Assembly: GCA_021613535.1 (NCBI GenBank)
Contig: CP075493.1
Location: 9,052,001 to 9,116,000, forward strand
DNA: 64,000 nucleotides
Direction of reading: 5' to 3'
Source: Adineta vaga
Taxonomy: Eukaryota > Animalia > Rotifera
A program made the position numbers and the translations under genes. The notes under the pieces were generated by a model, which had not been told where the DNA came from, did no database searches, and was given only the letters and a program-made list of their open reading frames with translations. Below are positions 1-64,000 of the stretch, in pieces (positions within the stretch are counted from its first letter, which is position 1; each line of letters starts with the position of its first letter).

Positions 1-784
1 TTTCTATGTGGACATATGTAAATTTGTCCATATCAAAATTCAACTTAAAGATTATTTTAAAATGATTAGTTATTTAATAAAAAAATCGACGTACTGATCG
101 TTCAGTGAAAAAGAAAGAAATAGAAATAAAATCCATTGACTTTTTTTTAACTAGAAGGTTATCATTATCGTCGTTACCCACGTTTGATGATTCAGTCAGA
201 GGACGTTTTCATTCAATGCTAACAATTATATGTACATATACGAACATATATATATATATACATATTACGTTGTCGTGTTACGCTCGACAACGATTATTTT
301 TGCTCTTCTATCATACGATTCATCATTAACACATGTATATTCCCTATGCTGAGTTTGATCAAATTGTAAGATACGAGTCAGTTAGAGAGTCAAATGATAT
401 GTAGATATACATGTCTATGTACATGTTTCTAGACATAGACTATGACATATTGAAATTTTTTTTCGTATTATCCTCTATAAATAGATACTTACAATTCTGA
501 CTTTCACAAAACATCATTATCATTATCGACAGGTGGATGACAGGAGAGACAACGTGTTTAAATTAATGACATTATTTTTTTTCTTCTAATTTACAAAACA
601 GGGTCGTAGAAATTGAGTACAACAATAGTTGTTACAAAGACATTATGTTCTTTCTCTTGTTCTTCATTTATTATGTTTTGTATAAACTCGTTCGTCTCAT
701 TTTACATTCTATTTTCATTGAATAGAAGATTAACATATTTAACATTTTATTCGCATGTCATTTTTTGTATATTTAGAAACGAAG

Positions 785-1877
785 ATGGTAACATTATTTG
801 ATACACATTCGAATCAGAGTAATACATGTTTTGCTTGCGGATCGTTGGTCTATGCTGTAGAAAAGAAACTCACAACAAATCATGTGAGTTATTTAAAGAA
901 GAAACAAGATATTTTATCATTGGAAATTGTCTTTTAGGTTTATCATAATCGATGTTTTCGTTGTCGAATATGTAAACGAAACTTAACTGGATATTCACTT
1001 AATGAAGAAGGTGATGATATTTACTGTGGAAGTAAGTCAAAAACAAATGTCCGCCTTCTTCTTCTTCATCTTATAATGATTATTTGACTTAGATTGTTAT
1101 CGACGAAAATTACGAGGCGATTGTAATAGTTTTGAATTTTATCGTGCAGCTGCAGAAAAAGCACAGTATGTTCACAATCGTCATCATCCAGATGCAAACA
1201 ATGGTTCGATTAATTCACGTTCAAGAAGTCTTCGCGAATCATCACGAAATCCATCCTTGACATTGAGACATTTAGAAAGACAATTTCTGTCATATCGCGA
1301 ACCAAAGACTAACAATCACGATGAAGTTTGTTGAATTCGTGTTTCTTCCATATCTTTATTTCTTTACATTCTTTTTTGTTTCATTTAGTTAATCAATGAT
1401 ATTGCACAAAAACCTCTCTTCACAACGCAACCTTTAACGATCAATACTAGCTTTTCACTACCTGTTAATTTAACAAATATTCGACATGATGATTTATTAC
1501 TAACAAAAAATGAACCGTCACCACGTTTATCACGTCTTTTCTCTCCATCTCCAACGATTCGTACTGAAACAACGATTACACCACGAATTAGTTCTCATCC
1601 AAACGAGATTATTCTTAATACAGAACCAAATAAATCAATTGTTTCACCCACAGGCAGTGCAACGGGTGGTATTGAATTTCGTTTACATAAAAGTAGTATT
1701 GATTTAACTAATATTACATCACCAACAACAAATCGTAAAAGTATAATTATACCAGATCTCGATAAAAATAATGATGAAATAGAAAATAAATTTCGCTTTC
1801 CTGATATTAAAATTACATCGATACGTCGACGAAGTATCAGTGCACATCCACGGAAAAAAATTATTCATGCTGAATAA
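785..1877 (+). CDS. Single LIM-domain protein (CRP/CSRP-type LIM) with a long low-complexity tail; multi-exon
   Basis: Spliced translation CFACGSLVYAVEK...VYHNRCFRCRICKRNL...DIYCGNCY fits the LIM consensus CxxC-H-xxC-xxC-xxC-CxxC. GT-AG introns at 884-937, 1032-1092 and ~1327-1388; stop TAA at 1875-1877. Confidence 0.8.
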
Positions 1878-2716
1878 AATGAAAATATCTTGTATTTTTT
1901 TAACATTTAGTAACAGTAAAATTTCGATGGAATATATATATATATATACATACATACATTTCATGTCTTTTTCAATTATATTAACTGCTTAAGAGAGTCA
2001 ATAAGTTTGCTTTTTTTTTCAATTAGAACATCGAGATTTCCCGAGAGACAAGGTCACACATATGGTTCTAGTGACTCACCAATCACACTATTATCATTAT
2101 CACTTCTTTCTGTTTTTTTGCTTGAATCATTATTGATAGAGAGAATACGCATGGACATGATCACATCTGTTGTTCCATTGATCATAAAGAAGAATACATG
2201 ATGATGTTTTTTTAAACTGTTTATAGACGGCATCTATCAATCAAAAAGCAACCAATCGATAGAAGTTAAGAGAAAGTCTGGTCGATGAAATCTGATTGGA
2301 TCAGCATCGGCCTACTGATACTACAATCGACACGTTTTATTTATTTATTTGCTTTTTATAAAGCAAAGTTTTTCAAACATCTCGTTCTTTTCGATTAATC
2401 ATATCTCCACGTTGACAAATAAATCTTCATAATTGTCCTAATGACTAATTGATGTTGACAAAGTTCGATTGTCCACCTCCATTGTAAAGATCTATACAAA
2501 ACAAACGAGTAAAAAGAAAATTATATCAACCGTTAACTTATCATCGTCAGACATTATCATTATATTCTAACAAGTAAGATGATGAGCCGTATCGAAAACA
2601 AATTGAAATTGTCATGATTGATGTATTAATAGAATGTGGAACGAATCAATATTCATGATCATATTTTGTTTTTCATTGTAGATTGTTTTCTTTTAAAGTC
2701 TTCAATCATATAAAGA

Positions 2717-3797
<1,081 letters not shown>

Positions 3798-4501
3798 TTC
3801 TTGGAAATATAGAATAAAAAAATCTCTCGTTGGTTTCGCGTCTCATGAATATTGTATTCCTCTTTCTAACTTATATTCTTCTACTACTAAGAAATACCAA
3901 AAATACATACACCAACTAAAAATCTTTCTACAATGCATTCTTTTCTTCTTCTTCTTTTCTTTTCGTTCGTGAAATAAATTTTCTTGTTTTTTTCGTCTTA
4001 GGCAAAGAGAAACAAAAACAAAACATTACAATAAAGGACAAATAACTCCAGCTTCGGGTCTTCTCTTCCTTGTTCGTCTTTTTTATTAATCTGTACAAGA
4101 AAAACAAATACGTTCATGTTCTGTTTTTTTTTATCCTATATACATATATTATTGTCATTTGTTTTACAAAAAAGCCGTTTTCTGTGTGCGTTTGATTTGA
4201 AAAATTTGTTTTTTTTCCTCTTGTTCTCAAACATATTTCTCTACTATGGTGAACTATGATCAAGGAGAATTAAAATGATCTTAAATCATATATTTAAAAA
4301 AAAAAGAATGCGTGCTTTTGAATTATTTAATCGTGCGTTCAATAAAAGCACCGTTATCGAGGAATAATTCTAAATGAGAAAATGAGAATCAACTAATAGT
4401 TTGTAGTAAATTACAAAAAAATGAAAGTCTATTTAAAGTAAACATTAATTGCCAACAGTATAAAATAAATGAATGTTCGCCTGAAAAGACATAATTAACA
4501 T

Positions 4502-5975
4502 TTACGAAGAATTTCTAAAAGATTTTAATAAATTGTGACTAAGTCGATTGTGTTTATCATGTGAATCTGTTAATAATGTTAATCCCGTTGATGGCATTAA
4601 TGTACTGGTTCGTCTAACATAATGAAACGTAAATTCTACTCCAGTTAAACTATCTTGATGTCTATTAGATACCCATTCACCTTGAAGAGCTATTTCATAA
4701 TCTTCATTTGGATTCCAAACATCAGATTTAAATTGTTCACGTTCATCATTCAGATATGATTGCGGTATTGACATATGACAATGTTTAATACAAAATAAAC
4801 ATAAAAAACTTGATAATTCTCGACGAAAGCGTTTGCCAAAGAAAATATAAAGATAACATTGTGAAGCTGAATTGAAAATAAGAAGAAATTTTGCAAATTC
4901 ATCGAGATGTTGAAATATTCGATAATGAAATGATATGTCAATATAGTAATGTGGATCATAAGCAAAAAAAGCAGCAAATGGAATCGACGGTATTACACAA
5001 AGAAGGTAGATGGAAATAACAACAACAAGCATATAAGTAAGATCATTACAATTCTGTTCGAAGGGATTCATTTCACGATGTCGCCGTTTTGTTGCCGACA
5101 AAGTTTGAACAAGATGAAAATTTAGAATTGATATGACAAGAAATGGAACGATACGAATGAGTAAACAATTAGCAAATAATGTCACGACAATACGAAATGC
5201 AACTGATTTACCGAGATCACTTAAGCTGGTTACCCAAAAGATTGGTGTTACAATGTAATTATGTTTTGAAAAAGTGAAATTTTCTGTGCTATTCTTTTCT
5301 GTTGGAAGGTATTGTATAAGAGGATGACATGTTTGAGCCAATAAGTGTGGAATAAAATAACTGATTGCAAATAGAAGACAAAGAAGAATAACATAGATTG
5401 TATTTCGACGTGTACAACGATGTTTACCAGTAAACGGAAAACAAATCATTATATATCGATCTACAGTAAAACCAATGGTGATCCTAGAAAGAAACTTATT
5501 GAAACAAATTTAAACTATTTAAGTCTCAATTTATTACCATGTTGATAATGCAATTGAACTTGAAGCAAGAGCTTTTGCAGTTGAAACAATCGAACAATTT
5601 TGATGACTTGGTTCAAGAAACATTTCAACTTCGAACGTAATGGCAGATACTAGTGTAACAATATTAGAAAGACACAATGCTGTCAGATAAGTATATGTAG
5701 ATAGTGTACGCATTCGTCGACGAAGTAATGTATATACAGCTAAGATATTTCCTAAGAAAACACATTGAGAATATCATCTATGCGTTTTCTTCAGTAAAAA
5801 AGAAAACAATCTTACCAATAATACCGATTAAACAAACACCAACTATGAACCAACGAAATGAAGGACCAGTGGGACGTGCTGCCAAACCATCATCATAGAG
5901 AATTTCATGCCAGCTTAAGTCAGATACATCAGGATCTATAGTTTCCATATTACTCGAATCATTTGCCGTAGACAT
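4502..5975 (-). CDS. Rhodopsin-class neuropeptide GPCR (FMRFamide-receptor-like), 3 exons
   Basis: TM1 IVGVCLIGIIGN, TM2 YLTALCLSN, TM3 TIGFTVDRYIMICFP, TM5 IVPFLVISILN, TM6 YLLCVIP, TM7 NSASQCYLYIFFGKRFR. Confidence 0.9.
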
Positions 5976-7534
5976 ACGTGTTTGTTATAAGCGGATTATA
6001 AGCAAAATCTAGAAGAAAATATCAGATAATGATGTTTTGATCATATTGTGAAATATAAACATGCCAAATAAGAAAATAAATAATATCGAAATCAGTGAAG
6101 TCATGTCTATAAATCACACCTTTTTCATCACGTTTTTACTTATGATAATTAAACAACTTACTATCTTTTCTCGTTTAGGTTGATGGAGGAACTTTTTTCT
6201 ATTCTTTTGTCTCGTTTTTTTCTTCTAATGTTAGAAAATAAATATATCTACACGGTTAGCGTGATGTATCTGCCGGTAAAATAAAACCATGTGTATTTAA
6301 TGAAGCTCCACCTTTCGGTAAGAATAGTTCAAGTAAAATGTTAACAAGAATTGTCAGTTTATCTCTCTATAAAAAATTTATCATTGGATATTTTTCATAT
6401 TCAATGAATTTCAAATATCAAGACAATCACACGATTGTTCTAGTCGATATCTTCCATTCAATCATTAAAATGACATGGGCATTTATTTAACCACGATAAT
6501 ATAAGCACAAAGAGCTTTTAGTTCATTATTTTACACTGTAGATTTAAGTGTTGTATTAATTTGTTAATAATATATTTCTGTATATGTGCACTCGAATAAC
6601 TGGATTTTTGATGATGTTCATTAATATAGTCATGAGATGTCTTTCATCACCAGTATTATAAGATATATTAATACTTGTCCGAACGATATCCTCAATTACG
6701 CTTAATTATAAATAACCCATATTGTCTAATATACTCACTGCTCAGAGACATATAGCTTCAATAAATGACTGACTTTTCTTTTTTTTTCTTTTATAATTAC
6801 TATCGAGGAATGAACTAAAACAATATTTTTCCCTATGATTAAATGTAATAATAATATTCACATGAGATAAGAAAAGGATATTATTATTGCCGGAAGAAAA
6901 GCAAGTTTTACAAGATTGCCTTTGATGTCCAATCACACAAATATGAAGTCATTCGAATGAGATGTACAATTGATCATATGGTGTAAAACTTTCTACTACT
7001 CATCAATATCTTCGTGTATTTTCATTCTCGGTAAACACTAGTAAAGAATAAACAAAAGAAGATTGTGAATGTAGAGAAATGCATCAGACAAATGAAAGAC
7101 TTTTAGATTTCAAGTGTTTACATAGTATTACATTACTAAATGATTCCGTCGTTGTTGTTGTTGTTGTTGCAAAAAACATTTTCGCATTTTATTTAAATCA
7201 AATAAATAATACGTTACAAGTATTTTTCGAAGACATTATCTTCTTGATAAAATTTTTCTAACTGATCATCAAGTTTATCATTACGTTACATTAATGATAT
7301 AGCATTAGTTAGTTACTATTCCATAACGAAATCATGCAAAGATTATTCAAAAGAATTTTGATATTTCTCAACTACATACTTATTTTAAAAGTTCAATAGA
7401 TATTAGTTTACAAAAACAAAACGAAAATGTTAGTAGAAAATAAATGCATAATTAATAAAATAAAATTGAAAAAGAATTTCATTTAAAATAATTGTTTGAC
7501 GATTGTCACTATTAGTCCAAAAATCAAACTCATC

Positions 7535-7837
7535 TTAGAGACATTCAATATATTGCCTATTTTGACAGTGTCTACAAAATAAATATGTGATTAGTACAGA
7601 CTGAAATCAAGTTCATTCAAACATTTACCCCCATGTTGAACCTAACACACAAGATTCAAAGGAGCCTATACACGCATTGTCACATATATATGGGTCACAT
7701 ATTGTTGACAATGTTTGGTAAGTGCCATATCCAACGAGTTTACGATCATTTGAACAAAAACAATTACATAAATAATCACTGTTCACAACAGTTAATACAC
7801 ATACGAGAATGAGAATAGTTGCAATCATTGTTGTCAT
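7535..7837 (-). CDS. Small secreted cysteine-rich peptide
   Basis: Signal peptide MTTMIATILILVCVLTVVNS, then DYLCNCFCSNDRKLVGYGTYQTLSTICDPYICDNACIGSFESCVLGSTWG. A probable short intron (~7572-7628) adds HCQNRQYIECL*. The 3' exon frame is uncertain. Confidence 0.6.
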
Positions 7838-8514
7838 GTTTTGTAAAAACAATAAGGTTCGACAAATGAAAGTAAAAAACATGAAGTCTCCATTGACTAC
7901 CACTTTCTCTCTTTCGAAGTTGTTGTTTTTTCCTAATCACTTTCTACGTTGTGTTAATGGTTGATGCACGAAAATGTTTTTGTCATTTAGTAAGTCTGGC
8001 GAGTCAGGAGAATAATTTTAATGTATTCTGTACTTCTTTGCTTTCTTTCTTTCAAGTTAATATTGTTAAACAACTGTATTTGCGATGCTTCTTTTTTCAA
8101 CAAAAAACGTCAATAGAAATATCTATTTATAATCTATTCTCTGAAGTGCAATCAAAAGGGTACGAATTATAAAATGTTCATTAGCTTTTTATTTACTTGT
8201 TGGATCTATTGTAGCTGTTAAGCAAGATTCTCAGATTCAAATGGATATATTTTCATTTTGTCTTCATATTCAACTCTGATATTTGTATTTTTTAACCATA
8301 GTTTCGAATAAAAATAATAAACTAAAACACAAATCATTTGGTCATACGTGATCTACTTGTGTTTTATACTATCAGTTAATTATGAAATGCGAACTTTTTC
8401 GATTGAATTCCGTTGAAGAGAGATATTTTATTTCGATACTTTATTGTTATGGTTAAATGGCCATAAACACATGACAGTATCATTAAGAGAATAGTGTAGT
8501 CATGAATATATAGC

Positions 8515-9810
8515 TCAACTGTCATCTTCTAATACATTGATTAGATTCATAGTTGCCAATTTCTTGGCTAATTCAATGGCAAAGTCTTTTCCTCGATTCA
8601 TATTCGCTTCGGAATTCGGTTCGATATGATCAGACCATCGAGTAGGAATCCATTGTGTACCATGCAATGCACCAATAATATCTCCAATCATAGCAGCGAT
8701 AGTATCAGTATCACCACCCATATTCACTCCACGAATAAGACATTCCTCTGGTTCTCGATAACTTTCACAGATGACCCATAGAACGCATGGTACTGCTTCA
8801 ATTGCTTTTATTTGAAATGTATTACCGAAGGCTCTCACCATATCGATATCTGTTCTATACAATAAGAAAACATAAATAAAATTTTATAATAACAATCAAT
8901 CTTAGAGTATGTAGCAAAGTTTTTTCTTTAATTTTGATTATGAGATGAGAGATGAATGAATGGATATTCGCTGCTATGACAAAGAGTATCTAGTTCGAAA
9001 ACGTCTCATAGTACTATAGGAAATACATACATCTTTGGCTTAGTACTTTTTATATCTGCTTGATGTTGTTGAGTATAGAAGTTGATTAAGTTTTTAATTT
9101 GATCTTTCATACTCTTCGTACGTGCTGTTTTTCGAAGAACACTAAGAAATTGATAGGGATCAAAAGTATCAATCGATGGACATCGAAGAGCTAAGATAAT
9201 GGCTTTGGCTAGAACAAATGCTCCGTCTATGCCTTCTGGATGAACATGAGAGGAAATAATAGCCATTCGAACAGCTTCATACAATTGTTCATTAGATGCA
9301 TGACGAAAAGCGAGAGCAATCGGAGCAATTCGCATTGCTCCACCATTTGCAAATGATCCATCTTTAAAAACAATACGACCACATTCACGGTAGTCTATTT
9401 TGCCTTCGAGCACACACTTCAAAAAGAAAGATTCTAATAAAACAATCAATACAGTTCAAAACAAAATATGTTACCCGCATACTTTCTTGAGCAGAATCCG
9501 GATAACCTCGTTTAATTCCAGTAGACCAAAATTCGGCATAGGATTTTGCAGCATGTTTTGGTTTCAAACCATTGTTTACAACTAGACTATAAGCTAACGC
9601 AAGCATTGCATTAGTATCATCCGTATACATATGAATACGAGAACCCATTTCTGGTATCCCCATATGAGGTGCTTCGATATCATCACGTACAATTCCATAT
9701 TCGTGTTTGATTCTTGACACTGTATACCCTTCAACACCAGCACCTAATTGATCACCAATCATGTGACAAAGTAATGAACCAATGCAACGATCTTCTATTT
9801 CAAAATCCAT
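8515..9810 (-). CDS. ADP-ribosylglycohydrolase (ARH3/DraG family)
   Basis: Motifs IGDQLGAGVEG, YTDDT, RGYP, GSFANGGAMRIAP and GGDTDTIAAMIG...GALHG lie in three ORF segments joined by introns. Confidence 0.92.
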
Positions 9811-10415
9811 CTTTACCTCTTTGCTCAGAAGTATTCATAGGAAATATACAACTCAGATAGTTTTTCATTTCTTAGGTTCGTAAACTTTAACTTTTGAAAA
9901 CATATGTAGACGGATGAACGACTCCTTTTATAAGATATAAATGAAATATTCGTCATATGGAATATAACCCATTTCATAAAAATGTAAATAGCATACGTAT
10001 AAAACTTACGCAATAAAAATAAAAACGAGTATAGGAATAGCAACATCAATCGGTAATAAAAAAGAAACGAAGACGAATCAGAGAGTAAAGGAAAAGAGGG
10101 TGTGACACTCATTTCATGACTGTACAAGGAACCGTTTGAATATCATTCACTATCAACATTCATCAGATGTATTCCTACTATTTGGACGTTATACATGAAA
10201 AATATATTTTATCGTTAAAATTAATTGGAATAGTATAAATAAACATCTTTCTACGACTTTTGACAGATATATTTCGTATGAACTTAGATTTTATTATGAG
10301 ATTAAATGCATATAAAACTAATATAATCGACTAAATGTCTTTCGAATGCATCAAATCATATTACTAATATTCTTTGTTCGAACCGGGCTTACAAAATAAT
10401 GTGAAAGAAAAAGAA

Positions 10416-11591
10416 TCAACTAATATTAATTTTTGATGGTTGTGCAATATAATATCCACAAAATAGTCTCCATGGTGCAAGATTTGCTGTTGATGGATTG
10501 ATAATTGAAGCCCCTCTATTGTCTTTGTTTGTTATGGCTCCAGCTAAACATTCAAATCAATGCAAATAAACGATTCTAACGTTATTGATCGACTTACCTC
10601 CTGGTTTATGAGACCAATAACCACTTGCATCCTATAAAAATGAAACGTTCAAAAATTATAAAACGTTGAAATCTTTTACAAAACAATAAATCTTACCTTT
10701 CGTACCCAATGATAATCAGCATTTGGCCATAGAAGTAGAGCAACAAAATGACCAATTTTAGGATGACCACGTGGTAATGTTGTTCCATAGTAAACAAGAC
10801 CATCTAGTACTGCAGCTTTTCGTACAGATTCACATGTAATTGCTGAGAATTTGTTTCCACTATGACGACCTGCAAAGAAAAAGAATCATTCATTTTATTT
10901 TTGTTCTAAGAAAATCAATTATACATCAATATGACCTGGTTGAGGAAATGTATTTGTAACAATATTTGTTCCTAAACAAAAAAATAATATTGATCAAAAT
11001 GAACTATCAACGATGATTACCATAGGCATAGCAATTATTTTTCGATTGTTTCTTTACAAAACATCCTCCATTTCCTGTCAATGGATTGTAGATTGGAACT
11101 TTATCTGAACCTTTAATTGGTACATGATCACAATTAATACGTGTTAAAACAACATATTTAGTCAAAACTATCGATCGTCCGAGATGTTCGCTAACATGAC
11201 GAATAATCGTTGGAGTAAGATACAATCGACCACTATTTAATAGTTGCTTTTCAAGAGATGTTAATCCATGAACAAATATTTGTTTTTCTGCAGAACAACT
11301 AATGGTAAAACCATGATATCCCATGATTCGTGTTGTGAAATTGACCGGTAATAATTGACGATGATCATACTCTTTGAGAATTTTTTTCACGACATTTTTT
11401 AAATTAACTATTTGTGTTGTATTTATCATCCAAACTGGATTTGGTTTTGCAGAAAAAACATGAAGAGTTACTGATGGATGTAAACAATCTAATGTCAATA
11501 GATCATTTAAATCTTCTTTCGATGATTGATCATCACTTGTCCATGAAAATGAGACGAAAAGGCTGAACAACAAACAATGAATGAATTTCAT
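10416..11591 (-). CDS. Secreted protein with a C-terminal putative papain-fold (Cys-His) domain, NNCYAY...YHW...WSHKPG family; 5 exons
   Basis: Signal peptide MKFIHCLLFSLFVSFSWTS. Spliced C-terminus NNCYAYGTNIVTNTFPQPGRHSG...AAVLDGL...HFVALLLWPNADYHWVRKDASGYWSHKPG...FCGYYIAQPSKINIS*. Confidence 0.75.
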
Positions 11592-13717
11592 CTAAAAATG
11601 TAAAATACTCCAGATACATTAAGTCGAATAGACTGGACAAATTGAAATTATTCACACACACACACCCATTCTTTTCAATAAACTTATAGGATGTGATAGA
11701 GTGAAAAAATTTTCAATTGTTTATGTCTAAATATCTTCGTTGACAACGAGATTAACCTATTAATCATCATGTCACATTAATATCAACGAATGCATTTCTT
11801 TTTTCACCTTTTCTATTGCCTTCGGTATTAAAATGTTAGTCAAAATTCTTATGATTAAAATATCAAATAACAAGGACACATTTATCAACTAGATTACAAA
11901 TATGTTTTTTTATAATGATTAGAAGGGCAATTTCAGTCATGATTTATTTGCATTCCTCGAATGTGGTTACGTTTAACCGCAATAGAATATTGTTTTACTT
12001 TCATGAGAAGAAAAAGACAGATTTAATAGTACGGTAGAATTTGAACAACGAAGAATTGGAATAACTTCTTCGGTATTTTATTTGAAATGACAATCATTTA
12101 GCCATAATAAAACATATAAATTAGATATCAATACATGATGAGTAATAGTTAGATTGATGATAACAATATATGTATTTTATAAGCTATGATTATTACTAAC
12201 ATTTAGTTGTTATTTTATATATAAAAAGATACACGTAAAATATAATCGGTGTGGATGAGAACTATCTAGATATGGAGAGATTTATTGAAGAAAATGAATC
12301 AAAATAAATTGATTAGTAGAGATATAATATTTCTATTCATCATCAATGAACATGGAGTTGAAATAATGACGTTTATCACCGTCTCCGAAGCAAGCATGAA
12401 CAGCCGTATCCAACTCTTTGATTTCTTCAGATATGCTACCTTCAAGTATCTTTCACCCACTGTATTGATTATATTATCATACGTTTCTTGATTTTTCCAG
12501 CAAATCGATAGTATCTATCTTGAACCGTATTGTTTGCACAAGCAAAACCAATGATTGAAACCAGAGCAACGTTGAGTAAATGAGCCATACCTGAATCAAT
12601 CTAAGTAGTGCTATATGATGAATTTGAAAAGTACTAAAGTGAATGTAATCCTGTGGATCATGTAGGCTTCGTAAATAATAAAATAAATAAATACATCGGC
12701 GTCTATTATCATGAAAGATCTTCAAGGTTTTTATCAATAATGTTAAGTTGTTTATAATTGATTGCAGATATACTGTTTGTTCTCTAAACAAACATTCATA
12801 TGCGTAGTTTTTTCTGTAACCAAGATATGATCAATAAGAACAACGAAGTTTTCAAAAAATTTTATCCATCCGCTTTTCCCAAAATATTCGACAATAACAG
12901 AAATAGAATGAGTTACTAAGTTCTACGAAATCAAACGTATTTTAATGACAAAGTGATATCCTTTAACTATAATGTATTACTAAATAAAGTTTTTTTTCGC
13001 TGCTTTCTCTATTCCCATCATAGTATCTAATCAACTGAACGACACTGACATAGATGCGGATGGATAAAGCATATTGTATAGGTTGTTTGATTGATATCAC
13101 CTATGTGCTCACTTATGATGATTGTTCTATGATTATCTTGAGGGTGAAAATAAGGAAATATGAAGAAACGAAATAAAAACGTGTCTGTACTCATCCAAAA
13201 CACATGACCGACAAAAGGTAGATACTCACGTGCGAATAAGTAACGATCAATTGAACAACGATTTTTCTTGAAATTATAACAATAAAAAAAGTAAATAGAA
13301 GATATATGATGGAATTAGTAATGAGTGAAATATATTTAAAAAAAGTATTTTTTTAATTTCATTCTCTACTACTTCCTAAACTGTATCAAAAGTATACGAA
13401 TGGCATCAAAAGATGTAATACGAAACGTTTTACACATTTCACGTGACCAGCTGTACCATGCATGAATTTGTTGTTTTTGAAACATAAAAAAACTCTAAAT
13501 ATCGTATCATGAATCTCTTTTTACATCAATTTATCTTATTCTCGTTCTTCAGTTCTTTTCTTTGCTCTTGTGATGTCACGTTCTTTCTCATACACCCATA
13601 CCCACACCCTCAAGATGGAAAAAAACATTTTTTTTGTTGGATTAATTCAAGAAATATTTATTTGTAAAATGATAATGTAGAAAGAGTTTCTTTTCTGGAA
13701 AAAAACAAATGTTTTTT

Positions 13718-15475
13718 TTATTCAATGGTATAATAATTTTCTTGTGTTTTGCATAGATTGGTTATTTTAAATATGTTATAAAGTCCCATATTTTGATTTG
13801 AACCATTAGCGAATACATAGCCACCACTCTGACGTGCTCTTCCAGCAGTAACATGATTATAATTATTATCATTGTAACAGACTTTTTGAATTTGTGTACT
13901 TGATGTAACTTCAGTAGATTTATCACTTTCTTGTCCACCTTTGACTGCCGATACTTGATATCTATATTCAGTACCAGCACTTAAACCACTATCTGTATAC
14001 GATGATACAGCAACATTTGCAATTTTATTTCCATTGCGATAAACATTATATTGTTCGGCAGTTGAACTAGCTGTCCATTGTAAACTAATTGAATTTGCTG
14101 TAGTTCCAGTGACTGACAATCCATTTGGTGTTTCAATGGCTGGTGCTTGACCTGTCGTTTTTCCAGTAACAGAATTTGATGCAGCACTTTCACTACCTTG
14201 AGTTGAAACAGCTTTGACAGTGAATGTATATGTTGAACCCGAATTTAAATTGGAATCAGTGTATGTAGTACTTGTAATAATTTGAGTGTTAGCTTTTGCT
14301 CCATTTCTGTAAACATTATAACCTGATGCATCCGTTACTTTTTGCCAAGAAAGAGTCACTGAATTGTCTTCAACTGCATCGACTTTAAGTTGAGTTGGTA
14401 CTTCAATTGGATTGAAACCACTGACAATTCGATCGATCATTTTCTTCATTGCTGTCGATTGTTTTCCACTTTTAACATTAAAATCAGTTCCATACCATCC
14501 AATCCAATCCCAACATCCATTCATATTTGGAAATGGTGCTCGAACTGTTACTGATCGTGTACTTGTTGATACTGCTTGCGGATATAAAATAATGAAATTA
14601 TTCGTATCAGCCCATCGATTATATCCAGTATTTTTCACATATTTATCACCAATTTTTTCATAGCCTTGTAAACATCCATGATATGCAATATGTAATCGAC
14701 AAACTTCACCATTAGCACAACTTTTCGGTACATAAACCCATGCAGTTATACTCATACCATTACTTCTGGCATTACTAATAAATTCTTGTTGATCAAATTC
14801 AATAAATTTTCCAGTTAATGCACCATTATTTCTTGGTTTTAAATTTCCATAAATATGTTCTAAGATAGCTCCGGCTCCATCAAATCCACAATTACTGATA
14901 TATGGACTACTTGCTGATGTGCATGGATTATTTCCGGTACCATCAAAGTCCGTTGGAAATGTATGTGCTGTTTTTAAATCTTTCTTAAACACGACATTTT
15001 CACTGGGTATAAATTGACCTTCTGTTACGTAATATTTATACAATTGATTCATTACTGATACACTTACAGTTGTATCTGATGTACCAGATATCATATAAAC
15101 TTTATGTTTAGCAAGATTTTTAATATCATCAATTTTATTTCCACTCCATGCTTTCGTATTTGAAATCGATTTTGCTACAGATGGAGTACCCGAATACATG
15201 CAACTTGTATAACTCATTTGTGCGGCACAATCATATGGACCACCGGCAACAATTCCTGCACCTTTGATTGAACTTGAAAATGCTACATGCAATTGTGTAG
15301 CAAAAAAAGCACCCGATGATAAACCAGAAATCGATGTTTCTGCAGGATCAACATTGTATGAAGCTAATTTCTATACGAAATGGGTATTATGTCAAATTCA
15401 ATTCGAATGAAACACTAGTCTTACTTCTGCTCCATAGCAACTACTTATGAATAAAAACATCCATAAGATCGACAT
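13718..15475 (-). CDS. phaZ: Extracellular-type poly(3-hydroxybutyrate) depolymerase: type-2 catalytic domain, two Fn3 domains, C-terminal PHB substrate-binding domain
   Basis: Exon 1 (15475-15425) encodes the signal peptide MSILWMFLFISSCYGAE, followed by a 54-nt GT-AG intron at 15371-15424. Catalytic motifs: lipase box SISGLSSG, AGGPYDCA, GTSDTTV (Asp), TAHTFPT (His), HGCLQ, NGCWDW. Two Fn3 repeats (W...GYNVYRNG...YTD). C-terminal NNYNHVTAGRA...GGYVFANGSNQNMGLYN. Confidence 0.93.
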
Positions 15476-16134
15476 GATTTATTTTACTGTACTAGATTCA
15501 ATTGATGTGATGTCTATATGTGAGGAAAATATCTGCAATTACTTTTTATATTAATTGTTTCAAAGATTATTTTTACGATTATTTTCAAGTTTGACATTTT
15601 TATCATTATTATTAGAGGATTAGTTTATGATAAAAGATAATAATAAATAATAATAGCTCTATTCAAGATCAATAGAAAACAAATCAATACGATAGAAGGT
15701 AAGGCACAAGAAGAATTTGCGTTTATTTTTAGAGAATATTGACTTTTTTCTTTTGATTAACAAGAGGTGTATTTCAAGTATTTATTAATAATAAATGTCA
15801 AATCAGTATTTAATCTATCATTACATTCCAAAAACATTAAAAATGATTTACAAATAGGATCTTTTTCCTACTTTATTCATTTATCTGTAGGAACTCAAAT
15901 ATGATCGAAATGACCAATAAAAAAATTTAAGATTATTTTCATTAGTTAAATGATTTTTCAAGCTAAAAAAAGAAAATTTCTCATTATACAAACGCAATTT
16001 AATTTTTAACAAATTTAATTTTTTTTCTAAAAGAATGCGATTGTTTAATATTCTTAAATAGAAATAAAATTTAGTAAAATAATTCAGAAGTTAACGGTTT
16101 TTCTCTCTAATTAACATTGCTGATTAGTGAAAGA

Positions 16135-17402
16135 ATGTCATCGATGACTGTAAGTAAATAGAAATTCTTATCGCATTCATAGTGATCTTTATCTATATAG
16201 ACTTGTGTATCTCCTGCTCCTGAGAATGATGTGATAATTTCTTCTTAATCGAAAAGTATCATCAACAAATGCAGTAAAAACTACTGCTGGTATAAAATCA
16301 CTTTTTACTAAGAAAATTTTTCAATATTATTTCATACAATTTAGATACAAAAAGTACATCAAAACAAGTTTCAGATGTAACAAGTATCACATCAACATTG
16401 TCCAGTTTTGGTGAGTATTAATATTTCAAAAGTCATATCATAAGTTATATATTTTCTCTTTTGTTTATAATAGAAAAGACTTTCCTTTGTAACTATCTTG
16501 TTATACTAGACAGTGATGCAGAACGATTTATTTCATATCAATCGTATTCAACTGGTAATACACCTTGGTCATTGAATAGTGCTGATTTAAATCATGATGA
16601 TAATCTTGATATTGCTGTTGTTAATCGACGAGCTGCATCGGTGAGCATTTATTTTGGTTTCGCTAATGGTACATTTCAAAATTCTATACAATATCCAATC
16701 AAAAATAATTCCGTATTTATTACTCTCAATGATCTTAATAATGATAATAAAACGGATTTAATTGTTGTTCAAGCTGATGATAATTCGCTTGGAATCTTAT
16801 ATGGGAATGGTGATGGAAGTTTTCTGAATCGTTTGAATTTTCCTGTTGGAAGATATCCTTATTGGATTGATATCAAAGATTTAAATGATGATCAACGATT
16901 AGATATGATCGTTGTTAATGATAATGCAAAATCTGTTTATATTTTACTTCAAGATGAACATTAAAATATTGCACGAAAAGGAATTTATTCTACAGGTAAT
17001 TCTGTAACTGCTGTAGAGATTAGTTATTTAAATAATGATACATATTATGATTTTGTTGTTACCGATTATGATGATAATACAATTAGTATTTTATTTAATA
17101 TTGATAATGGGCTATTTCAACGACATGTTCGATATGCAACAGGATTATATCCTATAACCGTTCGAGGAACTGATCTGAATAATGATACATTTCTTGATAT
17201 TATTGTTGCGAATTATGGTGATAATTATTTCATGATTTTTTATAATAATGGTAATGGAATATTTCGATCACCTGTAAAAATTTATACAAAATCATCTTCA
17301 ACATCGATTATTACAAATGATTTTAATCATGATGGCAATATGGATATTGCAGTTGTTAATCAAAAAGAAAATACTTTAAATGTTTTTTTAAATCAATGTT
17401 AA
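16135..17402 (+). pseudogene. FG-GAP/VCBS-repeat beta-propeller gene with one in-frame premature stop
   Basis: Repeats such as ADLNHDDNLDIAV, NDLNNDNKTDLIV and KDLNDDQRLDMIV. TAA at 16962-16964 is followed in the same frame by three more repeats up to ...FLNQC* (17400-17402). The short Ser/Thr-rich 5' exons and the start are tentative. Confidence 0.75.
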
Positions 17403-17499
17403 AAGAAAATAGTTGAATGATTTTGTCATTTTCTCAGTTCTTTTATTTTTTTTTGTTTGATGAAGAATAAAAACAACGAAAAAGTACGTTTGCTTTTCT

Positions 17500-18758
17500 T
17501 TATGTTGATGTTAATTTTTCGTTGAGAACTAATTGTGCTTTGACTGCTTGAGATAGATATTGAATCATCAAAAGATCCTTCAAACACAAAAAAAAAGATA
17601 GATATATGTTTCAAAAGTAAACAATGAAACATACGTTCATGCTAGTATTGATCATATTTTCAAGATCTTTAGCATCAACCCGTGGAACCGTATTGATTAA
17701 ATTCATTAACATTCGACCAATCTTTGGATCTGATGGCTTTTTACCTTCCTATAAGAAAATTACCTTTTGTCAAATAGAAAAAAACAGGAAAAAATACGAA
17801 CTATGATTTCATCGATATATGATGTTAAATAATTCAACATAAGTAAAAGTTTATCTAAAGCCGTTTGAACTTGATCAAGTTCACTAGGTGGTTTAACTTG
17901 AAAATCTTTACTAAATTTTCCAGCTTGAAATAAATCAACTAAATAAATTAACGAAAAAAAAACCAAACTTCTTTTTCTCTTCTGAAATTCCTCATTTTTG
18001 TATTTCATTACTTGCTGCTTTTTCTTCATCATAAGCGACGATACGAACGGGAATTGGTGTAAAAATAATTCCATGTGATTTTAATTTATCCTTATCCTTA
18101 ACACCAAATGTTGCTCTAGAATAGAACGAAAGTGAAATCTTTATTTGATTTTCATATTCTACTCTACCCCATATAAGCTTTGATTTGAAAACTTGAATCA
18201 TTTTTTAAACTTGTATCAACAAGAATATAAACCGGATTTCGTGTTTCGTGAGTATAAAATTCATGAATCAAATTCGCGCCTGATATCATATCAGAACCAG
18301 TCGAATACCTTTTAATAGAAAGAGTTTATTTGAAATAGCAATAACAATTATTATTTACCATCCGACAGTTGTTTGTGTTGAATTGACTTTTCGATAGAAA
18401 TTCGCCATTGTCGATGCGTAATCAACATTATAAAGAGCCTAAAACAGATGCAATAATGTGTTTGGTTGTTTCTTTAGAAAAACAAACTTATTTACATCAT
18501 TATGTGTTGAGTGTGGTACAACGAAACTATCAACTACTTCGATTGAATCAGCTGTACGTGTACCTAAATTGATTCGAAAATTAGAAAATTTCATTATCAA
18601 TTCGAATAAAAATGCTTTTTTTCTTCAATCTTACCTAGCAATGTTCCAAGAATAGTATCGAATTTTTCACTTCGACGTTCATATGCATGAACAATATTGA
18701 ACAAAGCCACCGGATGGATGTTCACTTCAAAATTATTACTTGCCAATGTTAATGCCAT
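17500..18758 (-). CDS. EIF3F: Eukaryotic translation initiation factor 3 subunit F (MPN domain)
   Basis: VNIHPVALFNIVHAYERR...ILGTLLG...VVDSFVVPH...VGWYSTG...IHEFY...GIIFTPIPVRI...IGRMLMNLINTVPRV...MNDLLMIQYL...QLVLNEKL. Confidence 0.95.
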
Positions 18759-18814
18759 CTAAAAAATAGTATAATACATTTATACATTCTCTGAGAATAG
18801 TAAAATATATATTA

Positions 18815-20232
18815 TTATATCAATCCAGCTATACGACAGTATTCTGGATGATAGATTCCTAAGATAGGAATTTTATCAAAAGAAGTTATAGAACATTTTG
18901 CTGGTGTATTTATAAATGTTCTAGGTATTGGACATCTTAAACGATTTAATAGTCGACTAGAATTCAAGTCCCAAATGTGAACAATATGATACTGTGAACA
19001 CGTCGCAATAAAATGTTCACTATTAGTATCAATTGTAAATGAAAAATGTGGATTATTTGGTGATGTCGATGAAGATAGATCATAAGTTAACAACGGTTTT
19101 GTTGGTATTCGTAAATCAATTAAATTAATACGTTCATCATATGAACTTGTAAGTATACAGTTTGGTTTCGTTTGTAAACATTGAATTGTTGAACAAAGAA
19201 TTGGTATTCGAATGGATGATGAACGATTTGATTGTCGAATATCCCATTGTTGAAATTGATGTCCATTTGTTGTATATAAAATATTCGAATTTTCGTAGGA
19301 AAATTTCATATCATTTAGCGTCACACGTCGAATAGGTACACGTAATGTACAAATTGATTGAAATGTTTTTAAATCATAGATATAAACAAAATTATTGATA
19401 TTAAAAGCAAAAGAATCAAGTGATTTGGAATAACAACATGGACCAGAACATTTGATTAATAATGGTGAACTATGCGTGACTGTTGAAGATGATAATTGAA
19501 TTGTTTGACAATTTTCTTTATAATAATATTTCGGTGCAGATGGATTTGTTGATAACATTGATAATGTATTTGGTGTTGGAGTTGATGAAAATTGAAGAAG
19601 ACGAATACTAACATGATTTTCATCATGTAACAATGTTGTAGACATGAATGGAGACGATGCATTAATGAAGTAAGATGAACGATGATCATCGATTGGATTT
19701 GTTTGTAATTGATATGTATAATTTGGTTGTTTGAGTAGATTCAAATATAATTTATAGTTTATCATTTGAATACATTGACCAGCAGGTGTAATTATCATTT
19801 CATAGTTAACATAAGAATCCAGTGAATGTTCAATAGAAAATGATGAAGAATTATCAAGGAAACATGTTGGTGGAAGTTTTTCAATAAAATTTGAGCGAAT
19901 ATGATTATGACAAAATTCTAAATAGAAAGAGAGAAGTTTCTCAAGTTAACAAACACAAAAGGCTCAAAATTACCAACTGATTTTTGACCATATTCTCTCT
20001 GTCGAAGTAAAGATAAACGAGATTTAATTAATCTTTTCTTTTCTTTATATCGTTGAGAACATTGTTTTGAAGGAGAATTTAGTAGATCAAGTTGTTTGTT
20101 AGTCAATTGTTCTTGTCGAGCTCGATTATTGATAGCACGAGCACTAGGAACAGTATTTGATGGTTGAGACGTTATACGATAATAACGTCGTTGAACTGCA
20201 TCATAATAAAAACCAGGTATGTCCGAAGACAT
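18815..20232 (-). CDS. DCAF4: DCAF4/WDR21-like WD40-repeat protein
   Basis: N-terminus MSSDIPGFYYDAVQRRYYRI matches the DCAF4-family PGFYxD...RYFR motif. C-terminal WD-like repeats WDIR, IDLR and IWDL. One intron near 19918-19960. Confidence 0.75.
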
Positions 20233-20550
20233 TAGATGTAAATTTTGTCTAATAAAATGTACGGACGGAAGGTGTGTTAAAACTTACGAAAGATGGAAAT
20301 GGTCTTTTGTGGAACAGAGAATAAGATTGGATAAATGATGGACTTCATCGATCATCTAAATAGATGTCGCTAAGTTTTTGTCTGAATAAAACTGAATCGT
20401 ATATTTAATCTATTTCATGTTATATAGTAGTAATATATAGAAATGTATATTTAATTAATTCAAGGCAAGAAATAGAGAAGGCATACAATAAAATACTTTT
20501 CGAAAATTCGTTTTTATATGTCTACAGATTATTGTACAGTCTACATGAAT

Positions 20551-22850
20551 TCAAATATACGAAGCCATATTTGTTGGTAAAAGTGATAAAGAATTTCTTA
20601 TATATGGATATGTACCATTATTACAAAACACACCATTAAAATCATCCATATCAACTAAATCAAAATCGAATTATTGAAATAATTTATTTCTCAATAAACT
20701 ACATACGTGACCAAACAAATAATCCGCCTAAATTATTTGCTACAGCATAGGCTGCTCGTTTTTGTATATTTTCAAGTGTATCATATGATATCCAATCACG
20801 ATCTTTATACATATATTCAGATTCTGATCCATCAGGTACTGAATTCTTTATCCATCGAGGATCTGATTGAAGTAAACAGATCTACATGTACAACAGAAAC
20901 AACAAGAGTAAAAAAAGAACGCAATTTCGATATTGAAAATTATACTTCAAAATAGGATAGAAAACCAGCACTGCGCGTAAATGGACCTTCTGTACCGTTA
21001 CCAATTGTTGGCGAACGAAGTTCATTTTGATCAGCACGTGCTAATAGGAAAGTTCGTGCAAATAACGGAATACCCAGAACAAGTTTATGAGCAGGTGCAC
21101 CACTTTTCAACCAAATCGAAATACCAAAATCCTCAAAAAGAAAATATCAATTCAAATGAATGAATCAATTCAGTTATTTCCTCCACTTACTTGATTAAGC
21201 ACTGCTTCTGTACCCGTTTCATCAAAACGTCTGTATAAAGGAGCATTTAAACCTGTATGATTTTGCCATGCTCCATGAAAATCACTAGAGCAAATTCTCT
21301 CATCAATATTTACAACTATGAAATGCACTTACTATGTCATAATATTAATAAAATCTAAAATTCTAAATAAAGGAGAAAAAAAAGAATGAATAAAATCATT
21401 AAGATCTAAATGTATCTACTTAGCAATTTTATCGATTTCATAACTATTTGACACAATCTCTTGATTAGCTGCTACTGCTGCTGCAAGTAATAATCTTGGT
21501 TGTCCAGTAACAATCGATTGTGCTATAGCTGCCTCTTTAAATTCCTATAGAAAAAAGACAACCTGATATTTCTTTTTTTCTTCATAAACAATCTCACTTG
21601 AAAAAACATGGTTAAATAATATTTGTCATCAGGTAATCCACCACGTATACTTGGATATTCCCAATCCACTTCAAAACCATCAAAATTATGTTTATGTAAA
21701 AAACTAGAAAGAAAATCAACATCGAAAAGCTCTGCTTTCATTTTCAATTTTGAAACCTACTTAATCGTATCAAAAATAAATCTTCGTCGTTTAGCACTAT
21801 CGTGTACCATAATTGAAAATGCATACGATTTCATATTCCAACCGCCAACACCCAGTAATGTTTTCAATTTAGGATTACGTTTTTTCAAAGCATTTACACG
21901 ACGATAGAGATCTATTTAAAGCGATGAAAGTTGCTTATTGAAAAGAATATTTACTCGAACTACCTTCATCATTATCTTCAACTTTTCGAATAAGAAATGT
22001 TTCATTACTAATGTATGCGAATGCATAAATAATATGTGTACAAAGAAATGGATCAATATGTTCCGGTTCAAATTTTGCTGAATCAGTTCGATATTGTGAC
22101 CAATTGGTAAAATAACAAATTTTCTTGTATTTTAATTCATCTACAAAAAGAATGAATCTGATGGATAAATAGAAAGAAAAAAAAAAGATGTCTTACCTTC
22201 GCATAGGCGTAGGATAAGGATGTTCAACTGAGAAATAATTCAGTTTAGAATTTATTGATGATTTTGAATCGGATACTGATTTATCATCTAATTCCATAAG
22301 TGGTTGACCATTGGACCAAAAAATACCTCCAGCACGTTCCATACGCTAGGATAGACAATAGAATCTTCTGTTTAATTTCTCTATATTTTATTACTTCATG
22401 AAAAAATTTTTTAATCGAAAATGGTTCTTCTAGATCTGTAATCAATCTCCGAGCATCTGAAACTGGATTTGATACAACAAAATTAGAAATTTTCTCCCAT
22501 TGAGTTTCATCAGTTGATAAAGAAGAAGATGGATTAAACGTAGCCGTATTTGAAAATGAAATTAAACATTGTTGTAATTTTTCATCAAAAATTGTTCCAT
22601 CTGGACAACGATATAATGACCAACTATTTAGACCAATATAATTAAGTGCACATGGATAATACTGTGAAGGATTATTACGATAAGCACATAAACGAGGTGA
22701 TTCTATGAAAGAAAAATGATTCGATCAAGATCAACACTAACAAGAAAAAGGATCAGATTGCTTACGAGATAATTGTTGAGCAATTAATCGATGATTTAAT
22801 AAATAAGAATAAGAAAAAACGAGAATGAACATGAAATACTCACGAATCAT
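20551..22850 (-). CDS. GH18 chitinase with an N-terminal peritrophin-A/CBM14-like module; many short introns
   Basis: Signal peptide; C...YYPC...[15 protein letters not shown]; [58 protein letters not shown]; ends [16 protein letters not shown]. Confidence 0.93.
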
Positions 22851-23623
22851 GATTGCATTATGATATAAATTCGAATTATAAGTATTTATACTAGAAGAAA
22901 TCGATAGAGATACTTTTTTTGACCAAGAAAGATCAGATACAATTTCTTTTCTTTTTTTTTCTTCTGTTCTTTCTTCTTTAATCAATTCTTGATTACATCA
23001 TTGAATCTATTGGTCATTCGTATCGAGGACGAAAAATGTCAACACGAAAATCAATAGAATACTTTGGAAAAAAAACGAAAGAATATGTGCCTATCGATAA
23101 AAATTCATCATGTATAAGCAAAAGTATTTTTTCATTTTCTCATTTTTGATGAACACTTTAGTATTGTGAACTAGTGTATATATATATATATATGTGCATG
23201 TATCTTCAAACAAGGTCATTACTGTTCTTCAAATAAAACCTGCATTGGTTACATTCTCATATTTCTTATTGTTTCGATTAGGATCAAATTCCTTTCTCTA
23301 TGTGAATGGACATTTGTTTTATAGCATATAAATAGTTAACATTCGGTTGAATGAAAAAAGTTTGCTTGAACTGATTTGTCATACACTGTATGTATATATA
23401 TATATATGTTTGTGTAAGTAGATGACATTTGATGTTCAATTGTGTATGTACCAGTTTGTGTATGCATAGTTTAAGCTATTGACACGCGGATCGTTTGTAC
23501 GACGAATGCATTTGTTTGATTTGTGAGTAATACCTTTTTTGTTCAAGCGAACTAAAGATAGTTAATTGTATTGCATCGTGTCTACACTACGAATTGTCAT
23601 TGTCTTAGATTTTTGTTCTCAAT

Positions 23624-26600
23624 ATGAATTTAAATATCCGTCAATATTATTCATTGGTGTATCATCTTCGTTTTGTTTTTATCTTGATCATTATCGAACA
23701 AATAAAGATTATTGATGCAAATCAGATAAGTATGTTACAGAATTCGATTGAAAGATTGAATTAGGACGATCGAGAAATTTAGATTTGAAACAATCCTATT
23801 GTCGAGATCTTCGTGATTGTCAAACATATTTTCCCTGTGCAGTTTTTTCCAGTGGTTTTAGTTATTTATATGTTATTAAACGTTGTCAAAATGAACAAAT
23901 TTTTGATGAAACGAAACAGAAATGTGTTAAAAATACATTCCTTGATCCGACATGTTCAAAAAAGTTTCCCAATAGGAAATCACGTGTAACAACTAAACGT
24001 CCTTCGAAAATTGAACAGATCGAACATCTAACAAGTGCAGCACGAAAAAACATCAAGGTTTCACTTCGTTCATCATCGATCAATCAATTAAAAAGAAAAA
24101 ATATCGATATTGAACAAGTCGAAACAACTACTGAATCTTTAGTTCAATTATTTGATCATCAAATAAATGATAATAATCCGAAAATTCATCGAGTTTGTTA
24201 CATTACTAACTGGTCACAATATCGTCCAGGTGAAGCTAAATTTGAACTTGAATATATTGATCCGTTTATGTGCACACATATTATCTATGCGTATGCAACT
24301 GTCAATACAGATAAACCAGAAATTATTCCTATACAAAAAGAAGATATTGGTAGATGGATTTTTTGTTTTGTGGTAAACAACTTATTTATTCATTTGTATT
24401 TTAGAACATTATCGAGAACTTGCTCTTTTGAAAAAAACCAATCCAGATTTGAAAATTTCGATTCGATTAGGAGGAAAAAGTGGTCTTTATACTCGATATC
24501 TTAAACGATCAAAAAGTGCTTCACAACTTGTTCGAAGTCTTATTTGGTATTGTTTTGGTTTTCTTTCTTCTTATCAGGATGAATTCATTTGAAATATAAA
24601 TAGGTATATGCAATCATATGGATTCGATGGAGTTGATGTAGCTTTAGAATTTCCTGATGATGCTGTTCCAGAAGATAAAGTAGCATTGACAACTTTGTTA
24701 GAAGTTTGTTAAATTTTAAGAACAACTATAGAAAGAAGATTGAATGTTTGCTTTTTTTCTGCTGTAGGAAATTACAAAACAGAAACGATTAATGCCACAA
24801 ATGATTGTGACCTTAACTGTAGCACCATTTATTGATCATTTATCGAAAGTATATGATGTTCAAAAAATTGAAAAGTAATCTTCTTTTTCTAATCTTTTTA
24901 ATCACATATTATATCTTTATGTTTTTAATAGATTAGTAAACTATGTCAATTTAATGACATTTGATCTTTATGGTAAATAGAATAGATTGAATTTGTTATG
25001 ATGAAATTGACCTTTCCATTCTATAGGTCCATGGGACGAAAAAACAGGTGTGTCTGCACCATTGTATCATCAACCATATCAAGCCGAATCAGAATCAATT
25101 CGAAATGTGGTAAGACAAATGAATATATATTTACTGTTTCTTGTTTTTATTTGATCATGGATTTATTTGTAGGACGGATTGGTTAAATTGTGGTTAAGTC
25201 TTGGCGTACCACGTGAAAAAATCCTGATCGGTATACCAACTTTTGGTCGATCATTTACTTTAACTAGTTCACAAAAAGGTCTTCATGCACCAGGTACAAC
25301 TAATTTAGATTTATTGTTAATGAAAAAATACGATTGTCTATTTAGTCAATGGTCCAGGTTATCCTGGTCGATATACGAAAACGCGAGGTTTTCTTTCATA
25401 CTTTGAAGTAAGAAACCTTTCCTTTTCTTCTATATCTTTTCGAATATATGTACATAAAACTTCGTAGATATGTGAAAAACAAAGATTAAAAAGTTGGCAA
25501 AAAGTATGGTTAGATGCTGAGAAAGCTTGGTATATGACTAGTGGTGATCAATGGATTGGATACGAAGATGTAGATTCAGCCATATTGAAAGTAAGATGCG
25601 AATAAAGAATTTATAAACGGATTCAATATTTGTTCGAATTAGGCACAATATGCGAAAGGAGAACAATTAGCTGGTGTATTCATATGGAGTGTTGATAATG
25701 ATGGTACGTGAGGTATTAATAAAATAGTAATTGTAAGAAAGATTAGAAGAAAACAAACATATTAAACATAATATAAATGAGCAGGCTATGGAGAACATCA
25801 TATTCTGAGTAGAATCTATTCAGTAAAAAATTATTTATCTGATTATTAAAAGAATAGATGATGATGATGATGATGATAATGTAATTGAAATGAAATATTG
25901 ACTCCGATGAATAATTATTATTTTTTTACGTTTAGAATTCTCTGGTTTCTTCTGTAATACTGAACCATTTCCAATTACTCGTCAAGTGTTTGCTACACTG
26001 AATCTACCAGTACCAGTGACTAGTGCTCCAGCTATTGCTCTTCAATCACGTTTACCAGCTGCTACACCTATTCGTTTTGTTAATGTACAATCTCAACCAT
26101 CTTCTGCATCTGGAATGTTACCAATAAATATACAAAAATTATTAAATGCTCTCAATGTTCTATCAGGTACAACACGTTATGCACATCTCATTGAAACGAC
26201 GCCAGCACCACCGCCACCTCCAGTTGCACATCAAACCTACAATGCAGAATATATCTGTGGTCGTCATCGAATGAGTCGTAATGGAATTCATCGTGATCGT
26301 ACAAATTGTTCAATATTTTACTATTGTGAAGGTGATGATTTAAATTCTTTACGTTATCATATATTTTTTTGTCCACCTGGTCTGGAATTTTCCATGGATG
26401 GTTGTACTTGTGATTGGCCAACAGGTCATTCATGTCAATCAGGTGGTGATACGTTCTGTGTGTCACTTTCAGCTACAACAACGACGACAACAACAATTCC
26501 AACACCTTATATTCCGCAATCAGCAATCGATACATTAAGTAATCTTGGTCAATTATTAGATATATCAGATGGTCGAACATCAACTTTTGATTGTTCTGGT

Positions 26601-26807
26601 CGACGATCTGGTCTCTATCGTGATATGTATGATTGTACAAGATTCTATTTTTGTACAACAAATGATCAGATATCCGATGGAACATTACTTCGTTATGATT
26701 TCATTTGTCCAACAAATTATGTATTTAGTATGTTAACATGCCGTTGTGAAACTAGACAAAGTCACATGTGTCATACATTATCGAAAACTGATTGTGTACT
26801 TTTATGA
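23624..26807 (+). CDS. GH18 chitinase-like protein with a degenerate catalytic motif, one N-terminal and two C-terminal CBM14-like domains
   Basis: RVCYITNWSQYRPG, IDPFMCTHIIYAYA, FDGVDVALEFP, VNLMTFDLYGPW, GIPTFGRSFTL, WIGYED, GVFIWSVDND. Two six-Cys modules C...GIHRDRTNCSIFYYC...CPPGLEFS...C and C...GLYRDMYDCTRFYFC...CPTNYVFS...C. Confidence 0.92.
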
Positions 26808-27325
26808 TTAATTAATATTTTATTTCTATTATTGATTGCATATATCTCAGATAAATAAAGCATGATTTTTATTTCGAAAGAAAAAAAAATGTATACGAAA
26901 ATGATTAGTAGAGAATACTTCAACGAGAAATGAGATTTAATATCAAATGACAAAATATAAATAAAAATACATACACTTTTCTTTTATCTATTCAAAGAAA
27001 AAAATAGATCTAAGATATGCATATGCACTACTGCACATCAAATACATTTATACATATATACATAGTAGTCGTTGTTGCTACAGTTTCGCTTCAATGCACA
27101 ATACAACGTGATGAACTTGACCTTTACAACTGTGCATATTCTCTTTTTTACTTGTCGATCGTTTACCGTGTCCATTATGATGTATATATAAATGTATATG
27201 AATAGGTACGAGAGAAAAGATTTATTACCTTGACTCATTGAAGCAATATGTTCAAAAAAATTTCAAATTTAAAACTTACCGAAACAGATTAAATATTCTT
27301 TTCTATTCAACATTGAATATTTATC

Positions 27326-29614
27326 ATGAATATACCCATGCAACCACCATTAAGATATCCATTCTATATGGAAAGACCACGGTTAACTTTAGGAAGTCCA
27401 TGGCCCACTATGCCATATCGTTTTCCTACGCGTCCTCAAACTCAATTACGGCCGGCATATCCGATAACTCATACGATAGCACCATTTGTTCTTCCTCAAT
27501 CGAAGAAACCTAATGTTTCACCATCACCATATACAAATACACGTTATCAACATTTAAAAAAATCGACTCATCATTCAAATCGACGTGCATTACAACGTTC
27601 ATATGAAATTCCAACACGATCTCATTATCATAATGAACCGGTCTACCTCGGCCTTATCGTTCGTCAAGAACGAAATCAATTTCTGAACTAGAACCAACAT
27701 CACAATTAATGTCAGCTCCATTGTCAAAAGCTCATTCATGGCATGCAATGATGAATCATCGTCGAGCTAATTTAAGTGTTGCTTATGCAAATGAATTGCA
27801 CATATCACCAAAACGACGTCGAAAACAGCCGTCAAAAAAACAGAGAAGACCTCCTCCACCACCAAGACCTCTGTCATCATTATCATCTGCGTCATTTAAA
27901 CGAAATCCATCATTGAATTCTCGACGAAAACGACCGAGAGAAATACCTGAAAGAGGTCCCGTTCGTATTTCGACATTAGATGAAATACCAATCAATAATG
28001 CTCAAATACAAAAACAAATACGTAGTATTAGTCATGAACGATTATCTACGAAAGGAAGTATATCTACATCGAGTGCACATCGTATGAAAAAAAAAGGTAC
28101 CAGTTCAATAAAAAATCAAAAAACTAAAACGAAAAACAATAATAATAATAATAATAGTAATGATGATGATGATGAAGAAGGTAAGAGTATCATTCAAATA
28201 TTTACAATATCTAATCATTAATTTGTTTTGATATTGAAAAGGAACAAATACAGATACAACTCATACATCTATATCAATTCGTAGTCGTTCATCAATACAA
28301 CAACGTCTTAATGGTTCATTACTTAATGATCCATTAATTAGTGCAGCAATCGATGATTTTCGTCAATATCGTCGATCATCCAGTCAAAATCTCTCAACAA
28401 TGTAAAAATTATTCTTTATTAAAGTTGAGTAAAATAATTCATCATGCGTTTTTTTAGTTCATCAACTCGAGATCGACGTCGTAATCGTTTACATTCAATT
28501 TCAACATTATCTTCAACATCCATTTCTCGTAGTCATAGTCAATCAAGTTTTACATCATTTGAACGTTCGGAAATTCGACATCTAATGCAAACAATGAAAA
28601 CAGAAGATAATAAGAAATTGCCGGGTACTTCACTTCAATCATCAACCTCTGAACAATCAATTCTATTCAGTTCTCCTTCATCAACCTCAATGACAAAACC
28701 ACAAAAATCTTGTATCACTGAAGAATTAGATCGTGAATTTAATAAATTACGTGCACTTGATCCTAATCGAGAAATAAGTTATGTTATACCATCGAAAATT
28801 TGTAAACGAAAAAAAACATTAGAGAAACCTGCATCAAATCTTCCACCTTCACCAACCTTCGATCAATTGCTACGACAGGTTCAATTACGTCCTGTTGATA
28901 GATCGACTAGATCAGTATGTTGTTTTCCATCGTATCACTCGTTTCATTCTTTGATCTCATCATATTATTTAGGTATCACCTGTTATTAAAGAACAGAAAC
29001 AACCTGAAGAAGAAGAAGAAGAAGAAGAATGTGTTTATGAAAATCCGTTTTCACCAATTCCTGTTCCATGTTGTAGTCCAATACCTTCAATCGAAATATC
29101 ACTCGAAGAAATAAAACATGAATATGCATTTCCTATAAAAAAAACTGAAGAAAGATCTCTACCACAAATATCACACTTTCAACCTGTTCGTAATTACACC
29201 TTTTCTAATCAAACCGAAGCTGATATTCCTGAAAAACGACTATCACGTCCTCTCTCCATGTTTAATTGGTTTCACAATACTCCTCCAACAAATCCAGTTT
29301 TAGCAACTTTTCAACCAAATCGAATTCTACAAAATCAAAATGAATATACACCAACAAATGTGAAAGAAAATATTTATACATCAGATATTGATGTCTATGT
29401 ACCAATATCAACTATTGAAAGAAATGATAATCCTTCACTTCAAATACATTTAGATAATCAAACAATTTTAACAGATGATTTCTATACAGATTATGAAACA
29501 AAATTACCAACACATTCATCATCAATCTTAAATGATTTTTCACATTTATTTGCACGCAAACATAAACATCAACATGGAATATCGAAAAAAAATCAACGTT
29601 GTTCGATTATGTAG
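27326..29614 (+). CDS. Orphan low-complexity Pro/Ser/Arg-rich protein with a WH2-like motif and C-terminal CAAX box
   Basis: Consecutive + ORFs joined by short GT-AG introns; the exon 1-2 junction is unresolved. Contains FDQLLRQVQLRPV and ends RKHKHQHGISKKNQRCSIM*. Confidence 0.7.
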
Positions 29615-29920
29615 TGAGAATGTTACTATTGATATTGATCATTTCTTTTTTCTTAGTGTTATCTGATTGTGAATAAAATTTTTCGATTCGATTCGATTCG
29701 TCGTTTTTCTCTCGAAATATATTTCGAAAACACAACTTCATCGATTGTCTTTGTTCTAATCAAACAATCTATAATCTAGTTGATGATAAATGACATTACA
29801 ATGACTTCGGAGAATAAAAAAGGACGAAAAAAAAAATATTATTGTGTATTGCATCATGATGTTGAAAGTATTATAATTTCAGCTGTCTTTCTTATTCATT
29901 CATATAATCTAACTGTTGAA

Positions 29921-30430
29921 ATGGAAGTCTATCTTTTACGTCATGCAGAAAGTGAATTCAATGTCGATCCAGTAAATAAAGATTTTATTGATTGTTCCAT
30001 TACTAACAACGGTCAACAACAAGCAGCAAGTCTTGATCTTACTCAACATTCATTTGATTTAATTCTTTGTTCGCCGTTACGTCGATGTCGTCAAACAGTT
30101 GAATATTCCTCTCTCTTAAAATCGACTTCACCACCCAAGTTTGAAATTTGTAATTTATTACGTGAACACATAAAAGAAAAAAGTGATCTTCTCGAAGGAG
30201 AACAGACAGACGTATTCCAAGAAGAAACAGATGAAAGTGTTGAAAAACGTATACATGAACTTAATGAATATTTATCAATGTTAAAATTAAACAATCCGTC
30301 AATTTATAGAAAAGCTTTATTGGTTTCTCATTCTGATTTTATATGGAAATTAACATCTTATGAATTTGAAAATGAAAAATTTGGTCAATGGTTAAAGAAT
30401 TGTGAAATGATTTTTTGGAAAACTTTTTAA
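29921..30430 (+). CDS. Histidine phosphatase (phosphoglycerate mutase-like), intronless
   Basis: MEVYLLRHAES, CSPLRRCRQT, LLRE, LLVSHSDFI, LKNCE: the canonical RH...SP..R...H motifs. Confidence 0.9.
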   Translation: MEVYLLRHAESEFNVDPVNKDFIDCSITNNGQQQAASLDLTQHSFDLILCSPLRRCRQTVEYSSLLKSTSPPKFEICNLLREHIKEKSDLLEGEQTDVFQEETDESVEKRIHELNEYLSMLKLNNPSIYRKALLVSHSDFIWKLTSYEFENEKFGQWLKNCEMIFWKTF

Positions 30431-31172
30431 AAGAAGAAACATACATACGCTCTTATGACAAAATAAATATATATCATGATCATGAAAATTATATTTGAAT
30501 GAATTATTCATCTTTACGTCGTCTTCTTCTCTCTCTAGCGCCTCATATATATCTTTGTCATTGGATGAAAAATGACTAATAGAAAATTTTTCCTTTCTGT
30601 CTTTCAATTCTCTGTCTATTGAATACCCTCCTCCATCACCGTACGTAGTACGAATCTGCAGACAAAAAAACAGACATGACTCACTTGGCGGAAGAAGTGC
30701 ACATATATAAATAACAATGGCGATACAACTGTGCTGGTCGCCATATTTTTTCGAGTGCTTTTGACGTACGAGGACATTTTTTTTCTTGACTCTTCTTTGA
30801 ATATGAGATTTCACTTTCTTACACATCATTTCGAAATTTTATCAATCTTGACTAATTGATTTTTTCACTTGTAAATTCAAAATTTCATTTTTTTTCATTC
30901 CTCTTCTTCTTCATTAAATTAATTCATTAACATGCTTATGCACTTAAATTTGAACAAAGATAAAACATAAGTGATTAAGAAAGAGAATGACTGTTCATAG
31001 AAAGACAAACATTCGAAAAAAAAAGTGACGTTGTCTCTCTTTTTATTGTTTTTGAGAAACCAACGCAACATGAGGAATTTTCCGATTATGAATAAATAGA
31101 TTTTTCTTTCGAATAAATTTATTTCATTTTTAGATTTCTTTCCATTTACGTACAAAAAATTTCTAACATAAA

Positions 31173-32454
31173 ATGCAATCTGTCGATGAATTTACACCAT
31201 CAACAACCGAGCCTGTATTCGGTAGTGGACTTATATCTCAAACAAAAAGTCAATCATCAACTAATAATGATAGTAATGGTAATGAAAATACTGTTCCATC
31301 ATCAGAATCAGTTGTTAATGGACAAAATGATAATAAAATGGAAACGAGCGAACCTATTACCAATGGTACAACAGAAAATACTAGTGCAAACGAATCATCA
31401 ATTGTACATGTCAATGGAAAAAATGAAAAATCAATTGTTGACGAAGTTCCAAAAGTTGTTACTGAAAAACCAACCGAAGTTGAACCAATGGTAACTGAAG
31501 CATCCAATCATGTTGATTCAACTATTTCATCGACTGAACCTGAACCGGCAATATCGACAACGGCTGATACCGCTATGGAAAGTTCATCAGCCGTAACGAG
31601 TACAGAACCACTTCCAATCATTGAAGAAGCAACAACAACAACAAAAACGACTACGGTATCATTAGTTGAAGAAGTACCATCCAATGGTACTGCTTCAGAT
31701 GCACCCGTAGCATCTGAATCAGAAACAAAAGAAGTAAAAGCGAAAGTAAGAGAAAAATGTTTTGTATTATGTACTATATTTCTTTTTGTTAATTAGACTC
31801 CTCGTGGTAGAGCTAAAGCACCTGTTGTAGCAACGACAACACCAGTACCAACACCAACACGTCAATCAACACGTGGTAGAAAACCGGCTGCATCTTCTTC
31901 AACAAATGCTGAAGAAAGACAATCTAATGATGATACTGATGCAACAACGACGACAACAACAATAACATCGAGTCAAGAGGAATCATCGAAACCGACAAAG
32001 CGACAAGCTGCTACAGTTGCTAAAGATGCAATAATAGCTAGTAATCAACCAAATTCAACATCTGGTGAATAGATATTTTAAATATTTAGAATAAAATATT
32101 GAGATATATTTCTTATATTTTATAGGCAGTAGCAATGCTGATGATGGAAATGATCAAGAAGTGATTCCATCGGATGGTGATGATGATGATGATGATGTAA
32201 CTGTAGGTAAAGGAAAGAAAGGTTCTCCAGTAGGACGTAAAAAACGTGGAGCATCAACTACAACAGCTAGTACAATTAAAAAAGGACGTGGTAAAAATTC
32301 CATAACATCATCAAATGATATTGATAATGGAGGAGAAACAAGTGAAGGTGAAGCAATTCAAAGTCCACCGAAGAAAGCACGAACAAGTGCTGCTAAAAAA
32401 ACACCCGAACCACCCAGTGAAGAATATGCACGAAAATTACGACCCAGAAAATGA
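31173..32454 (+). CDS. Intrinsically disordered protein: acidic Thr/Ser/Glu-rich N-half, basic C-half with GR motifs and NLS-like segments; 3 exons
   Basis: Exons ~31173-31745, 31798-32064 and 32126-32454. Motifs TPRGRAK, TRQSTRGRKP, GRKKRG, KKGRGK, SPPKKAR, YARKLRPRK*. Confidence 0.75.
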
Positions 32455-32566
32455 ACCAAAACCCATTAAATATGTCTGTATATGTTGAAATATCTCTTTA
32501 TTCTTGCTGCGCATTACTTTATTTGTCAAGGTCAATTCTATGACCTGTTAATTGTGTCTCTTTTTT

Positions 32567-32596
32567 CTTCTTCTTCTTCTTCTTCTTCTTCTTCTT
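32567..32596. repeat. (CTT)n microsatellite, about 10 units
   Basis: Perfect CTT tandem run downstream of the 31173-32454 gene; it explains the spurious poly-Leu ORF. Confidence 0.9.
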
Positions 32597-33652
32597 TTGT
32601 TCATGTATTATTCATTCGTGTATCTGATGCTTTTAGCTAGATATCTCTTTCTCTATATATATTCTATGTTCATTATCTTGTCGATGAATAGATGTCTTCT
32701 TCGTCGTTGTTTTGTCATTATGTTCTTTGAAAAATTCTAAACAAAAAAGTTTAAAGTCTTCTTGGAAAATACAGATAGGTCTTAATGTGGTTTTTCTTTT
32801 TTCTGTTTATTTCTTTTTCTTCTCATTTGTTGTTGCTGTTTTTTTTGTCATGTCATTCGATCTTTTTGCTATTAAGCAAGAGAGAAAAAAACGATTTTCC
32901 TTTTTTTCTTTGTTTTCTCTTGGTTGATTGTACCTTCGAGATTCTCTCATTTTAAAAATATGATGTAGATGATGAAGAATCAAAAGAAAAAGAGATATAT
33001 TCGACTAAAGCTACTCACTCATTCACTAGATTATGCAATGCATACACAGAATTCTTCCTATATCAAATATTGACATTTATAAGAACGATTGACAATTACA
33101 CGTTTTTTTTTGTGTTTGAAAAAGGAAATATTTGCGCACTGTAGGAGTTAAATCGATTATATCCTCTGTGAACCCCTACAGTGAACTTCTGATATAGCAT
33201 CCTATATATAGAAGGTAAGTGCAAAGGCAAGCATGACATTGTTACGATGAAATCAAACAAGCATTCATGTATTGATTTATCGAATCGACATAATTTGCAA
33301 TTGATAACAAATAGATTTTACTATGCTATCTATTACAAATAAGTATAGGAAGAAGAGGAAAGATTTCTATCATGTCGATAGTTGAAGTTATTCTAGAAAT
33401 AGGAGATGTATATTATTCTTATTTTATAAGATCTAATGATGTGACTTATTGACCGAAAATAATATATACATATAGTAATCTTCTCTATCAATCGATTGAT
33501 AATATTTTCTAGATTTAAACATATACGAGAATCAATGATAGTAATTAATGCATTAAAGACAACAATCTAACAACTGAATCTATTCTTATTACTATTATTT
33601 TGGAAAGAATCGCTTATATAAAGCAATTGACTATTGTTTCAGATAATTCATC

Positions 33653-34679
33653 ATGACAAGCAATGTATCAACAAACGAAGAAGTAATTACAGAATCATCG
33701 AGAACGAATTCATCTAAAAGTATACTCAAAACAAATAATATATTTTTCTTTGTACCAAATATAATTGGTGAGAAAATAAATTTATTGATCAAAATGGTTT
33801 TGTATGCATCAAAGTTCTTTTATTAAGGTTATGTACGTGTTTTTATTTCGATTGTATCATTTTATTTTATGTCATCACATCCATATATTGCAATAATATG
33901 TTATTTAACGAGTGAATTTCTTGATGCACTCGATGGACATGCTGCTCGAGCACTTAATCAATGTAAACATATGACTGAGAGAACCGTTTTCGCCTTGATT
34001 ATTTGGATAATTTAGGTACAAAATTTGGTGCTATGTTTGATATGCTTATTGATCGATGTTCAACAATGTGTTTGTGCTTTGTTTTGGCAATGTTCTATCC
34101 AAAATGGGCACTTTTCTTTCAACTTTGGGCAGCTATTGATATTGCTAGTCATTGGCTTCATTTACATGTGTAAAAATTCATTTGTACTCGTAAGATTCAA
34201 TCTGTGATATGAACGTTTGTTCTAGGGCGACTATCAAAGGTTCAGATAGTCATAAGAAAATAGATCTTTCCGGCAATCCTATTCTTCGTCTTTACTATAC
34301 ATCACGTGTATGTAGGAAAAAATAAGTTGAATACTTTCTCAATATTTCAGAAAACATCTCTTCATTTCTAGAAAGTTCTTTTTACTCTGTGTGCTGGTAA
34401 TGAACTTTGGTTTTCTATGATCTATATTCTTCATTTCAACGAAGGTCCTGCAGGTAGTGTAAAACAACGAATTCCGATTTTATATGTATCTTTATTAACC
34501 TATATTTAGTACTTTCATATGGAGATTATGTTGTCGGTCTCTGGCGCGTTCTTCTGTATAGTGTTACTCCAATTATGATTTTAAAACAAATTATCAGTTT
34601 AATTCATCTTTATACAGCTGCACTTGACATGGCTGCAATGGATGAAGCTGAACGAGAAAACACAATCAAAACAAAATAA
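33653..34679 (+). CDS. CDIPT: CDP-diacylglycerol-inositol 3-phosphatidyltransferase (phosphatidylinositol synthase)
   Basis: NIFFFVPNIIGYVR, LDALDGHAARALNQCTKFGAMFDMLIDR (CDP-alcohol phosphotransferase motif), DIASHWLH, SHKKID, LRLYYTSR, CAGNEL. Confidence 0.95.
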
Positions 34680-35120
34680 ACTCACAATTCATCTTCTTTT
34701 CTTTCGAAATGAATCTCAGTAGTTTGTAATCGAATAGCTATTGATTGCATATTTAGTAATGGACAGTTTTTCATATTGCTTTTTCTCGTACATGCATTTT
34801 TGACATATAGAATATAGAATAAATTTAATTGAGTCTCCTCTTAGTTTGTGATCTTAACTGTGAATGTAAAAAAGATAACATTGCTAGTACTTTGTTGTCT
34901 GTGCGAATCAACGAAAGAAGAATGGTCTATACACGCACATGTGTTTATAAAAAGAGTTGTTTATATTCTAGTTTTATCCTATCGTTTGTTTTTTCTCAGA
35001 CTGGGAAAAGTGAAATAAACTACCCTATATAAGTATAAATATAGAACTGAAGAATTTTAGTGATATGTGGTGCAAGTGAGAATAATTGAAATGAATTTTG
35101 TATTATTTTAGATTATCGTT

Positions 35121-36156
35121 ATGGAAGAATGGAATAAAAATGTTAAATTATTACGAATTTTGAATGATGATCATTCAGGAAAATTTGCAGCAATTGAAGG
35201 TGAAGTTGAAGACAAAGAAGGTGAAAAGAAATCAGCTGTCCTTCTTTTCGAAAAGACACCATTTCAATTCGATGATCTGAAGAAATTAATGCAAGATGAT
35301 GAACAACAATTTAAAGTCGATTTTATCAATGATGTCTATCATAAATATACAGTCGAAGCAAGAGCAGCATGCAATGGTATGTTCACACATTCTATACTAA
35401 GAAAAGTTCGATTGATATCGTAAACTTGAGACGAGATGAGATGATGAAACGTTTCTATGCAATATTTTAGATGTTAAACTAGCATATATTTATCCTGCAA
35501 CACCATTACATATAAAAAAATATTCGAAAAAAGAGTTTTCTCTCATAAATGAAACTCATCAACGTTACGAAACAATTGTTCGACCATATATCGAAAAAAA
35601 TCAACTTAATGCACAATGGGTTTATAATATCATCGATGGTAAATCTGAACGTGAACGAATTTTAATTGAAAATGATCAATTTATTGTTTTACCGGATATC
35701 ATGTGGGACGGCAAAGCTAATGATTCATTACATATCTTGGGTCTTGTTAAATCTCATGATATTCATAGTATACGAGATTTAAAACCTGAACATATTCCAT
35801 TACTTGAATCTTTACTTGAAACAACCAAAGTAAATCTTATTCTTTCTATTCAATTTGTTTGTTTTCCAAACTTAATTTAGGAATTTATTTCATCGAAATA
35901 TGGTATTTCATCGAAAACGATTCGTGCTTTTTTTCATTATCCACCTACATTTTATCATTTACATGTTCATTTTACGACTTTACAAAATCGCTTATGTGGT
36001 TGTGAAGTTGAACGTGCGCATCTCGTCGAAGATGTTATTGATAATTTAAAATTACAAAGTAATTATTATCAAATGAAAACATTATATTACAAAGTTGCGA
36101 TTAGTGATCCATTGTATGGATTATTAGAAGAAGATAAACAAGAAATGAATAACTAG
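35121..36156 (+). CDS. DCPS: m7GpppX scavenger decapping enzyme
   Basis: EKTPF, NDVYHKY, IYPAT..HIKKY, QWVYNIIDGKSE, LPDIMWDG, SIRDL, and the HIT motif HYPPTFYHLHVH. Three exons. Confidence 0.95.
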
Positions 36157-36277
36157 AATTCAATTACTGGAATGTATCAAGATCTTTTATTTATGAACAT
36201 CCAATCATTAAAAAAAAAGAAAACTAATCATAAAAAAAATGTTCTAACACGTGTATATGTGTTTGTTTTTCTTTCAT

Positions 36278-37146
36278 CTAAATACGAAACATCATGAATA
36301 AACCAGTAAAAAAGATCACTAATGACATCGAAATTGTTGATGTTGCTGCTGCATTTCGTGAATCATCATCACTGAAACCACCATTTTTTTTGCCTGAAAT
36401 TGTTCGATCAGAACCATTTTCATTTGGTGTATCAATTGCTTTCTTATATCCACCTAAGAAAGTTGTTGATTTGGTCAATGGTGGAAAGTTTTGAGCAATA
36501 ATTGCTGATTTTGTACCAGCTTAAAAAAAGAATTCAAATTCATTCGTCTGATTTTAAGTAGATCGTTTTATACTAACAATTGCATGTGGCAGTAAATTTA
36601 TTACATTGACGATCGTTAGAAGCATAGAACATGGTCATTTCGATACCATCATCTTCTTCATCCTCACATTCTTCTTTCATGAAAGTTGTAGCTGTATCGG
36701 CATTGATTTCAATTTCTTCCATATCAGCGAATTTATAGAGTGTTTTACTATCAGCACCGGTTGTTTTCATGGTTTCAATGAAAACAATATAGTTTCGATT
36801 GGCTGCTAAATAATGACATTCAGTTAAATTGGATACTTCCGCTAGAAACAAAAAAAAGAAGAAGATTTTTATTACGATAAATGAACTCCTTTAATTTATA
36901 CTAACGAAGTTGTGGAAGTTCAAGTTTGGCTGCAGTTAATGAACCTTTAAGTAAACATTTGATTGTAAATGAAACTAAGTTATTTCTAACTTCAGATGCT
37001 GTTCCATAAACAACAATAGGTGCAGCATCATATTTCCATTTGAAATCTTCTTGAGAATCGACTGATGAACCTGGACATTTTTCCGCTGCATGAATACTTA
37101 CTGCTGAAATGCAGAAGAATATAGCGATTGTTGCAATGAAATTCAT
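36278..37146 (-). CDS. Secreted, probably GPI-anchored protein with an NtA/TIMP-like (netrin-module) domain; 3 exons
   Basis: Signal peptide MNFIATIAIFFCISAVSIHA; CP...AAPIVVYGT...IKCLLKG...EC...NRNYIVFI; hydrophobic C-terminus NAAATSTISMSLVIFFTGLFMMFRI*. Confidence 0.6.
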
Positions 37147-37918
37147 ATTCTAGGGGAAAAAAAACGAAAACAACATATTTACATTTACGACCATTAATGT
37201 TTAACGAACTTGTTGAATGTGAAGAAAAGAATATCTATCGATATCTGTTTACTAGGTAAAGTAAATGAAAAAGTGTCGTGCTGAAAATGTTATCGATATC
37301 TCTCTTTTTCTATATTTGATTTCGAAAAGAAAAGATAGAGATATTCTGACCAGTTACAAATTATAGACGGCAGATTCGATTTGTTTTTTCTTTTATCTTT
37401 CTAGTGAAAGAATAGGCACTAGAAGATATATCATTCTTCGGATGTATGCAATCTTTGCTATCGAATTTGAATATACTATGGATATTGAATGATGAAACAG
37501 ACCACGTTACTTTTTTGATTATTTAGTTAACTTTTGTGAAGAATATACAAGATTTATTAATCTTAATAGATTATAACCCAAGAGAAAATGCTAATGAAGA
37601 AAAATAAACCTCGATCGAAGACTATAGTAAATCTTCTTTCGTGATGGTACTTAAGATATTCAATCAAATCATTTTAATTCATCATAATCATTTCTAAGCA
37701 ATAAAATTTTTTGTATAACTGACAAAAATAAACATTACACTAGTGATTATATTATTGAATGAATCAATCAACAAGTACTATCGAACAGACACATTATCAT
37801 TTACGTCTTTCCTTTTTTTTCCTTCTCACATATTGTTGCAAAGATTTTGTAACATCTGAAATAATAAAAATTCACGTCTATAGATGAATATATATATATA
37901 TATATATTTCTTTTCTTT

Positions 37919-38975
37919 TTACGAGAGTGCAACAAGTGCGACAAGAACAATTTCATAGACAATATAAAAACAAAAGTTTACTGTTCGTAATGATGCACGC
38001 GATAATGAACTGTTACCACGTAATTGTGATATTAAACGACGTGATTTACTACCGCCGGGATCTGAAAAAGAAGAAAAAATATTAAGTTTTATTCGTTCAA
38101 TTAACAAAAAATTCTTACATTGATTGACAATGATTTGAGCTGTTGCCATTAGATCATGTCCATAACGACATTTATATATTCCTGTATCATTTCGCGTTGC
38201 ATTTTTAATTATTAATGTCTCATATAAAATTCCATCTGTTGAAGAATAATTTGAACTTGATTCTGTTAGATTATTATCCAATAAATAATCATTACGTGTC
38301 CATTCAACATGAAAATTAACTTCATCGGAATCTTCAATGGAACGAATACGGCAAACGATTTGAATAGGTTCTTCTGAATTTGTATGAAGAAGATTCGGAA
38401 TAATTTCTATACATGAATTACCTAGAGAAGAAAAATGATAGATATTTTTTTGTTTTACTAATAAAGTAAAACATACTACGAATAGTGATATTATAACTTG
38501 TTTGAATATCATTTCCGGATTTACATAAATAATATCCTTCATCATCTTTTCTTATGCCAACAATTTCTAAATGACGATCTGTATTTTGCGTTCGAATCAT
38601 AAAACGTTGATCATCAATCAATTGACGATCACCCAAAATCAATGGTTGAGGATAGGCATTCTCATATAAACGAAACCACATAGTTGGTACCTTTAAAAAA
38701 CGATTCACTTGCTTACAAGATAAAGAAAATATTTCTCTTACTGTTGATGAAGAATTATTCTCAAATCCAATTGGACATGACAATGATACCGTTTCACTAC
38801 AATTAGCAACAATTACATGAGCATCAGGATAATGAGCATGAAAATCGGTTAAATAATACATTGAATAAGTGATGTTAATAAAAAATAATAGAATCGAGGA
38901 AACTAAAAGAATGATAATTAATTATTATAATGTAGGAATATTCTTTATAAAAATCTTACCTTTTAGAACAAACAT
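37919..38975 (-). CDS. Two-Ig-domain cell-surface protein (IgLON/Dpr-like architecture), probably GPI-anchored
   Basis: Spliced signal MFVLKVSSILLFFINITYS. Ig1 VSLSC...WFR...LEIVGIRKDDEGYYLC; Ig2 IVC...WTRN...LIIKNATRNDTGIYKC. Hydrophobic tail. Confidence 0.85.
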
Positions 38976-39184
38976 TTTAGTAGATCCATTTTATAATGTA
39001 TATTATCACATTGTTCATTATTATAATTCGCTTCCAGCTACGCGAGACATCTAAAATAAAATTTCATTGTAAGTTACTCAATTCTTTTCTTTCTTTCTCT
39101 CTTTTTTTGTCGTTCTGTATAATTCTTCTTTCGTAAATACGCACATATTTACCGACATTACTTTTACGACAAGCAAATTGAGAC

Positions 39185-39424
39185 ATGACTGACCGTGAGA
39201 AATTAAGCGATACAAAACGAAAGGAATTCGACGCGAATTATGAACCAATTCGCAAACAACTTCCGAACTGTCCGAAATGCAACACAAATGTTGATGTTAT
39301 TCCAAGTGTACGCGGTAAACCATCACATGATTTGTTATTGTATGCTGAAGAAGGTCATGTGAGACTTTCTGGCTGTACTCAAAGTCACAAAGGATGGTGC
39401 AAAAAATGTGCACAATTCATTTAA
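39185..39424 (+). CDS. Small intronless zinc-ribbon-like protein (CxxC...GC...CxxC), 79 aa
   Basis: ATG-initiated ORF, visibly GC-richer than its flanks: CPKCNTNVDVIPSVRGKPSHDLLLYAEEGHVRLSGCTQSHKGWCKKC. Confidence 0.75.
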   Translation: MTDREKLSDTKRKEFDANYEPIRKQLPNCPKCNTNVDVIPSVRGKPSHDLLLYAEEGHVRLSGCTQSHKGWCKKCAQFI

Positions 39425-42400
39425 ATCTGTTTTTAAGCGTAAAAAAAACAAGAACTTGTTCCGTCGTTCTTTTTGTAAGAAAGTATTCGGGATAGAAATT
39501 AATTGAACTAAGTGATTTTGATTTTTACCGTCTCGTCATTCATTGTTCGATGACGAAGTTTCTGTCTATTTTTGTTTCTTAGAAAAGTAAAAAGAATGGC
39601 ATATATGTCGTTGTCTTCCAATCAAGTATTGTATCGGAGAATGAATCAACTTCCGGCAAGTTTTTGTTGAACAACGATGTATGATCAATTTTTCACTAAA
39701 TAGAAACATTAATTTACTACTTTCCCTTTTTTTTCCTTCTCTCTCTCTCTCTCTTTACACTACTTCGATGGACAACAAATTAAGAAGACGGATGTTTGCT
39801 TCTTTTTATCATCATTTTATAGTCTTCAATTACTTCTCATCTTAAGTATGTGAAATCTCTTCGAGACTGTCTGTACACATAGAACATGCGAATAACTCAT
39901 TGACACTTATCGTCAATAATCAACGGATGCTATCTATAGAGAAGCACTTGAAATAATAATATTAAAAGTTAATTGTAAGCATTTAGATATGGTATTCACT
40001 TGAAGATTACGTCAGAAGGAAGCGATAAATATTCAATAGTAGGATTAACTTCAAAGAATCTATTGCTATTTAAAAAAGTTTCAAATGATTAGAATAAAGA
40101 TTAACATATTTATTATACATAATCATAAAGAAGAAATTCTATCAGATGTAAAAATTTTTCAAGATAGATTTTCTTTTTGATCAAATAAACGATTAATTTC
40201 TGATCACTTACCTTGACACAAATGATATATATATATATATATCGAATAGAGCTCATATGTCCATCAAGTAACGGTTCATTGAGTATCAATTTGTCAAGAT
40301 TAAGGTTATAATAATAATTATATCTCGAGTCGTCTTCTTTATTTTATTACAAGCATTGATCGTTTCGAAGATATCCATTTGTATATCTTCTACTTGATCG
40401 GATTCTGCATATGATATACAGTTGATGTAATGTAAACAGCTGGTATGATGTGTATCAGTTAGATATCAAATGAATAGAAAAAAAATGGAACGATTAGACA
40501 TACAGATGCGTGTGAAATGATCATTAAGAATTAGTTGACGTTTGCTCTATAGTAAAGATGCGTGATGAAAATAATTCTTAGTTTAATCTCGATGATAGAA
40601 AAGAGCGTGAGAAGTTGAATGTCATCAATAAGTGTTGATAAACGTCAAAAGTATCTGATTGACAACAACAATGGTTGGAAATGAGCATCTATAATGAAAT
40701 CAGTTCAAAGATCATCGTCCTTTCTCTCCTTTTTTGTGTCCTACAATCAATGTCAAAAAATGGTACAGATCAAAGAAAAGAAGATGACAATTCCTCCTTT
40801 CTTCATGAACGTCGTCAGGACAGTCAAAGAGCCATTGGAGAGTTTTATTCACTAAGAATACAAAAGAATTCCGGATATAATTTGAATAGAAGATTCTGAT
40901 AGAATTATATCAAGAGATCACGTATATTTCAATAAAAGACTTCGACAAGAATATGTGTAAGAAAAACTAATGTATGACTTGTAATTGAATATTATGAAAT
41001 ATCAGTCTGTTGATATAATAGAAGAGGAGTGGACAAACATCGACTCATCTTACTCGATATACGTTCGAAAACTTACCAAAAAAAATGGAAGAAAATCTTA
41101 TACATCTGATCAATGTGACCTTATATTGATAATTAGATCGTCGGAAGAATAAATTACATCATAGCTCTGTTTTCAGCGCATTGAACAGACTAGTATTCGT
41201 CCTATGTTTTTTCTCCTATACACAACTACGGTACGGCGTGAAAGGACGTGATAGCGTCTGCATTTGGTTATTGAACAGTCAGTCAACTTTACCATCGTCA
41301 TTACTAAATAATGATCGATTCTTTGCCTTTCCTTCAACATCAATCGTTCTACTTGACTTGTGTTTACACATTTATTATACCCTTTTCGACTCTTTTGAGT
41401 TACTCCTCCTGTTGAGAATGAGCGGACCACCCGGTCCGTCTGGTAAATAGTCAATTTCCCCATCTCTCTCTCTCTCTTTCTATCAATATACACCTCATAA
41501 ATATGTTTTCTACATAAGTGTCAGACGTACGAAGAAAAAGAGAAATTGGAAAAAACTGTCTAGGTGTAGTATTGCTTGTCTATATATTACATTGACCATC
41601 TGTCTTTCTAGCACGTACATAAACAGGTAGTTTATAGAGATGTAAATTAATCGCTTGATAAAGCGGCTCACTTTCTTTTGTTCTTTCATGCGTTTAATTG
41701 TACTATCGTACTGATGTCGAAAATTGTTGGCACTAAGTGAGACCAATGGATAATTGTTTTTTGACTAGGTCAATACATCAACAATGATGTCTTTATACTA
41801 TTCAACGGTTCTCATACACTTTTGTTTGAAGTTTAAGTGTTATATATACATATAAACATGCGTAAAGAGAGCCATTAATCAACAATTAGATTTGTTTGTT
41901 CATAATACATTATTTCAAGACAAAAACTTACCTTAGTTATTTGAAAAATCATTGAATTGATGATGGTAATCGCTTAGTCGACGTTTGTCCGAGTATTAAT
42001 GAATGAACACCACGTATGACGCTTATGAGACGAAAAGAGAACGAGAAAAAGAAGAAGAAGAAGAAGAAAAATAGCTTTATCATCATCATCCTCATCATTG
42101 CAAAAGAAACAGAGAGAGAAAGAAAAAAGGAACATAGAAAGCAGAAAGAAAAAAAGACGGATAATCATTATTGATCGTTAGAAATTCGAAAATCGTTTAA
42201 TCAATGACAAAAAGAATATAAAAAAACACAATGAGAGAATTATCTGAAATAATCCTCTGACCTTGTCTCATGAATAATATTCACATGCATAGTTCATTGA
42301 TTTCTAGACAGATAAAAAACGAGTGAACAGTTGACATGCATTGATCTTTTCTATTTTCCTATATCAAGGACATGCAAAACGTTTAGGAATTTGTTTATGC

Positions 42401-45400
42401 CTAACATAATTAGAAATAGAAATGAATAAATCAAACGTTTAAACATGCATCGGGAAATGAATGTTTCTACTCGTTGAGTAAGAAATAAGCTATCGTTAGT
42501 AAACTTGATAAAGATGTTTTCTCTGGTATTAAGAGTTAACTATAAAAAAGAAGAAGGAAAATCGTAACTAAAATATATCCAAATGAAGCTTGTTCTATTG
42601 TGTAGAAATGACCTCGAAATTTGGCATAAAGAGATCGTGTGTGTCGAGGAAAAAAGCAATTTCTTAAAACGTATATTATTCTACTTTCCTTATTATTATT
42701 CCATTTAATCTTCGTTTCGTATCACACTGTCGAATTCCTATGTGTATACTCAGTTGCATGCATATAAATATAAAAGAAACTCAGTACTTCAATATCTGAA
42801 TACAAAACACAATCTTAATATTTATATTGAGAAATGTGAAAAACAGCGTTATCGAATTTATCGATTGTGAGAAAGTCTTAAACATGATTTTCTTTTGGAG
42901 AAAACATCAAAAGCTGCTGATTAGAATCGAAACATTCTTTTCAGAGAAATAGTTTCCTATTCATAATTTTAACAATAATGAAGGTGATTTATTTGTAGGA
43001 AAAATCTGGCATGCTAAGTTTTTTTTCTTGTACATGATTGAAATTAATCTATTCTTAATTAGACAAAGGACAAGGTCGTTAAAAAAAAGAAGAAATCGTT
43101 GTTACGTGATGATAAATGTCAGTTAAATACAAATCTACTATATTCGGATCCTTTTATGAATTTTGTGTCTAGTAGAAAAAAGAAGATAAATGTGACTTGT
43201 CATTGTGTTCATTTACTAGAATAATTTGAACTTTGTCGTTGATTAATGTTATAGATTCATGAAGTATTACAGAAATATATCATTAAAAAACCTATTTGAA
43301 CAACTCGGTCTGTCAATTTCGATTAGAATTCATCTTTATTTGACCATGAAATTGATAGATTTGAAACTTAGTTAATAAACTTTACATATTCATCTATAAA
43401 TCTGATATGTTTTGAAAGTTTATAAAGAACATTTCTTAACAAAAGCACACGATTTCATCATTTATTATATACATCTAACATAAAATGCGAAACTATAGTT
43501 TTATATAATGTATGTTGACATGCGAATATCAAGGGAATGAACAATTGTCAACATTGACAGTTAATTCATGTTTTGCATTCAATGCTCGTTGATTATCGAT
43601 ATTTTGCAAGTTTTGACAAACACAATTGAAGGTTATTTTTCTTTGTTATTATGATCGAGATGGAATTTTCTATGTAATGCTTATCTTCATTGCAATAGTT
43701 GATCAATATATATTACATTTCGAGTAGAAGTTCAATTATTTTTCAGAAAACATTCAAGGAAAAAAGTTAAAGTTACGACTGTCAATACGGATTCGAATAT
43801 CCTAAAATGCAATTATATTCAAATAATAATGTTGATGAAGATTAAATAAAAAGACTTCTTACTCATTCTTTTTGTATGAAGATACACAAAGTAGGAATAA
43901 AAATAAGAAATGAATATTTTAGGAATACAATTAATAACAGACATAAAACAACATACAATTAACAAATATTTTCAAAGTAAATCTAGTTAAATTATTACTT
44001 TGAAATAAATTTCACTTGATAGATTTTCTTTTTCTTATTCATTGAAAATACAGTATTCTAAGTGAAAGCCACTGCTTCTTTTTCGATTAACGATCAAAAA
44101 CAATCAAACAAAATAAGCAATTCTCATTGTACATTCAAATTTAACTTATTTAAGATTCGTTCTATCATTTTAAAACATTATGGAATCTTTTGGAAACTAC
44201 ATGAATTCGGACTACCACTTTCAGAGATAAACAAGTTATTCCATAATCATTTAAATCCATTATATACGTCAAGGCATTTCTAAATTGGGAAAAATTGAAA
44301 ATAATTATAGAAAAGAACATATCGATTTTTGAAAATTGCTAAATGATGAAAGTAAAATCATGCTTTAGAAAAGTTCGAAATAAACTCAAATTGTTGAGTA
44401 GAAAAAAACAGCATGTGATGTATCGATATTTTTCCTACCTAAGAGTTTTTTTGAAAAAATAAAGTAAAGAATTTCGGATCTAACAAAGAGCATCCTATCT
44501 TTACAAAAAATATCAAAGACACTTTAAATAGTTTTGCTAATTTATGATAGTTCATTTGATAAAAATGGTTTATGGATGATGAGTGCAGTTATTGTTCAAA
44601 CTGTCCTACAATTATATGACGTACAAAATTTTCATTTCATTATAAATAGATGAAAAGCAAATATATTCTTTACAAGAAAATAAAAATCATCCTATATTAA
44701 TACCTTATAGATTTATCTTTCTTTAAAATTCATTGAATAAATTTTCTATAACGTTAAGTTGTTCTACTTTATATTTAACTCTAGTTCGATATTTTATGAC
44801 ATAACACTGATTTCCTTTATTATATTTAGACAGTTTCATTCTACCGCATTATTTTCAAATGTTGAAGATCTTTTTAGCCATTCACTAAGGCTATTGAGTG
44901 TGTTAGTTAGTCGGTGATAATTGAGAACAAAACGTTCCTTTCATGAAATTGTTTTCAATGTTCATTAAAATTTAATTAATAACTTCTTTTTATGTAATTT
45001 CAAGTTTAATGACATACATTTAATAATTAAATAACTCATTATCTAAATTTAAAAGATAAAAAGAAGGAGAAGAAGAGATTTAAAAACCATATTATGAACT
45101 CATTCGACACAACTTCATTGCATTGATCTTTTTTAAGCTCATATGAAGTAAAGTAAAAATTAGAATTTTCAAAAATAATAGAAACAAGTTTTGCTTAGAT
45201 CAGATTGATAATTACCAACAAAGCTATTCTTTTTCATTACTTTCTATATAATTGAATTAGAAACAATAGTCCTTTCTTATAAATTGTTCTACGTCGTCAC
45301 TGTGACAGAGAATTTGATCGTTCTACTTGAGTATCAATTTATAAATCTATGTAATATTCGTTTTTTATATTGAAAAAACGTGTTCAGTTTTCATCACCAT

Positions 45401-45486
45401 CAATTTTCTTTTTTTATTCTAATCATTTGTTAAGGGAGCAGACAAATAATAGATTTTGATCAAAAGTGATCTATCGGAAACAAACA

Positions 45487-48400
45487 ATGCATCCAAAAAT
45501 CTTTTTTCAATGGCTTTATGGGCAAGGAAAGAGTTATAATCTTTTTATGCTCGAAGAACATGATTATCATGATGATAATGATGATGACAATGGACCACCA
45601 AATCCTGAAGCAATTCTTCAAGAACAAAAATATACAACTTGGTTGTATGTTATATTACTCATGGGTAAGTAAAATAATTTCGTTTCAATCGTTACTTACA
45701 TTCATTCTTAATACACTTTCCTTGAGTTCTTAGCACAAAATATGTGAATGTTTCTCGATTTTTACATCGATTGTTGTATCTCTACTGTTAAACTTGTATT
45801 AACTTGTTTTTCTCTTTTTCTGATCTATTTTTAGTGTCACTCTATGTTCTATTTTATATTACTTTGATGACACCACACTCTCAAACTATTACGGTTTCAT
45901 CTATAACTCCAAAGCTTTTCGAGCAACTTTATCTTGAACATCCCGAAACTCTTTCATGTCCTTGTTCATCAATATCATTATCACACAAAAAATTTATTTC
46001 AAATAGAATTACATTTCATCCAATTTGTTCAAGCATTTTCATCAGTAGACAATGGATAGAGGCACTTTACCTTATAGATGCAAGTGATAATGGAATACCA
46101 GATTTTCGAACAACAGCTAAATCGCAAGTAAATGAAAATTTATATATATATATATATAAAGAAATTTTTTTCGACGATTAACAAAGGCAATTAGGTTAGA
46201 TTATTGGAAGACGATCTAAAGAATACTGCTTCAGAAATGATCAACTTAGAAGAAGATGAACATTCGATAAAATCGACTTTATAGCATTAGCACGTTGCAT
46301 CGTAGCTAACATAGAGTGTGACTAAAATGGAAGAGAATTTTATGAAAGAATCAATGATTTAATTTTTATATAGTTTCAACTTCTGGCTGATCTATGCTCA
46401 ATGTCTATGGATACAGTCTCCTCAAACTCAAACGGATTTTGACAATGATGAATTTATAACGATAAATTTGCTTCCTGAAGAACAAATTCAATCGGAACTC
46501 AATGTTGCTATTAATAATGTCCAAAACAGTATATCTACTCGAATTATTTCGTTTCTTAACTATATCAGAATTTATGTTCGTTCCAATTATATTGCTTCAG
46601 CTCTCAATACAAATCTAATGCTGGCGACTTATCTTGATGGTAAGCAATATACTATTTATCAATTACAAACGCAATATACTCAAGATACAAGTATTAGTCT
46701 TTCAACAACACTGACAATGATGTGTGGTAGTCAAAATCCTATTATTCCAACAGGTTTCTTTCCAATACCAATCATTTATGGTATTTTTACGCGTAATCGA
46801 TGGCCAACTAATGTTGCAGATTTCATACCTGTCAAGGGATTTTATACAGCATGTACAGCTCTTGAAGCTCTTCTAGCCAGCACATTTGATTGTTTATATG
46901 ATATACGATGTATTCAATTACTTCCTACCAAATTTCCATCTCTCAATCTAGTTTGCATGATTCAATTGTATCTTTCTATTTTCATAATTCCTTTGTTTAG
47001 CGTGATTTCAATGTGACTAACTTAACTTTGGCTTCAAATCAACAAAATATCACAGTTTATGATCATTTACTTAAACTATTTATACAAGACTGGTCAACAG
47101 AAATAAGTTATCCGAAATATTTTAATGCATGTGCTCCAGCATCCTGTTCATATATCATAGAAAATGAAAGTAATCTTTCATATGCCTTTGCTATTTTCAT
47201 CAGTTTATACGGTGGTCTTATTATTATTCTTCGTTTGATGTCACCAGTCTTAATAAAAATTCTTTTGAAAATGAAACAATGTTTAACAGGCAGAATTGTT
47301 CATGTTGGTAATGTTTATGAAGCGAAAAAAAAGGATTATATAATCTTCTAAATGTAATTTCCATCTGATTTTGTAGTATTTCGAAACATGCATCCAAAGA
47401 AAGTCGTGAAATCAATCAAACAACTCAATTTATTCAAGAATATTGATCATCGTTCACCGGACGATATTAAACAACAGAAAATCACGACGCGTGTTTATTT
47501 ATTTCTATTAGCATGTATGATTAGTTGTTGATATTGATTAAAGATAATGCTCTTAGCATAATATTAAGAATAAGATCAACTGTATTTTATTCATCTCATT
47601 TCTATCAGGGATTTCACTTTTCAGACGTTATTAGGATAGCACTAATTCCATATTACTTTTTTACTCTACATAGAAAATGATTATATAAGAATTAGATACA
47701 CATGTATATCTACAAATTAATCAATTTCATTGTTTCACTAGGTTCATTTATGATTCTTATTACTTTTACATCTCTGGAAACTCAAGTAGTTTCCATAACT
47801 GTATCAAATCCATCATTAACTACATACAACAAATTAGAAAAATTATATTCAGATACACTTCGATGTCCTTGTTCTATCACAGCAGTACCTTATGATAGAT
47901 TCATGACATTATCTCCAACTTTACATCAAATATGTTCAAGTGATTTTGTCAAAGATCGTTGGCTTACAATAGTACAAAGTGCAGCTGATTATACTACTGA
48001 AGATTGGCGTAATCGAGCTTATTCACAACATCAGCTGTTGTCTCATCTTTGTCAATTAGCTAGAAATACAATTGATGATGCTGTTCAACAGTTTCTTTTA
48101 CAATCTTTTATCGTTTCAAGTGTTCTTTCACAATCCGAATTCAATACACAATTAAATGCAACACTCAATCAACTTTTTGAAGTTACAATTCATTCCTTTG
48201 GTTCTCTTATTGATATAGCAGCTCTGTTTACTCAAGTCGATCAACCGTATTTAGGAGCACGAAAACCCAATTGGGAAGCTGTTCCAGATAAATTCCTAAC
48301 AGGAGATATATTCGCAAGTAATGGAACTAAAAATCAATCAATGCGGGTATTTCTTTTCTCTCATATTAACTGTTTTGTTTAATTAGAAAAAGCTCTTGAT

Positions 48401-51400
48401 AAACGAAGAAAAAAAAATTGCTTCTATATTCATGATTAATAATAAATTCTCTTGTTTTCCATAGGTAGTATTTAATTTATTTGGAACTACTTATGTTAAT
48501 TTATCATCAGTCAATTGTATTTGTGCCAAGAACTCTGCTTGTCAAACTCCTGTTGCTGTTTATCAAATGGATAGTATTTGGAATTCTCGTATACATGCCT
48601 ATATCAGTTATATAGTACCAGGTGCAATTAGAAGTTGTTCAACATATAGTTCATTGATGTTTTCACAATTACTATGTTTTTATTCAAATACAAGTTGTTT
48701 TTCTATTCTAATCAATTATATAAAAGATACTTATTATCAAAATGTTGAATTTTCCACCTGGTTTGATCCTAATCCACTTGTTTATGATCCAAAATCAAGT
48801 CGTTATCCTCCAGATACAACAGTTTCAACAATAGTAGAACAAATCATGATCGAACGATGGAATCCATCATATTCATATAAGGATTTCTATCAAATATGTG
48901 CACCAAAGTCTTGTACTTATTATCAAAGAGCTAATGCAAAATCTATTTTTGAAGTAATCATCACATTTATTTCTATGATTGGCGGTCTTACTCTTGCATT
49001 AAAATTAATTACACCACTATTTATCAAATTGATTGGTGGTCTATTGACAGTTATTGTTCGAAAACCACGACAAAAAATAGAACAAACAGGTAAAATCTTG
49101 ATTATTTTAATATCATAAGCAGTATTGTAGAAGGAATTTTTTTTTTCTAGTCACAATTCGTCGTAGCACATCTGATCAAATGAAGACAACTGTGAAAAAC
49201 GTTGTCGTATATGTTTATGATCAAGCAATTAATATGAACATATTCTCAATGCGAGATCTAGGAAGTAACATCGATCGAAATACTGCTAAACAACTTGGTA
49301 AATGGGCAACACGTCTTCATATTGCTTTATTTATTGTTGGTCTTGCTATTCTCACATTGCATACTAGTATTCAACCTCAAACTGTAACAAGAATTTTCAA
49401 TAAGCCATCGTTCAATTCATATAATAAGCTCAGAAAAGAATATGGAGATCAATTGAAATGTTCATGTTCAGTTATTGCATCGAAATACAACCAATTTGTT
49501 CAAATTGAACCCATATATCATCAAGTGAGACACAAATAGTCGGAAAGAAAACGAAATGTTCCATTTCTAATATATTTCATTACAGATTTGTAAAAGTCAG
49601 TTCACATCTGATCAATGGCGAAATGATGTTACAAGTGGTTTGACTAGTAATCTTTCGATGTATGAACAAAGAGATTATCGTCGTTTTCTTTCTGCTCATT
49701 TACAATATCTTCAAGGTTTATGTCAACTTTCAATTCGATCTATCGACAATGCAATTGAACAATTTCTTACGTCATTATTTATTACAAATGAACTTTTATC
49801 AAATGATACTTTTCATGCACGTCTTAGTTTCTTAATTGAACAAGAGAAATCAAATGCTCCGAATACATTCATTCGTCTGTTCTTTTTAATGCGAAGTATT
49901 AATCAAGGAAATGCATATGTAACAACATATGGAACAAATTTTGAATATGTTTCTCCATGGTTTGCTGACACAACATACTATCCTGTTTTTTTGAGTAGAG
50001 CAATCATCTATGATAATAATTGTTCTTGTGGAATACATTCAAATTGTACCGTTCCAGCAAATATTATTGGAGTAAACGGTACTGTTATAAGTTCAGTCAA
50101 AGGTTTGAAAATGGGTTGTACACCAAGTGAATCTTTGCATTCGTCCACTCTCGAATGTTTTTATAATCAATCTTGTATTAACTTACTTAAACTATCTACT
50201 GATTCAATACTTCAAATGAATTCTTCGACTCCTCTCTCAATAACGATGAGTCGATTCTTGATGAATACAACCGTGACTGAACTTATGAATGAACTGTTTG
50301 TTGAACAATGGGTACCATCAATCAATTATACGTCTTATTTTGAACACTGTTTACCTCTATTATGTTCGTATATTTACGATGAACCATTTAATATACTTTA
50401 TTTAGTCACTGTTATCATTGGTCTTCAAGGTGGTCTCACAATTGTTCTTGCCTGGATTTGTCCTAAATTCATTCGAATTCTAGCAAATTTAAATAAGTAT
50501 CGAAAGAAACGATTAAATGTAATCCAAGCTGAATCATCTGTTCAAACGACAACTACGGACATTGATACCATACATACTACTTCATGTATTATGCTCAATC
50601 AATGCCACGACATGTTCCGTCTGAGTATAATTTCATTTTTTGTTTTCTTTTTTAAATTGTGTATCGTTGTTGCATTTAGAAAAAGAGTTGAATCACTAAA
50701 TCGAAGACGTATGAAAATCATTTTGTCATGTTTAGTAGTGTTGATTTTAATAATCGCTCTCATCTTATTCTCGTTTTACATCAATCGAGTAAGAAAGCAA
50801 GATACGATTTCAACAAGTAAAATATAATTGGAACTTGTTTCATGTATATAAATCAATTTTTTTCCTTTTTTAGCAACTGCATCAACAATGTCGACTAGTC
50901 TTGTAACAAGCAAAATGACGACAAGTACAACAACAACAACAACAATGACAACTTCAACTACCCACAGTAAATATTTGATCGTTGTTTTTTTCTAATAATT
51001 TTCTTCTATATTTTCATTCAGTGCCCATTTGTCAATTACAATTTCAAGCAACAATCAGATATAAAACTGGTTCTACTGCTGGTCTCAAATCACCTGTCGT
51101 TGCTGATTTCAATGGTGATAATCTACTTGACATCGCTTTTTTCAATTATGGTACTAGTAGTATCCATGTACTGATTGGAGATGGAAGAGGAAATTATACA
51201 GCAGAATTTAGGACTATAGTACAAAAATTTACTACTTGGTATTTTAGCATGGCAGTTGCCGATTTTAATAACGATAGACTAAGCGATATTGTATTGACCA
51301 GTGAGAATAAAGCTTTTGTGTATATAATATTGGGAAATGGTAATGGGACGTTTCGATCATTTACAACATATTTTATGGGAGATACTGTTAATTTAAGAGG

Positions 51401-52157
51401 AATTGTCGCGTATGATTTTAATGGTGACAATAATACAGATATTGCTGTTTCTGCTCCCGGATATAATCTTATTATTATCTTGTTAGGAAATGGTGATGGA
51501 ACATTCTCAAATAAGACAACATATTTCGCTGGACGTAATGCAAATCCATCATCAGTCGATATGGCTGACTTCAATGGTGATGGTCATCAAGATATTTGCT
51601 ATAATAATATTGTGACACGAGGTGTGGGTGTTTTACTTGGAAGAGGTGATGGAACCTTTGAAGATCAGAAAGCATCTTTTGTTGGTGGTTTTTATCAACC
51701 ATCTTATATTGCTGTTGGTGATTTCAATGCTGATCAACGACCAGATGTTGCAGTTTCTTATAGTGGTGGGAAAAGTCTTGGTGTTCTTTTAGGTTATGGA
51801 AATGGAACATTGACTTCAGTAGAAAAATTTCCTGTTGGTAATAAAACATTTTATATACGAATTAGTGCTGGTGATTTTAATAATGATGGTATTTGGGACA
51901 TTGTTGCTAATCCTACTGCAAGATCCGTTATATATGTTTTAGTTGGATATGGTGATGGAAATTTTGATACACAAATGATTTTTTCTGCAAACATGACAGG
52001 TGGTTACACATGGGTTGTTCCTGCTGATTTTAATAATGACGGTTGTCAAGATATACTCGCTACGGATGATCAGGCTGGTGCGGTATTTGTTCTAATGAAT
52101 TCGTGTGCATGTCAAACAACTCCAATTATCAGAAAGAATACAACCATGAGACCTTAA
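45487..52157 (+). CDS. Large multi-pass membrane protein: three tandem TM/Cys-rich loop/TM repeats, a seventh TM, a Thr-rich stalk and an FG-GAP/VCBS propeller; one apparent +1 frameshift
   Basis: Three homologous units, each NLF...TR.Y..L(TM)...LxCxCS...HxICxSxF...W...DxR...QxLxxLC...W....Y..Y...CxPxxCxY...GGL(TM). The last exon (51022-52157) has seven DFNGD/DFNND-type repeats. Frameshift at ~46417-46440. Confidence 0.8.
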
Positions 52158-53364
52158 TTCTTATCAACATTTGCAAGTTTTCATGATTATATTTTCTAAT
52201 TCTTTACTATTTACTACTTTATTTTAAACTCTCATCATAGATTTTAAACCTAACTGAAAATAATCTCCTTTACAAATCAATAAAAAGTAAATAATTTCAC
52301 AGCAAACTAAAAACAATGATTCATTCTACCTACTAGTAATGATCACGGTAATGTTTTCATAAAAATCATCAAAAATAATTTGCAAGAAATTTTCGGAAAT
52401 AAAGTCTCATCGAAGTTATTTTGTTGGGAAGATAATTACATTAATTTTGAATAGCTTTGCATTCTTTCATTAGAAAGAGCATTTTTTCATGTTAAAAATT
52501 ATTGTTTGAATCATTTTTTTCAATATTTTGATTAGTCAAAACTGTTTCACCTTCAAATAATTCAATCTCTCGCCTACCTAACGAAAAACCATAAAATCAT
52601 TAATTAAATTGAACGACCATTTCGTTCTCCTTTTTTCACCTTCTATCTAAATGATGTATTCCTCTTTTCTATTAATTATGACATGTAATAACGCTAAATA
52701 CGTGTGAAAAAAACCCTGATATATGTCTCAATCTACCTTCATGTCTTTAAAGAAAATAACTCGGTAGACTTCCATCAGATAAGCAATACCTTGAAGTGTG
52801 ACTAAATATTGCTTGTATAAACAATTTTAAACATCAACTGATGACGAAAATCTTCAAACATGACATTTTGTTCTTTTTTTTCTAAGTATAAGCAATGATA
52901 TTATCATATATTTTAAATAACACATTAACTAAATTGCCTTCACTGATATTTGATGTACTATACAAGATTTCGTTATCGACTTAAAATTGAAAAAAAACTA
53001 ATTACAAACATCTGATCATCATGATTAACTTTTATTTAAAAAGAAAAAGGTATTCCCATATAGATTGTTATTGATTTAATCATTAGATCGCGGCAAAGCG
53101 ATGATCTTGTCGCTTTTTTTTCATCACAGTAGGACAATTATTCTATCCTTAAGGTTGAGATAACAACTGATCATTTGATTTGCTTGTTATTTTAAATTTT
53201 ATTGCCAACAAGAAAGGAGGATGACACTGTTCAAGGGCAAGCAAATTAGAAAATAAAGTATTGGAATTGAAGAAATACTATACACGCATTACACACACAA
53301 CAATAACACGAAAGAAAGAAAAAAAAAGAGAGAAGAAATGAAAACGAATCAAAACACAGAAATT

Positions 53365-55937
53365 CTACAGTTTAACATATTGTGCAGAGTTATTCGTCGA
53401 CATTGTCGACGTTGAACTTATCTGTTGTCGAATCTGATCAATTGAACATGTTTCTTTCCGAGAATTTATATTCATCGTCGATTTTCCATTGGTCGTTAAT
53501 GCTAACGGCTGTTGACTATAGTCTGGTGAATGTGTGCTGGAATTACCTATTGATAAATCTGATCCTGAACTGTCACTATTATGACTAGGTATGGTTGGAC
53601 ATACAGCTAAATGATGTGATGCTGAAAGTGTTTGATCAACATTCGTTGGTGCTTCTTGACCAACACTACTCAATGATGAACTAGAATTTGCACTTGGTGT
53701 GGACGAACCTGTTGCTGTACTATCACCATCTGTTCGTTGTGATTTATCATGAGCTTCTCGACGACCTAAGAACAAGAGAAATTTTTTGTCTTTTTCATAA
53801 TAACATCTTACATAAGAAATACTTACATCTTTCGGTAGCTTCACGTTTTTGTTTACGATATTTTGCACGACGATTTTTAAACCAAACCTTAAATATTAAA
53901 TCATCATTTACCTTTCCAATCAATGATCAAACAAAAAAAGAGGAAAGAACAATGTCATGGTTGGTTAACTTTCTTTTTTGCAATACAGGTGCAATCTATC
54001 AATATTCGTACGCTCATTGGTCATAACATCTTTCGTTCGTTGTATATTTTCTTTCATGTGTGATCATGCATAAAAATTCATCACAAGTCATATTATTAAT
54101 AGTATATCAACATCATTCCGGAAAGTCGACAACGATTCTGATATTGACATGATGAGTTCTTAGCCTATTAACGGCAATAACCGAAAGGAAGAGAAGAAAA
54201 CAACAAAAACAAATGAACATTGTTGTTATTAATATCGTTCGATAGAGTAAAAGAGCAATCGGATATGATGGAAGACAAAGAGTGGGCGGCGTTAAAAGGA
54301 AATGGAAAAAATCTCTTCACATAAGAGTAAGAACATGAAATGAGAGGAAAGTAAAGACTGGATTTGTCTTTAGATCATCCCGGCTTCGACACTTCTACGA
54401 ATATTTCTTTGTTTCTATTCTTTAGTTTGATCACTTTCAAATGCGAGAAGTTGATCTTAGTCAAGTTTATTTAACCAGCAATCAGCGGATAATTGGCAAA
54501 CGATGAACTAAATCGTTCGATTGCTTCTGTCAATAAAAACAGTTCAATATAAGACAAAAAAAGACGAGAGAGAGAGAAGAGAATGACATATGAAGCAATA
54601 TATACTAGAAAAGTCGTCATGTCAACAATAACATTAGCAATCAATCGAATACTCTTACAGCTAGAGGCTAATGTGAGAAATCGACTTTAAATACAAGAGG
54701 AACAAAAAAATGAAAGAAAAAATTCAAAATCACTCGACATTGTTAGCAAGTGCCTTCTTTTCTTCCATTAAACTAGCATTATGATAAAAGCTTCTCACGG
54801 CCTACCCCTCGTCGAACAACCTATATGAAATCAAGCCAGTAGGCAAAGTCAATTTCTTAAGTTTTATTATATTTTTCTATCTAATCGGGTAAACATTGAA
54901 AGAGGAAATATTTTGATTTCATTAGTTTGTTACTTAATCTTAATGAATGTCAATGTTGTACTATCTTTAATTCATCAAATACATTTGATTCGATCAATAA
55001 ACTTATAAAATAACAAAATGTCAAAACATCTTACTTCAACACGTTCTTCTTTTAGATCAATTTTCATTGCTAGATCTATAAAAAAAATATATATGTATGT
55101 TAAATATATCTTTATTTATTCTACACATCACTTTTACCTTCTCTCATCATAACATCAGGATAATGTGTACGACCAAATGCTTCTTCTAATTGTTCAAGTT
55201 GTTCTTCAGTAAAAATTGTTCGATGTCTTCTTTTTCTTTTATGACTTTGAGCCATAGAAGCCGCAGCAAAGAAATTTTGTAATGCTGGATAAGCTACAAA
55301 ATAATTGAATCATTTATTTATTTAAACTATTTTCGACAATGTTCTTTCTCCCGTATTAAGATTAAAAGAAGTGATTTTATATACAACAAATGATAATTGA
55401 CTTTTATCAAATAAGCAAACCTATAAGTTTTCTTCTTCTTCTTATGTTTATCCGAACAATCATCTTTGATGAACATTCTGTCATATCAAATACAATAATA
55501 ACTAACTAACAAAAACAAGTGATGAAACGGAAAGAATATCTGTTTTTCTATCTGTCAATGTAAAGGAATCACTGACCATACTAACAATTAAACACATTTA
55601 TCAACAGTGAATATAACACTTTTCGGTCTAATACTTTCACATACTTACAATAGAAATCCGCTGCACTTTGTGAATTATTGTTCATTGCTGAACCATAGTA
55701 AGATGATAATGGTATAGGTAAACGTGGACGTGGAGCAAGAATATTATCAATTGAAAATGGATTTGTATGTGATACAACAGCAGCAGCGGCCGCAGCGGCT
55801 GCAGCTGCTGCTAAAGAATGATGAGCAGTATTAGATATAATACCATTTCCAACATTGGATGTTCCAGCTAAATATGCTGACAATGCAGCGGAGGGAAATT
55901 GTTTTAGTGCATCAGCATAATGAGGAAATTGATACAT
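53365..55937 (-). CDS. gsc: Goosecoid homeobox protein (PRD class, K50)
   Basis: eh1 motif FSIDNIL. Homeodomain [48 protein letters not shown]|[16 protein letters not shown], with the PRD-class intron at 53888-55034. Confidence 0.95.
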
Positions 55938-56043
55938 TGTATATATTGTTTGTAAGTATCGTTAGTTTCTTTTGACAGTCAGTAGTCAATAATGTAGTCA
56001 CTAATCGATCGTGTTCGTCGTCCCTCTTTTGCCTCTCTCTTTT

Positions 56044-56066
56044 TCTCTCTCTCTCTCTCTCTCTCT
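56044..56066. repeat. (TC)n/(GA)n microsatellite upstream of goosecoid
   Basis: About 11 TC units located ~110 nt upstream of the gsc ATG. Confidence 0.85.
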
Positions 56067-57283
56067 TTCTTGCTTTATGTTCTATTCTACCAATCAGCGA
56101 TGATGTCTTGGCTGTTTGTCGATTTTCTTGTGCGATAATTGTTTTGCAAATATTTAATAGAAAAAAGAAGGCGACGTCATATACAGACACACATGCAGAA
56201 GCGAGGAAACGTATCTCTATGTATATGAATAGGTGACAGTAATGTTAGAAAGAAAAAGATGATTTTTTTTAGTAATCATAAATGATTTTTACGTTTCTCG
56301 TTCTCTTTCTCTTGTTTGGTAAGTGTGTGCATGCATATATCGACAAACCAATGAGCGTAAAGAGAAAATGTACATTGATTGAATACGAAAAGCGAGTAGA
56401 AAAAGAAATTGATTGATCGGGGATGATACGTTGTTGGTATGTGTAAATTAAATGAAAGATATATAATCATAGATAAACGATCATAGTATTGACGAAGAAA
56501 GTATCAATGAAAAAGATAAAACATAGATCACATCCTCTTTTAATAAATGAAATACGATGTTGTTACGTAGAGTTTTTCTTCTTCTTTCTTTATGACGAAG
56601 ATTTTTCCGTCACTGTTGCACAAGTTTTACATTTAATTTTTACGAAAAAAACAAATTAGCGATGTATACTATATACGTCATTTTGCCTTTAGGAATTGCC
56701 CGTAATAATTAATTTGTTTTTGATACAATGTAGTAAATAACAATGAAAGTAATAGATGTATTCAAACATACTTTTCTTACCACTGTATTGCAATGCTTAT
56801 TATAATTTTTTAATGAACTAGCCAAGCGCAGTAATAATGTGACCATGTATACATATACGCGTGTCGATATCGTGCATCTTCTTTTTCAATTCATTTCATT
56901 ATTTGTACTCTCCTTTCCGTATCAATGAAGGTTTGCAATATCATCAATACAACACAAATCAATAGAAGATCTAACCTTTAACAATAGAAGAGAACAAAAC
57001 AGTTTTCATTGATTGACATGATCTCATTTCTTTTTGCTTCTTCTTTGTTAGTTAACAAACTTTTCAAAGTGATTTAACTAACGGCACAAATACGGTTTGT
57101 ACACATATCGATATAACTGCTCTTGGCTGTCATAATGATTAGTCAACAAACATCGATTGAAAATGTGTTACTGTTTGCCGACTTGTATTTCTTTGTCTTT
57201 TATATACAAAGTTAACAAAACACTTGATCAAGTGGAAGAATACACGATTGTAGACATCATAGTCATCAGTCAATAATAGATAT

Positions 57284-60200
57284 TTAAAAGTTTAAATTTG
57301 ATGAAGATGAGTTATCATCATCATCATCGCTCAGACTTAATTGTAAATTAGATAGAACACTAGTTGAACGTTGTAAAGTTACCGGCGAAGATGATAATGA
57401 TTGACATGCTTGAGCTGATTTTATCAAAGCAAGATTTTCTTGTTGAATTTGTAATAACATTTGTTGCTTTTCAAATTGATTATAACGTATTTCATTTCGT
57501 TTTACTCGACGAAGTTGTTCTTGTAGACGACGACGTTCACGTTTTAATTTTTCACGTTCATTATCATCTAAAGCATAGTATGCTTTACTACAATTGAACA
57601 AACGAAATCAACTACAGATTGATCATATCAATTGAGATATGCAAATCTCACATGAATTTGTCGCTTTTACTTTGTCGAATTTTTATATATGCTCGAATGA
57701 GAGTCATTATTTCGAAAGAATTCTTCACGTTGATAAGATGTACCTTGATTATCAATATAAGTTCGAGTAATATGTAACATTTTTCTACGCTAAAAAGAAG
57801 AAGAAGGAAGATGAAGAGTTTGTTTTTATACTTTTGAATCAATTGAACAAAATCATTTTCACTTCAGTTGACATAGACAATGCTTGATTTTCTCGTAAAA
57901 GATTTTCTAATGTTTCACTCATTTCATTCAGTTCATCACTATCATTCGAAATCTCGTCATCTGTTGATTGTTCATTTGTACAATTAAACAATCTACAAAA
58001 TGATATTTGTAAAAAAACAATAACAAATAAATCATAATTACCGATTTTGTAATTCAAATTGTTTTTGACAATTTTCTTTATATTTTTCAAATTGTTGTGC
58101 TTGTAAATGTTTTGCACCACGAGCGAATTTAATCATCCCTTTTTTATTTCAAAAAATAACAAACCAATGTGAACACGAAGACATGAGTGAAAAGATTCAT
58201 ACCACCATTGATGCCTTCTTTCGCTTGTTGCGTAGATAATGTTCGAACCTGTTTGAAACGTATTGAAAGATATATTTGGATACAATCGTTCTTACTAAAT
58301 CAACAATTTCCCATCGAGTTAACGATTGAATAGTTTTTTCCGATATGTTAAATTTCAATAATAATTTTCTTGCATCTTTTAATTGTAAACGACGAAGATC
58401 GGCATCAGTACCCGTCACAGCTCGACGTAAATGTTTGAGATCATTATTAGTCTATACGATATTCATAATACTTATTCAGTAACATTCTCTTCTTACTCTT
58501 GTTTTATGAATACTTTTACTTCCGATACCAAATGCTTGCATCAAACATTTGCCTTTCAATGCGCCAAGATATGCACGTGTAGTATTCCAAGGTGCTTGTA
58601 AAATTTCATCATTAAGTTCAATAGAATAATCACATCGATCATCATCATCGTCATCGTCAAGATCGATATTATATTTATCACACAAACCAGCATCTATTAT
58701 CAAATATTGTATAGTTTCATTGTTGGACTATTGTATCGAATTAATAGACCTTTCAAACGTTGTTCAGCTGCTGCCATAGATGCGTATGCACAACAATATT
58801 CAGGTTTGATAAGATCTTGTATTTCATCTTCTGTAGGTAATCGAAAATCATTTCTCAATATCCATGAATTGCAATCATCAAAAAAAGATGATTTAAAAGA
58901 GAAAGAAAAAAATCGTAACAATCGATTTTTACACAGAAAATCATTTACCAGTTCGTCGAAAATCTGCACTTGTTTTCAATCGTTTTCGAATTGATGTTTC
59001 AGCCAAACGTGGAAATACTCGTTTAATATCTTCAATACGTATTCGACGTGGTATTTCAGTACTTTGAAGAAATAATCGATAGATATAAATTTGTAATAAA
59101 TCACGTTGAAATAGATTCACACGTTTTGATTGTGGAATAGGTACTTCTATTAATGGACATTCTTGTCCAACAATATATATGATGTCAATATTACGTATAT
59201 AAAAATCATTTTTTCTATTATATATTATAAGAAAATCTTGAGTTAAAGATATTTGTCGATAGATTGGTGCAATGAACATGTTGTTTTCTATGGTTTGAAT
59301 ATTTAAACCACGTGGAATTGACCAAAGAAACGGTGATGCATGTGTATAGATTAATTCACCATAATCCACTTCAAATGAATTCATATCTGCTTTGAAATGT
59401 TGCTAAGAAAACAAGAGGATTTCTTTTTTTCTAATGGAAGTTTTTTTTTAAACTTTACTGGTCGAAGGTATGTTCGAATTTTACTAAACATTCCTGATTC
59501 ATTTAATAAAGCTGGATATTGTTCACTATATTCAAATAGAAGGATTTCACCTAATCGACCTGTTAAATCTGATTTAACTCGAATGGATTGATTAGACACG
59601 TTTTTATCTGCTAATTGAATCGATGTCCATGATTGTCGATGATTGATGAATTGAAGTATTGGACGATGAAAATAACGTAATTCATTCGCTGTACGAAATA
59701 TTGGATAGAAGACAAAATCGAAATTCTGAGTAGAGAAAACTTATTCGAAATAGTCTCAGTTAATTGTTACTTACTTGTGTAGAATTTATTCGTCGTTTTG
59801 AGAAAAAACTTTGTTCGGAATTACAATCATAATAGAAATCATTACTTAGATTCCAAAACGAAATTGGTTTTGGTTTGATTGTTTCTTTATATTTGTCATA
59901 ATGATGATAAAAATCATCATGATTATCTGGTAAAACGCCACTTAAACCAACGCGAGCGAGAACATTTCGTGTACGATGTAAACGACTTTCCTAGATTGAT
60001 ATTAAAGATTGAATCACTTTAGAAGATTTGTACAAACTTTATTATGTTTGAACGAGTTGAATTTCTTTTGAGTTGTAACTTTCTCTTTCCGAGTCGAATT
60101 TGCAGCAAGTTCATTTGATAATTCACTAACGGTAAAATCTTGTTGAAGATTTACATATTTTAGTTTATACTAAATAATAAATATTTGTTATTCGAATTTA

Positions 60201-61041
60201 TAAGATTCTACTGACGTTCAAATCAAATTGAAAGTTTTCATTATCTGACAAATTTTTCAAGATAACAGCATCATTTAATGGAAAAATTGAATACCAATTA
60301 ATAACTCGATTTCGATCATCTAAAGATCTAAGACGATGAGACATTTGCTTTTAAAAACTGATCTCTACCATATCGAATATTTTCCATGTAATCAACATTT
60401 CGTCCTTTGAAGATACAAGAAAAATTTCGCTTTTTCTTGTACATAGTTATGAGTTTCTATGTACCTAATACTTCTTTTTGATATGTAGCCATTGTTCGAC
60501 ATTCACGTGTTGGTATCCAACCCATCTCTTCGGATTTCGATGGATTAATTGCATTGGAATGACGAACGATTGAATTCTCCCATGCATGATATTCGATCGG
60601 TAAGATATGATTCTAAATACATATTAAAACTTCCGATTCTATGAGAAAAGACTTTCATCAACTAACAAATATGTCGAAGATATATTTTTCTTCATTTGGA
60701 CAATATGTTAAAGGTTTGGTAGAATAGTCTTCCGTTGTGGCTGCCGGAACGATGGGTAGTTGTTCACGAAATAAGTCCTTTTGTCGAAAAAAAACCGAAT
60801 GATAAAGAATAGTGTTCGATATTTTTTTTGCATACCAAATCATTTTTTATAAAGATAACTGCTGGATGGAAGTTTGATGAAAGCTAAAATATATAGAGTT
60901 TATCAATGAAAGAATAGTTGTCAGTTAATTAGAAGCTTTCATTCTGAATATTTTACAAGTCTCTAATATGATTACCTTGGTCTTCTTCTCCAACGTGAAA
61001 TCATTCTCATTTAATTCTGAACGTTTCATTATTCTTTTCAT
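57284..61041 (-). CDS. TAF1: TFIID subunit TAF1-like protein, central (DUF3591-type) region only; no bromodomains
   Basis: [39 protein letters not shown]...[100 protein letters not shown]. The start codon is approximate. Confidence 0.88.
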
Positions 61042-61310
61042 AGGGAACTGATTAACGATTTTCGAAGATCTTTCTGTCTAGTTTCTATGGTGATCATGAA
61101 TTCGGTTTTCTAGCAATAGCAAACAATTGAAAGCAATAAAATTCTAATGATAAATAAATAAAATACTTCATATTTCTATGAACTAACAAATTCAAATGAA
61201 TAATGAATTGATGTCGCTAGAATCGTTTGAAAAGTCCAGTTCATTCAGTCTATATAATATCTGTCCGTTCGTTATATAATCTTTCTTTTCTTTTGTCTAT
61301 AACAAACATC

Positions 61311-64000
<2,690 letters not shown>

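Follow-up and report, generated by a model that had tools for sequence, protein, structure and literature searches.

A modular PHB depolymerase gene of probable bacterial origin in the bdelloid rotifer Adineta vaga

Introduction

[quoted passage not shown] In enzymes of this family a binding domain adsorbs the protein to the insoluble polyester and a catalytic triad cuts the ester bonds (PMC5445757, PMC11893044, PMC12278694). Animal homologues have been reported, as a first reading of the locus made from its sequence alone (hereafter the sequence-only reading) had already pointed out: the main text of Zeidler 2026 describes PHA depolymerases from Olavius, Amphimedon, Lumbricus, Folsomia and other animals and treats them as inherited, while homologues from two bdelloid species that group with fungi and bacteria are left there as ‘HGT or contamination’ (PMC13642032). 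The same text reports activity on PHB for related enzymes of animals and for the fungal one (PMC13642032). Our literature search found no further paper joining rotifers and depolymerases.

Horizontal gene transfer is routine in the A. vaga genome, with about 8.3% of genes being HGT candidates that are enriched near telomeres (PMC8494291). The locus studied here lies in a stretch of 64,000 nucleotides, which is called the window below. We consider it probable that a bdelloid ancestor acquired a whole bacterial PHB depolymerase gene, which was then domesticated and kept for PHB digestion; this is the full explanation that best fits the observations.

The gene and its product

The depolymerase gene is encoded on the minus strand in two exons and yields a product of 567 aa (Table 1). 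Five further GT-AG pairs in the gene would also preserve the reading frame; the 54-nt intron was chosen over them because it alone matches the junction of the orthologous genes and of a set of intronless contigs, which bears out the single spliceosomal intron that the sequence-only reading had placed after the leader. The leader is hydrophobic, 16-17 aa long and kept in the orthologues, and was judged by eye to be a signal peptide. Database searches, folds and trees took exon 2 or its parts as the query, and the joined 567-aa model was used in local comparisons only, including tblastn against four loci.

Exon 2 passes the NCBIfam model NF050059 for extracellular type-2 scl-PHA depolymerases with 369.6 bits (cut-off 280), and in the same profile search stays below threshold on the type-1 depolymerase model (87 against a cut-off of 150). 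It matches the Penicillium funiculosum PhaZ (PDB 2D80) with an E value of 1.2e-99, and in the alignment S35, D116, H153 and C250 fall on S39, D121, H155 and C250, the published triad and oxyanion cysteine of that enzyme. The Ser-Asp-His triad has its GxSxG box near the N-terminus with a hydrophobic residue at x1, the box being GLSSG, and the AlphaFold model of the catalytic domain superposes on 2D81 with a TM score of 0.91 by target. Judged by its sequence, the A. vaga gene is by family that of a type-2 PHA depolymerase, putatively secreted. All the motifs picked out by the sequence-only reading (GLSSG, GTSDTTV, TAHTFP, HGC, CWDW and NYNHVTAGRA...ANGSNQNMGL) are present, and the two Fn3 domains and C-terminal module that it described correspond to two PF00041 domains and a PhaZ-type module.

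The C-terminal module has 163 relatives at E<=0.001, and most of the long ones are PHA depolymerases: the catalytic domain occurs in 31 of the 39 newly found relatives of at least 300 aa, and some proteins without this catalytic domain bear the module as well. It is 49-67% identical to the C-termini of bacterial PhaZ proteins and is present as a single copy in the A. vaga genome. No Pfam or PDB entry covers it. Its model (pLDDT 97) is small and mostly beta, and fold searches with that model returned nothing above Z 2.7, which at 55 residues is no proof of a new fold. Presumably the module resembles the SBD of Ralstonia pickettii T1, and it may belong to type 1 (SBD1), the type named by the sequence-only reading. 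Elsewhere (P0275, P0277 and P0227), an animal-type depolymerase is fused to a CBM14 chitin-binding domain and one from Aspergillus to CBM1; eukaryotic enzymes have thus gained other binding modules independently.

Table 1. Features of the modular depolymerase gene (positions in the window) and related loci outside it
Feature	Position	Strand	Basis or remark
Exon 1: start codon and signal-peptide-like leader, aa 1-17	15425..15475	-	Same leader and junction in orthologues and intronless contigs L017, L018, L033
Intron: 54-nt GT-AG spliceosomal, phase 0, after aa 17	15371..15424	-	Same codon in orthologues
Exon 2	13718-15370	-	One long exon
Type-2 scl-PHA depolymerase catalytic domain, aa 18-336	14414..15370	-	NF050059, PDB 2D80, model fold
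Lipase box GLSSG with nucleophile Ser35	15311..15325	-	Aligns with S39 of 2D80; the 2D81 S39A mutant differs here
Catalytic Asp116	15074..15076	-	Aligns with D121 of 2D80; invariant in alignment A1
Catalytic His153	14963..14965	-	Aligns with H155 of 2D80; invariant in alignment A1
HGC oxyanion motif, Cys250	14672..14680	-	Follows the triad in the sequence, the type-2 arrangement; aligns with 2D80 Cys250
First fibronectin type III linker domain	14150..14404	-	PF00041; beta-sandwich in model
Second fibronectin type III linker domain	13895..14137	-	PF00041, two stretches
C-terminal PhaZ substrate-binding-type domain, 55 aa, NYxHVxAGRA...GSxQxMGL	13721..13885	-	163 relatives
Stop codon	13718..13720	-	
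Catalytic-only paralogues L020-L023	C1:1.46 Mb, C2:4.06 Mb, C5:3.67 Mb, C5:4.92 Mb		60-70 aa insertion
Mite and mite-like catalytic-only loci	L030:8001-9401 (Blomia tropicalis), L028:6400-9116 (two tandem copies), L031, L032		

Genomic setting

A bacterial-like protein in an animal assembly raises the question of contamination, or of a chimeric join with bacterial DNA. The six contigs of the A. vaga assembly add up to 100.8 Mb, and the window occupies 9.05-9.12 Mb of the 18.1-Mb contig 1, in the middle of chromosome 1. The genes adjoining the depolymerase (a 7TM receptor, WD40, GH18/CBM14 and DUF3591) are animal genes. The GC3 of the gene is 0.157, compared with 0.13-0.22 in eight neighbouring ORFs and 0.82 in the Chitinimonas gene, so that host-like AT-rich codons amid animal genes, as first described from the sequence, are indeed what is found. 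A scan of the contigs of 185,579 prokaryote genomes returned an Fn3 fragment only and no near-identical gene, and so pointed to no named donor. Although the bacterial likeness of the protein is what contamination would predict, the location at 9.07 Mb of an 18.1-Mb chromosome, the intron and host GC3, the orthologues amid animal genes in independent assemblies, the linked neighbour kept in a further rotifer-like contig (L025) and the lack of a near-identical gene in the prokaryote scan all speak against it. In practice contamination or chimerism is refuted by the mid-chromosome site, the intron, the host GC3 and the independent orthologues, and we give it next to no credence.

Several other genes in the window were recorded in passing. 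The gene at 10407-11591 (-), which is linked to the depolymerase in L025 too, has several exons and encodes a protein that looks secreted and bears the motifs NNCYAY, GHF and DYHW; the protein has no Pfam match, we take it to resemble a papain-like family of unknown function, and it is possibly another foreign gene. The genes at 16461-16964 (+) and 50982-52157 (+) encode FG-GAP/VCBS-like repeat proteins, whose family is expanded in bdelloids. At 9006-9810 (-) there is an ADP-ribosylglycohydrolase gene split by an intron, and at 23785-26807 (+) one for a GH18 chitinase with CBM14 domains.

Origin of the modular gene

All three domain types of the enzyme match bacterial proteins in the same order. 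Our trees were built from the catalytic domain only, over 319 columns, with many environmental sequences included. They set the gene against bacterial, fungal and animal depolymerases, a comparison of the kind that the sequence-only reading had proposed as a check. The modular genes of rotifers come out among bacterial sequences, as a clade of their own (99/89). Their closest bacterial relative is the protein P0043, which likewise has the layout with two Fn3 domains and is encoded on a contig of 64% GC; beyond it lie Chitinimonas (54-56% identity, full length) and a group with a protein from a Polyangia MAG. Proteins of Variovorax, Paracidovorax, Caldimonas and Aquabacterium form a separate clade (100/100). 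The full bacterial layout claimed by the sequence-only reading stands, but the Comamonas/Delftia-type enzymes that it named give way, as nearest relatives, to P0043 and the lineages next to it. Its view that the novelty lies mainly in the retained pair of Fn3 domains with the binding domain needs correction as well: double Fn3 is common in the nearest bacteria, which means that it was inherited rather than invented, and the amoeba Luapelamoeba hula shares the layout. In two of the close bacterial relatives a 3HB-oligomer hydrolase gene adjoins the depolymerase. An AU test rejects the grouping of the rotifer modular genes with Aspergillus, representing fungi (p=1.3e-4).

The A. vaga genome also carries four catalytic-only, multi-intron paralogues that are 33-43% identical to the modular enzyme, I4U23_007048 being one of them, and a weak match to a fifth lies at C3:13.488 Mb. 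Two of the four were placed in the tree, where they join Branchiostoma, Daphnia, Halocaridina and Pseudolycoriella (100/94), and their introns are at positions other than that of the modular gene. Inherited depolymerases have been reported from animals (PMC13642032), and the modular gene might in principle descend vertically from an ancestral animal depolymerase and have gained its Fn3 and binding domains later. However, the modular gene fails to group with the inherited metazoan PHAD clade, a topology that the AU test rejects at p=1.5e-7 under the model used; its identity to the animal’s own paralogues is low, the intron positions differ, and the match to bacterial proteins extends over every domain in order. 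Vertical descent is in our estimation extremely improbable.

Two sets of sequences with a bearing on the wider distribution of the layout were also seen. P0162, from a 1587-bp Logan contig, is sister to the rotifer clade on a long branch; it has the catalytic domain and the binding domain and no Fn3. Five possibly eukaryotic proteins (P0509, P0491, P0468, P0478 and P0504) have the layout of catalytic, Fn3 and binding domains, and modular depolymerases may be widespread in protists.

Age and selection

The gene has full-length orthologues (70-77% identity) in two further species of Adineta, A. steineri and A. ricciae, and in five taxa of Rotaria, namely R. socialis, R. magnacalcarata, R. sordida, Rotaria sp. 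Silwood1 and Rotaria sp. Silwood2. The intron lies at the same codon and in phase 0 in A. steineri (48 nt), Rotaria sp. Silwood2 (48 nt) and R. socialis (171 nt), as well as in the metagenomic rotifer-like contigs L025 and L034, and its position is identical in every genomic copy checked. Three short contigs without the intron (L017, L018, L033) run through the junction as spliced transcripts would; they are full-length, have low GC3 and come from other bdelloid-like sources, one being 92% identical to A. vaga in the catalytic domain. The downstream neighbour seen in the window is also linked to the depolymerase in L025, which branches early, and has the same orientation there. We had considered whether the 21-kb contigs carrying P0037 were virus or plasmid, and this was ruled out because L025 is rotifer-like animal DNA with the intron. 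The loci of A. steineri, R. socialis and Rotaria sp. Silwood2 showed no synteny with the window, the tblastx rows there being sum-statistics noise.

The transfer is ancient and common to Adinetidae and Philodinidae, whose split one estimate puts at more than 60 Mya (PMC4632278). The sequence-only reading was thus correct in calling the gene domesticated and horizontally acquired, though the acquisition is not peculiar to this genome but old and shared by two families. There is no homoeologous second copy in the A. vaga genome, so the acquisition cannot be dated before tetraploidisation. Against three orthologues, dN/dS by simple counting over these short domains is about 0.08-0.15 for the catalytic domain, 0.11-0.23 for the binding domain and 0.25-0.75 for Fn3. 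The catalytic and binding domains are under purifying selection, and the pattern fits a protein whose two ends are functional while its middle part serves as a spacer. Four proteins of Rotaria Silwood1 and Silwood2 (P0039, P0036, P0041, P0046) represent a second copy whose binding domain is decayed or truncated, possibly in parallel with the loss of that domain in mites.

A mite lineage and the shared intron

The small clade that holds the rotifer genes (100/98) includes a catalytic-only group (98/99) made up of proteins from the mite Blomia tropicalis, one filed under the fly Rhagoletis zephyria, and environmental eukaryote sequences. The fly assembly presumably contains mite DNA. The Blomia copies are found in two accessions, on contigs of 1.0 and 15.5 Mb, adjoining a cuticle-protein gene. 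Members of the group exceed the NF050059 cut-off, and the Blomia copy and four environmental ones have a phase-0 intron or acceptor at the exact rotifer codon.

This shared intron raises the question whether rotifers acquired the gene directly from a bacterium, or via a different eukaryote (an animal or a protist) in which the intron was already present and which was a source common to rotifers and mites. Besides the intron, the position of rotifer and mite genes in one small clade, whose monophyly is not rejected (AU p=0.34), and the occurrence of modular enzymes in protists favour such a route. However, that clade includes the bacterial P0043, which groups with the mites in 675 of 1000 bootstrap trees, against 325 of 1000 for rotifers with mites. 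Moreover, the site is the boundary between leader and mature protein, where independent intron gains are likely to fall, and an independent gain is therefore plausible; as a rough guess, an exact match would arise by chance in about 5-10% of cases. A eukaryotic intermediate, which would be compatible with a function in PHB digestion, appears to us a possible though minority explanation, the alternative for the mite genes being a parallel transfer. More speculatively, there may have been a single entry into animals, after which the leader intron was gained, the gene moved between bdelloids and acariform mites, two distant phyla of bacterivores or detritivores, and the mites lost the Fn3 and binding domains; no other animal enzyme known would then be made, like the rotifer form, for eroding crystalline PHB; we think this fuller sequence of events rather unlikely.

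Proposed function

Taking the sequence, family, origin, age and selection of the modular gene as observed above, we infer its activity, its site of secretion and its division of labour with the paralogues. We propose that a bacterial gene encoding a type-2 catalytic domain, two Fn3 domains and a binding domain entered the line leading to both Adinetidae and Philodinidae, acquired an intron behind its leader, drifted to the host base composition and was kept by purifying selection. The enzyme would be secreted, as its leader indicates, most likely into the gut. There the C-terminal domain may adsorb to insoluble PHB with the two Fn3 domains acting as a spacer arm, and Ser35-His153-Asp116, with an oxyanion hole formed by Ser36 and Cys250, would hydrolyse the ester backbone. 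By analogy with the Penicillium and Ralstonia enzymes, the products should be 3-hydroxybutyrate monomers and short oligomers.

PHB turns partly crystalline once outside the cell. On our proposal, PHB freed from crushed prey would anchor the enzyme, and the released 3HB would be taken into ketone-body metabolism. A CoA-transferase gene is present in A. vaga; nothing in the genome scored above the PHB_DH cut-off for a 3HB dehydrogenase. A 3HB-oligomer hydrolase was not found in the A. vaga genome either, a weak negative given that no positive control accompanied the searches, and the oligomers may accordingly be finished by general esterases or by the catalytic-only paralogues. Because four inherited-type depolymerases are already present, the modular gene would add to the capacity for PHB rather than create it, probably extending the four catalytic-only enzymes to the denatured, partly crystalline polymer of crushed or dried bacteria. 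The A. vaga enzyme may digest prey granules or crystalline PHB, as the sequence-only reading had proposed.

The same paralogues can be read in another way. If they already cover PHB, the acquired gene might have been domesticated and repurposed, acting on another insoluble polyester or a surface ester, or in a role outside the gut such as biofilm, egg coat or defence. Binding domains do adsorb to polymers that their enzyme does not cut (PMC11893044), and bdelloids are reported to redeploy foreign genes in defence (PMC11258130). We judge such repurposing improbable, and prefer PHB digestion as the reason for which the gene was kept.

Significance

The enzyme family, animal depolymerases and HGT in bdelloids were already known; to these are added the presence in a single animal of depolymerases of two origins, and a lineage in mites that shares the intron. 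The two bdelloid outliers of Zeidler 2026 likely belong to the modular family described here. That microbe-like sequences in bdelloids are genuine host genes, old and under selection, answers a point left open in the main text of that study (PMC13642032), and mites have a further microbial-type lineage absent from its main text. Animals would have reached PHB digestion by at least two routes, and one animal keeps both kinds of enzyme. A single genome therefore offers a direct test of the value of the binding domain, with modular and catalytic-only enzymes compared on amorphous and crystalline PHB. Bdelloids are common in soil, moss and activated sludge, and the enzyme is relevant to what becomes of PHA bioplastics and of the carbon stored by microbes in these places.

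Comparison with known systems

The animal PHADs of Zeidler 2026 resemble the rotifer enzyme in being type-2 depolymerases of bacterivorous animals with the same proposed nutritional role, and they are secreted, as the rotifer enzyme would be; they differ in that the comparison made there was with the single-domain fungal enzyme, the main text being without fibronectin, linker or mites (PMC13642032). That fungal enzyme, the PhaZ of Penicillium (Talaromyces) funiculosum (2D80/2D81), shares about 50% identity over the structure-aligned catalytic domain, all catalytic residues and a TM score of 0.9, but consists of a single domain, and fungal sequences lie on a separate branch. The protein of Luapelamoeba hula (EukProt EP01087 P016292; P0121) has the catalytic domain, two Fn3 domains and binding domain of the rotifer layout, yet branches outside the rotifer-gene clade and is known from a transcriptome alone, where it may be contamination.

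The closest counterparts are the bacterial extracellular dPHA-scl type-2 enzymes with Fn3 (Comamonas/Delftia acidovorans, Leptothrix, Caldimonas; NF050059), with which the leader, N-terminal lipase box, C-terminal oxyanion motif, linker, binding domain and their order are shared. Unlike these, the rotifer gene stands on an animal chromosome, has an intron and AT-rich codons, and has no neighbouring oligomer hydrolase. It has two Fn3 domains, as have Chitinimonas, Oxalobacteraceae and P0043, and belongs to a sublineage apart from the Variovorax/Caldimonas clade.
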